The notes under the pieces are model-generated. The model saw only the letters and a list, made by a program, of their open reading frames with translations. It did not search any database and was not told the DNA's origin. This document shows, piece after piece, positions 1 through 64,000 of a DNA stretch of 64,000 nucleotides; position 1 is the stretch's first letter; each line of letters begins with the position of its first letter. Made by a program: the position numbers and the translations under genes. This stretch comes from Vicinamibacterales bacterium (GTDB taxonomy: Bacteria; Acidobacteriota; Vicinamibacteria; Vicinamibacterales; UBA2999). The DNA is taken from positions 9,933 to 73,932 of the forward strand of contig JAUXWO010000090.1 in the NCBI GenBank assembly GCA_030680175.1, written 5' to 3'.

Positions 1-669
1 GAACGCCGGGTCGTGCCCGGCTTCGCGCACGCCACCAGGCGCGAGCGTGTTCGCGCGGAGGCCGAGCGGCGCGCCGTACTCCGCGAGCCACCTCGTGAAG
101 TTCAGCATCCCGGACTTCGCGACACTGTAGCCCACCGGCTTGAAGTACTGCGCCCCGTCCACGCGGCGGTAGTCGTAGACGGCCTGATCCGGCGACACGA
201 GGCCGTAGGTCGACGACACGTTGATGATGCTGCCGGTCCGATCCGGACCGCCGGCGCGGAACTGGCGGATGAACGCCTGCGTGGCGAAGAGCGCCGATTT
301 CAGGTGCGAGTCCATCATCGTGTCCCACGCGGCTTCCGGGTAGTCCTCGAACGGGCCCGTCTCGGCCGCGGCCGGCACCGCTGGCGACGCGCCCATGCCG
401 GCATTGTTCACCAGAATCGTGGGGGTCCCGAGGCTCGCGGCCGACGCCGCGACGGCGGCTTCGACCTCGGCGCGGACGACGAGATCGACCGTCTCCACTC
501 GAATCGGCAGGCCCTGCTCGATGAGCGCGGCCAGGTGACCGGGCACCGTCCGCGAGACATCAAGGGCCACCACGGCCGCGCCGGCGCGCGCGAGCGTCGC
601 GACGTACTGGCTGCCGAGCCGCCCCAGTCCGCCCGTCACGAGGGCCACCTGGCCATCGAGGTCGAACAT
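1..669 (-). CDS. SDR-family short-chain dehydrogenase/reductase (C-terminus lies beyond window start)
   Basis: Own translation of the minus strand from ATG at 669 gives MFDLDGQVALVTGGLGRLGSQ... It has the TGGxGxxG cofactor motif, NNAG, and catalytic YSVAK (YxxxK). The frame stays open to position 1, so it is absent from the ORF track. Confidence 0.8.
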   Translation of the reverse strand, partial: MFDLDGQVALVTGGLGRLGSQYVATLARAGAAVVALDVSRTVPGHLAALIEQGLPIRVETVDLVVRAEVEAAVAASAASLGTPTILVNNAGMGASPAVPAAAETGPFEDYPEAAWDTMMDSHLKSALFATQAFIRQFRAGGPDRTGSIINVSSTYGLVSPDQAVYDYRRVDGAQYFKPVGYSVAKSGMLNFTRWLAEYGAPLGLRANTLAPGGVREAGHDPAF

Positions 670-946
670 GTCGCGGAAGAGGGCGTCCGGGCCGGATGGG
701 CGGTTGGACACGAAAGTCCCTTGTTCTTGGCTATTTACGAGCGAGCAAGACAGGCATCCGCCCTCTCACTCCCAGGCGTGGGCGTGCACAAAGAGGCCGG
801 CCCAATCGTTTCAGGAGCCAGCCTCGACCGTACCGGCGCGGGTCCAGTACGTTCACAATTTGAACGCCATTGTCCGACGCGCCCGGCGATCTGTCAAGGG
901 CTGTAAATTGAAGCGAAACGGGGCCTTGATGGACCCCGGGCGGGGA

Positions 947-1930
947 TCAGCGGCCGCCGGTCACCGCCAGCCGCGCGCGCTCCGAGTCAATCACCCGCGA
1001 GATGATCTCGTCCAGCGCGATCTTCGGCTCGTACCCGATGAGCCGGTGGATCTTGGTCAGGTCCGGCAGCCGGCGCGGCATGTCCTCGAAGCCCGCCTCG
1101 TACGCCTGATCGTATGGAATCGTCACGATCTCCGACGCGCTGCCGGTCGCCGCCTTGATCTTCTCCGCCAGCCCGCGCATCGTCACCTCGCCGGTGTTGC
1201 CGACGTTGATGACCTCGCCCACCGCGGCGGGCAGCACCATCAGCTTCAGCAGGGCGCCGATGACGTCGCTGACGTCGGTGAAGCTGCGCGACTGCGTGCC
1301 GTCGCCGAAGACGGTGATGGGCTCGCCGGAGAGCGCCTGGCGCACGAACGTCGGCAGCACCATCCCGTACTGGCCGGTCTGGCGTGGTCCCACGGTGTTG
1401 AAGAAGCGCACCACCACGACGGGCAGCTGCTTCTGCTTCCAGTAGGCGAGCGCGAGGAATTCGTCGAGCGCCTTGCTGCAGGCGTAAGCCCAGCGGTGCC
1501 GGGACGTCGCGCCCATCACGAGGTCTGCGTCCTCCCGGAACGGCACGTGCACGCTCTTGCCGTAGACCTCGGAGGTCGACGCGACGAACACGAGCTTCTT
1601 CTTCTTGGCCGCCAGCCGCAGCACGACCTCGGTGCCGTGCACGTTGGTCTCGATCGTGTGGACCGGCTCCTGGACGATGAGCTTGACCCCGACCGCGGCG
1701 GCGAGATGGAAGATGACGTCGGCGCGGTCGACGAGCTCCGCCATCAACTGGTCGTTGAAGACCGTATCGATGGTGGATTCGAACCCGGGCCGGCCCTTCA
1801 GGTGCAGGATGTTCTCGATCGACCCGGTCGACAGGTCGTCGATCACCGCGACCTGATGGCCCGCATCGAGAAGCGCCTCGGACAGATGGCTGCCGATGAA
1901 GCCGGCGCCGCCCGTGATCAACACACGCAT
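947..1930 (-). CDS. NAD-dependent epimerase/dehydratase (UDP-glucuronate decarboxylase / dTDP-glucose dehydratase-like)
   Basis: ORF 947..2041 trimmed to the internal ATG at 1930 (MRVLITGGAGFIGSHL, Rossmann GxxGxxG). It also has a YACSK (YxxxK) catalytic motif. GGAGAGG lies upstream of this ATG. Confidence 0.85.
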   Translation of the reverse strand: MRVLITGGAGFIGSHLSEALLDAGHQVAVIDDLSTGSIENILHLKGRPGFESTIDTVFNDQLMAELVDRADVIFHLAAAVGVKLIVQEPVHTIETNVHGTEVVLRLAAKKKKLVFVASTSEVYGKSVHVPFREDADLVMGATSRHRWAYACSKALDEFLALAYWKQKQLPVVVVRFFNTVGPRQTGQYGMVLPTFVRQALSGEPITVFGDGTQSRSFTDVSDVIGALLKLMVLPAAVGEVINVGNTGEVTMRGLAEKIKAATGSASEIVTIPYDQAYEAGFEDMPRRLPDLTKIHRLIGYEPKIALDEIISRVIDSERARLAVTGGR

Positions 1931-1991
1931 TTGCGACAATGTCCTCTCCGGCGACGCCCCGCCGCCGCCGGTCCTCATTGTACCCGCAGGC

Positions 1992-3941
1992 TCACGACGG
2001 CGCGCCGCGATCGTCGCCCTGGGCGGCGGGTACCAGCCCACGCGCCACCAACGCCTCGATGATCCGGTACGCGCACGCCTCGATGCCCGCCCCGTCCGTG
2101 TCGATCACCAGTTCCGGCGCCACTGAGGCTTCGTAAGGCGCCGACACGCCCGTGAAGTCGGCGACCCGGCCGGCGTCCGCCCGGGCGTAGTGCCCCTTCG
2201 GGTCGCGCGCACGCCGCACCTCGTCGCCGGCCGTCACCAGCACCTCGAGGAACCGGCCATCGGGCACCAGCGCGCGCGCACGGTCCCGGTCCTGCCGGTA
2301 CGGGGACACGAACGCGCACAGCACAATCGCCCCCTGCTCGAAGAACAGCCGGGCGACCTCGCCCACGCGGCGGATGTTCTCGGTGCGATCCGCGGGCGCG
2401 AACCCGAGATCCCCGCAGAGGCCGTGCCGGATCTGATCCCCATCGAGCAGCATCGTCTGGCACCCGCGGGCGAACAGGAGTCCCTCGACCTGCCGGGCGA
2501 TCGGCGTCTTGCCGGCGCCGGGCAGGCCCGTGAGCCAGATGACGGCGGCGCGATGGCGATTGCGCGCCTCGCGCGCCTCGCGCCCGATGTTCCAGCCCTC
2601 CCAGACGACGTTGGCCGACACCGGGCCGGTGGCGGCGGGCTCGCCGGGGGCGCCGGGTCCGGCACGGCCCGGCACGTCACGCACCTCGCCGCGCACCATC
2701 CCGGCCCCCACGGTCACGTGCGTGTGCGGGTCGATCAGGATGAAGCTGCCGGTGGCCGCGTTCACACGGTAGGAGTCGACGAAGAGCGGCGCGCTCGTCG
2801 TGAGCGCGATACGGCCGATCTCGTTCAGGCCGAGCCTCTCGGCCTCGGCGCGGTGCAGGGTGTCGACGTCCACGCGGTATTCGATACGGTCCACGACCGC
2901 CTGCGTCTGCCGCGTCGTCTGCTGCAGGACGAACGTGGCGCCTGGCGCCATGGGCGCCTGGTCCATCCAGCACACATAGGCGTCCACCCGGCGCGTCGTC
3001 GTGGGCAGGTTCTTCGTGGGCACGACCATGTCGCCGCGCGAGATGTCGATCTCGTCCTCGAAGGTGAGCACCACGGCGTCGCCCGCGCGCGCCTCGTCGC
3101 GCGGGCCGTCGAACGTCTCGATCGACCGCACGCGCGTCGTGAGCCCCGCCGGGAGCGCCACGACCTCGGCGCCCGGGCGAATCGCCCCGGACGCCACGGT
3201 GCCCGCATAGCCGCGGAACCCCTGGTGCGGGCGGATCACGGACTGGACCGGGAACCGGAAGTCGATGGTGTTGCGCCGCCCGCTCACCTTCACGGTCTCG
3301 AGCAGGTGCAGCAAGGGCCCGCCGAGATACCACGGCATCCGCGCCGACGGCGTCACGACGTTGTCGCCGTCACGCGCCGAGACCGGCACGAACGACACGT
3401 CGGGCACCGTCAGCTTCTCCGCAAACGCCGTGAAGTCGGCGACGATCGCGTCGTACACCTCCTGCGCGAACCCCACCAGGTCCATCTTGTTGACGGCGAC
3501 GATGAGGTGCGGGATGCCGAGCAGGGACGCGATGAAGGCGTGGCGGCGCGACTGGTTGAGCACGCCCTTGCGCGCGTCGACCAGCACGATGGCGAGATCG
3601 GACGTGGAGGCGCCCGTCACCATGTTGCGCGTGTACTGCACGTGGCCGGGGGTGTCGGCGATGATGAACTTGCGGCGCGGTGTCGCGAAGTAGCGGTACG
3701 CGACGTCGATGGTGATGCCCTGCTCCCGCTCGGCCCGCAGCCCGTCGGTGAGGAGCGCCAGGTTGACCTGGTCCTCGCCCATCCGCTGGCTCGCCTCCGT
3801 AATCTGGGCGAGCTGGTCGTCGAAGATCGTCTTCGTGTCGTACAGCAGCCGCCCGATCAGCGTGCTCTTCCCATCGTCCACGCTCCCGGCGGTGGTGAAG
3901 CGCAGGAGCTCGGTGTCCGCGTAGGCGCGCGCGGCGTCCAT
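1992..3941 (-). CDS. cysNC: Bifunctional sulfate adenylyltransferase subunit 1 / adenylylsulfate kinase
   Basis: Frame of ORF 1992..5108 trimmed to ATG at 3941. The N-terminus MDAARAYADTELLRFTTAGSVDDGKSTLIGRLL carries the GTPase G1 motif. The C-terminal third has the APS-kinase P-loop VIWLTGLPGAGKT. The ATG overlaps the cysD stop (ATGA). Confidence 0.9.
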   Translation of the reverse strand: MDAARAYADTELLRFTTAGSVDDGKSTLIGRLLYDTKTIFDDQLAQITEASQRMGEDQVNLALLTDGLRAEREQGITIDVAYRYFATPRRKFIIADTPGHVQYTRNMVTGASTSDLAIVLVDARKGVLNQSRRHAFIASLLGIPHLIVAVNKMDLVGFAQEVYDAIVADFTAFAEKLTVPDVSFVPVSARDGDNVVTPSARMPWYLGGPLLHLLETVKVSGRRNTIDFRFPVQSVIRPHQGFRGYAGTVASGAIRPGAEVVALPAGLTTRVRSIETFDGPRDEARAGDAVVLTFEDEIDISRGDMVVPTKNLPTTTRRVDAYVCWMDQAPMAPGATFVLQQTTRQTQAVVDRIEYRVDVDTLHRAEAERLGLNEIGRIALTTSAPLFVDSYRVNAATGSFILIDPHTHVTVGAGMVRGEVRDVPGRAGPGAPGEPAATGPVSANVVWEGWNIGREAREARNRHRAAVIWLTGLPGAGKTPIARQVEGLLFARGCQTMLLDGDQIRHGLCGDLGFAPADRTENIRRVGEVARLFFEQGAIVLCAFVSPYRQDRDRARALVPDGRFLEVLVTAGDEVRRARDPKGHYARADAGRVADFTGVSAPYEASVAPELVIDTDGAGIEACAYRIIEALVARGLVPAAQGDDRGAPS

Positions 3942-4849
3942 CAGAAGTAGCCCACCTTCTTGCGGTCTTCCATGGCGGCGTCCGAGCGCTTGTCGTCGCT
4001 GCGGCCGCCACGCTCGGTCACGCGGGACGCCGCGGTCTCCTGGATGATGGCCTCCACCGTCGCGGCCTCGGACAGGACGGCGCCCGTGCACGTGGCATCG
4101 CCGATGGTTCTGAAGCGCACGCACCGATCCTCGACCGTCTCGCCAGGCAGGAGGGTAAGGAAGGGCGTCTTCGCCAGCCACATGCCGTCGCGCAGCACGA
4201 CGGGCCGGCGGGCCGCGAAGTACAAGGACGGCATCGGGATCTGCTCGGCGGCGATGTACTGCCAGATGTCCAGCTCGGTCCAGTTCGAGAGCGGGAACAC
4301 GCGGAAGTGCTCGCCGGGCTGCTTGCGGCCGTTGTAGAGCTGCCAGAGCTCGGGGCGCTGCTGCCGCGGGTCCCACTGGCCGAAGGCGTTGCGATGCGAG
4401 AAGACGCGCTCCTTGGCCCGCGCCTTCTCCTCGTCGCGCCGGGCGCCGCCGAGGGCCGCGTCCACCTTCAGTTCCTTCAGCGCGTCGAGCAGCGTGACGG
4501 TCTGTAATGCGTTGCGGCTCGCGGTGGGGCCGGTCTCCTCCGCCACGCGCCCCTGATCGATGGAGTCCTGCACACGCCGCACGACCAGCCGGCCCCCGAG
4601 CGTCTCGACGAACTCGTCCCGGTACGCCAGCGTCTCCGGGAAGTTGTGGCCGGTGTCGATGTGCAGCAGTGGGAACGGCACCGGGGCGGGATGAAACGCC
4701 TTGCGTGCGAGCCAGGCCAGCACGATCGAGTCCTTGCCGCCGGAGAAGAGCAGGACGAGCCGGTCGCACTGCGCCGCGGCCTCCCGGATGATGTGGATCG
4801 CCTCGTGCTCGAGCGTCGTCAGGTGTCCGCGAGGGTGCGTTTTCATCAC
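3941..4849 (-). CDS. cysD: Sulfate adenylyltransferase subunit 2
   Basis: 302 aa with the PP-loop LVLLFSGGKDSIVL. The end (...RGGRSDDKRSDAAMEDRKKVGYF) is typical of CysD. It is translationally coupled to cysNC. Confidence 0.95.
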   Translation of the reverse strand: MMKTHPRGHLTTLEHEAIHIIREAAAQCDRLVLLFSGGKDSIVLAWLARKAFHPAPVPFPLLHIDTGHNFPETLAYRDEFVETLGGRLVVRRVQDSIDQGRVAEETGPTASRNALQTVTLLDALKELKVDAALGGARRDEEKARAKERVFSHRNAFGQWDPRQQRPELWQLYNGRKQPGEHFRVFPLSNWTELDIWQYIAAEQIPMPSLYFAARRPVVLRDGMWLAKTPFLTLLPGETVEDRCVRFRTIGDATCTGAVLSEAATVEAIIQETAASRVTERGGRSDDKRSDAAMEDRKKVGYF

Positions 4850-4891
4850 ACGGCTGCCAGCACGAACAGCAGGAACTCCATCGCCGCGCCG

Positions 4892-5776
4892 TCAGCCGCG
4901 GTCCTGCAGCAGCCCTCGCAGGTATTGCCCGTACTCGCTCGACGGCCCGAACGGCACCGCCAGCGCCTCGAGCTGCGCCGCGTCGATGAAGCCCAGACGG
5001 AAGGCGACCTCCTCGGGGCAGGCGATCTTCAGCCCCTGCCGGCGCTCGATCGTCTCGATGAACTGGCTGGCCTCGAGCAGGGACGCGTGCGTGCCCGTGT
5101 CGAGCCACGCGTAGCCCCGGCCCATCACCTCGACCGACAGCGCGTCTGCCTCGAGATAGCGGCGATTGAGGTCCGTGATCTCGAGCTCGCCGCGCGCGGA
5201 CGGCGTGAGGCCGGCGGCCAGCTCCACCGCGCGGCCATCGTAGAAGTAGAGGCCGGTGACGGCGAAGCTCGACTTCGGCTTCGCGGGCTTCTCCTCGATC
5301 GACGTCGCGCGGCCCTCGGCATCAAAGGCCACAACGCCGTACCGCTGGGGATCGGTGACGTGGTACGCGAACACGGTCGCGCCATCCGCGCGCCGGCCGG
5401 CCGAGGCCAGCCGCTCGGGCAGGTCATGCCCGTAGAACAGGTTGTCGCCGAGGATCAGCACCGACGGCGACGTCCCGACGAAATCAGCCCCGATGATGAA
5501 GGCCTGCGCCAGGCCGCCCGGGTGCGGCTGCACCGCGTACTGCAGCCGGAGCCCCCACTGGCGGCCGTCGCCGAGCAGCTGCTCGAACACGGGCGTGTCA
5601 CGCGGCGTCGAGATGATCAGGATGTCGCGCACGCCCGCCAGCATCAGCGTGCTGAGCGGGTAGTAGATCATCGGCTTGTCGTAGATCGGCAGGAGCTGCT
5701 TCGACAGGGCCTGCGTCGCCGGATAGAGCCGTGTGCCGGATCCCCCGGCCAGAATGATCCCCCGCCGTCCCGTCAT
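4892..5776 (-). CDS. rfbA: Glucose-1-phosphate thymidylyltransferase
   Basis: The N-terminus [36 protein letters not shown] is the RmlA signature. The protein is 294 aa. Confidence 0.95.
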
Positions 5777-6273
5777 CGTTTCCGCTCCTTGACTGCGGCG
5801 CGCGTCTCGCGATCGATCTCGCGCCGCCGGATCGTCTCACGCTTGTCGTGCGCCTGCTTGCCCTTGACCAGGCTGATGGCCACCTTGATGCGGCCGCCCT
5901 TGAAGTACATCCGCAGCGGCACCAGCGTCAGGCCCTTCTCGGCCGTCTTGCCGATCAGCTTGCGGATCTCGGTCCGGTGCAGCAGCAGCTTGCGCTTGCG
6001 GCGCGGGTCGTGATCGACGTACCCGCGGTGGCTGTACGGATTGATGTGGACGTTATGGAGCCACACCTCGCCCTTGTCCACGCGCGCGTAGCTGTCGCGC
6101 AGGTTCGCCTTGCCCTCGCGGATCCCCTTCACCTCGGTGCCGAGCAGCATGATGCCCGCCTCGAACGTCTCGAGGATGTGGTAATCGTGCAGGGCCTTGC
6201 GGTTCTCCGCGATGACCGTCTCGGCCTTCTCCCGCGCCTCGCGGGCGGCCGCGTCCTTCTTCGCCGCGCTCAC
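5773..6273 (-). CDS. smpB: SsrA-binding protein
   Basis: ORF 5773..6477 trimmed to the in-frame GTG at 6273, which overlaps the pdxA stop (GTGA). The sequence [26 protein letters not shown]...[11 protein letters not shown] is typical SmpB. The trimmed product is 166 aa. Confidence 0.9.
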
Positions 6274-7151
6274 GGCGCCCCTCCGGCCGCGGCCAGCCGC
6301 GCCGCCAGCCGCACAGCATGCACGAAGCTGCCCGCGTCCGCCACGCCGCGCCCCGCGATGTCGAACGCCGTCCCATGATCGACGGAGGTCCGCACGATGG
6401 GCAGGCCAAGCGTCACGTTGACGGCCTCGCCGAAGGCCAGCAGCTTCACGGGAATCAGCCCCTGGTCGTGGTAGCACGCCACGACCACGTCGAACTCGCC
6501 GCGCACGGCGCGGACGAACACGGTGTCGGCGGGAATCGGTCCGGTGACGTCGAGGCCCTCGGCGCGGGCGTCGGCCACGGCCGGCGTCAGCACCGTCTCG
6601 TCCTCGACGCCGAGCAGCCCCGATTCACCCGCGTGCGGGTTGAGCCCCGCCAGGGCGATGCGCGGCTTCGCCACGCCGAACCGCGGCAGCGCGCGCGCGG
6701 TGAGCCGAAGGGTGCTCCCGAGCCGCGCGCGGGTCAGCTGGCGCGGCACGTCGGCGAGCGGGATGTGCACGGTGGCCAGGACCACGGCCAGCGTTGGCGC
6801 GTGGAACATCATGGCCACCTCGTCGACGCCGCACAGGTGCGCCAGCAGATCGGTGTGGCCCTTCCATGGCAGCCCGGCCTTCGCAAACGCGAGCTTGTTG
6901 ATGGGGGCCGTGGCGATCGCCGCGACCCGGCCGGCACGCGCGTCCTCGACCGCCCGCACGATCACGTCGTACGCGGCGCGGCCCGCCTCCGCCGACACGA
7001 CGCCCGTCTCGACGCGCACGCCCGGGGGCGGCGCATACACGACCGGCTCGCAGACCTCCCGCACGCGCGGGTCGGCCGCGGCCCGGGCCGCGATCTCGGG
7101 GCCAATGCCGGCCGGGTCGCCGACGGTCATGGCCACGCGGGGCAGAGGCAT
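6270..7151 (-). CDS. pdxA: 4-hydroxythreonine-4-phosphate dehydrogenase
   Basis: Motifs VGDPAGIGPEI, GLNPHAGE and TSVDHGTAFDIAG match the PdxA family. At 293 aa it is somewhat short for the family. Confidence 0.85.
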   Translation of the reverse strand: MPLPRVAMTVGDPAGIGPEIAARAAADPRVREVCEPVVYAPPPGVRVETGVVSAEAGRAAYDVIVRAVEDARAGRVAAIATAPINKLAFAKAGLPWKGHTDLLAHLCGVDEVAMMFHAPTLAVVLATVHIPLADVPRQLTRARLGSTLRLTARALPRFGVAKPRIALAGLNPHAGESGLLGVEDETVLTPAVADARAEGLDVTGPIPADTVFVRAVRGEFDVVVACYHDQGLIPVKLLAFGEAVNVTLGLPIVRTSVDHGTAFDIAGRGVADAGSFVHAVRLAARLAAAGGAP

Positions 7152-7248
7152 CCGACGATTGTACTGCGATCAGCTCTCGGCTATCAGCTGTCGGCGGTCG
7201 GGAGGCAGACGCTGAAAGCCGATCGCCGACAGCCGATCGCCCTCTGCC
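7141..7248. repeat. Imperfect long hairpin built from CGGCTRT-type heptamers and their complement
   Basis: The outer stem is ggcagagg (7141-7148) paired with cctctgcc (7241-7248). The inner arm ctgtcggcggtcgg pairs with ccgatcgccgacag with one mismatch. The element lies between the holB stop and the pdxA start. Confidence 0.8.
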
Positions 7249-7260
7249 GGCCGCAGTCCG

Positions 7261-8310
7261 TCAGATCTGCATCGCGAGCCACTCCGCCACGACCTTCGAG
7301 CCGGCGTTGCGGTCGAGGGCCATGAGGGCGCGGTCCACGGACTGGAACGCCCGGCGGGCGCGGTCGCCGCCCGCGCCGCGCGTCAGGCGCGTGAGGCTGT
7401 CCTGCAGGTCGGGGTTGGCCAGGACGCGTAGATCCGCCCCGGCGTGGATCACCTCGAGGTCGCGCAACATCGACTGCGCGGCACGCAGCACGATGGCCAC
7501 CTCCTCGCGCGTGCGCTCGGGCTTCGCGCCGATCAGCAGCTTCGCCACCTCGAGCTTCTGCCGCACATCGTCCGACCCCACGATCTGAGCGAGGAACGCC
7601 TGCGCGGTCTGGCGCACCTCGGCGAGGTCCTCGGAGCTCTGCGCCAGCGCGCGCGAGATGCTGCCGTCGGCCAGCGCCGCGGCCGCGCGCGCCTCCGCCG
7701 GCGCGATCGCGTAGTCACGCGTGAGCACACCGGTGACTTCGTCCTCCGTCAGGCGCCCGAAGCGGAGGCGCATGCAGCGCGATCGCACGGTCTGCAGCAG
7801 GACGCCGGCCACGGAGGTGACGAGAATGAAGACGGTGGAGGCGGGCGGCTCCTCGAGCGACTTGAGGAGCGCATTCTGGGCCTGGGGCTCGAGCATCTCC
7901 GCATCGCGGATCAGCACGAAGCGGCGCTTCCCTTCGAACGGCCGGAAGTTGCAGCGCTCGAGCACCTCGCGGACGGGGTCGATCTTGATCGACGACTTCT
8001 CGTCGGGTTCGAGCGCCAGCACGTCCACATGCACGCCGCGGGCGATGCGGTCGCACGACTTGCAGGTCCCGCAGGCATCGATCCGGGTTTCGCTGCCCGC
8101 CGCCCCCTCCTCACCGGACCCGTCCTCCGCGCGCGCGGCCACGATGGGGGCCAGGCAGTTCACGGCCGCGGCCACGGCCTGCGCGACCTGCCACTTCCCC
8201 ACGCCGGGCGGGCCGTCGAACAGCAGCGTCGGCGGCAACGTCCCCCGCACAATCGCCCGCGTCAGCAGGCCGATCACGGGACGATGGCCGGCAAGGTCGC
8301 GGAAAGGCAT
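7261..8310 (-). CDS. holB: DNA polymerase III subunit delta'
   Basis: LLFDGPPGVGKWQVAQAVAAAVNC is an AAA+ clamp-loader P-loop. A Zn-module-like CGTCKSCDRI and an SRC motif (TVRSRCMRL) are also present. Confidence 0.85.
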   Translation of the reverse strand: MPFRDLAGHRPVIGLLTRAIVRGTLPPTLLFDGPPGVGKWQVAQAVAAAVNCLAPIVAARAEDGSGEEGAAGSETRIDACGTCKSCDRIARGVHVDVLALEPDEKSSIKIDPVREVLERCNFRPFEGKRRFVLIRDAEMLEPQAQNALLKSLEEPPASTVFILVTSVAGVLLQTVRSRCMRLRFGRLTEDEVTGVLTRDYAIAPAEARAAAALADGSISRALAQSSEDLAEVRQTAQAFLAQIVGSDDVRQKLEVAKLLIGAKPERTREEVAIVLRAAQSMLRDLEVIHAGADLRVLANPDLQDSLTRLTRGAGGDRARRAFQSVDRALMALDRNAGSKVVAEWLAMQI

Positions 8311-8336
8311 GGGGGATTATGGATCGAGGGGGGCGT

Positions 8337-8434
8337 GGGGAGTGGGTAGTGGGGAGTGGGGAGTGGGGAGTGGGCGGTGGGTAGTGGGGAGTGGGTAGTG
8401 GGGAGTGGGGAGTGGGTAGTGGGGAGTGGGTGGC
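8337..8434. repeat. 14 tandem heptamers GGGNAGT (G-quadruplex-type array on the plus strand)
   Basis: Read directly: ggggagt gggtagt ggggagt ggggagt ggggagt gggcggt gggtagt and so on. The array is intergenic between the PBP1A stop (8494) and the holB start (8310). Confidence 0.9.
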
Positions 8435-8493
8435 GGGTATGGTCGTGGATAGTAGGGTCATGGACCGGGGACCACGAATGATCCCCGAGCCCG

Positions 8494-10644
8494 CTACTGA
8501 CGGAACCACCCGGCGAGACGGCGGAGAAATGTCTCCCGGTCGTGCAGGTCGCACGTGTCGACGGGCGCCGTGCCGCGCACGAAGTGCTCCCAGTAGACCG
8601 TCGAGCGCTCCTCGATCGACCCGTCGTCGCGCACGCTCTGCACCGCGCGACAGCCCTCGTCTGCCCGCAGGCCGCTGAGGCGACAGATCTCGACGTTGGT
8701 CAGCGTGGCCGGCGCCGTGAGCCATGACGCGCGGTGGCCTTTCGTGGCGGCCTTCATGAAGGCCGTCCACATCGGCACCGCCACGTCGCCGGCGTACCCG
8801 TTGCGCATGATCGGCTGCGGCTGGTCGAACCCGACCCAGACGCCGGCCACGAGCCTCGGCGTGAAGCCGACGAACCACGCGTCGTGGTAGTCGTTGGTCG
8901 TGCCGGTCTTGCCGCCCGCCGGCATCCGGTAGCCGAGTTGCCGCACGCGCCAGCCCGTGCCGCCGTCAATGACGCCCGCCAGCATGCTTGCCATCTGGAA
9001 CGCCGTCGCGGGGGTGACGACCTGGCGGCTGTCGTCGACCGCCTGGTAGAGCACCGTGCCCTCGGCGTCCTCGACCCGCCGGATCAACACGGGTGCATGC
9101 CGCACGCCGCCGGCGGCGAACACGCCAAACGCCGAGGTCATGGCCTGCAGCGTCACTTCCCCCGCGCCGAGCGCGAGCGACGGGACCGCGGGCATGACGC
9201 CGATCCCGAGGTCCGCCGCCGTCTGCACCGCATGACCGACGCCGAGATCCTGCAGCATGCGCACCGCGGCGCGGTTGCTCGACACCTTGATCGCCTCGCG
9301 CATGGTCATCGAGACGGCGTCGACGCGGCCGTCATCGGGTGTCCATGCGCCGCTCGCGAGCTGGATGGGCTCGTCGAGCCGGTCGATGATCGTCGCGGGG
9401 GTGTAGCCGGCTTCGAGCGCCGCCGCATAGACAAACGGCTTGAACACCGACCCCGGCTGGCGCAGCGCGTGCACGGCGCGGTTGAAGTTGCTGTCGGCGA
9501 AGCTGCGGCCGCCGACCATCGCGCGGACGTGGCCGTTGCGCGGGTCGATGGCCACCAGCGCGCCCTGCAGCACCGGGGCGCCGGCCGCGCGCACCGTCTT
9601 GCCGCGGCGGTCGAGGTCGGCGAGCGTCTGCTGGACCGCGGCCTCCGCGGCCTTCTGCATCGCGGGATCCAGCGTGGTGTAGACCGTCAGCCCGCCCTGG
9701 TACACCCGGTCGCGGCCGAACCGCTCGATGAGCTCGAGCCGTGCCTGCTCGCGGAAGTACGGGCCAATCGGCGCGGCGCGGCGCAGCCCGTCGTGGAGCG
9801 CCACCGGCTCGTCGAGCGCGTCCGTCCGCGTCGCGTCGTCGATGACGCCCGCGTCGCGCATCACCGTCAGCACGAGGTCGCGACGCGCGACGGCCCGCTC
9901 GGGATTCGTCGTCGGCGCGTACGTCGTCGGCGCCTTGACGAGGCCGGCCAGCAGGGCCGCCTCCGACAGCGTGAGCTCGCGCGCGGCCTTCCCGAAATAG
10001 CCGAGGGCCGCGGCTTCCGCGCCGTAGAGCCCGGCGCCGAAGTAGACCTTGTTCAGATAGAGCCCGAGGATCTGGTCCTTCGTGTACTCGCGCTCGATGC
10101 GCAGCGCGAGCACCACCTCCTGCAGCTTCCGCGTGTAGGTCTTCTGCGACGAGAGCAGGCTCTGGCGCGCGAGCTGCTGCGTCAGGGTGCTGGCGCCCTG
10201 AGCGCGACGGCCTTCACGCAGGTTCGCCAGCATCGCCCCGAAGACGCGCACCAGATCGATGCCGTCGTGGTCGTAGAAGCGCTGGTCTTCCAGGGCGATG
10301 AGGGCCGAGACGAGGTGCGGGGACACGGCATCGAGCGGCACCTCGATGCGCCGCTCGTCGTAGATCTGGAACACGTGCTCATCGTTGGCGTCGAGGAACA
10401 TCGTCGCCTTCGGCATCTCGCCGAGGCCACGCACCGCGTCTCGGTCGGGCAGGCCCGAGAGGACGGCAACGCCGATCCAGAGTGTGCCCACGGCCGCGAC
10501 GGCGTGCGCCGCCACCCCGAGCACGGCCACCCCCAGAAACGCACGCGGGAAGGCGGCCGCCAGACACCTGGCACGGTGAGCGAACCGGGACGCCGTGAGC
10601 GCGTCGAGACGTGAAGCCATGCCGCCAGCCAGAGCAATTCGCAC
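8494..10644 (-). CDS. mrcA: Penicillin-binding protein 1A (bifunctional glycosyltransferase/transpeptidase)
   Basis: GT51 motifs EDQRFYDHDGID and GASTLTQQLAR are present. The transpeptidase domain has a SxxK-type PGSVFKP motif. The start may instead be the ATG at 10620. Confidence 0.9.
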   Translation of the reverse strand: MRIALAGGMASRLDALTASRFAHRARCLAAAFPRAFLGVAVLGVAAHAVAAVGTLWIGVAVLSGLPDRDAVRGLGEMPKATMFLDANDEHVFQIYDERRIEVPLDAVSPHLVSALIALEDQRFYDHDGIDLVRVFGAMLANLREGRRAQGASTLTQQLARQSLLSSQKTYTRKLQEVVLALRIEREYTKDQILGLYLNKVYFGAGLYGAEAAALGYFGKAARELTLSEAALLAGLVKAPTTYAPTTNPERAVARRDLVLTVMRDAGVIDDATRTDALDEPVALHDGLRRAAPIGPYFREQARLELIERFGRDRVYQGGLTVYTTLDPAMQKAAEAAVQQTLADLDRRGKTVRAAGAPVLQGALVAIDPRNGHVRAMVGGRSFADSNFNRAVHALRQPGSVFKPFVYAAALEAGYTPATIIDRLDEPIQLASGAWTPDDGRVDAVSMTMREAIKVSSNRAAVRMLQDLGVGHAVQTAADLGIGVMPAVPSLALGAGEVTLQAMTSAFGVFAAGGVRHAPVLIRRVEDAEGTVLYQAVDDSRQVVTPATAFQMASMLAGVIDGGTGWRVRQLGYRMPAGGKTGTTNDYHDAWFVGFTPRLVAGVWVGFDQPQPIMRNGYAGDVAVPMWTAFMKAATKGHRASWLTAPATLTNVEICRLSGLRADEGCRAVQSVRDDGSIEERSTVYWEHFVRGTAPVDTCDLHDRETFLRRLAGWFRQ

Positions 10645-10795
10645 GCCAGGGGCGGTCCGCGCGGTCCGGCGGAGGGCGCGGGATGACTCCTCGCGCTAAC
10701 CCTCGCTCGAACAGCATGTTAGCAACGTACTGACACCGAGTTGGCCTCCGGGATGCCTCACCGGCCGGGCGCAACGACGCCCCAATATGCAGTCC

Positions 10796-11347
10796 CTACA
10801 TGCCGTTCGTGAAGAAGTGACTCGCCGGCGTGGCCAGTCCCGGGAGCACTGTCGAGACAACCGGAGCGTCCCCGCTGAAGGCCCGATGCCGCACGCGCCC
10901 CCCCGGCGCACGGGTGACGATGGTGATCCGGCGCCGGGCGGGATTCATCAGCCAGTACTCGCGGACGCCGTACTGCAGGTACCACCGAAGCTTCACGGTG
11001 CGATCCCGGGCCTCCGTGTACGGCGACTGCACCTCGACGACCAGGTCCGGCGCCCCCCACACCTGGCCGCGCACGATGCCCATGCGCGACTCCGCGATGA
11101 AGACCAGGTCGGGCTGCAGGATGAGGGCGCGCGCTTCGTCCAGGACGACATCAAGCGGCGCGATCGACACACGGCCCAGCCGGCCGGCGCTGACGTGCGC
11201 ATCGAGCGCAACGGCCGTGCGCATGACGACGGCCTGGTGATCCCAGAGCGGCGCGGGCGGCTCCCGCACCCTGCCCCAGACCAGCTCCCGGCGGCGGACC
11301 TCCTCGCGACCGGAGAGGTAACTGGACGTGGCGCGTGCGGTGGCCAT
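10796..11347 (-). CDS. Uma2-family (DUF820) PD-(D/E)xK putative endonuclease
   Basis: PDLVFIAESR...APDLVVEVQSPYTEARDRTVKLRWYLQYGVREYWLMNP matches the Uma2 pattern. The start is set at ATG 11347, which is preceded by GGGAGGA. Confidence 0.8.
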   Translation of the reverse strand: MATARATSSYLSGREEVRRRELVWGRVREPPAPLWDHQAVVMRTAVALDAHVSAGRLGRVSIAPLDVVLDEARALILQPDLVFIAESRMGIVRGQVWGAPDLVVEVQSPYTEARDRTVKLRWYLQYGVREYWLMNPARRRITIVTRAPGGRVRHRAFSGDAPVVSTVLPGLATPASHFFTNGM

Positions 11348-11479
11348 GGCATCCTCCCTCACCGACCCCCGAGGCTCCTCGCCGGGCATCGGCTTCGACG
11401 ACGACGATGCCATCGTCCGTGAGGGAAATCAACAGGGGACCCGCGCCCTCACCGAAGCGGCGCCGGTTCCTGAGGTAAG

Positions 11480-12577
11480 GTGACATCCATGACCGTCACC
11501 CGGTTTCGCAACGCCTTCCTGCTGCTCCTGGTCGTCGCGGTCTCCGTCGCCTTCTTCGCGATGGTGCGGGCGTTCCTGCTGACGATCCTGATGGCGGCGC
11601 TCTTTGCCGGCGTGTCGTATCCCCTCTACCTCTGGATGGTGCGTCAGTGCCGGGGACGCCACCGCCTGGCCGCGGTGGCCACGCTGCTCGTGCTGCTGGT
11701 GCTCGTGATGGCGCCGCTGCTCTCGGTGCTGGGCGTGGCGGCCGCCGAAGCCCTCAGGGTGAACGAGACCGTCGTGCCCCGCCTGCAGGCGCTGGTGAAT
11801 GAACCGGGCGAGCTCGAGAGCCGGCTGCGTCCGCTGCCTGGCTACGATCTCGTGTCGCCGTACCGCGATCAGATCCTGGCGAAGGCGGGCGAGGTCGCCA
11901 GCAGCGCGGGCGCGTTCGCGCTCGATGTCCTGTCGGCCACGACGCGTGCGACGGTCGTCTTCCTGTTCCATTTCGTGGTGCTGCTGTACACGATGTACTT
12001 CTTCTTCACGGACGGACCGTCCATGGTGCGCGCGGTCCTCGTGTACCTGCCGCTCACCGACGCCGACAAGGCGCGCATGCTCGACAAGTTCGTCTCGGTG
12101 GCGCGGGCCACGCTGAAGGGCACGGTGCTCATCGGCGTGGCGCAGGGCGGGTTGGCGGGCCTGGCGTTCTGGGCGGTGGGGATCGACGGCGCGGTCTTCT
12201 GGGGCACCGTCATGACGGTGCTGTCGATCATTCCCGGCATCGGCAGCGCGCTCATCTGGGTGCCGGCGGCGATCCTCCTGCTGGCGATGGGCCAGATCTG
12301 GCAGGCCGTGGCCCTGACGCTGTTCTGCGCGATTGTGGTCGGCAGCATCGACAACCTCCTGCGTCCGGTGCTGGTCGGCCGCGATACGCAGATGCACGAG
12401 TTGATGATCTTCTTCTCGACGCTCGGCGGCCTGATGCTGTTCGGCGCGGTGGGCTTCATCCTGGGCCCGATTCTCGCGGCGCTGTTCGTGACGGTGTGGG
12501 AGATGTTCGGCACGACGTTCCGCGGCGAACTGGCGGAACCAGGGCCCCCCCCGTCGCACCGCGCGCCGGGCGCCTGA
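11480..12577 (+). CDS. AI-2E family (PerM/UPF0118) transporter
   Basis: The protein is multi-TM. The C-terminal block GSIDNLLRPVLVGRDTQMHELMIFFSTLGGLMLFGAVGFILGPIL is typical of the family. ATG 11489 is an alternative start. Confidence 0.85.
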   Translation: MTSMTVTRFRNAFLLLLVVAVSVAFFAMVRAFLLTILMAALFAGVSYPLYLWMVRQCRGRHRLAAVATLLVLLVLVMAPLLSVLGVAAAEALRVNETVVPRLQALVNEPGELESRLRPLPGYDLVSPYRDQILAKAGEVASSAGAFALDVLSATTRATVVFLFHFVVLLYTMYFFFTDGPSMVRAVLVYLPLTDADKARMLDKFVSVARATLKGTVLIGVAQGGLAGLAFWAVGIDGAVFWGTVMTVLSIIPGIGSALIWVPAAILLLAMGQIWQAVALTLFCAIVVGSIDNLLRPVLVGRDTQMHELMIFFSTLGGLMLFGAVGFILGPILAALFVTVWEMFGTTFRGELAEPGPPPSHRAPGA

Positions 12578-12587
12578 ACGGCGCCTG

Positions 12588-12887
12588 TCAGCCCACCTGC
12601 CGGAAGAGGCGCACCTCGGCCCGGCGCGTCATCGCAGACAGCCGGCGCTCCCGCTCCTGCACGATACCGTGGTCAACCAGGCGGTCGCCCTCACGTGTCG
12701 TCATCGCGCCGGTGTGGGTGCGGCGGGCGTGCTCGTACGGCGCGCCCAGGTACCGGAGCGTCGCCTCGGTCGCCGCTTCGGCACGCGCCCCGGACCACTC
12801 CAGATAGCCGAGCTCCTCCACCCGTGACAGCAGGCGGCCGCACACCGCCACCACCACCCCCAGAACAACGGCCAGCGAAAGCATCAT
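12588..12887 (-). CDS. Hypothetical small membrane protein
   Basis: 99 aa with an N-terminal hydrophobic helix (MMLSLAVVLGVVVAV). AGGGGG lies 8 nt upstream of the ATG. It sits directly downstream of the sortase gene. I recognised no homology. Confidence 0.45.
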   Translation of the reverse strand: MMLSLAVVLGVVVAVCGRLLSRVEELGYLEWSGARAEAATEATLRYLGAPYEHARRTHTGAMTTREGDRLVDHGIVQERERRLSAMTRRAEVRLFRQVG

Positions 12888-12960
12888 CGTCGGCCCCCTT
12901 TCGGCAATGGGGTCTACTCTGCTGCCCCGGTGGCATCCTCCGCTGTCCTGTATTGAACGG

Positions 12961-13572
12961 CTAGCCCGGCCGTGAGGTTTCGCGGGCGCGCACGATGAAG
13001 CGGTCGGGCGCGGAGCCCAGCCATGTGAAGGGGAAGCAGGTGATGAGGGTCAGGGTCGGCTCGGCCGTCGGGGCGAGCACCTCGACGGCGGTCGGCGGGA
13101 CGACCGACGTCGCCTCCACGATGTAGGTGAACATGCCGCGCGCCGTGCGCAGCGAGATCGTGTCCCCCGTCCGCACGTCCTTCAGCGCCCGAAAGAACGT
13201 GTCGCGGTGGCCGGCCAGCACGACATTGCCTTCGTCGCCCGGCCACGCCGTGCCCGGCAGATGGCCGACGGCCCGTCGCAGGGTCGACGAGGACGACCCG
13301 TGGACGACCATCGCGTCCAGGCCGAGGCGATCGATGCGGACCTCGCCGACCGGATCGCCGTCGACCGGGAGAGCGAGGATCGCCGTCTCCACCTCAGGCC
13401 CCGCGCCACGGGTGGACAGGTCCGCCGCGGGCGGACTGATCAGCGCGACGTGAGCGGCACGTTGAAAGGCCTGCGCCTCGTTCACCGTGTACGCCACGTA
13501 GCCGAGCGCCAGCAGCCCCGCGACCCCGAGCACGAGCGCCGCGAACCGGGCGAGTGAACGGGAGAGGGTCAT
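12961..13572 (-). CDS. Sortase-family transpeptidase
   Basis: VLAGHRDTFFRALKDV carries the catalytic His region. TLTLITCFPF is the TLxTC Cys motif, and RFIVRA contains the Arg. It has an N-terminal TM anchor. The start is set at ATG 13572 with GGAG upstream. Confidence 0.8.
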   Translation of the reverse strand: MTLSRSLARFAALVLGVAGLLALGYVAYTVNEAQAFQRAAHVALISPPAADLSTRGAGPEVETAILALPVDGDPVGEVRIDRLGLDAMVVHGSSSSTLRRAVGHLPGTAWPGDEGNVVLAGHRDTFFRALKDVRTGDTISLRTARGMFTYIVEATSVVPPTAVEVLAPTAEPTLTLITCFPFTWLGSAPDRFIVRARETSRPG

Positions 13573-13641
13573 GCGTGGCTCCATGGCATCGGGGAAGGGG
13601 CACGCGCCGCGGGCATGGCCCGCGACGCGCACACGACACGC

Positions 13642-13753
13642 ACTAGTGGAATGTATCGGCTGAAGAGGTACTACCAGCGCCTCTGCTCAGCCGCGATTCT
13701 GCGGGCCGCCCAACGGGCGGCCCGGTAGTAGATCGTCAACGACACGCCACTAG
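13642..13753. repeat. ~112-bp palindromic MITE/REP-like element, copy A
   Basis: About 95% identical to 60474-60585. It is bounded by ctag...ctag with inverted ends (ctagtgg / ccactag). The central hairpin is gggccgccc-aac-gggcggccc. Confidence 0.85.
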
Positions 13754-14457
13754 ACGGTGGTGGTCTGACGGCCGAACACCATCAGGCCCATGGCCGCGAA
13801 GATGCTGCCGATGCCGAACAGGACGAGCAGCGGCAGGGAGCTGGCCGTGCGCGGCAGCTCCCGAGTGTCCTCCACGGGCTGGGTGACCACGGCGGCCTCC
13901 GGCTGACGCGCCGCCGTCGCGGCGGGCGGCTGAAGGGCCACGGCAACCGGAGGGTTCACCTCGTCGGCCTCCACGGTCACGATCGGCGCCGTCCTGAGCG
14001 CCATCGCATCATCGGCGGCCGCCTCCGTCGACGGCACCGCGGTGTGCGCCTGCTTCGCCAGGGCCACGGCGCGATCGCGCGGGTAGACGAACTCGTGCCC
14101 GACGGTGTTGTTCGGGTGGAACCAGGCGCGAATCGCCTGCGGGGCGCCCGTCGGCGTGTCGCCGTAGGTGATCAGCGTCTCATTCGTCCTGTCGAGACGG
14201 TAGTGGGGAATCGCCATCACGGTCGCGAGGATGCGCGCGCCGTCGACGGTCGAGATCTGCACGACGTGGCGGTCGACCATCGAATCGAGCAGGGTGAAGG
14301 CGTACGTGCCCGCGGGCAGCACCTGGCCCGGAATCTCGATCGGGCCGGCGAAGGTGTGCGTGGCGGTCGTGTCCGGCTGCGCGGCGACGGCCTCGGGGGC
14401 CGCGGTGAACGCGGCGAGCGAGAGCGCGAGGCCGATCCAAAGGGTCTGCTTGATCAT
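13750..14457 (-). CDS. Secreted protein with C-terminal sortase-type sorting signal (LPRTAS + TM + basic tail)
   Basis: ORF 13750..14505 trimmed to ATG 14457. The signal peptide is MIKQTLWIGLALSLAAFTAAPEAVAA. The C-terminus is ELPRTASSLPLLVLFGIGSIFAAMGLMVFGRQ. Confidence 0.7.
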   Translation of the reverse strand: MIKQTLWIGLALSLAAFTAAPEAVAAQPDTTATHTFAGPIEIPGQVLPAGTYAFTLLDSMVDRHVVQISTVDGARILATVMAIPHYRLDRTNETLITYGDTPTGAPQAIRAWFHPNNTVGHEFVYPRDRAVALAKQAHTAVPSTEAAADDAMALRTAPIVTVEADEVNPPVAVALQPPAATAARQPEAAVVTQPVEDTRELPRTASSLPLLVLFGIGSIFAAMGLMVFGRQTTTV

Positions 14458-14704
14458 GGGTGGTCCGTCTGCTTTCTGTACTTCGTGGACGAAGATGTGC
14501 GTCACGAGGAGCGAGAGGGGAAGGGAGGGCGTGTCGCTCCTCTCTCAGCAGCTTGGCACGAAGCCCCGCGAGGCGGTGTGCAGTCCAAGACACACACGGG
14601 AGGCGCGCGCAGGCATCCCCGCGAGGCGGGCGTGGGCGCCGAGGTCGTGGAAGGCGGAAACTGAAAAAGGCCTTGCTGGCGGACCAGCAAGGCCTTCTCA
14701 GTGT

Positions 14705-14781
<77 letters not shown>

Positions 14782-14782
14782 A

Positions 14783-14966
14783 GATAGATCGACCGATCTC
14801 GTGATGTGGTGATCTCGAGATCTCGAATCTTGCGATGTTGCTTCGAACCTCTATTTATCTCGCGATTCTACGATGTCCCGGCGATCATCCGGTAGATCAC
14901 CGCATCGCAGCATCCGAACATTTCGGTCACCACATCACCACATCACGAGATCCGTAGATTCCGAAC
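14783..14966. repeat. Inter-tRNA spacer with GATCT/GTGATGTG-type short repeats and a perfect 19-bp inverted repeat
   Basis: gatctcgtgatgtggtgat (14795-14813) is the exact reverse complement of atcaccacatcacgagatc (14934-14952). Confidence 0.85.
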
Positions 14967-15042
14967 TGGTGGGCGGTACAGGACTCGAACCTGTGACGGC
15001 CGGCGTGTAAAGCCGGAGCTCTACCAACTGAGCTAACCGCCC
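14967..15042 (-). tRNA. tRNA-Val (anticodon TAC)
   Basis: In the reverse complement the acceptor stem is GGGCGGT/ACCGCCC. The anticodon stem-loop is CCGGC-TTTACAC-GCCGG, the T-loop is GGTTCGAGTCC, and CCA is encoded. Confidence 0.9.
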
Positions 15043-15101
15043 GGCTCCCTGCGCCGCGACCAGCACAGAAGCACAATTGTAGTGGGCCTTGGGGCGGCGC
15101 G

Positions 15102-15617
15102 TCAATTCCCTATCGCCGCCTTCACCGCGAGCAGGCCCAACCCCACCGCGACCCCCACCATGGTGTGGTGCTCGCGGTTGTAGACGGCGCGCGCCCAGCT
15201 CCAGGCCCGGGTGTCGGGCGCCACCCGCCGCTCGGCGTAGGCATCGTAGGCGTCGCCAAACTTCTCGCGCAGGTGCGCCTCTTCGGCACGCATGGCCGCC
15301 GTGATGGTCGTGCCGAGATACAGGGCCGCGAGCCCCGCCACCCAGACGTTCGCACTGGCAATCGCCATCCCGGCGCCGATGAACGAGGAGCCGAGATACA
15401 GGGGATGGCGCGTGAAGCGATACGGCCCCGAACTCGTGACCTCGCGGCTCTTCTCGAGATGGCCCGCGGCCCAGACCCGAATCGCCTCGCCAACCGCGGC
15501 CACGAACGCCCCGGCCGCGAGCATCGGCCACGTGGGCGAGGCCAGCCACAGGACCAGCGCGCCGCACACGAACCCGAGCGTGACCCGCCAGCGCGCCAGC
15601 AGCCGCGTGATCGTCAT
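15102..15617 (-). CDS. Isoprenylcysteine carboxyl / phospholipid methyltransferase-family membrane methyltransferase
   Basis: ORF 15102..15731 trimmed to ATG 15617, which overlaps the upstream stop (ATGA). The motif SGPYRFTRHPLYLG...EEAHLREKFGDAYDAY is typical of the ICMT/PEMT family. Confidence 0.8.
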   Translation of the reverse strand: MTITRLLARWRVTLGFVCGALVLWLASPTWPMLAAGAFVAAVGEAIRVWAAGHLEKSREVTSSGPYRFTRHPLYLGSSFIGAGMAIASANVWVAGLAALYLGTTITAAMRAEEAHLREKFGDAYDAYAERRVAPDTRAWSWARAVYNREHHTMVGVAVGLGLLAVKAAIGN

Positions 15618-16657
15618 GCCGCGCGCCCCCGCGCGAGCCGGCGCTGCACGGCGCCGAACACGTTGTCGACCGAGATGTCGTCGAGACACCGCCGCTCGCG
15701 GCCGCACTGCCGCTTGTGATGGCACCCGCACGACGGCGCGCGCGAGATCACTTCATCGTCGCCGCTCCAGGGGCCATTGCGCTCGGGCCACGTCGGGCCG
15801 AAGACGCCGACGATCGGCGTCCCGACCGCGGCGGCCAGATGCAGCGGCCCCGTGTCGCCGGAGACCAGGAGCGCCGCGCGGGCCCCGAGCGCCACGACGT
15901 CGCCAATCGTCGTCGCCGGCGCCTGCTCGGCGGCGCCGCGCGATCGCGCCACGACCTCCTCGGCCAGGGCCTCTTCGCCCGGCCCCCACAGCACCCGGGA
16001 CGGGAGGCCCAGGTGTTCCTGAATCCGTGCGGCCAGCTCGCCGAAGCGCGCGGGCTCCCACCGCTTGTTGGGCCAGCCGCCGCCGGGGTTGAGCAGCACG
16101 AACCGCCCCTCCGGCGCCGCGGCCGCGACCTCGTCGGCGACCGTTGACGCGGGGGTCACGATCGGGACGCGCACCGAGGCCGGCGGGGTGATGCCGAGCG
16201 CGGAGAGCACGTGCAGGTTCTTGCGCACGACGTGCGCGCGGCGGTCGGTGGGCACGCGTTCCCCAAGCAGCCACGCGGCCTGGCGCTCGCGCAGCCCGGC
16301 GCGATCGAATCCGATCACGCGACGCGCACCCGACGCGCGCGCCAGTGCGGCCGACTTCAACAGCCCCTGCAGGTCGAGCGCCACGTCGTAGCGGCGGCGG
16401 CGGAGGGCGCGCACGGCGGCGAGCCAGCCGGCCGCCGTGCCCGTGAACGCCTGGCGCGGGCCGTCGACACCGGCGGCGGGCGCCCGCACCACGATGCGTC
16501 CATGCAGGCCCTCGACCAGGTCCAGCACGGACTCGTACCGCGCGTCGACGACCCAGTCGATTTCGGCGTCTGGCTGCGCGTCACGCAGCGCGGCCAGCAC
16601 GGGCAGGGCATGCACGATATCGCCCAGGGCGCTCAATCTGACGATGAGGACTCGCAT
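15614..16657 (-). CDS. waaC: ADP-heptose:LPS heptosyltransferase (GT9), WaaC-like
   Basis: The N-terminus MRVLIVRLSALGDIVHALPVLAALR resembles heptosyltransferase I. The C-terminal GDTGPLHLAAAVGTP is a GT9 motif. Confidence 0.75.
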   Translation of the reverse strand: MRVLIVRLSALGDIVHALPVLAALRDAQPDAEIDWVVDARYESVLDLVEGLHGRIVVRAPAAGVDGPRQAFTGTAAGWLAAVRALRRRRYDVALDLQGLLKSAALARASGARRVIGFDRAGLRERQAAWLLGERVPTDRRAHVVRKNLHVLSALGITPPASVRVPIVTPASTVADEVAAAAPEGRFVLLNPGGGWPNKRWEPARFGELAARIQEHLGLPSRVLWGPGEEALAEEVVARSRGAAEQAPATTIGDVVALGARAALLVSGDTGPLHLAAAVGTPIVGVFGPTWPERNGPWSGDDEVISRAPSCGCHHKRQCGRERRCLDDISVDNVFGAVQRRLARGRAA

Positions 16658-16675
16658 GACGGTCGACGCGGCTGG

Positions 16676-17149
16676 CTACCCGGCGGGGGCGATGCGCGAA
16701 AGCAGATCGCGCGTGGAGTGATCCTTGGGATCGCCAACGATGGCGATGCGTCCGCCGTAGGCGCGCACGGTCTCGCGCTCGGGGACGGTGTCGACCGTGT
16801 AGTCGGTGCCCTTGCAGTGCACGTCGGGCCGCAGCCGTTCGAGCAGCGGCGTCACGGTCGGTTCGGGGAAGATCACCACGTAGTCCACGGCGCCGAGCGC
16901 CGCCACGAGTTCGGCGCGGTCGGCGGCCGGCAGCACGGGACGCGACGGCCCCTTCAGCGTCCGCACCGACCGATCGTCATTGACCGCCACGATCAGGCGA
17001 TCGGCCTCACGGCGCGCGGCCTCGAGGTAGCGCACATGGCCCACGTGCAGCAGATCGAAGCAGCCGTTCGCGAACGCGACCGTCCGCCCCGCCGCGCGAT
17101 CGGCCGCCACACGCACGGCCACGTCCTCCCGGCTCAGGATCTCACCCAC
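16676..17149 (-). CDS. hldC: D-glycero-beta-D-manno-heptose 1-phosphate adenylyltransferase (RfaE domain II)
   Basis: The cytidylyltransferase motif is [18 protein letters not shown]. The protein is 157 aa with a GTG start at 17149. Confidence 0.9.
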
Positions 17150-17188
17150 CGTTCACCGTCCACCGTCCACCGCTCACCGTCCACCGTC
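17147..17188. repeat. Six tandem heptamers CACCGYY spanning the hldA stop and hldC start
   Basis: The units read caccgtt caccgtc caccgtc caccgct caccgtc caccgtc. They cover the 24-nt spacer plus the hldC start codon and the last hldA codons and stop. Confidence 0.9.
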
Positions 17189-18202
17189 CGTCACGGCCTC
17201 GCGCAGCTCCCGCACCGAGACCGTCGCGGTGCCGCGCTTCATCACGACGAGCCCGCCGGCGTAGTTGGCGAGCCGCGCGGCCTCTTCGAAGGTGGCGCCG
17301 GCGCCGAGCGCCAGCGTCATCACGGCCATCACGGTGTCCCCCGCGCCGGTGACGTCCGTCACCTCGTCGGGTCCGTAGATGGGGATGTGCACGGTCGGCT
17401 TGCCGGGCTCGAAGAGGGCCATCCCGCGGCTACCGCGTGTCACGAGCACCGCCTCCATGCGCGTCTTCTCGAGCACGGCGCGCCCCGCACGCTCGAGCAC
17501 GCGCGGGCGGTCCCCGATCGACACCCCCAGCACCTGCTCGACTTCGGATTCGTTCGGCGTGCACGCGGTCAGCCGCGAGAACTTCAGCAACTGGTAGCGC
17601 GAATCGACGAGCACCGGGATGCCACGGGCGTGCAGCGGGCGCGCGAGCGCGGCGACCATCCGCGGATCCACGAGGCCGGACCCGTAATCGGAGATGAGCA
17701 CGGCATCGGCCTGCCGCGTGGCGCGCGTGGCCGCGCGCACGATGGCGGCACGCTGCTGATCGGTGATCGGCCCCGACGGCCCGCGATCGATGCGGACCAC
17801 CTGCTGCTTGGCGGAATGCACGCCGCCGGCCAGGATCCGCGTCTTGACCGGCGTGCGGTACCCGGCCGGACGCACGATGCCCTGCCGGCCAATGCGCGGC
17901 GGCAGCGAGGCCATCAGCCGGCGGCCGGGCTCGTCGCGACCGGCCAGCGCCACGAGGCCGACCTGGCCGCCGAGCGCGGCGACGTTGCTGGCGGCGTTGC
18001 CGGCGCCTCCGGGCAGGATGGCCGTGGAGTCGTATTCGAGGATCAGGACGGGCGCTTCGCGCGACACACGCGCGACGCGCCCATAGACGAACTCGTCCGC
18101 GATCAGGTCACCGAGGACCACGACGCGGCAGGCGCGAAACCACGCGATCAGGTCGAGCAGGCGCCGGGAGGAGGCCGGCGCGGGGCGCTGAGAGGCTGGC
18201 AT
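17174..18202 (-). CDS. hldA: D-glycero-beta-D-manno-heptose-7-phosphate kinase (RfaE domain I, PfkB family)
   Basis: This is a PfkB-type carbohydrate kinase with GAGNAASNVAALGG and DVTGAGDTV motifs. It lies adjacent to hldC. Confidence 0.9.
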   Translation of the reverse strand: MPASQRPAPASSRRLLDLIAWFRACRVVVLGDLIADEFVYGRVARVSREAPVLILEYDSTAILPGGAGNAASNVAALGGQVGLVALAGRDEPGRRLMASLPPRIGRQGIVRPAGYRTPVKTRILAGGVHSAKQQVVRIDRGPSGPITDQQRAAIVRAATRATRQADAVLISDYGSGLVDPRMVAALARPLHARGIPVLVDSRYQLLKFSRLTACTPNESEVEQVLGVSIGDRPRVLERAGRAVLEKTRMEAVLVTRGSRGMALFEPGKPTVHIPIYGPDEVTDVTGAGDTVMAVMTLALGAGATFEEAARLANYAGGLVVMKRGTATVSVRELREAVTDGGR

Positions 18203-18274
18203 GCAGCCTAACAGGGTATCCCAGAAGGTGGCCGCCGGACACCGGCGCCCGGCCCCTGTGCGTCCCGGCCACCG

Positions 18275-18730
18275 TCAGGCCCGCGCGCGGCCCTCCGCCG
18301 CGGCCTTCAGGTCGGCCAGGTCTCGCTTCAGGCTCTCCTCCACCGTGCCCATCATCATCCAGCCGAACGGCGCGACCAGCATCCCGCCGAACGACTGCGG
18401 CACGACGTCGAACTCCGCCAGCACGTCGGTGCCGCCGAGCGCCCGATCGAACCGGAAGGTGCAGTCGAACTTCGTGCCGTGGGTCTCCGTGGTGATGGTG
18501 TAGGCGTGTCCGTGCTCGAGCGCGGTGACCGACAGCTCCTCGGTCTGCTCGCGGCCGAGGACCTCGCGCGTCTCGAGCCAGCGCGTCCCGATGCTGAAGT
18601 CGCCCGTCGTCAACACCTCGATCTTTCGGATGTTGCTGACCCGGCTGGCGGCACCCTCGATGTCGGTGAACAGCTTGAAGACGTCCTCGAGCGGACGCTC
18701 GATATGGGTTCCGACGCGCACACTGGCCAT
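18275..18730 (-). CDS. SRPBCC (START/polyketide cyclase-like) family protein
   Basis: ORF trimmed to ATG 18730 (MASVRVGTHIERPLEDVFKLFTDIEG...). The size is ~151 aa. The overall pattern resembles SRPBCC ligand-binding proteins, but assignment is by pattern only. Confidence 0.65.
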   Translation of the reverse strand: MASVRVGTHIERPLEDVFKLFTDIEGAASRVSNIRKIEVLTTGDFSIGTRWLETREVLGREQTEELSVTALEHGHAYTITTETHGTKFDCTFRFDRALGGTDVLAEFDVVPQSFGGMLVAPFGWMMMGTVEESLKRDLADLKAAAEGRARA

Positions 18731-18877
18731 GGCTTCCTCCGTGGCCCGGCGGACGCAAGACGACGCAGTTCGGGCCTCAGTGAACCCGTTGCAAGGGACT
18801 CGCCAACCATGGAACGGCGAGTTCGCGTGTTTCGCTGGGACGCGCACACGCGCACCGCCGGGAATCCGGCAGGATGC

Positions 18878-19459
18878 TCAGCCCCCGGCATGGCCTTCGG
18901 CCAGGATGAGGGCAACCGCGGCAGCGAGGTCGTCGACGATCGCCTCCACGCGCTGGCCCTCCGGCCGGGCGCCCTCGACGCGGCGGCCCCAGCCCGTCCG
19001 TACCAGGATGGACCGGGCGCCGATGTTGTGGCCGAGCTGCACGTCGATCCACTTGTCGCCGATCATCCACGACCGCGCGGGGTCGATCCCCAGGTCACGG
19101 ATGGCCGCCTCTGCCATGCCCGGCGCCGGCTTCCGGCAATGGCACTCAACGCGCAACGCCTCGATGATCGCCTCGGGGTGATGGGGGCAGCTGTACCAGC
19201 CGTCGACATGCGCGCCGCCAGCCGCGAGTCGCCGGTCGATCTCGGCGTGCAGCTCATCCACAAACGGCGCCTGGATGGCCCCCATCCCGATGCCGCCCTG
19301 ATTGGTCACCATCGGCACCAGGTACCCGGCCCGGTTCAGCAGCCGCACGGCATCGATCGCAAAGGGATACAGCGTGAGCTGCGACATCGCCGACAGGTAG
19401 CCGACGTCTTCGTTGAGGGTGCCGTCGCGATCGAGGAAGACGGCGGGACGAAGAGACAT
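18878..19459 (-). CDS. gmhB: D,D-heptose 1,7-bisphosphate phosphatase (HAD superfamily)
   Basis: Trimmed to ATG 19459. VFLDRDGTLN is HAD motif I. The CPHHP...CHCRKP Zn-binding pattern is typical of GmhB. Confidence 0.9.
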   Translation of the reverse strand: MSLRPAVFLDRDGTLNEDVGYLSAMSQLTLYPFAIDAVRLLNRAGYLVPMVTNQGGIGMGAIQAPFVDELHAEIDRRLAAGGAHVDGWYSCPHHPEAIIEALRVECHCRKPAPGMAEAAIRDLGIDPARSWMIGDKWIDVQLGHNIGARSILVRTGWGRRVEGARPEGQRVEAIVDDLAAAVALILAEGHAGG

Positions 19460-19650
19460 AGATAGATATCTCCGCAATCTGGTGATGTGGTGATGTGGTG
19501 ACGTGGTGATCTGATGTGGAGATCTGACGATGTTGCGATCGATGTGGTGATCTGATGGATCTATCTTGTGATCTTAAGGGATCTATCTTGCGATCTTGTG
19601 ATCTTGTGATCTGATGTGGCGATCTGTCATCTGACGAGATCTGTGATGGA
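19460..19650. repeat. GTGATGTG / CTTGTGAT-type 8-mer repeat field filling the waaF-gmhB spacer
   Basis: The sequence reads ggtgatgtggtgatgtggtgacgtggtgatctgatgtgg...cttgtgatcttgtgatctgatgtgg. It belongs to the same word family as 14783-14966 and 30972-31070. The motif continues into the last codons of waaF. Confidence 0.85.
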
Positions 19651-20673
19651 CGCCATCACCGCGTGCGCCGTGATGCCGCGCATGCACCGGTGATCGATCG
19701 GGCACTCGCGCAGCATGCAGGGGCGGCACCAGGCCGCGTGGGTGATGACGCGGGGGCGTGGGGCGTCTGGGGCGGCGGTGAGCGGCGTGGTCTGCTGCTC
19801 GTTGGTGGATCCGAAGAGCGCCACCACAGGCGCGCCGACCGCGCCGGCCAGATGCATCGCGCCTGAATCGTTCGCGACGACCGCGCGGGCGGACGCGAGC
19901 ACGGCGGCCAGGGCCGGCAGGTCTGTCTGGCCCGACAGATCAACGGGCGCGGGCGTTCCCGGCTCCCGGCGCTGCACATCACGCGCGATCCCGGCGCACA
20001 CCGGTGCGTCGCTCCGTGTGCCGACGAGCACCGCACGCCAGCCCAGCTCCGCATGGATCCGCGCGGCCAGCTCCGCAAACCGCTCGGGCGGCCACTGCTT
20101 GGCCTTGCCGTACGCGGCGCCGGGGGCCATGGCCACAAACGGCGCGGCGGCGGCGAGGCCGTGGCCTTCCAGCAGGCGCGTGCGCGCCTCGAGGGCCGCG
20201 CCGCGGACCTGCACCTGCGCATACGGCGGCGCCGGCGTGATCCCGAGGGCCTCCACCAGCGCCAGGTAATAGTCCGCTTGGTGCAGCAACGTGCGGGGCC
20301 GCGGCACGGCGCGGGTGAGCAGGCGCGCGCGCAGGTCCGCCGCATAGCCCCAGCGCTCGCCAATCGGCGCCTGCGCCACGATCCACGCGGACACGAACGA
20401 GTTCGGCAGCAGCAGCGCCGTGTCCGCACCGGCCGACGCCAGGCGATGCGCGTCACGGCGCCACCGCGCGACGGCGCCGAGCCCCGTGGTCGTCTCGAGC
20501 GTGATCACCGCATCGACGCCGGCCACCAGCGTGAAGAGCGGCGCCACGCTCGCACGCGCCGCCACCGCCAGGTGCGCCGACGGCCACTGACGCCTAACGG
20601 AGGCGACGGCCGGCAGTGCCATCACGGCGTCCCCCAGCCAGTTGGGCGCGACCACGACCACGCGATCAGCCAT
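19627..20673 (-). CDS. waaF: ADP-heptose:LPS heptosyltransferase II (GT9)
   Basis: VVVVAPNWLGDAVMALPAV matches the WaaF-type PxWxGD N-terminus. NDSGAMHLAGAVGAP is a GT9 motif. Confidence 0.8.
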   Translation of the reverse strand: MADRVVVVAPNWLGDAVMALPAVASVRRQWPSAHLAVAARASVAPLFTLVAGVDAVITLETTTGLGAVARWRRDAHRLASAGADTALLLPNSFVSAWIVAQAPIGERWGYAADLRARLLTRAVPRPRTLLHQADYYLALVEALGITPAPPYAQVQVRGAALEARTRLLEGHGLAAAAPFVAMAPGAAYGKAKQWPPERFAELAARIHAELGWRAVLVGTRSDAPVCAGIARDVQRREPGTPAPVDLSGQTDLPALAAVLASARAVVANDSGAMHLAGAVGAPVVALFGSTNEQQTTPLTAAPDAPRPRVITHAAWCRPCMLRECPIDHRCMRGITAHAVMASITDLVR

Positions 20674-21595
20674 CGAGCCCCTCGTCCGCGCGCGCCGCCG
20701 GGAACATGCCGCGCGTCACCGGCGCCGGCGCATCGCGCCACCGGCGGTGCATCCAGAGCCACAGCTCCGGATGGCGGCGCACGTACATCTCGAGGACGTC
20801 GGTGCAGCGCTGGGTGAACTCGTGGACCGCGTCGGGCGCGTCGCTCGGTGGCGGCTCCACGGGATGCTCGTACACCATCCGGAAGCGGCCACCCGGCAGC
20901 GGCAGCGCAAACACCGGCACCACCGGCGCGCCGGTGCGCAGCGCCAGCGCGGCGAGCGTGGAGGTGGTCGCCGCCGGCCGCTGGAAGAAGCTCACCCAGA
21001 TGGCGTCGGGGCTGTGCATGTGCTGGTCGATCAGCATCGCCACACCCTGCCCCCCGGCCAGCGTGCGCAGCATCTTGCGGACGGCGCCCTCGCGGTAGAT
21101 CACGGTGTTGCCGGTGCAGCCGCGCATCTGCTCGAGCAGCGTGTTCAGGCGCGGGTTGTCGAGCGCGCGCGCCAGCACGCCGATCGGCCGCAGGGACAGC
21201 CCGTGCACGATCGCCTGCAGTTCCCAGAACCCGAAGTGGCCGGTGAAGAACAGCACGCCTCGGCCCTGCGCATAGGCGTGCTCGGCGCGTTCCCGCCCCT
21301 CGAACTCCACGCGCGACAGCATCTGCTCCGGCCCGAGCGTCGTGAACTTCAGGATCTCGAACAGCAGCCGTCCGAAGTGCGCGAACATCCGCCGCGCCAG
21401 CGTCCGGTGCTCCGCCGCCGACTTGCCGGGAAAGCACTGCGCCAGATTGGCCAGCGCCACCCGACGATGGGGGCGATCGACGTGGTAGACGAGGACGCCG
21501 ACGGCCGATCCCAATGCGCGTACGGCGGCGTCCGGCAACACGCGCACCAGGGCGCGTGCCGAGGCCACGGCCGCATACTCGACCAGATGCCTCAC
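20666..21595 (-). CDS. lpxL: Lipid A biosynthesis (Kdo)2-lipid IVA acyltransferase (LpxL/HtrB family)
   Basis: Frame of ORF 20666..22033 trimmed to GTG 21595, which overlaps the lpxK stop (GTGA). The motif GRGVLFFTGHFGFWELQ is the HX4E-type acyltransferase motif. The product is 309 aa. Confidence 0.85.
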   Translation of the reverse strand: MRHLVEYAAVASARALVRVLPDAAVRALGSAVGVLVYHVDRPHRRVALANLAQCFPGKSAAEHRTLARRMFAHFGRLLFEILKFTTLGPEQMLSRVEFEGRERAEHAYAQGRGVLFFTGHFGFWELQAIVHGLSLRPIGVLARALDNPRLNTLLEQMRGCTGNTVIYREGAVRKMLRTLAGGQGVAMLIDQHMHSPDAIWVSFFQRPAATTSTLAALALRTGAPVVPVFALPLPGGRFRMVYEHPVEPPPSDAPDAVHEFTQRCTDVLEMYVRRHPELWLWMHRRWRDAPAPVTRGMFPAARADEGLDG

Positions 21596-22623
21596 CGGGC
21601 GCCTCCGCGCGAGGCGCCGTGCCGCCGGCGCGCCTGCGCGATCCACGCGTCGATCGCCGTCGCGGGATCGACCGTGATCGTGAGCGGCACGGTCGCCAGC
21701 GGGAACGGCAGGGGCCTCAGCGTCTCGAGCTTCACGACATCCTTCCCGGTCGCCAGCACGAGCCGCGCGCCGGTGTCCCGCACGACGGCCGCGATGCGCG
21801 TCACGTCCGCGGTGGTGAACCAATGATGATCGGACAACGGCAGCGTCCTGACAAGCGTCCACCCCTCGGCGCGGAGCCCGTCGAAGAACCGGTCCGGATG
21901 GGCGATGCCCGCGATCGCCACGACCGGCGCGTGCGTCTCGCGCAGCCGGTCCGGATCCAGATCGGCGTGCTCGATATCCGGCACCGCGCGCCCCAGCACG
22001 CGCGCCGCCCCGCACGAGGCCTCGACGCCCCACTGGCGGGCCTCGGCGGCGGCCGCCTCCGCGGACGCACCCACGACCACGAGGGCATCGGCGAGGCCGG
22101 CCGCCTCGGCCCCTTCGCGCAGCCGCCCGAACGGCAGCACCCGCCCCGCCATGATCTCACCGGGCGTCGTCACCAGCACGTCCACGTCGCGCGCCAGCCG
22201 CACGTGCTGAAACCCGTCGTCCAGCACATGCACCGTGCATCCGAGCGTCGCTTCCGCCAGCTGCCCCGACGCGTAGCGGTTCGCGCCGACCACGACGGCG
22301 GCGCCGGGCACGAGCCGCGCGAGGAGTGACGGCTCATCACCGGCCTCGGCGACGCCCGCGCGGATCTGCACGCCATCGGAGACCACGAGCGGACCGCGCG
22401 CGGGCCGGCGACGGCCGTACCCGCGGCTGAGGATGGCCGGACGCTCGCCGAGGGCCACCAGCCGTTCGGCAATGGCGGCCACCAGCGGGGTCTTGCCCGT
22501 GCCGCCCACGCTGAGGTTGCCCACCGCGATCACCGGATGCGCGAGACGCCGCACGGCCTCCGGGCGGCGGGCGTACCAGCCGCGCCGCGCGCGCATCAGG
22601 TGTCGATAGAGGTGGTCCAGCAC
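21592..22623 (-). CDS. lpxK: Tetraacyldisaccharide 4'-kinase
   Basis: The P-loop VIAVGNLSVGGTGKTPLV and ILSRGYGR motifs are present. The protein is 343 aa. Confidence 0.9.
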   Translation of the reverse strand: MLDHLYRHLMRARRGWYARRPEAVRRLAHPVIAVGNLSVGGTGKTPLVAAIAERLVALGERPAILSRGYGRRRPARGPLVVSDGVQIRAGVAEAGDEPSLLARLVPGAAVVVGANRYASGQLAEATLGCTVHVLDDGFQHVRLARDVDVLVTTPGEIMAGRVLPFGRLREGAEAAGLADALVVVGASAEAAAAEARQWGVEASCGAARVLGRAVPDIEHADLDPDRLRETHAPVVAIAGIAHPDRFFDGLRAEGWTLVRTLPLSDHHWFTTADVTRIAAVVRDTGARLVLATGKDVVKLETLRPLPFPLATVPLTITVDPATAIDAWIAQARRRHGASRGGAR

Positions 22624-22651
22624 GGATGGCGTGTTCCTGCAGCCCCGGCGA

Positions 22652-24004
22652 TCAGCTCACGACGCGAAACGGGCGCACCTTCGCGCCCGGCCCGTCCACC
22701 GGCAGCAGTGCGAGCAGCGCCGTGACCGTCCGGTCCTTCGCGCCGCGATTGGCCTCGACGAGCGCGCGGGCCGCCGCGCCGAGGCGCGCGCGCCGCACGG
22801 GGTCGGCCATCAGATCCACGAGCGCTGCTTCAAGTTCGCCCGCGGACCGCACCTGCACCCCTGCCTCGTGGGCGACGAAGGCCTCGGCAATCTCCGCGAA
22901 GTTCTGCATGTGCGGGCCGAACACGACGGGCTTGCCGAACACCGCGGGCTCGAGGATGTTGTGACCGCCGGTGGGCACGAGGCTCCCGCCGACGAACGCC
23001 ACGGTCGCGACCTGGTAGATGCGCGCCAGCTCGCCGATCGTATCGAGCACGACGATATCGGCGCGCGGCTCGGCATCCACGGGCAGCTCGCTGCGCCGCA
23101 CCGTGCGGAAGCCCTCTTCGCGGCAGATCTGCTCCACGTCGTCGAACCGCTCGGGGTGCCGCGGCGCGAGGATCAGGAGCGCCCCGGGCTGCGCCGCCTT
23201 GAGCTTGCGGAACGCGCGCAGGACCGCGGCCTCCTCGCCGCGCATCGTGCTGCCCGCCACGAGGACGGGACGCGACGCCGGCACGCGGAAGTAGCGCACG
23301 ACGCGGTCGCGCACGCGGACGTCGGCGGCGGCCACGGGCGCGTCGAGCGAATCGAACTTGAGGCTGCCCGTCACCGTGACACGCGCCGGATCGGCGCCCA
23401 GGTCGACGAAGCGGCGCGCCGATTCCTCGCTCTGCACGCAGAAGCGGTCGACGTGCGCCAGCACGCGGCGCATGAGCGGCCGCACGAGGCGGTAGCGCGG
23501 GTAGGATCGCGACGACAGGCGCCCGTTGACGATGGCCGTCTTCACGCCGCGGCGGTGGCACTCACGCAGCAGGTGCGGCCAGATCTCCGTCTCCATCATC
23601 AGGAACAGCCGTGGCCGCACCAGGTCGAGCGTCCGGCGCACGACGAAGGCGAAATCGAGCGGGAAGTAGAAGACCGCATCCACGTCGGGCACGTTGCGGC
23701 GTGCCAGCTGCTGCCCGGTCATCGTCGTCGTCGACAGGAAGATGCGCAGGCGCGGGTAGTGCTGCCGCAGTTCACGGATCAGCGGACGCACGGACAGCGT
23801 CTCGCCGACCGAGACCGCATGAATCCAGATGGAGGGCTCCGCATCCATGTTGAACGACACGGGGAGCGACCCGAGCCTCTGGGCGAGGCTGTCGACGTAC
23901 TTGCCGTGACGGATCGCCTGGTAGAGCAACCATGGCGAGACCACCACGAAGAGCGCCAGGGCGAACAGGCTGTAGAGGAAATACATGCGCGGCGGCGTGG
24001 CCAC
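22652..24004 (-). CDS. waaA: 3-deoxy-D-manno-octulosonic acid transferase
   Basis: IWIHAVSVGETLSVRPLI is the hallmark KdtA N-terminal motif. The protein is 450 aa. Confidence 0.9.
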   Translation of the reverse strand: MATPPRMYFLYSLFALALFVVVSPWLLYQAIRHGKYVDSLAQRLGSLPVSFNMDAEPSIWIHAVSVGETLSVRPLIRELRQHYPRLRIFLSTTTMTGQQLARRNVPDVDAVFYFPLDFAFVVRRTLDLVRPRLFLMMETEIWPHLLRECHRRGVKTAIVNGRLSSRSYPRYRLVRPLMRRVLAHVDRFCVQSEESARRFVDLGADPARVTVTGSLKFDSLDAPVAAADVRVRDRVVRYFRVPASRPVLVAGSTMRGEEAAVLRAFRKLKAAQPGALLILAPRHPERFDDVEQICREEGFRTVRRSELPVDAEPRADIVVLDTIGELARIYQVATVAFVGGSLVPTGGHNILEPAVFGKPVVFGPHMQNFAEIAEAFVAHEAGVQVRSAGELEAALVDLMADPVRRARLGAAARALVEANRGAKDRTVTALLALLPVDGPGAKVRPFRVVS

Positions 24005-24111
24005 TCCATCCCGAAGCCCGGCCGCGCGCCGTGCGCCCGCCGGTCACGGGATGCCAAAGTGTAACCAACAGAAAACACACGGGTTACAGTCAACGAAGTA
24101 TATCCCCCGGT

Positions 24112-25192
<1,081 letters not shown>

Positions 25193-25206
25193 CGGGGATC
25201 GGGGAA

Positions 25207-25269
25207 CGCCGAAAGCCGAAAGCCGAGAGCCGATAGCCGATAGCCGAGAGCCGAGAGCCGAACGCCGAC
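25207..25269. repeat. Nine tandem heptamers AGCCGAN (gap-pgk spacer)
   Basis: The units read cgccgaa agccgaa agccgag agccgat agccgat agccgag agccgag agccgaa cgccgac. Confidence 0.9.
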
Positions 25270-25278
25270 AGCATCCGT

Positions 25279-26478
25279 ATGACCAAGTACTCGATTCGTG
25301 ACCTCGACCTCGGCGGACGGCGCGTGTTCGTCCGCGTGGACTTCAACGTACCGATCGCGGACGGCGTCCTCGGCGACGAGACGCGGATCATGTCGGCGCT
25401 CCCGACCATTCGCCTGGCGCTCGAGCAGGGCGCCACCGTGGTGCTGGCCTCGCATCTCGGCCGCCCCAAGGGCGCCGTGACCGCGAAGTACAGCCTGCGC
25501 CCGGTGGCCGACCGGCTGGCCGCGATCCTCGGCCGGCCGGTGACGTTCGCCGCCGACTGCGTGGGCCCTCATGCCGAGGCGGCGGTGGCGGAAGCCCACG
25601 GACCGGGCGGCTCGCGCCTGGTGCTCCTCGAGAACCTGCGCTTCCACGCCGCCGAGGAAGCCAACGACGCCGCCTTCGCCGCCGGACTGGCCGCGCTGGC
25701 GGACGACTACGTCAACGACGCCTTCGGCGCGGCGCACCGGGCGCACGCGTCGGTCGCGGCGATCACGACGCACTTCCCGAAGGCGGCCGCCGGGCTCCTG
25801 ATGGAGAAGGAGCTCACGTACCTCGGGATGGCGCTCGACGAGCCGGAGCGGCCGTTCGTGGCGATCCTGGGCGGCGCCAAGGTGTCCGACAAGCTCGAGG
25901 TGATCGAGAACCTGCTGAAGCGCGTCGACCGGCTCCTCATCGGCGGGGCGATGGCGTACACGTTCTTCCGCGCGCTGGGCCTGCCGGTCGGGCGGTCGCT
26001 GGTCGAGGAGGACAAGCTCGACACCGCGCGGACGATCATCACCCACGCGAAGGCGCGCGACGTCCAGTTCTGCCTCCCCGTCGACCACGTCGTCGCCGCG
26101 GCGATCGAGGCGGGCGCCCCGACCGAGATCCTCAAGGTGAACGACGCAGCCATCGGCGACCGCATGGGCCTGGACATCGGGCCGGAGACGACGCGGCTGT
26201 ACGCGACGCTCGTGGCCGACGCGAAGACGATCGTCTGGAACGGGCCGATGGGCGTGTTCGAGACCGACGCATTCGCCAAGGGCACGCTCGGCGTCGCCCG
26301 TGCGGTGGCCGCGAGCACGGGCACGACGATCATCGGCGGGGGCGACTCGGTGGCCGCCATCAATCTGGCCGGCGTCGCCAGCCAGGTCACCCACATCTCA
26401 ACAGGCGGCGGCGCCTCGCTCGAGTTCCTCGGCGGCCGGATCCTGCCGGGGGTCGCCGCGCTGCCCGACAAGGGCTAG
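25279..26478 (+). CDS. pgk: Phosphoglycerate kinase
   Basis: [11 protein letters not shown] and ASHLGRPKG motifs are present. The C-terminus has [13 protein letters not shown]-like [13 protein letters not shown]. Confidence 0.95.
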
Positions 26479-26485
26479 GGGCGCT

Positions 26486-26667
26486 GTTCGCGATTCGCGA
26501 TTCGCGATTCGCTATTCGCGGTTCGCTATTCGCGGTTCGCAATTCGCAGTTCGCCCGTGCGCCGTTACGTTCTGCATCGTGCATTTCGCATTTCGCGACC
26601 CGCAGTCCGCGATTCGCCGTTCGCTCTCTGTTTTTGCATTCTGCATTTTGCATTTCGCTTTTTGCGT
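26486..26667. repeat. Heptamer array RTTCGCN x10 followed by degenerate GCATTT(C/T) repeats (pgk-tpiA spacer)
   Basis: The array starts gttcgcg attcgcg attcgcg attcgct attcgcg gttcgct attcgcg gttcgca attcgca gttcgcc. It continues with gcatttcgcatttcgcg...tttttgcattctgcattttgcatttcgc. Confidence 0.9.
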
Positions 26668-26698
26668 CCGGCCCTTCCGCCCTTGACCGAGTGAGACC

Positions 26699-27460
26699 AT
26701 GCGCCAGCCGATGATTGCCGGGAACTGGAAGATGTTCAAGACGGTCCACGAGGCCGTCGTGTTCGTGAAGGAGCTGCGCCCGCTCGTCGCGGATGTCACG
26801 GGCGTGGAGATCGTCGTCGCGCCGCCCTTCACGGCGATTCACGCGGTGGCCGAGGCCGCGCGCAACACGAACATCGGGGTGAGCGCCCAGTCCCTCCACT
26901 GGGAGCGCGAGGGTGCGTTCACGGGGGAGGTGAGCGCGGGGATGGTGCGCGAGGCGGGCGCCGAGTACGTGATCCTCGGCCACTCGGAGCGCCGGACGCT
27001 GTTTGGCGACACGGACCTGACGGTCAACCGCCGGCTGATGGCCGCGCTCGCCGCCGAGCTGACGCCGATCGTCTGCGTGGGCGAGACGCTGGAGCAGCGC
27101 GAAGGCGGGCAGACGCTGGCCGTGCTCGACCAGCAGTTGAAGCAGAGCCTCGATGGCGTGACCGGTGCCCAGCTGGCGGCGATCGTGGTGGCGTATGAGC
27201 CGGTGTGGGCGATCGGCACCGGCCGCAACGCCACCCCGGCGCAGGCCGGCGAGGCGCACACGCACCTGCGCGGACGGCTGCGCCAGTGGTTCGGCGCCGA
27301 CGCGGCCGAGCAGTGCCGCCTGCTCTACGGCGGCAGCGTGAAGCCGGGAAACATCGCGACGCTCATCGCCGAAGCCGACGTCGACGGCGCCCTGGTCGGC
27401 GGCGCCAGCCTGGATGTCGCGTCGTTTGCCGAGATCGTCAGGGGAGCGCTCGGACGGTAG
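26699..27460 (+). CDS. tpiA: Triose-phosphate isomerase
   Basis: IAGNWKM, GHSERR, AYEPVWAIGTG and YGGSV motifs are all present. Confidence 0.95.
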   Translation: MRQPMIAGNWKMFKTVHEAVVFVKELRPLVADVTGVEIVVAPPFTAIHAVAEAARNTNIGVSAQSLHWEREGAFTGEVSAGMVREAGAEYVILGHSERRTLFGDTDLTVNRRLMAALAAELTPIVCVGETLEQREGGQTLAVLDQQLKQSLDGVTGAQLAAIVVAYEPVWAIGTGRNATPAQAGEAHTHLRGRLRQWFGADAAEQCRLLYGGSVKPGNIATLIAEADVDGALVGGASLDVASFAEIVRGALGR

Positions 27461-27462
27461 AC

Positions 27463-27632
27463 AGCGATCAGTGGTCGGCTGTCGGCTATCAGCGATCGGC
27501 TTTCGGCTTTCGGCTTTCGGCTACCAGCTTCCGGCGCCACCCCGGCACCACGGCACCACGGCACCACGGCACCTCGGCACCCCGCCCCCAGGCACCCCGG
27601 GCACCCAGGGCACCCCGGGCACCCCGAGCACC
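27463..27632. repeat. Composite array: CGGCTNT heptamers then GGCACCNC 8-9-mers (tpiA-secG spacer)
   Basis: The first part reads cggctgtcggctatcagcgatcggctttcggctttcggctttcggct. The second reads ggcaccacggcaccacggcaccacggcacctcggcacc...ggcaccccgggcacccagggcaccccgggcaccccgagcacc. Confidence 0.9.
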
Positions 27633-27702
27633 TTGTCCCCGACCGCCCCGCCGTTGTATGATTGCGGTTTGTGACGCCGGGCAGATCCGGCGCAGAACAT
27701 CC

Positions 27703-28092
27703 ATGTATTACCTGCTGGTCGGCCTCTACGTCGTCATCTGTCTGGTGCTCATCGTCGTCGTTCTCCTGCAGCAGGGGAAGGGCGGGGACATCGCGGCCGC
27801 GTTTGGCGGCGGCGGCAGCCAGGCGGCCTTTGGCGCGCGCGCCGGGGCCACGTTCCTCACGAAGATGACGGCGGGGCTGGCCGTGTCGTTCATGGTGCTC
27901 GCGCTCGGCCTCGCGATTTGGGGCCAGCAGGGACCAGGGTCGGTGGTCGGCGGCGTCGATGGGCCGCCGCAAGTGCCGGCCGGCATCACGCTGCCTGCGG
28001 ACAGCCCCGTGCCGACGCCGACGCCGACGCCGCCACCGCAGCCCGAGCAGCCCCAGACGCCCGAAGGCGGCACGCCGCCCCAGGGTCAGTAG
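27703..28092 (+). CDS. secG: Preprotein translocase subunit SecG (with Pro-rich C-terminal tail)
   Basis: This is the internal ATG of ORF 27205..28092. The sequence [47 protein letters not shown]-like is the SecG signature. A tRNA-Leu follows, as in many bacteria. Confidence 0.85.
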   Translation: [129 protein letters not shown]

Positions 28093-28138
28093 TTTTCGAC
28101 CGCGGGCCCCGGCCCGCACGTGTAAGTCCCCTCTCGAC

Positions 28139-28224
28139 GCGGAAGTGGCGGAATGGCAGACGCACCAGCTTGAGGGGCTGGCGGGGGCAACCCCGTGGAG
28201 GTTCGAGTCCTCTCTTCCGCACCA
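28139..28224 (+). tRNA. tRNA-Leu (anticodon GAG)
   Basis: The acceptor stem is GCGGAAG/CTTCCGC. The anticodon stem-loop is CCAGC-TTGAGGG-GCTGG. It has a long variable arm (CGGGGGCAACCCCGT), T-loop GGTTCGAGTCC, and encoded CCA. Length is 86 nt. Confidence 0.9.
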
Positions 28225-28602
28225 ACCTCAAGGCCCGCTTCAGGCGGGCCTTTCGTTTTGGTGCCTCAGCGGGACTCAGCCACTCGGTCGTCGCGCTCCG
28301 CGCTCGACCTGGAGGGGTCGAGTCCCTGGTTCCGCACCAACCTCAAGGCCCGCTTCAGGCGGGCCTTTCGCTTTGGTGCCTCGAGAGGACTCAGCCACTC
28401 GGTCGTCGCGCTCCGCGCTCGACCTGGAGAGGTCGAGTCCCTGGTTCCGCACCAACCTCAAGGCCCCTTCAGGCGGGCCTTTCGCTTTGGTGCCTCGAGA
28501 GGACTCAGCCACTCGGTCGTCGCGCTCCGCGCTCGACCTGGAGAGGTCGAGTCCCTGGTTCCGCACCAACCTCAAGGCCCCTTCAGATGGGCCTTTTGTC
28601 GC
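28225..28602. repeat. 3.3 tandem copies of a 115-bp unit, each with a terminator hairpin and a mimic of the tRNA-Leu 3' end
   Basis: The units are 28225-28339, 28340-28454 and 28455-28568, with a partial unit at 28569-28602. Each unit ends in gtcgagtccctggttccgcacca, compared with the genuine gttcgagtcctctcttccgcacca. Confidence 0.9.
28230..28260 (+). terminator. Intrinsic terminator after tRNA-Leu
   Basis: The stem aaggcccgc / gcgggcctt has loop ttcag and is followed by tcgttttg. The same hairpin recurs at the start of each 115-bp repeat unit. Confidence 0.7.
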
Positions 28603-28690
28603 AATAACTTACGCCTCGATTAGCGCAATAACCTATTAATAGCTCAACTTAATAACCTATGATATGCGTGACGCCATTCCCTATGAATGG
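28603..28690. other. AT-rich junction with three direct AATAACYTA words
   Basis: The sequence is gcaataacttacgcctcgattagcgcaataacctattaatagctcaacttaataacctatgatatg. Its composition contrasts sharply with the rest of the window. Confidence 0.7.
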
Positions 28691-28721
28691 CCCGCCGCAC
28701 CCGTGACCCTGGATACAAGCG

Positions 28722-30287
28722 ATGGCAACGCCGCAGGAAAAGCTGGCTGAGTCTCTTGATGCCCTGCACGCGCTGCAGGCGCGCAGCGTGGCAATCCGCT
28801 CCGCTGATTTGAGCCGTACGCACCGCGAGCGCCTGCTCGGCGCCGGTTTCCTGCGGGAAGTGATCAAGGGCTGGTATGTCCCCGCGCGGCCGGACGAGGT
28901 GCCGGGCGACAGCACGCCGTGGTACGCCTCGTTCTGGGATTTCTGCGCCGCCTATCTGGCCGCGCGCTTCGGGAAGGACTGGTGCCTTTCTCCCGAGCAA
29001 TCGCTCTCCTTGCACGCCGGTAACAGGGCCGTGCCGGCGCAGCTGCTCGTGCGCACGCCCAAGGGCGGCAACAAGCCCACCGCGCTGCCGCATGGCACGT
29101 CGCTGTTTGATGTGCGCTATGCGATGCCGAAAGACAGCGAGGTCGTCGAGCGCGATGGTCTGCGGCTGTTCTCCGTTCCGGCGGCACTGGTGACGATATC
29201 GGAGCAGCACTTCGGCCGTGCGGCAACGGATGTGCGCGCAGCCATGGCGGGCGTCAAGGACGCCTCTGACGTGCTTGCCGTCCTGCTCGAGGGCGGCCAC
29301 AGCACGATCGCCGGGCGCCTGGCCGGCGCGTTCCGCAATGTCGGACAGGCGCGTATCGCCGACGGGATTCTCAAGACGATGACAGCGGCCGGCTACACGG
29401 TGCGGGAGAGCGATCCGTTCGAGGACCAGCCGGGCATCGTGCTGGCCGGCCGTGACGTTTCGCCCTACGTGAACCGCATTCGCCTGATGTGGGATGCGAT
29501 GCGTCAGCCTGCGCTGGATGCGTTTCCTGCCGCACCCGGACTCTCCCGCCAGCTGGAGACGTATCTGAAAGCCGTCGAGGACGTGTATGTGAACGATGCC
29601 TACCACTCCCTGTCGATTGAGGGCTACCGGGTCAGCCGCGAGCTCATCGAACGTGTGCGCAGCGGTGCGTGGAATCCCGATCAGAACGCCGAGGATCGTG
29701 AGAATCGCAGTGCACTCGCTGCGCGCGGGTACTACGATGCGTTCGGCGCAGTGAAGGCGAGTATCGGGAACGTGCTGCGCGGCGATAATCCTGGGATAGT
29801 CAGCCGCGATGATCACTCTGGCTGGTACCGGCGCCTGTTCGGACCGAGCGTGAGCGCGGGTCTCATCCGCGCTGCCGATCTGGCGGGCTACCGCAGCGGA
29901 CCGGTTTATATCCGGCGCTCGATGCATGTGCCGCCGCCGCGCGAGGCGGTGCGCGATTGCATGCCGGCGCTGTTCGAGCTTCTCGCGTCGGAGCCTGAAC
30001 CGGCTGTGCGCGCCGTGCTCGGGCACTTCGCGTTCGTTTACATCCATCCTTATATGGACGGCAACGGAAGGATGGGGCGCTTCCTGATGAATGTGATGAT
30101 GGCTGCGGGCGGCTACCCGTGGACCATCATTCCCCTTGAGCGGCGTGACGAGTACATGGCCACGCTCGAATCCGCGAGCGTGAAGCAGGACATCCGCCCG
30201 TTTGCGGCTTTCATCGGCGGCCTGGTGCGCGACGGCCTGCAAGGCAAGCCGCCGCCGCCCGTGCCGCTTCCGCGCGCGCGGTCATGA
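28722..30287 (+). CDS. Fic/DOC family protein (large, with N-terminal AbiEi-like domain)
   Basis: The Fic core motif is HPYMDGNGRMGR (HxFx[D/E]GNGRxxR). An upstream SLSIEG matches the [S/T]xxxE[G/N] inhibitory-helix motif. The N-terminus (RERLLGAGFLREVIKGWYVPARPDE) resembles AbiEi-type wHTH domains. Confidence 0.9.
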   Translation: MATPQEKLAESLDALHALQARSVAIRSADLSRTHRERLLGAGFLREVIKGWYVPARPDEVPGDSTPWYASFWDFCAAYLAARFGKDWCLSPEQSLSLHAGNRAVPAQLLVRTPKGGNKPTALPHGTSLFDVRYAMPKDSEVVERDGLRLFSVPAALVTISEQHFGRAATDVRAAMAGVKDASDVLAVLLEGGHSTIAGRLAGAFRNVGQARIADGILKTMTAAGYTVRESDPFEDQPGIVLAGRDVSPYVNRIRLMWDAMRQPALDAFPAAPGLSRQLETYLKAVEDVYVNDAYHSLSIEGYRVSRELIERVRSGAWNPDQNAEDRENRSALAARGYYDAFGAVKASIGNVLRGDNPGIVSRDDHSGWYRRLFGPSVSAGLIRAADLAGYRSGPVYIRRSMHVPPPREAVRDCMPALFELLASEPEPAVRAVLGHFAFVYIHPYMDGNGRMGRFLMNVMMAAGGYPWTIIPLERRDEYMATLESASVKQDIRPFAAFIGGLVRDGLQGKPPPPVPLPRARS

Positions 30288-30324
30288 AGGGCGCGGCGGA
30301 TCGAGGCCTCGGCAAGGGATGTGC

Positions 30325-30358
30325 GGGCGGCCCGGTAGTGGAACGTCAACGACACCCC
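30325..30358. repeat. Half copy (right arm) of the 112-bp palindromic element
   Basis: gggcggcccggtagtggaacgtcaacgacacccc aligns with gggcggcccggtagtagatcgtcaacgacac(g/c)cc in copies A and B. Confidence 0.75.
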
Positions 30359-30666
30359 CTTTAATCCCGGTCGGCCCTTGCGTTGGCGTTGCGGAGGCCG
30401 ACGTGGGAGGCGCGCGATGGGCGTCAGTACGCAACGTGCGCCGCAGGGAGCGTGCGCTTTCGAGCGCCGGCGCCGTAGGCCCAGCCGAAGGGGGGCCGGG
30501 TAGGCGCGGCGCGATGGGCGTCAGCACGAAAGCGCTCGCGCACGGAGGCGCAGGTGGCGAGCGCGCCCTCCCGGAGGCCGGAGCGACGGCAACGCAAGGG
30601 CCGATCGCGATTTGGGGGGGGGCGGGACTGCGGCGAGGCCGGTCTTTAGGTACGGAGCGAGAATCC

Positions 30667-30969
30667 CTACGGCTTGACCGGCGTGGCCGCCGTCTCCCCC
30701 GCCACCGTCGTCCACTCCCGCACTTCCCAACTCACCACCAGGCCGTTCAACACGTACGGGTCCGTCTTCGCGAACGTTTCCGGCACCTCGCGTGACTCGG
30801 CGCGGAAGAGCAGCACGGCGCCGTCCACCGGGTCAGTCAGCGCGCCGCCAAGCACGAGCTCCCCGCGCGCGGAGGCCGCCCACGCCTTCTCGAGGTGCAC
30901 CTGCCGGAACGCCGCCCGCCGCTCGAGGTAGTCGGGGGAGGTCTTGTAGAAGAGAAGGAAGTGTTTCAT
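30667..30969 (-). CDS. YciI-like (DGPF domain) protein
   Basis: The protein is 100 aa. MKHFLLFYKTSPDYLERRAAFRQVHLEKAW...GGALTDPVDGAVLLF...DPYVLNGLV is the typical YciI family pattern. Confidence 0.8.
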   Translation of the reverse strand: MKHFLLFYKTSPDYLERRAAFRQVHLEKAWAASARGELVLGGALTDPVDGAVLLFRAESREVPETFAKTDPYVLNGLVVSWEVREWTTVAGETAATPVKP

Positions 30970-30971
30970 TC

Positions 30972-31147
30972 AGATATCTCGCGATGTCGTGATGTGGTGA
31001 TCTGGTGATGGGATGTGCGATGTCAGGATCTCACGATCTATCTCGTGAGCTGCCCCGATCTCTCGATCTGCGTCCCCGCCGACAGCGGCGCGCCTTGTGC
31101 CGAGAGCCGGAAGCCGAAAGCCGATCGCTGATCGCTGATCGCTGACC
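30972..31147. repeat. Composite repeat field: GATCT/GTGATGTG words, then seven GCYGANN heptamers
   Basis: The first part reads gatatctcgcgatgtcgtgatgtggtgatctggtgatgggatgtgcgatg...gatctctcgatctg. The second reads gccgaga gccggaa gccgaaa gccgatc gctgatc gctgatc gctgacc. Confidence 0.85.
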
Positions 31148-31162
31148 GCCAGCGCGCAAGCG

Positions 31163-31345
31163 TCACACCCGCGCTGGCCTCCCCTTGAGCGGACAGGTGT
31201 CGCAGTTCAGCGACTCGCCGTCCGGGCCGAGCACCTCGGGGCCGCCGCAGGATCCACGCAGGCAGCGGTCTGAGAAGAGCACACCGACGGCCATCGCCAG
31301 CATGGCGATCCCGATGACGGCGATGGTGAGCAGCAGCAGTCCCAT
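31163..31345 (-). CDS. nqrM: (Na+)-NQR maturation factor NqrM
   Basis: The protein is 60 aa with one N-terminal TM helix. It has the conserved Cys pattern RGSCGG...CDTCP. Its start overlaps the apbE stop (TAATG). Confidence 0.75.
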   Translation of the reverse strand: MGLLLLTIAVIGIAMLAMAVGVLFSDRCLRGSCGGPEVLGPDGESLNCDTCPLKGRPARV

Positions 31346-32412
31346 TACGGTCTTCCCGCCGGCGCGGCCAGCGCCTCGAAGCGCGGCGTGCCCCGGCTCT
31401 CGAACCCGTCGCCGCCCTCGGCGCGGACGATGAAGAGGGCCGCGAGGTCGAGCGACTCGGCCAGCGCGTAGCCCTCGTCAGGGCCGAGCACCATGAGCGC
31501 CGTCGAGAGCCCGTCCGCGCGAACCCCGAGCGCGTCGACCACGGTCACCGACGCCAGCCGGTGGCGGATGGGCCGGCCCGTCCGCGGGTCCAGGATGTGC
31601 GCCACGCGCACGCCCTCCACCTCATGATAGTTCCGGTAGTCGCCGGAGGTCGCAATGGCGCCGTCGGTGATGGGGATCATCCGCTCGATGAACCGCCCCT
31701 GCTCGGTCGGACGCTCGACGGCGATCTGCCACGGCGTGCCCGCGTCGTTGAAGCCGCGCACGCGAAACTCCCCGCCGACATCCACCAGGAAATCCGTCGC
31801 GCCGCGCTCGACGAGGAGCGCGGCCAGGCGATCCGCCGCATAGCCGGGCGCCAGCGACGAGAACTCGCAGACGATGTCGGGCCGCAGCTTGCGGACGGTG
31901 CGGGCCTCGGCGTCGAGGACGACGTGGCGCAGGCCGGTGCCCTCGAGCAGGCGCGCGACCTCCGCGTCCGTCGGCGCCAGGTCACGCGGGCCGGCAGGGC
32001 CGAAGCCCCAGGCGTCGAGCAGGGGCCCGACCGTCACGTCCAGCGCGCCGCCGGTCATCGCCTCGAGCGTCCGCGCCCACGCGAACACCTCGAACGTCTC
32101 GGGCGCAACCGGGAACGGGTCGAGGCTGGGGGACTGATTGAAGCGGGAGAGCTCCGACGCGGGGTCCCACGTCGACATCAGCACGTTGATGCGCTCGAGG
32201 TCGGCGCGGATCAGCGCATCGATCTCTGGTGCGCCCGCAAGACCCTCCGGGCCGGTCACCACCTTCACGGTGAACGTGGCGCCCATCGTCGGGCCCGAGA
32301 ACTCGATGGTCTGCCGCGAAGGCGCCGGCGCCCCGGCGCAGGCCGCGACGACGCCCGTCCAGACGAGGAGCCCGCTGGCCGCGACGACACGCCGGAGAGT
32401 GTGGACGTTCAT
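31345..32412 (-). CDS. apbE: FAD:protein FMN transferase
   Basis: It has a lipoprotein-like N-terminus (VVAAC). The ApbE motifs TSGDYRNY and AHILDPRTGRP are present. Confidence 0.9.
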   Translation of the reverse strand: MNVHTLRRVVAASGLLVWTGVVAACAGAPAPSRQTIEFSGPTMGATFTVKVVTGPEGLAGAPEIDALIRADLERINVLMSTWDPASELSRFNQSPSLDPFPVAPETFEVFAWARTLEAMTGGALDVTVGPLLDAWGFGPAGPRDLAPTDAEVARLLEGTGLRHVVLDAEARTVRKLRPDIVCEFSSLAPGYAADRLAALLVERGATDFLVDVGGEFRVRGFNDAGTPWQIAVERPTEQGRFIERMIPITDGAIATSGDYRNYHEVEGVRVAHILDPRTGRPIRHRLASVTVVDALGVRADGLSTALMVLGPDEGYALAESLDLAALFIVRAEGGDGFESRGTPRFEALAAPAGRP

Positions 32413-32428
32413 GCGCCGTGTACCGTGT

Positions 32429-32459
32429 GCCGAAAGCTGATAGCCGACAGCTGAAAGCC
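32429..32459. repeat. Four heptamers GCYGANA (nqrF-apbE spacer)
   Basis: The units read gccgaaa gctgata gccgaca gctgaaa gcc. Confidence 0.8.
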
Positions 32460-32479
32460 CCCGACCTGGCCACCCGTGC

Positions 32480-33706
32480 CTATCCGAAGTCGTCGAACAG
32501 GACGTTCTCGCGCTCGACGCCGAGGTTGTCGAGCATCGTCATGCAGGCCTGCAGCATCATGGGCGGGCCGCACAGGTAGTACTCGATGTCTTCCGGCGCG
32601 GGATGATCCTTCAGGTACTGCGCGAGCACGACCTTGTGGATGAAGCCGGTGTGGCCGGTCCAGTTGTCTTCCGGCAGCGGCTCCGACAGCGCGAGATGCC
32701 ACTTGAAGTTCGGGTAGTCACGCTGGATCGAGTCGAAGTCCTCGACGTAGAACGCCTCGCGCAGGCTGCGGGCGCCGTACCAGAAGGTGACGGTGCGGCC
32801 GGTCTTCACCCGCTTGAACAGGTCGAAGATGTGCGACCGCATCGGCGCCATGCCCGCGCCGCCGCCGATGAACATCATCTCGTTGGCGGTCTCCTTGGTG
32901 AAGAACTCGCCGAAGGGACCGGCGATGGTCACCTTGTCGCCCGGCTTCAGGTTGAAGATGTACGACGACATCACGCCCGGCGGGATGCCCTCGGGGCCCC
33001 GCGGCGGCGGCGACGCGATGCGCACGTTCAACATGATCACGCCGCGCTCATCCGGGTAGTTCGCCATCGAGTAGGCGCGCGACACCGTCTCGTCGACCGT
33101 CGAGACGTAGCGCCACATGTTGAACTTGTCCCAGTCGCCGCGGTACTCGTCCTCGACGTGGAAGTCCTTGTAGTGGGCGACGTGCGGCGGGCACTTGATC
33201 TGGATGTACCCGCCCGCACGGAACGGCACCGACTGGCCCTCCGGCAGCTCGAGCACGAGTTCCTTGATGAAGGTCGCCACGTTCTCGTTCGACCGGACGG
33301 TGCACACCCACTCCTGGACGGAGAAGATCTCGTGCGGCACCTCGATCCGCATGTCGCCCTTCACCTTGACCTGGCAGGTCAGGCGCACGCCCTCGCGTTC
33401 CTCGCCACGGCTGATGTGGCTGCGCTCGGTCGGCAGCACGGCGCCGCCGCCTTCGAGCACCTTGGCCGTGCACACGCCGCACGTGCCCTTCCCGCCGCAC
33501 GCCGAGGGGATGAAGATCTTCTGGTCGGCCAGCGTCGCGAGCAGGGTGCCACCCGCCTGCGTCACGATCGGCTTCGCCTCGTCACCGTTGACGACGATGC
33601 GGACCTGGCCGGTGGCGACGAGCTTGCTGCGGGCCACGAGCAGCAGCCCGACGAGCGCCAGGATGACGCCCGTGAACATGCCGACGCCCATCACGATGGT
33701 GGTCAT
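32480..33706 (-). CDS. nqrF: Na+-translocating NADH:quinone oxidoreductase subunit F
   Basis: It has an N-terminal TM helix and a 2Fe-2S ferredoxin motif ([10 protein letters not shown]). RAYSMANYP is the FAD-binding motif, and [12 protein letters not shown] is the NAD-binding motif. Confidence 0.95.
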
Positions 33707-33724
33707 TAGTGTCTTGCTCCTGAC

Positions 33725-33814
33725 GCGATCAGCTATCGGCTATCGGCTATCGGCAGGACACCCGCCGGGCATGGCGTGACAGCGTGACGGGCCGAAAGCC
33801 GAAAGCCGAGAGCC
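33725..33814. repeat. Inverted heptamer arrays (CGGCTAT x3 ... GCCGARA x3) inside the nqr operon
   Basis: The left arm is gcgatcagctatcggctatcggctatcggc (33725-33754). The right arm is gccgaaagccgaaagccgagagcc (33791-33814). The arms are imperfect reverse complements separated by a 36-nt loop. Confidence 0.85.
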
Positions 33815-33821
33815 ACTCCCG

Positions 33822-34439
33822 TCACAATTGGATGCCGGCGAAGGCCATGAAGCCGATCGCCATCAGGCCCGTCACGATGAACGTGATGCCCAGCCCCCGG
33901 AGTCCGTCGGGCACGTTGCTGTACCGCATCCGCTCGCGGATGGCGGCCAGCGCGACGATGGCGAGCGCGAAGCCCGTGCCCGCGCCGAACCCGAACACCA
34001 CACTCTCGCCGAACGTGTACGCCCGCTCGACCATGAACAGCGAGGCGCCGAGAATCGCGCAGTTCACGGCGATGAGCGGCAGGAAGATGCCGAGCGTCGC
34101 GTGCAGGGCGGGCACGTACCGCTCGAGCACCATCTCCACGATCTGCACGCTCGCGGCGATCGTCCCGATGTAGGTCAGGAAGCCCAGGAACGTCAGGTCG
34201 TACTGCCCGAGCGCCGGATGCACCCACGCCAGGCCGCCGTCCTTGAGCAGGTAGTGGAAGATCAGGTTGTTGAGCGGCACGGTGATCGTCTCGACGAAGA
34301 TCACCGCCAGCCCGAGGCCGACCGCCGTCTCGACCTTCTTCGACACCGCCAGGAACGAGCACATGCCCAGGAAGAAGGCCAGGGCCATGTTCTCGACGAA
34401 GATCGCCTTCACGGCGAGGTTCAGATAGTGTTCGACCAC
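33822..34439 (-). CDS. nqrE: Na+-NQR subunit E
   Basis: The protein is polytopic and 205 aa. [22 protein letters not shown] is typical of NqrE/RnfA. It has a GTG start. Confidence 0.95.
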
Positions 34440-34440
34440 C

Positions 34441-35067
34441 TTACGCCTCCGCCTTCTCGACCTGGTCGGGCTTCCACGTGCGCAGCCCCCAGATGAGCAG
34501 CCCGATCAGGAAGAACGCGCCGGGCGCGAGCACCATCAACCCGTTCGGGGTGTACCACCCGCCCTCCGCCGCCAGCGGCAGCACCGGCTGATTGAAGAAC
34601 GTGCCCGACCCGAGCACCTCGCGGAACGCGCCGACCACCATCAGCACGATGCCGTAGCCCAGGCCGTTGCCGAGACCGTCGGCCAGGCTGTCGGTGGGCC
34701 CGTTCTGCATCGCGAAGGCCTCGGCGCGGCCCATCACGATGCAATTGGTGATGATGAGCCCGACAAACACCGAGAGCTGCTTCGAGATGTCGAAGAGGTA
34801 GGCCTTCAGCACCTGGTCCACGATGATCACGAGCGACGCGATGATCGTGAGCTGGACGATGATCCGGATGTTGGTCGGGATCAGGTTCCGGAGCAGGCTC
34901 ACCGTCAGGTTCGACCCCGACAGCACGAACACGACCGCCGCCGCCATGACGACGGAGGTCTCCATCTTGGTCGTCACCGCGAGCGCCGAGCAGATGCCGA
35001 GCACCTGCAGCGCGATCGGGTTGTTGTTGAACAGCGGATCCAGCAGGACGTCCCGCGTCTTAGCCAT
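34441..35067 (-). CDS. nqrD: Na+-NQR subunit D
   Basis: [25 protein letters not shown] is the NqrD/RnfE signature. ATG 35067 is preferred over the upstream GTG 35076. Confidence 0.95.
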
Positions 35068-35848
35068 CGGTGCCACCCTTCTTCAGCTGCGCCAGGTACG
35101 GCCCGTAGCCGTGCTCGCCCAGCCAGAACCGCAGCATGGCGGTCACGCCGCGGCTCGTGATCGTCGCGCCGGCGAGTCCATCCACGCGGTTCGGGTCGGA
35201 CTGCACCGGGCCGGCGCGCCCGCGAATCACCTCGATGGCCAGGTCCCCGTCGGCATCGAGCGCCTGCCGGCCCGGCCAGAGCTGCTTCCATCGCGGGTTG
35301 TCGACCTCGCCCCCGAGGCCGGGGGTCTCCTTGTGCTCGTAGTAGGTGAGCCCGCGGATGGTCGTCAGGTCGGCGTCGAGGGCGACGAAGCCCTTCATCT
35401 TGCCCCACAGCCCCATGCCCTCGATGGGCAGCACGACCAGCTGCAGCGCGCCGTCGGGGCCGCGCTCCTTGTAGACCAGCCCGTGGTTCGCGACACGCGT
35501 CACGCCCGCCGGGTTGCCCGGCACCGCCCGGCTGGTCGCCGGGACTGTCTGGGCGCGGCTGGCGTCGTAGCCGGCCACCGTGAAGGCCGGGTCCTCCTCG
35601 CCGGAGGCCAGCTCCACCGCGGCCACCTCGAACGAGGCGAAGCGCGACTCGACCTCCGCCGCGGCCACGGACTCGTCGGCGCCGAGCAGGCCGGCCGCCA
35701 TCAAGACGTTCTTCTTCCGGTCCAGTTCGACGTTCACGGCCTGCCGGTCGCGCAGCAGCACGGCCGACGAGGACACGAGCACCGCGCAGACGACGCAGAC
35801 CGCCGTCGCAAACCCGACCGTGCGGACGATGTAGCTACGCGGCTGCAC
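35060..35848 (-). CDS. nqrC: Na+-NQR subunit C
   Basis: It has a single TM helix. The FMN-attachment region [12 protein letters not shown] contains the S/T-G-A-T motif. The protein is 262 aa. Confidence 0.9.
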
Positions 35849-37043
35849 GAGCCTGCCTCCGCCGGATGTTGGCCCGCACGACGAAGTAGTCGATCGTCGC
35901 GGCGAACACGTTCATGAGCAGAATCGCGAGCATCATCCCCTCCGGATACGCCGGGTTGACGACGCGAATGAGGACGACGAGCACGCCGATGAGCACGCCG
36001 TAGATCCAGCGGCCGGTGTTCGTGTGCGTGCCGGTCACCGGGTCCGTGGCCATGTAGACCATGCCGAACGCCCAGCCGCCAAGCACCATGTGCCACCAGA
36101 AGGGTAGCTCGAAGTAGGGGTTCGTCGTGGAGCCGATGGCGTTGAGCCCGGCCGCGGCCACGACCGTGCCGAGCGTCACCCCCACCATGATGCGCCACGA
36201 GCCGACGCCCGTCACGACGAGCAGCAGCGCCCCGAGCAGGCACGCGAAGACCGAGGTTTCGCCCATCGACCCTGGCACGAACCCGAAGAACGCGTCGCGG
36301 AACGACACCCCCTCGAGCCCCGCCATCCCGCTCGTCGTCACCGCCGAGAGGTACGTCGCGCCGGCGATGGCATCCGGCGTCGAGCCGGCCGCCACCCACA
36401 CATCCCCGGAGATCTCCGCCGGATAGGCGAAGAACAGGAACGCGCGCGCGGTGAGCGCGGGGTTGAGGATGTTCATCCCGGTCCCGCCGAAGATCTCCTT
36501 GCCGATCACCACGCCGAACGACGTGCCGAGCGCCACCTGCCAGAGCGGGATGGCGGGGGGCAGCGTGAGCGGGATCAGCATGCCGGTGACGAGAAAGCCC
36601 TCGTTGATCTCGTGTCCGCGCACCTGCGCGAAGAGGCCCTCCCACATGCCGCCCACCGCATAGGTGACGAGCATCACGGGCAGGAAGTAGAGCCCGCCGT
36701 GCACGACGCACGCGAGGAAGACGTCGGGGGCGAAGGGCAGGTCCAGCGCCTGCATGGCCGCCGTCTGCCAGGTATCGAGCGGCTGGGCGCCGGCCTGGAT
36801 CGCCCGGTTCGCCTGGTAGCCGGTGTTGTAGAACGCCATCGCGATCGGGCCGATGAGCGACACGACGACGAGCGACATCAGCCGCTTCAGATCGATGCCG
36901 TCGCGCACGTGCGACGGCCCGGGCGTCACCGACTTGGGCGTGTAGAGGAACGTATCCGCCGCGTCATACAGCGGAAACAGGCGCTCGAGCGTGCCGCCCT
37001 TGTGGAACAGGTGCTCGTAGCGGTCGAGAGTCCGACGCAGCAT
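35835..37043 (-). CDS. nqrB: Na+-NQR subunit B
   Basis: Trimmed to ATG 37043, which overlaps the nqrA stop (ATGA). It is polytopic and has an NqrB/RnfD-type FMN site region (AGATYLS-like IAGATYLSAV). Confidence 0.9.
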   Translation of the reverse strand: MLRRTLDRYEHLFHKGGTLERLFPLYDAADTFLYTPKSVTPGPSHVRDGIDLKRLMSLVVVSLIGPIAMAFYNTGYQANRAIQAGAQPLDTWQTAAMQALDLPFAPDVFLACVVHGGLYFLPVMLVTYAVGGMWEGLFAQVRGHEINEGFLVTGMLIPLTLPPAIPLWQVALGTSFGVVIGKEIFGGTGMNILNPALTARAFLFFAYPAEISGDVWVAAGSTPDAIAGATYLSAVTTSGMAGLEGVSFRDAFFGFVPGSMGETSVFACLLGALLLVVTGVGSWRIMVGVTLGTVVAAAGLNAIGSTTNPYFELPFWWHMVLGGWAFGMVYMATDPVTGTHTNTGRWIYGVLIGVLVVLIRVVNPAYPEGMMLAILLMNVFAATIDYFVVRANIRRRQARAAA

Positions 37044-38413
37044 CAGCCTTCCTTCTCGATCGTGGACAGCAGCCGGCGCAGATACGGGCCGTAGTCGTTC
37101 TTGCCGGGACAGACGAACGTGCAGAGCGCCACGTCCTCTTCGTCGAGCTCGAGACACCCGAGCGCCTCGGCGTTCTCGACATCCCCGGTGACGAGCGCCT
37201 TCAGCAGGAAGGTGGGCTCGAGGTCAAAGGGCATCACCTGCTCGTACAGGCCGATCGGAATGATCGCGCGGTGCGAGCCGTGGAGTTCCGTGGTGAACGG
37301 GAAGCGGCGGCCCGGAATGAGGCGCGACAGGAACACGCCGCTCACCGAGAACTTGTCGAACCCGGGCAGCGCCCATCCCATCAGCTCGCGCTCGCGCCAC
37401 TCCTGCAGCACGGTGAGGTGGCGGTGGAAGCGGCCGAGGAACCCGGTCTCGGGCCCCATCGCCGTCCGGCCCGCGAACACGGATCCGGAGATCACGCGCA
37501 CGGTGTCGGACGTGAGCTGGCCGGCGACGAGCTCCTCGGTGGACGCGCCCACGCGCGTCGCGATCAGGCGCGGTTCGGCGACCGCCGGACCCGCGAGCGC
37601 CACCACGCGGCGCACGTCGAGCACGCCCGTGGCGAAGAGGTGGCCCATGGCCACCACGTCCTGGTAGCCGACGTACCATACGACGCGGCCGCGGCCGGCC
37701 GGGTCCAGGGTGTGGATGTGGAAGCCGGGCGTGCCGGCGGGATGGATGCCGGCGAAGCGCTCATGGCGCAGACGCTCGGTCGACGGCACCGGCAAGGAAT
37801 AGCTGTCGGACGTGCACAGGAAGACCGGGCCGTCGGTCAGCTTCGCAAGGGCCGCCAGGCCGCGTTCGAAGTCGGCCTCGTGGCCGCGGAGCACCACCTC
37901 GACGTCGGGCGCCAGCGGGTCGGTGTCGATCGCCGTCACGAAGATGGACCGCGGCCGCACCGCCGGGTCCGCCACCTTCGAGAACGGCCGCGCCCGCAGC
38001 GTCGTCCACAGCCCGGATTCGAGGAGCAGCGCCTGCACGCCCTCGGCCGCCAGCGTCGACGGATGGCTGCCCGTGTAGGCGGCGAACGCCACCTGGCCGG
38101 CGGTGCCCGCGCGCTCGGCGTCGCTCAACTCGATGACGACCGACTGCAGCGCGCGCTTCTCCCCGCGGTTGAGCGCGGCGACGCGGCCGCCGCCCGGGGC
38201 CGTGAAGCGGACGCCCGGCGTCTTCTTGTCCTCGAACAGCAGCTGCCCGCGCTCGACGACGTCGCCCTCGGCCACGTGCATCCCGGGGCGCAGGCCCACG
38301 GCATCGGCGGCCAGCACGGCCACGCGGGAGACCGCGGGGCCGTCGACAATCGTCTGTGCCGGCTCGCCCGTGATCGGCAGGCGCAGCCCTCGTGAGACTC
38401 GATGAACCGTCAT
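37043..38413 (-). CDS. nqrA: Na+-NQR subunit A
   Basis: Trimmed to ATG 38413. [18 protein letters not shown] is the canonical NqrA N-terminus. The product is 456 aa. Confidence 0.9.
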
Positions 38414-38715
38414 CAACCGTGCCTGTGTACGCCGCTGGCCCTGAAGGCCAGGGGGCATGTCCCCTCTTGGGTGCTGGTGGCCGTGTGGCGGGCCGGCCGG
38501 AAGCGCGGAACGACCCGAAATCGTGCGAACCGTGGCGACGCAGCGGTGGTGGTCAGCCCCCCGGTGGACGCCTGGCCACCAGCGGCTGTCAACGCGCGCG
38601 CACCGATCCGCTAAAAGTTTGTGCCGGAGCATGCGCGGGGGTCAAGCAATACCGGACACGGCGCGAGACACCCGGGCAGAAACGCGGTACCCTCCCCCCT
38701 GGAGGACGCAACACG

Positions 38716-40086
38716 ATGAGGCGGAGATTCGCCGGTCGACGGCTTGTGCAGGCGGCGGTGGCGGCGGCCCTGATGGCTACGGTCGAGGTGGCGGGCGCGG
38801 CGCAGGCGCCGGCGGTCGACGCCCCGCGGCTGCTGCCCCTCTCGGCCCAGATCGCGGTCCGGGAGGGCTGGCTGGCCACGCGGCACGCCGCGCTGCTCCC
38901 GATGATGCGCCGCCACGGCATCGCCATGTGGATCGTCGTCAACGAGGAGTTTCACGACGATCCGCTCACCGAGTTCATCGCGCCGCCGCGCCCCTACGCC
39001 GGCAACCGCGACCTCTTCGTGTTCGTGGATGCGGGTGACGCCGGCCTCAAGGCGTTCGCGCTCACCGGCTACGCCGAGGACAACCTGAAGCGGTTCTTCG
39101 AGGCGCCCGATGAACCGGTGGCGGCCGACGTCCGCCTGGGCCAGCTCGTCGCCGAGTTCGCGCCGAAGACCATCGGCCTCGGCATCGGCGGCGCGCGCGG
39201 CATGACGCGGTCGCTGACCTCCGACACCCACGACTATCTCCGTCGCGCGGTGGGCCCCGCCTACGCCGCGCGCATGGTGAGCGCGGCCGACCTGATCGAG
39301 GAGTACCTCGACACGCGGCTCCCCGAGGAGCTGCCGCACTACACGACCGCCGTGGCGCTCACCGAGCAGATCGTCCGGCGCGCGCTCTCGAGCGAGGTCA
39401 TCCGGCCCGGCACGACCACCGTCGGCGACGTGCGCAACTGGCTCTACGACGCGGTGTGGGCACACGGCGTGCGCACGTGGTTCCAGCCCGACCTGCGGGT
39501 GCAGCGCCGCGGCGTGCCGAACCCGACCTCGCGCGGCTTCCTCGCCGTGGCGCCCGAGCACCTCGTCATCGAGCGCGGCGACGTCGTCCACGTGGACTTC
39601 GGCATCACCTACATGGGCCTCGACACCGACTGGCAGAAGATGGCGTACGTGCTCCGCGACGGCGAGGAGGACGTGCCCGAGGGCCTGAAGCGGGCGATGG
39701 CCGCCACCAACACCCTGCAGGATGCACTCATGCTGCGGCACTCGCGTCCCGGCAAGCCAGCCGGCGAGGTCTACCGCGACACGATGGCCGAGATGGAGTC
39801 GCGCGGGATCGAGGCGATGATCTACTCGCACCCGGTCGGCACGCACGGCCACGGTCTTGGCGCCTCCATCGACTTCCGGGCCACGATGCGGCCCGACATC
39901 GGACAGCAGGTGCAGCGCCGGCTGCGCGAGGGCTCCTACATCTCGATCGAGCTGAACACCGGCAGCGCCGTGCCCGAGTGGGACGGCCAGAAGGTGTTCG
40001 TCATGATGGAGGACGTCGCGCACCTGACTGGTGAGGGCTGGCGCTTCTTCCGCCCCCGCCAGGAGGCGTGGTATCTCGTGCGGTAG
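38716..40086 (+). CDS. M24-family metallopeptidase (Xaa-Pro aminopeptidase-like), secreted
   Basis: Trimmed to ATG 38716, giving an Arg-rich signal peptide [21 protein letters not shown]. Pita-bread fold metal ligand regions are present ([33 protein letters not shown]). Confidence 0.75.
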
Positions 40087-40104
40087 GGGGCGGGGACCCG
40101 GGAT

Positions 40105-40953
40105 TCAGGGCGTTCGGGCGAGGGCGGTGCGGAGTTCGGTCAGCTTCCGCGTCAGCGTCCGGACATGGGCAGGGCCCATGCGGACGAGGTGCTTCTGCGC
40201 GGGGTCGAGGCTCTCGAGCGCGAGGTCGACGTAGACGTAGTTCGGCCCGTCGCCGAACTCCAGGCCAGGAGAGTCCGGGGGCACGGGCGTGGCGATCAGG
40301 ACCGCAAGACCCTCGGCCACCGCGCGATCCACGTCACCGCCCGGCTGGGCCACCGCACGGTAGGCCTCGTTCAGCCGCGGCTGGATCGTGCGATACGCGC
40401 GGGCCAACGCCGTCATGTCCATGGAATCGATGGTGGCGACGATCCCGTCGTAGCGCTGGTAGCCCGCGGGATCGACGACGAGACGGCCCTGGCGGCGCAT
40501 GACCGCGAAGGGCTGCGCCGGTGCGAGCATGCGGAGTTCCCCCGCAGGCGAGACGCCGCGCGCGACGCGGTCGATGACGACGGCGAGGTGGCGGACGAGG
40601 TCGTCGGTCGCCAGATAGCGCGCAAGTTCCGGCCGCGCGGAGAGTGCGCCGAGCAGGCCGCGGATGAACGGGTCCATCTGGTCGAGCGGCGGCAGTTCGA
40701 TCGCGGCCGCGGGCTCGGGCGGGAGTGTGCCCTCGGTGCCAGCGACCGGGGCAGTCGCCGCCGGCGCCTCGGCCGCGGCATCACGCGGCGCCCGGTCGCT
40801 CCACCACCAGCGGAGGCCGAAGCCGATGGCGGCGAGCAGCACGATGCCGCCGACAATCAATACGACGGGCGGCCGCGCGGGCGGCAGGGGCGGTTCCGAC
40901 CCGGCGAATGGAGACGGTGTGCGCGCAAGCGGCTGGTCGTCCAGACTGGTCAT
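40105..40953 (-). CDS. DUF3014-like membrane-anchored protein
   Basis: Only the last 282 codons of ORF 40105..42543 are used, from ATG 40953. A Pro-rich N-terminus is followed by one TM helix (VVLIVGGIVLLAAIGFGL). The conserved C-terminal domain has FVVDPxGYxRYD-like LVVDPAGYQRYD. Confidence 0.7.
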   Translation of the reverse strand: MTSLDDQPLARTPSPFAGSEPPLPPARPPVVLIVGGIVLLAAIGFGLRWWWSDRAPRDAAAEAPAATAPVAGTEGTLPPEPAAAIELPPLDQMDPFIRGLLGALSARPELARYLATDDLVRHLAVVIDRVARGVSPAGELRMLAPAQPFAVMRRQGRLVVDPAGYQRYDGIVATIDSMDMTALARAYRTIQPRLNEAYRAVAQPGGDVDRAVAEGLAVLIATPVPPDSPGLEFGDGPNYVYVDLALESLDPAQKHLVRMGPAHVRTLTRKLTELRTALARTP

Positions 40954-41022
40954 TGCGTCCCCCTCGGAGACCAGCCTACCAGTACGCGCCGCGGACGCGC
41001 CCCCGTGGTCCCCGCTTCCCGC

Positions 41023-41077
41023 CCCCGATCCCCGATCCCCGATCCCTGATCCCTGATCCCCCGATCCCCGATCCCCG
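41023..41077. repeat. Eight tandem heptamers CCCYGAT (G4N3 motif on the minus strand)
   Basis: The units read ccccgat ccccgat ccccgat ccctgat ccctgat cccccgat ccccgat ccccg. The array lies in the divergent spacer between the DUF3014 and amidase genes. Confidence 0.9.
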
Positions 41078-41079
41078 TT

Positions 41080-42801
41080 ATGATCCGCCCCATGACACAG
41101 CCGACCCGCGCCGCCCTGCCTGTCAGCCTTGTGCTGGTCCTCGCGCTCGCCGCCTGCACGCCGGCCCCGCCGCCGGCCTCCGCGCCGTTCTCGGTGGTCG
41201 AAGCCAGCTTCGCCGACATGCAGCAGGCGATGGCCGAGGGCCGCGTGACCTCGCGCGATCTGGTGCAGCAGTACCTGACGCGCATCGCCTACTACGAGGA
41301 CACGCTGAACGCGACCATGGTCGTGAGCCGCCGGGCGCTCGAGGAGGCCGACCGGCTCGACGAGGAGCGCCGGCAGGGCCGGGTGCGCGGACCGCTGCAC
41401 GGCATTCCGATCGCGCTCAAGGACATCATCAACACCACGGACATGCCGACCACCGGCGGCGCGCTGGCGTTCGAGGGCTACACGCCGCCGTACGACGCGA
41501 CGCTCGTCACCCTCCTGCGCGAGGCTGGCGCGGTGCTCATCGCCAAGACGGTCAACACGGAGCTGGCCAACTGGGTGGCCAACGGCATGCCCGGCAACTA
41601 CAGCGCGGTGGGCGGCTACGGCATGAACCCGTACGACCCGCGGCGCGACCCGCGCGCCGGCACGAGCGACGGGCGTCCCGTGATGGGCACGGGCGGATCG
41701 AGTTCCGGCATCGGCACGGCGACCAACCTCTGGGCGGCGAGCGTCGGCACCGAGACGTCGGGCTCCATCCTGAGTCCGTCGAACGCGAACATGCTCGCCG
41801 GCATCAAGCCCACCGTCGGCCGCATCAGCCGGTACGGCATCATGCCGATTACGGCCGATCAGGACACGGCGGGCCCGATGGCCAAGACGGTGGCGGACGC
41901 GGCGATCCTGCTCGGCGCCATGGAGGGCGCGTCGCCGGATCCGAACGACCCGGCCACCTCCACCTGCACGCCGCCGCCGAATCGCGACTACACGCCGCAT
42001 CTGAAAGCCGGCGCCCTGCAGGGCGCGCGCATCGGCGTCCCTCGTGCGCTCTTCTACACGCCCGCCACGGTCCCCGGCACGACGACGACGCGCGGCGGAT
42101 TGAATGAGGCGCAGACGGCCCAGATGGAGGAAGTGATCGCGCTGCTGCGCGCGCAGGGCGCCGAGGTCGTCGACGCCGACATCCCGAGCGTCCTCGATCC
42201 CGACCCCGCGGCGAACTTCATGACGTGGGGCACGTGCGCGGGTCCGGACAACACCCGCGGCAACGACGCGGACTGCTCGGTGGTCTTCAAGTACGGCATG
42301 AAGCGCGACTTCAACGCCTACGTGGCCTCCCTCGGCCCGACGGCGCCGGTCAAGTCCCTGACGGAGCTGCGCGAGTTCAACCTCGCCAACCAGCACCGGA
42401 ACGCCATCAAATACGGCCAGGCCCACCTCGACGTGTCGGACGAGATGGACGTCGAGCGCGACCGTGTGCGCTACGAGGCCGACCGCGCCAGGGACATCCT
42501 GCTCGGCGGCACGCGCGGCATCGCCGCGGCGATCGAGGCGCATCAGCTCGACGCCCTGCTCTTCCCAGGCAGCGGCGGGGCCGGCATCGCCGCCAAGCCC
42601 GGCTATCCCACCGTGATCGTGCCCTACGGCATGCAGATGCCCACGCCCCAGCCGCCGATGCCCGACGGCTTCGAGCTGCGGCCCGGCCCCTTCGGTGTGA
42701 GCTTCACCGGCGTCGCCTGCAGCGAGCCGCGCCTGATCGAACTGGCGTACGCCTTCGAGCAGGCCACGAAGAAGCGCGTCCCGCCGCCGCTCTTCCCGTA
42801 G
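41080..42801 (+). CDS. Amidase-signature family amidase, probable lipoprotein
   Basis: The lipobox is LVLALAAC. The amidase signature is GGSSSGIGTA...GTETSGSILSPS. ATG 41092 is an alternative start. Confidence 0.85.
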   Translation: MIRPMTQPTRAALPVSLVLVLALAACTPAPPPASAPFSVVEASFADMQQAMAEGRVTSRDLVQQYLTRIAYYEDTLNATMVVSRRALEEADRLDEERRQGRVRGPLHGIPIALKDIINTTDMPTTGGALAFEGYTPPYDATLVTLLREAGAVLIAKTVNTELANWVANGMPGNYSAVGGYGMNPYDPRRDPRAGTSDGRPVMGTGGSSSGIGTATNLWAASVGTETSGSILSPSNANMLAGIKPTVGRISRYGIMPITADQDTAGPMAKTVADAAILLGAMEGASPDPNDPATSTCTPPPNRDYTPHLKAGALQGARIGVPRALFYTPATVPGTTTTRGGLNEAQTAQMEEVIALLRAQGAEVVDADIPSVLDPDPAANFMTWGTCAGPDNTRGNDADCSVVFKYGMKRDFNAYVASLGPTAPVKSLTELREFNLANQHRNAIKYGQAHLDVSDEMDVERDRVRYEADRARDILLGGTRGIAAAIEAHQLDALLFPGSGGAGIAAKPGYPTVIVPYGMQMPTPQPPMPDGFELRPGPFGVSFTGVACSEPRLIELAYAFEQATKKRVPPPLFP

Positions 42802-42816
42802 CGGTGGACGGGGCTC

Positions 42817-42865
42817 GGGGATCGGCGAATAGCGAACAGCGAATGGCGAATAGCGAATAGCGAAC
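42817..42865. repeat. Seven tandem heptamers RGCGAAY (complement of the RTTCGCN family)
   Basis: The units read ggggatc ggcgaat agcgaac agcgaat ggcgaat agcgaat agcgaac. The array ends 1 nt before the GH15 GTG start. Confidence 0.9.
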
Positions 42866-42866
42866 A

Positions 42867-44732
42867 GTGACCTCCTACAGGCCCATCGAAGACTACGCCC
42901 TGATCGGCGACATGCACACCGCCGCGCTCGTCGGCCGTGACGGGGCGATCGACTGGCTGTGCCTGCCGCACTTCGACTCGCCCAGTGTGTTCGGGGCGAT
43001 CCTCGATCACGGGAAGGCGGGGACGTTCCGGATCTGCCCGGCCGTCGACGAGGTCAGCCAGAAGCAGTTCTACTGGCCCGAGACCAACGTCCTCATCACG
43101 CGCTTCCTGACGGACGCGGGCTCGGCCGAGATCACCGACTTCATGCCGGTCGGCCGCGCGCGCACCGATGCGCGGCACCACGAACTCATCCGCCGCGTGA
43201 CCTCGGTCCACGGCCGCCTGCCGATGCGGCTCGTCTGCCGTCCCGCGTTCAACTACGCGCGCACGCCGCACACCGTGGAGATCACCGCGCACGGCGCGCG
43301 CTTCGTCTCCGACGGCCTGGTCCTCGGCCTCGCGTCGGACGTGCCGCTCACGGTCGAGGGGGACGCCGTCGTGGCCGCCTTCGATCTGGCCGATGGCGAG
43401 AGCGCCCACTTCGTCCTCCGCGTGCTGTCCGGCGAGTGGAGCGCCGGAGCCGAGCCGACGCCCGAGTACGTCGAGCGCGCGTTCACGCGCACGGTGGACT
43501 ACTGGCGGGAGTGGATCGGCCGCTGCCGCTACCAGGGCCGCTGGCGCGAGACCGTGCACCGCTCCCTCCTCACGCTGAAGCTGCTGACGTTCGAACCGAC
43601 CGGCGCGATCGTCGCGGCGCCCACCTGCAGCCTGCCCGAGGGCGTCGGCGGCGAGCGCAACTGGGACTACCGCTACAGCTGGATCCGCGACTCGGCGTTC
43701 GTCCTGTACTCGTTCCTGCGCATGGGCTATCACGAGGAAGCCCACCGCTACATGTCGTTCCTCGATTCGGTCACCAGCGGCACCGGCTTCGACGGCTCGC
43801 TCCGCGTGATGTACGGCATCGACGGCCGCAGCCGGCTCGACGAGATCACGCTCGATCACCTCGACGGCTACAAGGGCTCACGGCCCGTCCGTATCGGCAA
43901 CGGCGCCTTCGACCAGCTGCAGCTCGACATCTACGGCGAGCTCATCGACGCCATCTACCTCTACGACAAATGGGGCACGCCGATCTCGCACGACACGTGG
44001 ACCACGGTGAGCGCGCTCGTCAACTGGGTGGCCGCCAACTGGTCGCGGAAGGACCACGGCATCTGGGAAGTGCGGGGGCCGCTGCGCCACTTCGTCAGCT
44101 CGAAGCTGATGTGCTGGGTCGCGCTCGACCGCGGGCTCCGCATCGCGCGCCACCGTTCGCTCCCCTGCCCCGTGGATCGATGGACGACGGTGCGTGACGA
44201 GATCTACCGGGAGGTGATGGCCGAGGGGTGGGACGAGGCGCGCCAGGCGTTCATGATGAGCTACGGCGACCACGCGCTCGACGCCGCGAACCTGCTGATG
44301 TCGCTCACCATGTTCGTGGCGCCCAACGACCCCCGCATGCTCGGCACCATCGAGGCGATCATGCGCGCTCCGAAGGACGGCGGCCTCTTCTCGAACTCAC
44401 TGGTGCTGCGCTACGACGTCTCGGCCGTCGACGATGGCCTGTCGGGCGAGGAAGGCACGTTCAACATCTGCACGTTCTGGCTGGTGGAGGCGCTGACGCG
44501 CGCGGGGCGGTACCGGCCCGATCTGCTGGAGCGCGGGCGGCTGGTCTTCGAACGGATGCTGGGATTTGCGAACCACGTCGGGCTCTACGCGGAGGAGACC
44601 GGCTCAAGGGGCGAGGCGCTGGGCAACTTTCCCCAGGCCTTCACCCATCTCTCGCTGATCAGCGCGGCCTACAACCTGGATCGCACGCTGGATAGGGGAA
44701 CGCGGCGGCCGCCGGCCGCCCATCGTGACTGA
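42867..44732 (+). CDS. Glycoside hydrolase family 15 (glucoamylase/trehalase-like)
   Basis: [36 protein letters not shown] is the characteristic GH15-related N-terminus. [11 protein letters not shown] and TFWLVEAL motifs are present. Confidence 0.9.
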
Positions 44733-44747
44733 CGCGGACAGGCCCGG

Positions 44748-45002
44748 TTACGGTGCCTCGTCGGCGTCCTCGTCCTCGTCGGCGAACTCGGGCGGCAGGG
44801 CGTCGAATTCCTCGCCCCACGGCGAGGCCTGCGGACCGGGCACGATGCCGGCGATGTCCGGGTCTTCTCCGGACGCACCGGAACCCGAGGGCCCCTTGCG
44901 CATCTTCGCTTCGACGCGCTTCTGGGCTTTCTCTTTCTGCTTTTCCTGTTTGGCGCGTTCGCGTTCGCGCTTGTTACGGGCGGGACGGGCGCGATTGACC
45001 AT
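44748..45002 (-). CDS. Hypothetical small dipolar protein (basic N-half, acidic C-half)
   Basis: The protein is 84 aa. A strong AAGGAG lies 5 nt upstream of the ATG. The N-half is RNKRERERAKQEKQKEKAQKR and the C-half is EEFDALPPEFADEDEDADEAP. I recognised no family. Confidence 0.55.
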   Translation of the reverse strand: MVNRARPARNKRERERAKQEKQKEKAQKRVEAKMRKGPSGSGASGEDPDIAGIVPGPQASPWGEEFDALPPEFADEDEDADEAP

Positions 45003-45025
45003 GGCGCTCCTTTCGACATGAGGAC

Positions 45026-45051
45026 CGCGGGCCGGGGGAAGCCGGCCCGCG
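45026..45051 (-). terminator. GC-rich hairpin between the RRM gene and the small dipolar gene
   Basis: cgcgggccgg (45026-45035) pairs with ccggcccgcg (45042-45051), a perfect 10-bp stem with a 6-nt loop. No U-tract follows. Confidence 0.35.
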
Positions 45052-45072
45052 CGTCACTCGGTTTCCGTCAGA

Positions 45073-45387
45073 CTACCAGCGGGGCTCGCGGCGGTTGCCG
45101 CCGCCGCCGCCGCCGTAGCCGCCGCCGCCCGAACGCTCCGGCCGCGGCCGGGCCTCGTTGACGGTCAGGGCGCGGCCGCCGAGCTGGTGCTCGTGCAGGG
45201 TTTCGATCGCCTGGCGGGCGCCTTCATCGGTGCCCATCTCGACGAACGCAAACCCGCGCGCGCGGCCCGTGGCCTGATCGCGCATCACGTTCACCGACTC
45301 GACCGATCCCACCTGTCCGAAGATCTCGTAGAGCTCCTGCTCGCCGGTTTCGTACGGCAGGTTACCCACATACAACTTACGACCCAT
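45073..45387 (-). CDS. RRM-type RNA-binding protein with Gly-rich tail
   Basis: RNP2 is KLYVGNL and RNP1 is RGFAFVEM. The C-terminus has GGGGYGGGGGG. GAGGAG lies upstream of the ATG. Confidence 0.9.
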   Translation of the reverse strand: MGRKLYVGNLPYETGEQELYEIFGQVGSVESVNVMRDQATGRARGFAFVEMGTDEGARQAIETLHEHQLGGRALTVNEARPRPERSGGGGYGGGGGGNRREPRW

Positions 45388-45705
45388 CTCGACTCACTCC
45401 TCGTCTCGCACGGAGACGGCTGACAGACGCAGCCCACCCCGGGCAGGCGCGCCCCTGACGACGGGGCCGCGGCGGGCCTGATTGCCCACGGTCGCGGCCG
45501 GCACTGAAGGCGGACGTCGTGCGGAGGCGAGTTGAGAACCGAAACTCGAGTCGACCCGTGGACGCGAAAGGCCGCCTGGAAGGCGGCCTTTCACCAACAG
45601 ACCCGCTTATCTTACCACGGTTGCGCGAGACGACTGGGCGGCCGGAGGCGAATCGCCACGGCAAGCAAGACGGCAAACCCATCCTTACGCTAGACTTAGG
45701 GCACC

Positions 45706-47478
45706 TTGCCCCCGTCCTCTGCTCCACAGGCCCTCGCCCTGCTCGCCGGGGCCGCCCTCGCGCTCTGGATCGCGTTTGTCTCACGCGGCCGGCACGCCGT
45801 GCCCGGCAGCGTGCCCTTCGCCTGGCTGCAACTGGCCATCGCGCTCTGGTGCCTGACCGGCGCCCTCCATGCCCTGGCCACGCCGCTGGCAGCCCAGATC
45901 GTCTGGGCCAAGGTGCAGTACTTCGGGATCGCGAGCGTCCCGCCGCTCTGGCTCCTCTTCACGACCCAGTACGGACGGGTCCCGCTCGTGACCGACCGCT
46001 GGCACTACGTCGTGCTCTGGACGGTGCCCGTGCTCATGGTCGGGCTGGCGGTCACCAACGAGTGGCACCACTGGCTCTGGACCAGCATCACCGCCCTCGA
46101 CAACGGGCGGGTGGTCTACGAGCACGGTCCGGCATTCTGGATCGCCGTCGCCCAGAACTACACGCTCCTCATTGGCGGCACGCTGGTGCTCGTGCGCAGC
46201 ATTCGGCGGTTCCCGACCCCGTACCACCGGCAATCGGCCGCCCTCATCGCCGGTGCCGTCGTGCCGTGGACGGGCAACATCGCCTACCTGTCGGGGGCCA
46301 CCCCGCCCGGCCTCGACCCGACGCCGGTGGCGTTCGTGGTCTCGGGGCTGTGCTTCGCCTGGGGGATGTTCCGCTACCAGCTCTTCGAGCTGGTGCCCAT
46401 CGCCCGCGACCTGCTCTTCGACAGCATGAGCGACGCGGTCCTCGTCCTCGATCCGAACCGGCGCATCGTCGACCACAACCAGGCTGCGCTCGTCCTGCCC
46501 GGCGCCCGCGGCGTCGAGATCGGCGCGACCGTGGATCAGGCGCTGGCCTGGTGGAGCGATGCCGCCACGTTTGGCGAGGCCTTCGACGGCACGGCCGTGG
46601 TCGTGACGACGGGGCCGGAGCGGCGGTCGCTCGAGGTCCGGGTGGTGCCGGTGCGCGGCACGGCGGGGCAGTTCTCGGGATGGCTCGTGGTCGTGCGCGA
46701 CGTGACGGATCGCGTCCGCGCGGAGGAGGACCGCCGCGTGCTCGACGAGCGGCTGCGCGGGCAGGAGAAGCGCGAGAGCCTGAGCGTGCTGGCCGGCGGA
46801 CTCGCACACGACTTCAACAACCTGCTGACGGGCATTCTCGGCAACGCCGAGCTCGTGTCGATGTCGCTGCCGGGGAACTCGCCGTTCCGGGACCACCTGG
46901 CCACGATCATCACCGGGTCGCAGCGCGCCGCGGACCTGGTGTCGAAGATGCTGGCGTACGCGGGCGAAGGCCGCGTCATCGCCGGCATGGTGGACATCGA
47001 CGCGCTCACCGATGACGTCGTCGGCGGCGGGCTGTCGCGGACCGGCGTCATCGTGCACCACGACCGTGTCGGCCCGCTGCCGCCCGTGCACGGGGATGTG
47101 ATGCAGATCCGCCAGGCGATCGCCAACGTGATCACCAACGCGATCGAGGCCACGCCGTCCGGCGGCGAGGTGATCGTGGCCACGGGCGTGGAGACGCTGT
47201 CGGCCGAGGCGCTGCTCACGGCCACGCTCGGCAACGACCGCGCCCCGGGCACGTACGCGTTCGTCGAGGTGCGGGACACCGGTGCCGGTATGGACGAGGC
47301 CACGCTGCCGCGCATCTTCGACCCGTTCTTCTCGACGCGCGACCTGGGCCGCGGGCTCGGCCTCGCCGCCGCCCAGGGCATCATCCGCAGCCACGACGGC
47401 GCGCTGCGCGTCGACAGCGCCCCCGGCACCGGCACGACGATCCGTCTCTGGTTTCCCGTCGCGAACCGGCCCGCCTAA
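45706..47478 (+). CDS. Sensor histidine kinase (N-terminal 7TM module, PAS, HisKA, HATPase_c)
   Basis: The N-terminal ~200 aa are polytopic. A PAS-like region is present (DSMSDAVLVLDPNRRIVDHN). The H-box is LAHDFNNLLTGILG, and the G-boxes are DTGAGMD and GRGLGL. The start is TTG in the ORF track, so its position is uncertain. Confidence 0.85.
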   Translation: MPPSSAPQALALLAGAALALWIAFVSRGRHAVPGSVPFAWLQLAIALWCLTGALHALATPLAAQIVWAKVQYFGIASVPPLWLLFTTQYGRVPLVTDRWHYVVLWTVPVLMVGLAVTNEWHHWLWTSITALDNGRVVYEHGPAFWIAVAQNYTLLIGGTLVLVRSIRRFPTPYHRQSAALIAGAVVPWTGNIAYLSGATPPGLDPTPVAFVVSGLCFAWGMFRYQLFELVPIARDLLFDSMSDAVLVLDPNRRIVDHNQAALVLPGARGVEIGATVDQALAWWSDAATFGEAFDGTAVVVTTGPERRSLEVRVVPVRGTAGQFSGWLVVVRDVTDRVRAEEDRRVLDERLRGQEKRESLSVLAGGLAHDFNNLLTGILGNAELVSMSLPGNSPFRDHLATIITGSQRAADLVSKMLAYAGEGRVIAGMVDIDALTDDVVGGGLSRTGVIVHHDRVGPLPPVHGDVMQIRQAIANVITNAIEATPSGGEVIVATGVETLSAEALLTATLGNDRAPGTYAFVEVRDTGAGMDEATLPRIFDPFFSTRDLGRGLGLAAAQGIIRSHDGALRVDSAPGTGTTIRLWFPVANRPA

Positions 47479-47518
47479 TCCCGAGCGGGATGCGTTGCCG
47501 GGGGCAGCGGCCCGGCCC

Positions 47519-49810
47519 CTACTGCCGCTCCCCACGGATCCGCTGCACGTCTCCGCGCAACCCCGACACGTCCACGGGCGGGTCATCGGCCGGCAGGGAG
47601 CGGTGGTACTCGACGAGCGGGCGGTCGTCGGACAGCACGACCCCGTCGCCCACGAACCGCCGCATCTCGTCGGGCCCCGCCGTGTACCAGGAGAGCAGGG
47701 TGGCCGTGCTGTCGAGCCCCACATCGTCGAAGGCCGCCCGCGTGCTGGCGGCCTCGCGCTTCCGCTCGATGAGGCCGGACGCGACGGTCAGCGGCCGCGT
47801 GGCGCCCACCATCAGATTGCCGTCGACCCAGAGCGTGGCGTCGGGGAACACCTCGAGGAAGGTGCGCATGATCAGCTTGTACTGGGTCTCGGGCCGGTGG
47901 CCGATCCACTGCAGCACCAGGCCCCCGTCCGCGAGCGCCTCACGCACGAGCGTGAAGTACTCGCGCGAGTAGAGGTTGCCTGCGCCGGCGTGCATCGGCT
48001 GGATGATGTCGGCCGTGATGACGTCGAAGCGCCGGCGCGTCAGCAGCAGGAAGTTGCGGCCATCGTCCACGTGCAGGCGCACGTTGGGCCGGTCGAGCAC
48101 CTCGTAGTTGACGTGGCCGAAGTAGCGCGCCCCCTCGACGACCGTGCTCGAGAGCTCCACCACGTCGACCTCGGTGCCGGCGTGCTGGCTCACGGCGCCG
48201 GGCGTGGCGCCGCCGCCGAGGCCGATGACGAGCGCGCGCGCCGGGTCTGGATGGAGCGCCATCGGCAGCAGGCCGATCACCCGGTGCAACCGGACCATCT
48301 CGGCCGTGTCATTGGCCTGGTGCAGGCCATCGAGGTAGAGCACCCGGTTGTGAATCGGCCGGCGGTGGACGCTGACGCTCGTCTGCAGCCCCTCCGCTCT
48401 CCAGATGATCTGCTCAGTGTTGCCATGGCGCCGGCGCAGCGCCGCGTCGAACGGATCCGGCACGGCCGTGGCCGCGACCGTGAAGATCGCCAGCGCGGCC
48501 GCGACGGTCACGAACGCACGCGCACGCGTGGTGTGCGCGACGACCAGCACCAGGCCGGAGACCAGGTACAGCGCGGCCAGCACCACGAGCGAGACCCGGC
48601 TCCCGAGCAGCGGCAGCAGCAGGAAGCCGCCGGCAATCGACCCGGCGATCGCGCCGACGACGTTCACCGAGTAGAGGATGCTGACACGACGCGCGACCTC
48701 GGCCTGCCCGGGATCGACGCCCGGCCGTGCCATGGTCCAGGCCCGCAGTCCAATCGGGAACCCGAGGCCCATGCCGATGGCCGCCGGCAGGATCGCGACG
48801 ATGCTCGCCTGCGTGAGTCCGCCGGTACGCCAGCCCGCCGCGTACGACCAGGCCAGTGCCGCGAGTGACGCCAGCGCCGCCACGCTCGTCCCGATCTGCA
48901 CGAACGCCAGCCACATGGGCCACGCCCGCTCGCGGCGCAGCAGCGGCGCCGCGAGGGCGCTCCCGAGCGCGATGCCCCCGAGCACGGTCGCCAGCATGGT
49001 CGTGAAGGCGTAGGAGGTGGCCGGCAGGAACTGCACCAGCACGCGGAACCAGACGATCTCGAGGGCGAGTGAGGCGAAGCCGGACACCCCCATCACCGCG
49101 AGCACGAGCAGGCGCCGGTCTCGACCGACTGCCGTGACCGGGGGCACCGGGGCCGCCGGGGCGGGCGCCTCATCCGCGGCACTCGAGGGTTGGCGCGCGA
49201 GGACCCACGCCAGGAGGCCGACACCGACGTTCAGGCTCGCGCCGATCAGGAACGTCCGCTGGATCCCGATCGCGCCAATGAGCACGTAGCCCGTCAGCAT
49301 CGCGCCGGTCAACGCCCCGGCCGTGTTGACCGCATAGAGCAGGCCCACGCGGGTGCCGAAACGCGACCCCCGCACGAGCGACGACGCGCTCAGCAGCGGC
49401 AGCGTCGCGCCCATCAGCATCGTCGGCACGAGGAGGACGAGGAACGAGCACAGGAAGCGCGCCACGGTCAGGAGCGGCAGCGACCCGGGGGCGGCCTCGT
49501 GCAGCGCCAGGTAGATGGCGGTCGCCGCATCGAGCGCGAACGGGGTGGCCAGCGCCGACACGCCGATGAGGACCTCGATCACGGCGAACGCCCGAACGGG
49601 ATGGCCGAGCCGGCCTCCGGCCCGGCCCGCGATCCAGCTGCCCAGGGCCAGGCCGCTCATGAAGCTGGCCAGGACGGTGGCCGCGGCGTACACCGTGACA
49701 CCAAACACCAGGCTCAGCAGCCGCAGCCACAGCACCTGATAGAGGAGGCCGGCGACGCCTGAGAAGAAGAACAGGGCGAGCAGGGCGATCAGAGCGATCT
49801 GGGGCGGCAT
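47519..49810 (-). CDS. Fused MFS-like membrane domain / spermidine synthase-like aminopropyltransferase
   Basis: The first ~450 aa are polytopic. The C-terminal domain has a SAM-binding motif (LVIGLGGGATPG) and a spermidine-synthase-like motif (DVITADIIQPMHAGAGNLYSREYF). Confidence 0.85.
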   Translation of the reverse strand: MPPQIALIALLALFFFSGVAGLLYQVLWLRLLSLVFGVTVYAAATVLASFMSGLALGSWIAGRAGGRLGHPVRAFAVIEVLIGVSALATPFALDAATAIYLALHEAAPGSLPLLTVARFLCSFLVLLVPTMLMGATLPLLSASSLVRGSRFGTRVGLLYAVNTAGALTGAMLTGYVLIGAIGIQRTFLIGASLNVGVGLLAWVLARQPSSAADEAPAPAAPVPPVTAVGRDRRLLVLAVMGVSGFASLALEIVWFRVLVQFLPATSYAFTTMLATVLGGIALGSALAAPLLRRERAWPMWLAFVQIGTSVAALASLAALAWSYAAGWRTGGLTQASIVAILPAAIGMGLGFPIGLRAWTMARPGVDPGQAEVARRVSILYSVNVVGAIAGSIAGGFLLLPLLGSRVSLVVLAALYLVSGLVLVVAHTTRARAFVTVAAALAIFTVAATAVPDPFDAALRRRHGNTEQIIWRAEGLQTSVSVHRRPIHNRVLYLDGLHQANDTAEMVRLHRVIGLLPMALHPDPARALVIGLGGGATPGAVSQHAGTEVDVVELSSTVVEGARYFGHVNYEVLDRPNVRLHVDDGRNFLLLTRRRFDVITADIIQPMHAGAGNLYSREYFTLVREALADGGLVLQWIGHRPETQYKLIMRTFLEVFPDATLWVDGNLMVGATRPLTVASGLIERKREAASTRAAFDDVGLDSTATLLSWYTAGPDEMRRFVGDGVVLSDDRPLVEYHRSLPADDPPVDVSGLRGDVQRIRGERQ

Positions 49811-49826
49811 GCGCCCCCATTCTGCC

Positions 49827-51014
49827 CTACGTCGCGCCCCGCAACGCCACGCGGGCCCCGTCCGTCAGCGTGTCGCCCGGATGCAGCACCACCTGGGTAC
49901 CGGGCGAGAGCCCCCCGGTGACCTCGGCCTGCCTCTGATTTCTCGCGCCGAGCGTCACGGTCGTGACGCGGGCGCGGCCGGCCTCGACCACGAAGACGGC
50001 CCACGCGTCGCCGCGACGGAACAGGGCGCTGATGGGGACCGACACCACGTCGGCGGCGTCGTGGACCACGATGCGCACCTCGACACGGTAGCCGTCGCCG
50101 AGCCGCGCCCACGCCTCCGCCGGATCCTCGAAGTCCATCACCACGTACACGCGCTGCTCCTCGACGCCGAGCGCCGAGATCTTCGTGAAGCCGGCCGGTT
50201 CGATGCGACGGACGCGCGCGCGGAGCACGGTGTCGCCGCCCCACTGGTCGATCAGGACCGCCGCGCCTGGCTGCACGCGCACGGCATCGGTCGAGAGCAG
50301 GTCGGCGATGATCTCGAGATCCGCCGGGTCGCCGATCTCGACCAGCGGCTCTCCCGCGGGCACGACGCCCTCGCTCTCGCGCAGGCGGCGAAGGACGACG
50401 CCATCCACCGGCGCGGTGACGGCGAGCACGCGGCCGCGCTCGGTCCCGGTGGGCCGCAGGCGCGCCTCGGCACGTGCGAGATCGGAGGCCGCCGAGGCGC
50501 TGGCATACTCCGCGGCCCGCAGCGTCTCGCGGGCGGCGGCGACTTCGGCGGCACGGAGATCGATCGCCTGCCCCGTCGTGAGCCCCGACGCGTCCAGCTC
50601 CCGCTCCCGGGCGAGTTCGCGTTCGAGCCGCGCCAGCTCCGCGCCCGCGCGCGCGAGCTCAGCCCGCGTCCGGCCAAGCACGGCCCGGGCGGCCTCGACG
50701 ATGGCCTCGGCCTCGGCGCGGCTGCGCGCATCGAGCAGCGCGGGCGTCTCCGGCTGCAGTTGGGCGACCACGGTTGCGCCCCCCACCACGGGGTCCCCCG
50801 GTTCCAGATCGATCCGCAGCACGCGCGCGGTCACCGGCGACGAGACGATGAACCGCCGGCGGACGCGCGTCTCGCCCTCCTCGTCGATCGTCACCTGCAG
50901 CGCCGCCCGCGTCACGTCACCCACGTCGATGGCGACCGCCTGCGGCCACAACGCCACGGCGAGCAGCCCGCCCACCAGCACCACGCCGACCAGCCACGCA
51001 CGATACCGTTTCAC
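49827..51014 (-). CDS. HlyD-family periplasmic adaptor (membrane fusion protein)
   Basis: Trimmed to GTG 51014, with GGGAG 6 nt upstream. A TM anchor is followed by a coiled-coil region (AELARAGAELARLERELARE) and beta-barrel domains. Confidence 0.85.
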   Translation of the reverse strand: MKRYRAWLVGVVLVGGLLAVALWPQAVAIDVGDVTRAALQVTIDEEGETRVRRRFIVSSPVTARVLRIDLEPGDPVVGGATVVAQLQPETPALLDARSRAEAEAIVEAARAVLGRTRAELARAGAELARLERELARERELDASGLTTGQAIDLRAAEVAAARETLRAAEYASASAASDLARAEARLRPTGTERGRVLAVTAPVDGVVLRRLRESEGVVPAGEPLVEIGDPADLEIIADLLSTDAVRVQPGAAVLIDQWGGDTVLRARVRRIEPAGFTKISALGVEEQRVYVVMDFEDPAEAWARLGDGYRVEVRIVVHDAADVVSVPISALFRRGDAWAVFVVEAGRARVTTVTLGARNQRQAEVTGGLSPGTQVVLHPGDTLTDGARVALRGAT

Positions 51015-51034
51015 TGCACACTCCCTGTCGGTGT

Positions 51035-53413
51035 CTACCCCTGCAACTTCAGGACGGCCACGAGGTCCAGGTGATCCAGGCGGCGCCGGACGGCGAGTCC
51101 CGACACGGCGGCGGCGGCGATGACCGTCAGCCACGTCCATGCGTGCGCCGGCCACGAGGCCATGAACGGAATCCGGAAGACCTCGCTGGTGAATCCGGTC
51201 GCGATGAGCCAGCCCAGCCCCACGCCGAGCACCGACCCCGCCGGCAGGGCCAGCGTCGTCAGCACGGCGAGTTCGCCGAGCAGGATCATTGAAATCTCCG
51301 TGCGGGTGAACCCGAGCACGCGGAGGCTGGCCAGCTCGTGGCTGCGCTCCGACAGCGAGACCCGCGCCGCGTTGTAGACGACCCCGAAAGCGATGATGCC
51401 CGCGAACAGGACGTTCATCACGATCATCAGGTCCATGTTCTCGGCGAGCGTCTCGCGGAAGCTGCGCAGCATGGCCTGCTTGATCGCCAAACCGGCGACG
51501 ACCGGCAGCGCCTTGACGCGGGCATGCAGCGCGTCGTTGGCGGCCTCGTCCACGAGGAGGTACGCGCCGGACACGGTCGAGCCCTCGCCGATGAGCGCGC
51601 CGAGCGCCTCGATCTCCATGTACGCCTGCAGGCCCATCGCGTCCTCCACCGTCCCGGCCACGAGGACCTGGCGCACCGGGCGGCGGCCCTCGAGCACCTC
51701 GACCTGCACGACGTCGCCCGGCCGGACGTCAAGCGCCGTGGCGAGCAGCGACGAGAGCAGCAGGCCGGAGACCGGCATCGGATACGGGCGCCCGTCGAGA
51801 TCGAGCACGCGGTTGAGGCGCGGCTCCGCGACGAGGCCCGTCACGGCCAGGGGCCGCGACCGGTGGCCCACCCGCAGGCGCGCGGGGACGATGCGGACGG
51901 GCTCGACCTGCAGGACACCGGGCAGCCGGGCCACCGCGTGGAGGGCCGACGGGCCGCGCGGCTCGACGAAGGCCAGCGTCACGTCCTGCCGCAGCGCTTC
52001 CTCGAACTGCTGCGTGATGAGGCGGTCCATGGCGTCGATGAACGCGAAGCCGACGAGCAGGATCCCGCCCGCCGAGGCGATGCCCGCCACCGACATCGCG
52101 GCGCGCGCCGGCTGGCGCTCGAGGTTGCGCACGATCATCCGCGCGGCATGCGGGAGCCGGCGCAACAGGCCGGCCGAGGCGGCGAGGCCCGTGTGGTACC
52201 GCGCGGGCGGTTCGGGCCGCATCGCCTCTGCCGGAGGAATGCGGACCGCACGGGCCACGGCGGCGCGCGCGCCAAGCACGGCCGCCGCGAGGCTGAAGCC
52301 GAGCGCGGCCAGTCCGACGCGCCACGAGAGGCCGTAGTCGAGCGACGGGAACTTGAAGTACTCGTTGTAGAGCCCGATCATCGCGCCGCCCAGCCAGACC
52401 CCGGCGGCGATGCCGAGCAGGGCGCCCGCGGACGCGATGGCGAGCGCCCACTTCAGGTAGTGCCAGCCGACCTCGCCGTTCGAGTAGCCGAGCGCCTTGA
52501 GCGCCGCGATCTGCGCACGCTGGAGCGCCAGCGCGCGGGCGAGGGCCACGTTCAGGACGAACGCCGCCACCGCAAGGAAGATCGCCGGCGTGACGAACCC
52601 GAAGCTCTGCAGCTGCATCAGCTCGTTCTCGAGCGTCCACACCGACGCCTGCTGCGCGCGCGGGATCGCGCCGCGGCCGCCGTACGGTTCGAGGAGCCGG
52701 TCGAGCGCGGCAATCGCCGCCTCGGGCGACGCACCAGGCCGCAGGCGCAACGACACGTCGTTGAACCCGCCCTCCATATCGAAGGCGCTCGCCAGCGCGC
52801 GCCGCGCCATCCAGAACACGCCGAAGCGCCGGTTGTCCGGGATCATCTCCCCGGGCCGGATCGAGTACACGTATTCCGGCGAGAGCACGACCCCCGCAAT
52901 CACGAGCCGGCGCCGCCGCCCGTTGATGAGCGCCGACACCGTGTCTCCGGGCACGAACCCGTGCGCATCGACGAACGCCTCGCTCGCGAGCACCTCGTCC
53001 GGGCGCGCCGGATCGATCCAGCGTCCGCGGCGCAGCACGACGTCGTTCAATATCGGGCGCCCGGCCGCCGGCAGCGACAGCAGGCGGCCGCTCGCCGGTT
53101 CCGTGAATCCCGGCACATCGAGCGTCACGTCCACCACCACGCGCGTCTCGACCGCCGCCACCTCGGGGATCGCGGCCAGGCGCGCCGCCAGCCGTTCGGG
53201 CGCGCGCTTGAGCGACGCGAACACATCGGCCAGCCGCTGCTGCTCGTAGTAGGCGGTCTGCGTCCGCCGCAGCGACTCGAAGTTCGACAGGTACATGACG
53301 AACATCGCCACGCCCGCGGCCATGACCAGCGCGATGGCGGCTGCCTGTCCCTTCATCGCCCAGAGATCGCGCAGCAGCTTGCGATCGAGCGCCGTGACGC
53401 GGAGGCGCGTCAC
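51035..53413 (-). CDS. ABC transporter permease with two FtsX domains (YbbP/MacB-type)
   Basis: The protein is 792 aa. The N-terminus is [28 protein letters not shown]. FtsX-type TM bundles are duplicated, each preceded by a large periplasmic domain. Confidence 0.9.
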
Positions 53414-54168
53414 CAGACCAGCTCCGCCGCGCGCTGTCGCGATTCGTGCCGTTCGACGCCGGCGATCCGCCCATCGGCGAGACGCACCACGCGGTCGGCC
53501 ATGGCGGCGATCGCCGCGTTGTGCGTGATGACGACGGTCGCCGTGCCGAGTTCGTCATTCACGCGTGCAATCGCCTCGAGCACGACGATGCCGGTCGTGA
53601 TGTCGAGGGCGCCGGTGGGCTCGTCGCAGAGCAGCACGGCGGGACGCTTCGCGATCGCGCGCGCGATGGCCACGCGCTGCTGCTCCCCGCCCGAGAGCTG
53701 CGCGGGGAAGTGATCGAGCCGGTGCTCGAGTCCGACCAGCCGCAGCGCCTCGTCCGGCGCCATCGGGTCGTCGGCGATCTCGGTGACGAGCGCGACGTTC
53801 TCGCGCGCCGTCAGGCTGGGACTGAGGTTGTAGAACTGGAAGACGAAGCCCACGTGCCGCCGCCGGTACTCGGTGAGCGCCGCGTCGTCGGCCCGCGCGA
53901 GGTCCTCGCCCTCGTAGAGGACCTGGCCCGCGGTCGGCGTGTCGAGACCGCCCAGGATGTTGAGGAGCGTGGACTTGCCGCTGCCGGACGGCCCGAGCAG
54001 GACGACGAATTCGGACGCCCGCAGGTCGAAGTCGATGCCGCGCAGCGCGTGCACGGGCACGTCGCCCATCGCGTAGACCTTGGTGAGGCCGCGAGCGTCG
54101 AAGACGAGCGCGCGCTCGACGGTCTCCCTGTCCGCTGCGGGCACATCCCTCTCCTGCATGTGCAGCAA
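53410..54168 (-). CDS. ABC transporter ATP-binding protein (MacB/LolD-like)
   Basis: Walker A is GPSGSGKST, the signature is LSGGEQQR, and Walker B is LLCDEPT. The stop overlaps the permease start. Confidence 0.95.
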
Positions 54169-54214
54169 GCATGGCAGGAATCGCGCCGCGAGGGTAGGAC
54201 GACTGGCGGCCGGG

Positions 54215-55327
54215 TCAGGGCTGTTCGAACCGGATCAGTGCCTCCGAGACGCCCCCGACGAAGAACCGCGCGGTGGCACCCGCCAGCCGGTCCGTCCCGA
54301 CGTTGGGCTCGAGACCGATGACCTGCGGATACCAGAGCGTGCCGGGCGCAATCGGTTGAGGCACCGTCAGGCGCGACGGCTGGGTCAGGTCGTCGAGAAA
54401 CGACACGTAGACCCCGCCAGGCGTCCACGCCGAGTCCACCGCCCGGTTCAGGAGCATCACCCACCGGCCCACGTCCACGTTCCAGTGCATCGACGGCCCC
54501 CACAGCACGGAGACGCCGCCCCGGCCGTCATCCCAGGTATCGACGGCCGGCAGCACCGGCGAGGCCGCCGGGTAGGTCCATGTGGTCACCGACGCGCCGG
54601 CGTCGTTCGTCGTGCGCACGCTGCGTGCCGGCAGCCAGACCCCGTTGTTCCAGATCGTGACGCGGCCGCGGGGCGCGGTGCGATTCGCCCAGGTCATACG
54701 AGCCGTGGCGACGCCGATGCCCCCGGCCTCGAAATACTGGGTGTAGAAGAAATACAGGAACTGCTTCGACGCATCGAGGGCGACGCTGAAATCACCGACG
54801 CCACCGAGGAAGTAGTGGTTCGCCGTCTCGCAGCGCACCGATCCCGGCGGCCCCTCGATGACGATGCCGAGGTCCCGCCACGTACGCCCGCGATCGCCGG
54901 ATCGCATGGCGCCGATGCGCGGCACGACTTTGTCCGGACCGCACGCCGGATCCACCACCTCGTTGTGGTAGTAGCCGAACCAGACGCCGGCATCGTCCAC
55001 GACAACGGCCTCGATCCAGACGCCGCCGGCGGGCGGTGTGCCGGTGTATGTGATGGCCCTGGCGGCCGACAGCCGGTCGAGCGCCGGGCCCGTCGCGATC
55101 GACGGCTTGCCGTACGCCGACGTGAAGACGTGCACGACCCACTGGCCGTTCACGAGTTGCCAGACGACAGGGCTGTTGGAGTCCGCGACGCCGGGCAGGG
55201 CCAGGCGCGGCGCGGGTTCGAGGCGCACGACGATGTCGTCCGCCCGGGCGCCGAGGCCGGCGGCGCCCGCAAGGAGCACCGGGACCAGCGCGAGGAGGCC
55301 CGGGAGGCGCAGGTGTCGGGTGGGCAT
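54215..55327 (-). CDS. Hypothetical secreted protein (possible beta-propeller/glycosidase-like fold)
   Basis: The protein is 370 aa with signal peptide [27 protein letters not shown]. Codon usage is consistent with coding. It is W/G/V-rich and repetitive like beta-strand proteins. No family was recognised with confidence. Confidence 0.6.
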
Positions 55328-55329
55328 GG

Positions 55330-55767
55330 TCAGACCGTCACGGTCTTGTCGACGATGAAGATGTTGTTCTCGGTCTCCTGGATGAGGACTTCCACCTGGT
55401 ACCGCAGTCCCCGTCCGGGGTACTTGCGCTCGATGAGTTGCACGACGTGGCCGTGCACGTACGTCGCGACGTTCTCCACGCTCGGCCCCTTGCCCTCGAG
55501 CCGCACGAGGCCCTCGGGCTCGAAGAGGCTGGGGTCGAGGAACGCGGTGTCCTGATCGGTCACGAGGAGCTTGTGGTCGAGGGCCCGCATGATGGCCTTG
55601 ATGTCGCCGAAGTCGAGCGACATGTCGAGGGCGTCACGCGGGAACGCCTCGGTCGACACGGTCACGGTCCCGCGCCACGTGTGGCCGTGCACCCACCGGC
55701 ACTTGCCCGGATAGCCCAGCTGGCGGTGTCCGGTGTGGAACTTCGCGTGGACGATGATTTTTTCCAT
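55330..55767 (-). CDS. 6-carboxytetrahydropterin / 6-pyruvoyl-tetrahydropterin synthase family protein
   Basis: GKCRWVHGHTW carries the Cys-x-x-x-His-Gly-His Zn/catalytic motif. The protein is 145 aa. Confidence 0.8.
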   Translation of the reverse strand: MEKIIVHAKFHTGHRQLGYPGKCRWVHGHTWRGTVTVSTEAFPRDALDMSLDFGDIKAIMRALDHKLLVTDQDTAFLDPSLFEPEGLVRLEGKGPSVENVATYVHGHVVQLIERKYPGRGLRYQVEVLIQETENNIFIVDKTVTV

Positions 55768-55888
55768 GATGGCGGCTACGGGAATTATAGCTGGGCCGGC
55801 CGGGGGCGACCGTGCAGGCTCGCCGTGGGCCCGCGGTCACCGGGGCGGGAATTCCGAGTCTAATGGGAAGTACGTGAAGGAGACCGAC

Positions 55889-56338
55889 ATGTCCGACAAG
55901 AAGAAGCAGGCCGTCGTCGATGCGCTGTCGACGCTGCTGGCCGACAGCTACACGCTCTACCTGAAGACCCACAACTACCACTGGAACGTCACCGGGCCGA
56001 TGTTCACGACGCTCCATACCCTGTTCGAGACGCAGTACACGGAGCTGGCGCTGGCCGTGGATGAGGTCGCCGAGCGCATCCGATCGCTGGGCGCGTACGC
56101 CCCGGGCAGCTACACGGCATTCCAGAAGCTGGCGACCGTGCAGGAAGAGACGGGCCGGCCCGACGCCAAGAGGATGATCAAGCTGCTCGTAGCGGATCAG
56201 GAGCGGGTGTCGGCCACGGCGCGGCGCGTGATCGAAGCGGCCGAAGCCGTGCGCGACCAGGCCACCGCCGACCTGGCCACCCGGCGCCTCGACGTGCACG
56301 AGAAGCACGCCTGGATGCTGCGGTCGCACCTGGAGTGA
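55889..56338 (+). CDS. dps: Dps (DNA starvation/stationary-phase protection) ferritin-like protein
   Basis: Trimmed to ATG 55889, with GAAGGAG upstream. LLADSYTLYLKTHNYHWNVTGPMFTTLHTLFE...DEVAERI is the Dps ferroxidase-site pattern. Confidence 0.9.
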   Translation: MSDKKKQAVVDALSTLLADSYTLYLKTHNYHWNVTGPMFTTLHTLFETQYTELALAVDEVAERIRSLGAYAPGSYTAFQKLATVQEETGRPDAKRMIKLLVADQERVSATARRVIEAAEAVRDQATADLATRRLDVHEKHAWMLRSHLE

Positions 56339-56341
56339 TTG

Positions 56342-56361
56342 GCAGGGGGACCGCCCCCTGC
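56342..56361. terminator. Hairpin between convergent dps and ADOP permease genes
   Basis: The stem gcaggggg / ccccctgc has loop accg. There is no clear U-tract on either strand. Confidence 0.4.
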
Positions 56362-56362
56362 G

Positions 56363-58873
56363 TCACTCGTAGCGCAGCGCGATCATCGGGTCGATGCGCG
56401 ACGCCTTCAACGCCGGGATGAGGCCCGCCAGCATCGCCACGAAGGCGAGCAGGACGGCGGAGATCGCCATCACCACCGGATCGTAGCCCTCGATCTCGAA
56501 GAGCTGCGACCGGGCGGCCGTGCCGATGCCGACCGCGGCGGCCAGGCCGATGAGGCCGCCCACCACGGTCATCTTGCCCACCTGGCCGAGCAGCATCCCG
56601 CGCACCCGCGCGGCGTCAGCGCCGAGCGCCATCCGCAGCCCGATCTCCCGCGTGCGCTGCGCCACGGTGTAGGCGAGCACGCCGTACAACCCCACCGCGG
56701 CCAGCAGCGTCGCCAGCACCGCGAAGGCCGACGACAGCGTCGTGATCATGCGGTCCATGAACACGTTCTCGCGCACCTGCTGCGGCATCGTCTTGAGCTG
56801 GACCACCGGCAGGTTCGGATCGAGCCGCGCCATCGCCGGCTGGATCGACGTGAGCAGCGGCTCGGGCGCCATGGCCGTACGCACGTAGAAGTTGAGGGAC
56901 CCGAGCCGCACGTTCTGCCGGTAGGGCCGGAAGAAGAGCGGCGGCACCTCCTGCTTCACGTCGCTGTACTTGGCGTTCTGCACGATGCCGATGATCTCCG
57001 TGTCGAGATCCGTAGACGCGCCGCTCGACATGCGCCGCCCGACGGCATCGCGGCCGAGGTTGAACTTCGCGGCGAACGCCTCGTTGATGATCGCCACGCG
57101 TGGCGCGCCGAGCGCGTCGGCGTCGGTGAACTCCCGGCCGGCCATCACCACCATGCCCATCGTCCGGAAGTAGCCCGGTCCCACCTCGTTGTAGCGCGCG
57201 TTGCGGTCGGTATCGGGACCGGCCTCGAAGCCTTCCACGCGGACGTCGCTGCCCCAGTTGCTGCCGGACAGGGCCGGCACCATCGAGGCGGTCACGGCGC
57301 TCACGCCGGGAATCGCGGCGAGCGCGGCCTCGGTCGTCTCGAAGAGCTGGCGCGACTGGTCGGGCGTGTAGGCATTCAGTTCAGGCGAGATGCCGAACGT
57401 GATCATCTGCTCGACGTCCAGGCCGAGATCGACCCGGCTCACGTTCATCAGGCTCTTCGTGAACAGGCCCGCCGACATGAGCAGCGCCATCGATAGCGCG
57501 ATCTGGACCGTTGCCAGCGTCGTACGGAAGCGCGTCGCCGATCGCGCGCCGGACGGCTGGCCCGACGTGCCCTTGAGGGTGGTCAGCAGATCGGGCCGCG
57601 TCGCATGGATCGCCGGGAACAGCCCGAAGAGGACGCCGGTGGCGAGTGACAACCCCGCCGCGAACAGCAGCGCCGTGCCGCTCAGCTCGTACGCGATCGT
57701 CTCGGCGGCCTGCGGCGGGAGGAGCATCCCGATACCGGCGAGCGTCCAGCGCGCCACGAGCAGCCCCGCCAGGCCGCCCAGCACCGCCAGCAGGCACGAC
57801 TCGGTCAGCAGCTGGCCCACGAGCTGACGGCGGCTGGCGCCGATCGACAGCCGCACCGCCATCTCGCCCGCCCGGCCGGCCGCGCGCGCGAGCAGCAGGT
57901 TCGCGATGTTCGCGCAGGCGATGAGCAGCACGACCCCGGTGACGGTGAGCAGCAGGAGCAGCGGCACCTGCGCGTTCGCGTGCAGGTTGCTTTGCCCGCG
58001 GGACCCCTCTTCGAGGCCCACCTGCTTGGCGCGGAACTGCGCCATCGCCTGATCGCTCATGCCGGTCTGAAGCGGCGCCTCGAGCTCGTTGATGAGGTTG
58101 CGGTACGGGCCGTTGATCCCGGTGGCGGCCTGCTCCATCGACACGCCGGGCCTGAGGCGCCCGAACAGGTACACCCAGTAGCTGCGCCGGTCCTCGAAGC
58201 CGTTGTAGTCCTCGCGCACGAACCCGGGCTGCATCAGCCCCCGCATCGTGAGCGGGACGAACACGGTCGGCCGGGTGCCGAGCGTCGTGCCCGTGAAGCC
58301 GTCGGGCGCGACACCGACGACCGTCATCGACTGCCCGTTGACGATCATCGTCTCGTTGAGAATCCCGGGATTCTGATTGAAGCGGCGCCGCCAGAAGTCG
58401 TGGCTGAGCACCACGACCTGCGACTGGCCGATTGCCCCATCGTCCTGGGGCCCGAAGAGGCGGCCGGCGGCGGGCACGAGTCCGAGGACCTGGAAGTAGC
58501 TGCCCGAGACCAGCATCCCGTCCTCGGCCGTCGTCTGCCCCTCGTAGGACAGGTTCGCGCCGAACGTCCGGTGCGCGGCCAGGCCGGTCAGGACCTGCTG
58601 CTCACGCTCGAGGTCCCGGAACATGCCGTAGCTGAAGACGGCCGAGCAGTTGCCGGCCTGGTTACAGGAGGTCGAGCCGGGCTTGGGCCCGGGCGCCGTC
58701 AGGCTGACCAGCTCGCGCGGCGCCGGCACCGGCAGCGGCTTCAGCAGCATCTGGTCGAAGAGCGAGAAGATGGCCGCATTGGCCCCGATCCCGAGCGCCA
58801 GCGACACGATGGCGACCACGGTGACGAACGGGGTCTTGAAGAGGGTGCGGAGCGCGAGCTTCAGCTGTCTCAT
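56363..58873 (-). CDS. ADOP-family duplicated orphan permease (MacB-like, FtsX x2, no adjacent ATPase)
   Basis: The N-terminus MRQLKLALRTLFKTPFVTVVAIVSLALGIGANAAIFSLFDQMLLKPLPV is the characteristic acidobacterial ADOP leader. The protein is 836 aa. Confidence 0.9.
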   Translation of the reverse strand: MRQLKLALRTLFKTPFVTVVAIVSLALGIGANAAIFSLFDQMLLKPLPVPAPRELVSLTAPGPKPGSTSCNQAGNCSAVFSYGMFRDLEREQQVLTGLAAHRTFGANLSYEGQTTAEDGMLVSGSYFQVLGLVPAAGRLFGPQDDGAIGQSQVVVLSHDFWRRRFNQNPGILNETMIVNGQSMTVVGVAPDGFTGTTLGTRPTVFVPLTMRGLMQPGFVREDYNGFEDRRSYWVYLFGRLRPGVSMEQAATGINGPYRNLINELEAPLQTGMSDQAMAQFRAKQVGLEEGSRGQSNLHANAQVPLLLLLTVTGVVLLIACANIANLLLARAAGRAGEMAVRLSIGASRRQLVGQLLTESCLLAVLGGLAGLLVARWTLAGIGMLLPPQAAETIAYELSGTALLFAAGLSLATGVLFGLFPAIHATRPDLLTTLKGTSGQPSGARSATRFRTTLATVQIALSMALLMSAGLFTKSLMNVSRVDLGLDVEQMITFGISPELNAYTPDQSRQLFETTEAALAAIPGVSAVTASMVPALSGSNWGSDVRVEGFEAGPDTDRNARYNEVGPGYFRTMGMVVMAGREFTDADALGAPRVAIINEAFAAKFNLGRDAVGRRMSSGASTDLDTEIIGIVQNAKYSDVKQEVPPLFFRPYRQNVRLGSLNFYVRTAMAPEPLLTSIQPAMARLDPNLPVVQLKTMPQQVRENVFMDRMITTLSSAFAVLATLLAAVGLYGVLAYTVAQRTREIGLRMALGADAARVRGMLLGQVGKMTVVGGLIGLAAAVGIGTAARSQLFEIEGYDPVVMAISAVLLAFVAMLAGLIPALKASRIDPMIALRYE

Positions 58874-59088
58874 GTGTTGGACCTACGTCGGTCTTTGACG
58901 AGGCTCAGCCGTGAAAAGTTGAGCGGAACCGCCCCAGCCCGGCCGTGCGCGCGAAATCGTGCATCGCGGGGCCGATTCGGCTTGCCGAGGTCCGGCGCGG
59001 CGAGTACCAATAAGGAAGTTTCGAACGCGACACGGTCGGTGTTGACCGTCCCCCGCCACCCGAGTTCAAGCGTTCCAAGGGGGCACCT

Positions 59089-59364
59089 GTGGCACTGCTT
59101 TCCCGTACTTCCAGCACGACACGGATCGACATCCGCGTGCGCGCGATCGACGAGCGGCGCCTGCTCGATCGCATCCGTGCCGAATTTCTGGAGATGCCGG
59201 GGCTTGACCTGACGCCGGCCCAGGCCCAGCGGCTCTGGGGCCTCGACCAGCTGACGTGCGAGTACCTGTGCGGACGGCTGCTCGAGGACGGCTTCCTCTG
59301 CCGCACGTCGCGCGGCACCTTCGTCAGGCGGGACACGGCCCGCCCTCGCACACAGATGAACTGA
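59089..59364 (+). CDS. Hypothetical small protein (possible winged-helix)
   Basis: The protein is 91 aa with a GTG start. The pattern EFLEMPGLDLTPAQAQRLWGLDQLTCEYLCGRLLEDGFLCRTSRGTFVR resembles a recurrent small conserved family. This is recalled only by pattern. Confidence 0.4.
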   Translation: MALLSRTSSTTRIDIRVRAIDERRLLDRIRAEFLEMPGLDLTPAQAQRLWGLDQLTCEYLCGRLLEDGFLCRTSRGTFVRRDTARPRTQMN

Positions 59365-59392
59365 TCGTCCGGGACCTGCCGCCGCCCCGCGC

Positions 59393-60448
59393 CTAGCGGA
59401 AGCGGTGCTGCAGCGTCTCGAGGGCCGCGCTGCCGGGGCACAGCTGCTCATACGGGAGCTGCACCAGCGGCGTCGACACCGTGCCGGCCTGCGCGTGCAT
59501 GTCGGCCGCCCCCGGCGCGATGTGCAGCAGGCCGGTCACCACCTCGTTGCGGCGCTGGTGTTCCCGGATGAAGGCATACGCCCGGTCACGGTCCAGCGGA
59601 TCGTAGTCCTCGGCCACCTTCCGCAGCCGCAGCCAGCTGCCGTCGTGCAGCATCACATTTCGCGCGCTGCCCGGATCGTAGTCCGTCGTGATCTCGCTCC
59701 GCGGCGGCACGAAATCCGCCTGCACCACCTCGACATTGTGCTCGCGCGTATAGGCGTAGCTCTTCGTCGACCCTTCGTGGTCGTTGAAGGTCACGCAGGG
59801 CGAGATGACGTCGATGAAGGCGAACCCCTGGTGCGTGAGGCCGGCCTTCAGGATGGGCACGAGCTGCGCCTTGTCGCCCGAGAAGCTCCGCGCCACGAAC
59901 GTCGCGCCGAGCGAGAGCGCCAGCAGGCAGCCGTCGATGGGCTCCATCGCGTTGGCCTCGCCCTTCTTGCTCGTGGACCCGCGGTCGGCGGAGGCCGAGA
60001 ACTGGCCTTTCGTGAGCCCGTACACGCCGTTGTTCTCCAGCACGTAGAGCAGGTTCACGTTGCGGCGGATCGCGTGGCACATCTGGCCGAGCCCAATCGA
60101 CAGCGAATCGCCGTCGCCCGACACGCCGATGTAGAGGATGTCGCCGTTGGCGGCGTTGGCGCCGGTCGCGAGCGCGGGCATGCGCCCGTGCACGCTGTTG
60201 AAGCCGTGGGCCTCCTTCAGGAAGTAGGTCGGCGTCTTCGACGAGCACCCGATGCCCGAGAGCTTGGCCACCTTGTACGGCGCGATGTCGAGCTCCCAGA
60301 AGGCCTGGTTGATCGCCGCGGTCACGGAATCGTGCCCGCACCCGGCGCAGAGGGTGGACATCGACCCCTCGTAGTCGCGCCGCGTGAGCCCGATCGCGTT
60401 CTTCTGCAGCGAGGGATGATGAACGGCCGGCTTGGGAATGTACGTCAT
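59393..60448 (-). CDS. korB: 2-oxoacid:ferredoxin oxidoreductase subunit beta
   Basis: CAGCGHDS and GIGCSS are TPP/Fe-S region motifs, and GDGDSLSIG is the TPP-binding GDG motif. The protein is 351 aa. Confidence 0.9.
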   Translation of the reverse strand: MTYIPKPAVHHPSLQKNAIGLTRRDYEGSMSTLCAGCGHDSVTAAINQAFWELDIAPYKVAKLSGIGCSSKTPTYFLKEAHGFNSVHGRMPALATGANAANGDILYIGVSGDGDSLSIGLGQMCHAIRRNVNLLYVLENNGVYGLTKGQFSASADRGSTSKKGEANAMEPIDGCLLALSLGATFVARSFSGDKAQLVPILKAGLTHQGFAFIDVISPCVTFNDHEGSTKSYAYTREHNVEVVQADFVPPRSEITTDYDPGSARNVMLHDGSWLRLRKVAEDYDPLDRDRAYAFIREHQRRNEVVTGLLHIAPGAADMHAQAGTVSTPLVQLPYEQLCPGSAALETLQHRFR

Positions 60449-60473
60449 AGGCCTTCTGCTGCCTTCTGCCTGT

Positions 60474-60585
60474 GCTAGTGGAGTGTATCGACTGAAGAGG
60501 TACTACCAGCGCTTCTGCTCAGCCGCGATTCCGCGGGCCGCCCAACGGGCGGCCCGGTAGTAGATCGTCAACGACACCCCACTAG
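60474..60585. repeat. ~112-bp palindromic MITE/REP-like element, copy B
   Basis: It differs from copy A (13642-13753) at about five positions. It is bounded by ctag...ctag. The right-hand ctag contains the korA stop codon. Confidence 0.85.
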
Positions 60586-62378
60586 GCCGCCTTGTCGATT
60601 TTCGCCCGGACGCCCGTCACCACGTGGTGGGCGCTCATCGGGAAGCCGCCGTAGTACCGCACCGAGTGCAGCCGGTCGAGCGGCACAGCGGTCTCGAGCG
60701 TCAGCAGGTTACGGAGCTGCCCGTCGCGGTTCTGCTCCACCACGAAGTTCACCTCGTGCGCCTCGAGGAACTGCCGCACATCGTCGCCGAACGGGAACCC
60801 GCGCACGCGCATGAAGTCGAGGGCGATGCCCTCACGCTCGAGCAGGTCGAGCGCCTCTACGCACGCCGCGTGGCAGCCGCCGATCGTCACGACGCCCATC
60901 GTGGCGCCCGGCCGGTGGCGGATGACGGGCGCGGGGACGGCCGCGGCGGCGTTCTGGATCTTGCGGGCGATCCGATCGACGACGTCCGTGTACTCCTCGT
61001 CGTCTTCGGTGTAGCGGCCGAAGCGGTTGTGGCCGGAGCCGCGCGCGAAGTAGGCGCCGTTCGGGTGCACCCCCGGCAGGGTGCGCGCGGCGATTCCGTC
61101 GCCATCGGCATCGACATACCGGTAGAACGCCTTGAGGGACTCCAGTTCCTCGACGCCGAGCACCTTGCCCCGGTCCGGACGGTAGGTGTCATCCCAGGTG
61201 AGCTTCGGGACCATCCAGTCGTTCATGCCGATGTCGAGATCGGTCAGCACGAAGACGGGTGTCTGAAAGCGCTCGGCCAGATCGAAGGCCGCGACGGCGA
61301 ACTCGAACGCCTCCCGGGGGTCGGACGGATAGAGGCAGACGTGCCGCGTGTCCCCATGGGAGGCATACGCGCACATCATCAGATCGCCCTGCTGCGTGCG
61401 TGTGGGCATCCCCGTGGACGGGCCCGTGCGCTGGACATCGAAGATCACGGCCGGCACCTCGGCGTAGTACGCCAGGCCGAGGAACTCGTTCATCAGCGAG
61501 ATGCCGGGACCGGAGGTGGGCGTGAAGGCGCGCGCGCCGGACCATCCGGCGCCGATCACCATGCCGATGGCGGCCAGTTCGTCCTCGGCCTGCAGGATCG
61601 CGTACCGGTTCTGCCTGGTCTCCGGATCGCGCCGGTACTTCTTGCAGAACCCGTTGAAGGCCTCCATCATCGAGGTGGACGGCGTGATGGGATACCACGC
61701 GCCGACGGTCGCGCCGGCGTACACGCAGCCGAGCGCCGCCGACGTGTTGCCGTCGATGAGGATCGCCTCCCGGGTTTCGTCCATCGGGGCGAGACGAATC
61801 GGCAGCGGGCAGTCGAAGTGCTCGGTGGCGTAGTCGAATCCGAGCGCGAGGGCCGCGTCGTTCGAATCGAGCAGCGCCGGCTTGGCCGCGTACTTCTCAC
61901 GGATGAGCGCCCGCACGATCTCGGTATCCATGCCGATGAGCGCCGCGAGCGCCCCGGCATAGGCGATGTTCTTCATCAGGATGCGCTCGCGCACCCCCGC
62001 GAACCGCGCGTTGCACAGCCCGGCGAGCGGCACACCGAGGTAGGTGACGTCGGGCCGCTTCAGCGCCGCATCGAGCGGCCACGTCGCGTCGAAGAGCAGC
62101 CAGCCGCCGCTGCGCACCTCGGCCACGTCCCGGGCGTAGGTCGCGGGATTGAGGGCGACCATCAGGTCGAAGTGTGGCGTCCGGGCGGTGTAGCCGTCCT
62201 TGCTGACGCGGATCTCGTACCACGTCGGCAGGCCCTGGATGTTCGACGGGAACACGTTCTTCCCCGTCACCGGCACACCCATCCGGAAGATGGCCTGCAT
62301 GATCAGCCCGTTGGCCGACGCGGACCCCGTGCCGTTCGGCGTGGCGATCTTGAAGGCGAAATCGTTCGTGCGATCCAT
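60582..62378 (-). CDS. korA: 2-oxoacid:ferredoxin oxidoreductase subunit alpha
   Basis: The protein is 598 aa. The N-terminal gamma-like domain (IATPNGTGSASANGL) is fused to the alpha domain (AWYPITPST), typical of KorA. Confidence 0.9.
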   Translation of the reverse strand: MDRTNDFAFKIATPNGTGSASANGLIMQAIFRMGVPVTGKNVFPSNIQGLPTWYEIRVSKDGYTARTPHFDLMVALNPATYARDVAEVRSGGWLLFDATWPLDAALKRPDVTYLGVPLAGLCNARFAGVRERILMKNIAYAGALAALIGMDTEIVRALIREKYAAKPALLDSNDAALALGFDYATEHFDCPLPIRLAPMDETREAILIDGNTSAALGCVYAGATVGAWYPITPSTSMMEAFNGFCKKYRRDPETRQNRYAILQAEDELAAIGMVIGAGWSGARAFTPTSGPGISLMNEFLGLAYYAEVPAVIFDVQRTGPSTGMPTRTQQGDLMMCAYASHGDTRHVCLYPSDPREAFEFAVAAFDLAERFQTPVFVLTDLDIGMNDWMVPKLTWDDTYRPDRGKVLGVEELESLKAFYRYVDADGDGIAARTLPGVHPNGAYFARGSGHNRFGRYTEDDEEYTDVVDRIARKIQNAAAAVPAPVIRHRPGATMGVVTIGGCHAACVEALDLLEREGIALDFMRVRGFPFGDDVRQFLEAHEVNFVVEQNRDGQLRNLLTLETAVPLDRLHSVRYYGGFPMSAHHVVTGVRAKIDKAA

Positions 62379-62387
62379 ACGGGTCTC

Positions 62388-62478
62388 GTCTATCGGCTAT
62401 CGGCGCTCAGCTATCGGCTTTCGGCTTTCGGCTTTCGGCTGCCTTTTCGCATTTCGCATTTCGCATTTTGCATTCCGC
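62388..62478. repeat. Composite array: CGGCTNT heptamers then CGCATTT heptamers
   Basis: The units read ctatcggctatcggcgctcagctatcggctttcggctttcggctttcggct gccttttcgcatttcgcatttcgcattttgcattccg. Confidence 0.9.
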
Positions 62479-62484
62479 CCCCAG

Positions 62485-64000
62485 CTATCCCACCGGGGTG
62501 GGGACGGGCGTGCCGGCGTAGGGAATCTGCACGAGGGACTTGCGCATGTCCCAGGCGTAGGTGGGACACCGCTCGGCGCACAACCCGCAGTGCAGGCACA
62601 CGTTCTCGTCCTTCACCATGACGCGGCCGGTCTGCTTCAGCCCGCCCGAGACGAAGAGCGGCTGGTCCAGGTTGTCTGCCGGGGCGAGCAGGCGCTGGCG
62701 CAGGTCGGGCTCCTCCCCGTTCGGCACAATGGTGAGGCAGTCCACGGGGCAGATGTCGATGCAGGCGTCGCATTCGATGCACAACCTGTCGGTGAAATGC
62801 GTCTGCACGTCGCAGTTCAGGCAGCGCTGCACCTCGGCGCGCGTCTGCTCCGGCGTGAAGCCCTTCTCCACCTCGATGGTCATCTGCGCGAAGCGATCCG
62901 GCATGTCCGCGTGCACCATCTTCTGGCGCACCACCGGGTCGTAGTTGTTGCTGTACGACCACTCGTGCAACCCCATCTTGGTGCTGGTGAGCGTGATCCC
63001 GCGCGCCGGCCGCTCCGTGACCGGCAGCCCCTGGCAGAACTGGTGGATCGAGATCGCGGCCTGGTGGCCGTGCTCCACCGCCCAGATGATGTTCAGCGGC
63101 CCGAAGGCGGCATCACCGCCGAAGAATACGCCCTCGCGTGTGCTCATGAAGGTCGTCTTGTCGACAACCGGCATGTCCCACTTCGGGTCGAAGTCGAGTC
63201 CGATGTCGCGTTCGATCCATGGGAACGCGTTGTCCTGGCCGATCGCGAGCACGACCGCATCGCACGGGAGGATCTCGCGGCCGATCACCTCCTGCCGCAG
63301 CTTGCCGTCGATCTCCTGCGACGAGAACCGGTCGAACTCCATGCCCACCAGCCGGCCGTCCTCGTACACGAACCGCACGGGCTGCAGATTCTCGACGATC
63401 TCGACGCCTTCCTCCTCGGCGTCCTCGAGCTCCCAGGGCGAGGCCTTGAAGTACTTGCGCGTCTTGCGGGCGACCACCTTCACGTCGGTGGCGCCGAGCC
63501 GCTTCGACGAACGGCAGCAATCCATCGCCGTGTTGCCCACGCCGATGATGAGCACCTTGGGCCCGATCGACGACACGTGCCCGAAGTGAATGGCCTCGAG
63601 CCACTCGATGCCGATGAAGATCTGATCGCTGTCCCAGCGCCCGGGGATGTCCAGTTCCTTGCCCTTCGGCGCGCCGCTGCCCACGAACACGGCGTCGAAC
63701 GCGCGCGTGTCGAGCAGCGCCTTCAGGCTCTCGACGGGCGCTTCGTACCGCACCTCCACGCCCATGTCGACGATGTAGCCGATCTCTTCGTCGAGGACGG
63801 TCTCGGGCAGCCGGAAGGCGGGGATGTTGGTGCGCATCAACCCGCCCGGCCGCGGCAGCTTCTCGAAGATCGTGCACTGATAGCCGAGCGGCATCAGGTC
63901 GTTGGCCACGGTGAGCGAGGCCGGGCCCGCACCGACGAGCGCCACCTTCTTGCCGTTCTTCTCGGTGGCGCCCTTCGGCACCAGGTGCTTCACCTCGTCG
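62485..64000 (-). CDS. GltD-like FAD/NAD(P)H oxidoreductase with C-terminal 2x[4Fe-4S] ferredoxin domain (5' end outside window)
   Basis: KVALVGAGPASLTVA and VLIIGVGNTAMDC are dinucleotide-binding motifs. The C-terminal Cys clusters are CLNCD...CIECDACIDICP and CLHCGLCAERCP. The frame stays open to the window edge. Confidence 0.85.
   Translation of the reverse strand, partial: DEVKHLVPKGATEKNGKKVALVGAGPASLTVANDLMPLGYQCTIFEKLPRPGGLMRTNIPAFRLPETVLDEEIGYIVDMGVEVRYEAPVESLKALLDTRAFDAVFVGSGAPKGKELDIPGRWDSDQIFIGIEWLEAIHFGHVSSIGPKVLIIGVGNTAMDCCRSSKRLGATDVKVVARKTRKYFKASPWELEDAEEEGVEIVENLQPVRFVYEDGRLVGMEFDRFSSQEIDGKLRQEVIGREILPCDAVVLAIGQDNAFPWIERDIGLDFDPKWDMPVVDKTTFMSTREGVFFGGDAAFGPLNIIWAVEHGHQAAISIHQFCQGLPVTERPARGITLTSTKMGLHEWSYSNNYDPVVRQKMVHADMPDRFAQMTIEVEKGFTPEQTRAEVQRCLNCDVQTHFTDRLCIECDACIDICPVDCLTIVPNGEEPDLRQRLLAPADNLDQPLFVSGGLKQTGRVMVKDENVCLHCGLCAERCPTYAWDMRKSLVQIPYAGTPVPTPVG

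What the first reader, a model, noticed from the sequence alone, without database searches (positions are those of the whole stretch)
28722..30287. Orphan 521-aa Fic protein with an AbiEi-like N-terminal domain in a tRNA-proximal islet
The ORF has an intact Fic active site (HPYMDGNGRMGR) and, about 115 residues upstream, SLSIEG. The latter fits the auto-inhibitory [S/T]xxxE[G/N] helix of intramolecularly inhibited Fic enzymes.

The first ~250 residues are not a standard Fic N-terminus. The segment RERLLGAGFLREVIKGWYVPARPDE resembles the wHTH of AbiEi-type antitoxins and regulators. The fusion suggests a single-chain, self-regulated toxin-like or defence-like AMPylase.

The gene stands alone, with no partner ORF and no integrase. 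It sits between an att-like repeat array and a relic of the palindromic element, so it is the clearest accessory or horizontally acquired gene in the window.
Basis: partly seen in the sequence, partly recalled or inferred. Interest (0 to 1): 0.6.

Follow-up and report, generated by a model that had tools for sequence, protein, structure and literature searches.

The report
Self-regulating Fic enzyme gene cassette
This gene encodes a protein-modifying (Fic/AMPylating) enzyme fused to a DNA-binding module of the kind used by AbiE antitoxins, and it travels between distant bacteria as a one-gene unit together with a conserved array of probable binding sites for its own protein.

Summary
The ORF at 28722-30287 (+) is real and encodes 521 aa. 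Residues about 283-505 are a FICD-like class II Fic domain. It has an intact HPYMDGNGRMGR motif, and its SLSIEG aligns with the inhibitory TVAIEG of FICD.

Residues 1-270 match no Pfam family. A confident model of them (pLDDT 94) has only AbiEi structures as significant PDB matches (6y8q, Rv2827c/1zel). The AbiEi-like idea is therefore supported at fold level.

The gene is solitary but not rare. The family has thousands of members across Acidobacteriota, Proteobacteria, Bacteroides and others. It sits on 80 plasmids and on no phage, with 63-78% identity across phyla and no conserved neighbour.

New here: all 157 homologue loci tested have a 24-bp-periodic direct-repeat array over the promoter. 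In the window the cores are at 28603, 28627, 28651 and 28675. The core sequence co-varies with residue 116 of the N-terminal module. This argues for autorepression by the protein itself.

In the window the cassette (28602-30323) lies between tRNA-Leu with its att-like repeats and a truncated palindromic element. GC3 is 0.79 against 0.92-0.96 in the neighbouring genes.

A toxin or defence role is inferred, not shown. I rate it a new variant of known kinds.

The parts
28139..28224 (+). tRNA-Leu (anticodon GAG), the integration hot spot that precedes the islet
   Evidence: ARAGORN. The same tRNA precedes fic in relatives L007, L009, L010, L012, L014 and L020.
28235..28577 (+). Three tandem units of about 114 nt. 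Each holds a terminator-like hairpin plus a degenerate copy of the tRNA-Leu 3' end (att-like array).
   Evidence: the repeat finder families D1 and D2; hairpin 28230-28252. The units are 95-99% alike and 88% like the tRNA 3' end. They are absent from the closest relatives.
28600..28695 (+). Array of four 24-bp direct repeats, the predicted operators. Cores are AATAACTTA (28603-28611), AATAACCTA (28627-28635), AATAACCTA (28651-28659) and CATTCCCTA (28675-28683).
   Evidence: The motif occurs nowhere else in the 64-kb window: 3 matches against 0.34 expected. A 24-bp periodicity is present in 80/80 and 77/77 homologue loci. Family consensus; coordinates checked.
28619..28648 (+). Position of the family's conserved promoter (-35 TCGACA, 17 nt, extended -10 TGnTACAAC). 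In this copy it is degenerate (ATTAGC ... TAGCTCAAC). An alternative sigma-70-like site, TTAATA-16-TATGAT, lies at 28636-28663.
   Evidence: Upstream alignment of 80 loci; promoter scan.
28722..30287 (+). fic gene, 521 aa: AbiEi-like module fused to a class II Fic domain
   Evidence: full-length AlphaFold model with pLDDT 93.7 and pTM 0.90.
28722..29531 (+). N-terminal AbiEi-like module (residues 1-270). It has a winged helix-turn-helix (helices 4-19 and 32-41, wing strands 44-48 and 51-54, including RTHRERL...KGWY). An alpha/beta C-terminal domain follows.
   Evidence: Model pLDDT 94.0. Top three Foldseek PDB hits are 6y8q_A, 6y8q_D and 1zel_A. Weak PADLOC AbiEi hits.
29058..29072 (+). Loop PKGGN (residues 113-117) between two strands of the C-terminal domain; predicted DNA-specificity loop
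   Evidence: Residue 116 co-varies with the operator core. It is G or D with AACCTA (60 loci) and R with AAGCTA (14/14, three separate NJ clades). It is mostly T with ACTTG cores.
29568..30236 (+). Fic domain (residues about 283-505), FICD-like
   Evidence: phmmer against PDB: FICD E 1.5e-18. Profile search E 1e-28. Foldseek E 1e-9.
29607..29624 (+). SLSIEG, the inhibitory-helix motif (S/T)xxxE(G/N); Glu300
   Evidence: Aligns to TVAIEG of FICD. Weak VbhA match at residues 290-310. Conserved in 78/79 relatives.
30045..30080 (+). HPYMDGNGRMGR, the Fic catalytic motif; His442
   Evidence: invariant in 79/79 relatives.
28602..30323 (+). Extent of the horizontally shared cassette (operator array + ORF + 36 nt)
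   Evidence: blastn homology to L007, L009 and L010 (90-96%) starts at 28602-28603 and ends at 30323, with unrelated DNA beyond. GC is 0.651 against 0.70 for the window. GC3 is 0.79 against 0.92-0.96 in the neighbours.
30324..30358 (+). Right junction: truncated copy of a dispersed hairpin element of this genome
   Evidence: 91-94% identical copies at 60546-60580 and 13714-13748. The left hairpin arm present there is missing here.

Best explanation
The ORF encodes a stand-alone, self-regulated Fic enzyme. It belongs to a large, previously unnamed family in which an AbiEi-type DNA-binding module is fused to a FICD-like class II Fic domain.

Shown:
- The Fic domain has the complete catalytic motif. 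Its inhibitory glutamate sits on a helix of the same chain.
- The N-terminal 270 residues adopt the AbiEi/Rv2827c two-domain fold.
- Every family member examined carries three to five 24-bp direct repeats directly upstream. These overlie a conserved sigma-70-type promoter and the 5' UTR.
- The variable base of the repeat core changes together with residue 116 of the N-terminal module.

Inferred:
- Monomers of the N-terminal module bind the repeats head to tail, as AbiEi monomers bind 23-bp sites. They repress the gene's own promoter and keep the enzyme scarce.
- The Fic domain is held off by Glu300 until some signal displaces the inhibitory helix. The signal is unknown; a change of oligomeric or DNA-bound state is the likeliest kind.
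- The enzyme then AMPylates a cellular target and arrests growth. It would act as a one-protein equivalent of a toxin-antitoxin, abortive-infection or plasmid-addiction module.

The operators plus the gene form a unit of about 1.7 kb that moves horizontally. In this window it sits downstream of tRNA-Leu(GAG).
For: Fic domain:
- Pfam E 5e-14.
- FICD E 1.5e-18, with SLSIEG aligned to TVAIEG.
- Foldseek E 1e-9.
- Both motifs invariant in 78-79 of 79 relatives.

AbiEi fold:
- Model pLDDT 94.
- The only PDB hits below E 1e-3 are 6y8q (two chains) and 1zel.
- PADLOC AbiEi models make up 7 of the 9 families hit.

Operators:
- Lag-24 autocorrelation is 0.49 against 0.27. It is the maximum in 80/80 loci against 2/80 controls, and in 77/77 loci of a second subfamily.
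- The consensus places cores upstream of -35, in the spacer, at +1 and in the UTR.
- Distant plasmid copies keep the 24-bp period with other cores.
- The motif is unique to this site within the window.

Co-variation: R116 in 14/14 AAGCTA loci and in 0/60 AACCTA loci, in three separate NJ clades. T116 goes with ACTTG cores.

Solitary and mobile:
- Neighbour strands are random and 152 Pfam families occur among 143 neighbours.
- 80 plasmids carry it.
- Identity is 63-78% across phyla.
- 10 of 60 loci have a tRNA or tmRNA within about 0.6 kb of the gene.
- GC3 is 0.79 against 0.92-0.96 in the neighbours.

Precedents:
- AbiEi monomers bind 23-bp sites over their promoter and autorepress (PMC3985639).
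- In H. pylori ICEs a fic gene replaces the AbiEii toxin gene downstream of an AbiEi-like gene (PMC12443045).
- SoFic is a Fic abortive-infection protein (PMC12249575).
- CccR is a Fic protein that represses its own promoter (PMC9755527).
Against: - No experiment supports DNA binding, AMPylation, toxicity or defence.
- The AbiEi link is structural (TM 0.38-0.50). Sequence support is weak and below threshold: no Pfam AbiEi family matches, and a profile of the N-terminal module finds no AbiEi chain in PDB sequences.
- The repeats are direct with a 24-bp period, whereas AbiEi operators are inverted.
- The co-variation rests on an unbootstrapped NJ tree. The T116/ACTTG association is confined to one subfamily.
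- Neighbourhoods mix mobile and defence genes with ordinary genes, and no enrichment statistic was computed.
- FICD-type enzymes can be reversible regulators rather than toxins.
- In this window the family promoter hexamers are mutated, so this copy may be expressed differently or poorly.
Confidence: 0.6

Rival explanations
1. DNA-tethered AMPylase or dual-function transcription factor. The N-terminal module's main job is to bring the Fic domain to DNA. There it modifies DNA-bound proteins (topoisomerases, nucleoid proteins, RNA polymerase) or regulates other genes. Autorepression is secondary.
For: CccR combines a Fic domain with a DNA-binding domain. It acts both as a repressor and as an FtsZ-AMPylating toxin. 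FicT toxins target gyrase and topoisomerase IV (cited). The full-length model has pTM 0.90, suggesting a fixed arrangement of the two halves.
Against: Within the 64-kb window the operator motif occurs only upstream of the gene itself. The array always overlies the gene's own promoter. No regulon could be looked for beyond the window.
Confidence: 0.2
2. Reversible regulatory AMPylase/deAMPylase like FICD or EfFic. It is a benign accessory stress regulator, neither a toxin nor a defence gene.
For: The closest solved relatives are FICD/HYPE and Fic-1. In those, the same glutamate switches the enzyme to deAMPylation (established knowledge on FICD). The glutamate is invariant.
Against: The gene behaves as mobile accessory DNA: it is plasmid-borne, patchy and transferred across phyla. 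It has no conserved substrate gene nearby. Tight autorepression is typical of harmful gene products.
Confidence: 0.12
3. The repeat array and its binding protein serve the cassette's own mobility or maintenance, as iteron-like sites. Gene regulation is not their sole role.
For: In 11 loci the cassette alone (1.72-2.13 kb) is bracketed by 38-233-nt duplications of different targets. These have neither an integrase nor conserved termini. The array of four to five direct repeats resembles plasmid iterons.
Against: No recombinase or replicase chemistry is known for Fic or AbiEi folds. Only 2 of 69 loci of the second subfamily show such duplications. Integrase-bearing islands also carry the gene (L002). 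Homologous recombination of a circle, or an integrase acting in trans, explains the repeats more simply.
Confidence: 0.05
4. In this particular genome the copy is a silenced passenger. The ORF is intact but the promoter is disabled.
For: The family -35 and -10 hexamers are ATTAGC and CTCAAC here, against TTGACG and TACAAC in the 96-97% identical relatives. The roughly 240 nt that precede the array in those relatives are replaced here by the tandem att-like units.
Against: The ORF is full length and 96-97% identical to relatives. Three operator cores are intact. An alternative sigma-70-like site lies at 28636-28663.
Confidence: 0.1

Closest known systems
AbiEi antitoxin/repressor of the type IV AbiE system (S. 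agalactiae AbiEi, PDB 6y8q; M. tuberculosis Rv2827c, PDB 1zel; COG5340)
   Same: Both have the two-domain fold of an N-terminal winged HTH plus an alpha/beta C-terminal domain. The predicted site size of about 24 bp per protein compares with 23 bp for AbiEi. [quoted passage not shown]
   Different: Here the module is fused to the effector instead of being a separate protein. No AbiEii/DUF1814 nucleotidyltransferase partner is present. The repeats are direct (three to five at a 24-bp period), not two inverted sites. Sequence similarity is below Pfam detection.
Class II Fic enzymes: FICD/HYPE, C. elegans Fic-1, BtFic, CdFic
   Same: Catalytic motif, fold, and an inhibitory (S/T)xxxE(G/N) helix N-terminal to the core in the same chain.
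   Different: FICD carries TPR repeats and a membrane anchor. This family instead carries an AbiEi-like DNA-binding module. Its target is unknown.
SoFic anti-phage protein and CccR (Fic domain followed by a C-terminal HTH domain)
   Same: Each is a single Fic protein with a DNA-binding domain. CccR represses its own promoter. SoFic causes abortive infection by AMPylation. The PADLOC SoFic model matches the Fic core at E 7e-22.
   Different: The DNA-binding domain is at the other end and has a different fold. The NCBIfam SoFic equivalog scores 27 bits against a cut-off of 550. There is no small downstream antitoxin like AS1.
H. pylori ICEHptfs3 V21 (AbiEi-like) + V22.1 (Fic) gene pair
   Same: An AbiEi-like protein is combined with a Fic effector in place of the AbiEii toxin, on a mobile element.
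   Different: There it is two overlapping genes, here one polypeptide. No sequence comparison was made.
tRNA-targeting genomic islands and their integrase-less satellites
   Same: The cassette lies next to the 3' end of a tRNA gene, with repeats of that end. In L009 and L014 the gene is bracketed by such repeats.
   Different: The window has no integrase and no right-hand repeat. Other loci use non-tRNA targets with duplications of up to 233 nt.

Membership tests
Fic/Fido enzymes, class II (intramolecular N-terminal inhibitory helix) | Catalytic motif HxFx(D/E)GNGRxxR | tested here: met
   HPYMDGNGRMGR at residues 442-453; invariant in 79/79 relatives.
Fic/Fido enzymes, class II (intramolecular N-terminal inhibitory helix) | Fic fold / family profile match | tested here: met
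   Pfam PF02661 scores 53 bits against a cut-off of 24. FICD E 1.5e-18. Foldseek E 1e-9.
Fic/Fido enzymes, class II (intramolecular N-terminal inhibitory helix) | (S/T)xxxE(G/N) helix in the same chain, N-terminal to the core | tested here: met
   SLSIEG (296-301) aligns with TVAIEG of FICD. Weak VbhA match at 290-310. Conserved in 78/79 relatives.
Fic/Fido enzymes, class II (intramolecular N-terminal inhibitory helix) | AMP-transferase activity relieved by mutating the glutamate | not testable with these tools
   Needs an enzyme assay of wild type, E300G and H442A.
AbiEi (COG5340) antitoxin/repressor | Two-domain fold: N-terminal winged HTH + characteristic C-terminal domain | tested here: met
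   Foldseek on a pLDDT-94 model gives 6y8q E 3e-4 and 1zel E 8e-4, with 233-259 aligned columns. No other hit is below E 0.02.
AbiEi (COG5340) antitoxin/repressor | Match to the family's sequence profiles | tested here: inconclusive
   No Pfam AbiEi family matches at E <= 5 in 37 members. PADLOC AbiEi models hit several of the 31 members at E 9e-4 to 0.05, and the window protein at E 0.023 over residues 73-162. The N-terminal profile finds no AbiEi chain in PDB sequences.
AbiEi (COG5340) antitoxin/repressor | Encoded upstream of an AbiEii (DUF1814) nucleotidyltransferase toxin gene | tested here: not met
   The window has no such gene. No conserved neighbour appears among 143 nearest neighbours of homologues.
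AbiEi (COG5340) antitoxin/repressor | Binds repeats over its own promoter and autorepresses | tested here: inconclusive
   A 24-bp repeat array overlies the promoter in 157/157 loci and co-varies with residue 116. Binding itself was not tested. The repeats are direct, not inverted.
SoFic anti-phage defence protein | Full-length match to the SoFic equivalog, including the C-terminal domain | tested here: not met
   NCBIfam NF046030 scores 27 bits against a cut-off of 550. The PADLOC SoFic model matches only positions 57-263 of 361. The protein ends about 15 residues after the Fic core.
Class I Fic toxin-antitoxin (VbhT/VbhA, FicT/FicA) | Separate small antitoxin gene supplying the inhibitory helix | tested here: not met
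   The inhibitory motif is inside the protein. No conserved small ORF lies upstream or downstream.
tRNA-integrated genomic island | Adjacent to a tRNA 3' end and bounded by direct repeats of it | tested here: inconclusive
   The window has the tRNA and three left-hand att-like copies but no right-hand copy. Relatives L009 and L014 have both.
tRNA-integrated genomic island | Encodes its own integrase | tested here: not met
   Only fic lies between tRNA-Leu and yciI. Some relatives sit in integrase-bearing islands (L002).

The most novel reading that the evidence does not exclude
The 24-bp array plus the AbiEi-Fic gene may be an autonomous one-gene mobile cassette. It would spread across phyla without an integrase and insert with long target duplications (38-233 nt). 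Its own protein or its iteron-like sites would take part in excision, maintenance or insertion. The milder version is a single-polypeptide toxin-antitoxin or abortive-infection switch, in which occupancy of the operators by the N-terminal module is the signal that gates the Fic domain.
Probability: 0.08. Interest if true: 0.9.

Novelty: new variant of a known kind. Interest (0 to 1): 0.62.

Why it matters
- Fic enzymes and AbiEi repressors are both known parts of toxin-antitoxin and anti-phage systems. I found no description of this fusion in the searched literature. Databases call the family only 'Fic family protein'.
- The family is abundant in soil and marine bacteria. It also occurs on plasmids of cultured Agrobacterium, Rhizobium, Bacteroides and Roseobacter-group bacteria, so it can be studied experimentally.
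- The conserved operator array and the co-varying residue give a concrete, testable protein-DNA recognition code for the AbiEi fold. They predict that its C-terminal domain reads DNA.
- A toxin domain and its transcriptional governor in one chain would be the smallest self-contained module of this type. It would also show how AbiEi-type regulators are re-used with different effectors.
- The repeat-flanked, integrase-less copies raise a separate question about how single genes move.

Tried and rejected
- Pfam, NCBIfam and PHROGs gave nothing for residues 1-270.
- Sequence and profile searches of PDB sequences with the N-terminal module found no meaningful hit. Foldseek with the full-length model returned only Fic structures, so a separate N-terminal model was needed.
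- The search for related loci with the diverse alignment A1 failed because no stretch was conserved enough.
- The phage GenBank collection, IMG/VR viral contigs and BFVD viral structures gave no relatives. A phage origin is rejected.
- I tried to fetch L. lactis pNP40 for a bona fide AbiEi sequence, to run a profile-profile comparison. The accession is not in the collection, so no hhalign test was made.
- A search for a conserved partner gene (small antitoxin, AbiEii, integrase) among nearest neighbours found none.
- A search for conserved termini or dispersed-repeat status of the flanking duplications found none. Rfam finds no RNA gene in seven of those loci.
- An NTase reading of residues 60-230 was prompted by weak Foldseek hits to JHP933 and poly(A) polymerases. 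It is rejected as a catalytic assignment because no acidic or G-S motif is conserved.
- One script was faulty and was rerun.
Full report
**Observation**

The ORF 28722-30287 (+) exists as described: ATG start, 521 aa. The 532-aa antisense ORF 28644-30242 is a high-GC shadow. Only the + frame has family matches.

The + frame matches Pfam Fic at 53 bits against a cut-off of 24. It matches human FICD chains at E 1.5e-18 over residues 283-500. That is the inhibitory helix whose glutamate blocks productive ATP binding.

HPYMDGNGRMGR (442-453) is a complete Fic motif. The two motifs are 146 residues apart, not about 115. Both are essentially invariant in 79 relatives: E300 in 78/79 and H442 in 79/79.

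**The N-terminal 270 residues**

No Pfam, NCBIfam or PHROGs family matches them, in the window protein or in 37 diverse members. A profile of the module finds nothing meaningful among PDB sequences.

An exhaustive search with residues 1-270 found 1404 clusters at 50% identity. The full-length hits are nearly all 490-560 aa, so the module is practically always fused to Fic.

AlphaFold models are confident. The full protein has pLDDT 93.7 and pTM 0.90. The N-terminal module alone has pLDDT 94.0. It consists of:
- a winged helix-turn-helix (helices 4-19 and 32-41, wing strands 44-48 and 51-54);
- a five-stranded alpha/beta domain with a helical bundle.

Foldseek with the full model returns only Fic structures. 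With the N-terminal model, the only hits below E 1e-3 are all AbiEi-family structures:
- two chains of the S. agalactiae AbiEi antitoxin (6y8q; E 3e-4 and 6.5e-4);
- Rv2827c, the M. tuberculosis AbiEi homologue (1zel; E 8e-4, TM 0.50, 259 aligned columns).

At sequence level the PADLOC AbiEi model hits the window protein weakly (E 0.023, residues 73-162). Seven of the nine PADLOC families hit by the 31 N-terminal sequences are AbiEi models (E 9e-4 to 0.05).

I conclude that the module has the AbiEi fold and is probably a remote homologue. It is not a member by sequence-profile criteria, and it lacks the defining AbiEii partner gene.

**Distribution**

The family is large:
- More than 8000 hits were scored. 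The best 120 are full length at 74-96% identity.
- 358 species-representative genomes matched the search patterns.

Members with 63-78% identity to the window protein occur in many groups:
- Acidobacteriota (Vicinamibacterales, Terriglobia);
- Gamma- and Alphaproteobacteria (Woeseiaceae, Halieaceae, Mesorhizobium, Ruegeria);
- Polyangiaceae, Methylomirabilis and Verrucomicrobiota.

Such identity across phyla indicates horizontal transfer.

The N-terminal module is found on 80 plasmids, 42 of them conjugative. These include Agrobacterium, Rhizobium, Sulfitobacter and B. thetaiotaomicron p5482, and all copies are annotated only as 'Fic family protein'. It lies next to resolvases, partition genes, transposases or a zeta toxin.

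No relative was found in phage genomes, IMG/VR contigs or BFVD.

Neighbourhoods are not conserved:
- Nearest neighbours are on either strand at random (35/71 upstream and 35/72 downstream on the + strand).
- Median gaps are 507 and 336 nt.
- The 143 nearest neighbours fall into 152 Pfam families. The most frequent, HTH_3, occurs six times.
- Relaxases, integrases, transposases, restriction-modification genes and some PADLOC families are present alongside ordinary genes.

The gene is therefore solitary and accessory. I did not compute a defence-island enrichment statistic.

**A conserved operator-like array**

Upstream of every homologue there is a 24-bp-periodic array of direct repeats.
- In 80 genome loci the autocorrelation of positions -130 to -11 is 0.49 at lag 24 and 0.47 at lag 48, against about 0.27 elsewhere.
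- Lag 24 is the maximum in 80/80 loci, against 2/80 control regions.
- In 77 loci of a second subfamily (about 52-58% identical protein) it is again 77/77.

The consensus of the window's subfamily is:

gCa.aAaAacCTA.tttt.gcTCGACAcaAtAaCCTA.aAATGaTACAAC.tAATAACCTA.tatt.Gc.CaGCacaAaAaCCTA

It contains a -35 TCGACA, a 17-nt spacer and an extended -10 TGnTACAAC. Repeat cores lie upstream of -35, inside the spacer, at about +1 and in the 5' UTR.

In the second subfamily the cores (A.T.ACTTG) themselves contain the -35 (TTGACT) and -10 (TATACT) hexamers. Distant plasmid copies keep the 24-bp period with yet other cores: AAAACGT in Agrobacterium and AAATACGAGTA in Bacteroides.

In the window the cores are at 28603, 28627, 28651 and 28675. 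The motif occurs nowhere else in the 64 kb: 3 matches against 0.34 expected.

AbiEi is reported to bind as a monomer to 23-bp sites that cover -35, -10, +1 and downstream, and to autorepress (PMC3985639). The 24-bp unit and its placement fit that model, except that the sites here are direct and more numerous.

**Co-variation**

Within a locus all cores change together, and the change tracks one protein position.

| Operator core | Loop 113-117 | Loci |
|---|---|---|
| AACCTA | PKG(G/D)N | 60 |
| AAGCTA | P(K/G)ARN (R116) | 14/14, against 0/60 with AACCTA |
| ACTTG (second subfamily) | mostly PKGTN | |

In a neighbour-joining tree the AAGCTA loci fall in three separate clades, interleaved with AACCTA clades.

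The wHTH recognition helix (SRTHRERL) is nearly invariant, as are the CTA and A-rich parts of the core.

This is indirect but specific evidence that the N-terminal module reads these repeats. It also suggests that a loop of its C-terminal domain contacts the variable base.

Caveats: the tree is not bootstrapped, and the T116 association is confined to one subfamily.

**Genomic setting in the window**

The flanks are housekeeping genes: waaA, gap, pgk, tpiA, secG and tRNA-Leu(GAG) on the left, and yciI, apbE and nqrF on the right.

Homology to the closest relatives (L007, L009, L010; 90-96% identity) runs only from 28602/28603 to 30323.

This block has GC 0.651 against 0.70 for the window. Its GC3 is 0.79 against 0.92-0.96 in the neighbours.

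To its left are the tRNA, a terminator hairpin and three 114-nt tandem units. Each unit ends in an 88% copy of the tRNA 3' end. These units are absent from the relatives, which instead have about 240 nt of other sequence.

To its right the block abuts a 35-nt piece of a hairpin element. That element has two other copies in the window, and its left arm is missing here.

The family promoter hexamers are mutated in this copy (ATTAGC and CTCAAC), although the cores are kept. An alternative site, TTAATA-16-TATGAT, lies at 28636-28663.

**Mobility**

tRNA-Leu(GAG) precedes fic in six Vicinamibacterales-type loci. Overall 10 of 60 loci have a tRNA or tmRNA gene within about 0.6 kb of the gene.

In L009 and L014 the gene alone is bracketed by 53-92-nt repeats of the tRNA-Leu 3' end.

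More generally, in 11 of about 80 loci the cassette is bracketed by duplications of 38-233 nt (87-99% identical), with inserts of 1.72-2.13 kb. The targets differ:
- tRNA-Arg;
- tRNA-Lys plus 184 nt of flank;
- the 5' end of a host gene;
- intergenic DNA.

Each duplication has exactly two copies per locus. The inserts contain no integrase and have no conserved termini.

Other copies sit in integrase-bearing islands (L002). Only 2 of 69 loci of the second subfamily show such duplications.

Integration of a circle carrying the cassette plus one repeat by homologous recombination would explain this, as would an integrase acting in trans. I could not distinguish these, and I record it as unexplained (note 3).

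**Mechanism proposed**

Shown:
- domain composition, motifs and folds;
- the repeat array and its position over the promoter;
- the co-variation;
- the solitary, mobile character of the gene.

Inferred:
- The N-terminal module binds the array and represses the gene.
- Glu300 keeps the Fic domain inactive.
- An unknown trigger releases it to AMPylate a cellular target.

This would give a one-protein counterpart of AbiE-type or Fic-type toxin-antitoxin and abortive-infection modules.

Precedents support plausibility but not membership:
- In H. pylori ICEs a fic gene replaces the AbiEii toxin gene behind an AbiEi-like gene (PMC12443045).
- SoFic acts by abortive infection (PMC12249575).
- CccR is a Fic protein that represses its own promoter (PMC9755527).

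Rival readings are a DNA-tethered AMPylase or dual-function regulator, a benign FICD-like reversible regulator, a role of the array in cassette mobility, and silencing of this particular copy. None is excluded.

**Verdict**

Two corrections apply: the motif spacing is 146 aa, and the family is not rare.

The literature searches found no description of this fusion. I rate it a new variant of known kinds, with moderate to good interest. The interest rests mainly on three points:
- the universal 24-bp operator array with a co-varying specificity residue;
- the single-gene cassette behaviour;
- the availability of cultured, plasmid-borne members for testing.

Noticed in passing
L009 5168-7277; L014 1055-3286; L050 52-2387; L057 9526-11959; L040, L013, L034, L047, L065, L077, L083: In 11 homologue loci the fic cassette alone (1.72-2.13 kb) is bracketed by 38-233-nt duplications of different target sequences (87-99% identical). 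These have neither an integrase nor conserved termini. The cassette in L040 and L044 shows a circular-permutation-like relation of flanks.
   Followed up: partly
window 28235-28577: Three tandem units of about 114 nt, 95-99% alike. Each holds a terminator-like hairpin plus a degenerate tRNA-Leu 3' end. They are absent from the closest relatives, so the array arose or expanded in this lineage.
   Followed up: partly
window 30324-30358, 60546-60580, 13714-13748: A dispersed element: the hairpin GGGCCGCCC-AA-CGGGCGGCCC followed by GGTAGTAGATCGTCAACGACACCCC. The copy next to fic lacks the left arm, as if the cassette ended inside it.
   Followed up: partly
window 27462-27537, 31078-31150, 25204-25272, 62380-62443, 33791-33814, 7211-7240: Intergenic repeats built of GCCGAAAGCCGA / TCGGCTTTCGGC units recur between housekeeping genes on both strands. 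Two of them flank the whole secG-tRNA-fic-yciI stretch as an inverted pair.
   Followed up: no
window 27535-27632: Short tandem repeats with 8- and 9-nt units (GCACCACG..., CCCCGGGCA...) just upstream of secG.
   Followed up: no
window 28619-28648: This copy has lost the family's -35 and extended -10 consensus, while its 96-97% identical relatives keep it. The operator cores are retained.
   Followed up: partly
window 30355-30620: The 370-nt spacer between fic and yciI holds nested imperfect inverted repeats (45-nt and 36-nt arms, 78% complementary) and a 32-nt direct repeat. Its nature is unknown.
   Followed up: no
L056 and L077 (same contig CAWIIJ010000008.1, about 30 kb apart): Two paralogous copies of the cassette lie in one genome, about 88% identical at the DNA level. 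Both have AAGCTA operators and R116.
   Followed up: no
N-terminal model, residues about 60-230: After AbiEi, the next weak Foldseek hits are nucleotidyltransferases: the AbiEii-like JHP933, ANT(2'')-Ia, CCA-adding enzyme and viral poly(A) polymerases. This hints that the AbiEi C-terminal domain is a degenerate NTase-like fold. No catalytic residues are conserved.
   Followed up: partly
L018 1948-2020 and 11990-12066; L016/L018 305-nt repeat: Two tRNA-Arg(TCT) copies bound a 10-kb island with fic at its right end. A 305-nt repeat directly follows fic and recurs about 6 kb upstream.
   Followed up: no
L007, L021 record titles: Two MAG contigs carrying close relatives are labelled 'uncultured Bifidobacteriaceae'. 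Their sequence and synteny are Acidobacteriota-like, so they are probably mis-binned.
   Followed up: no
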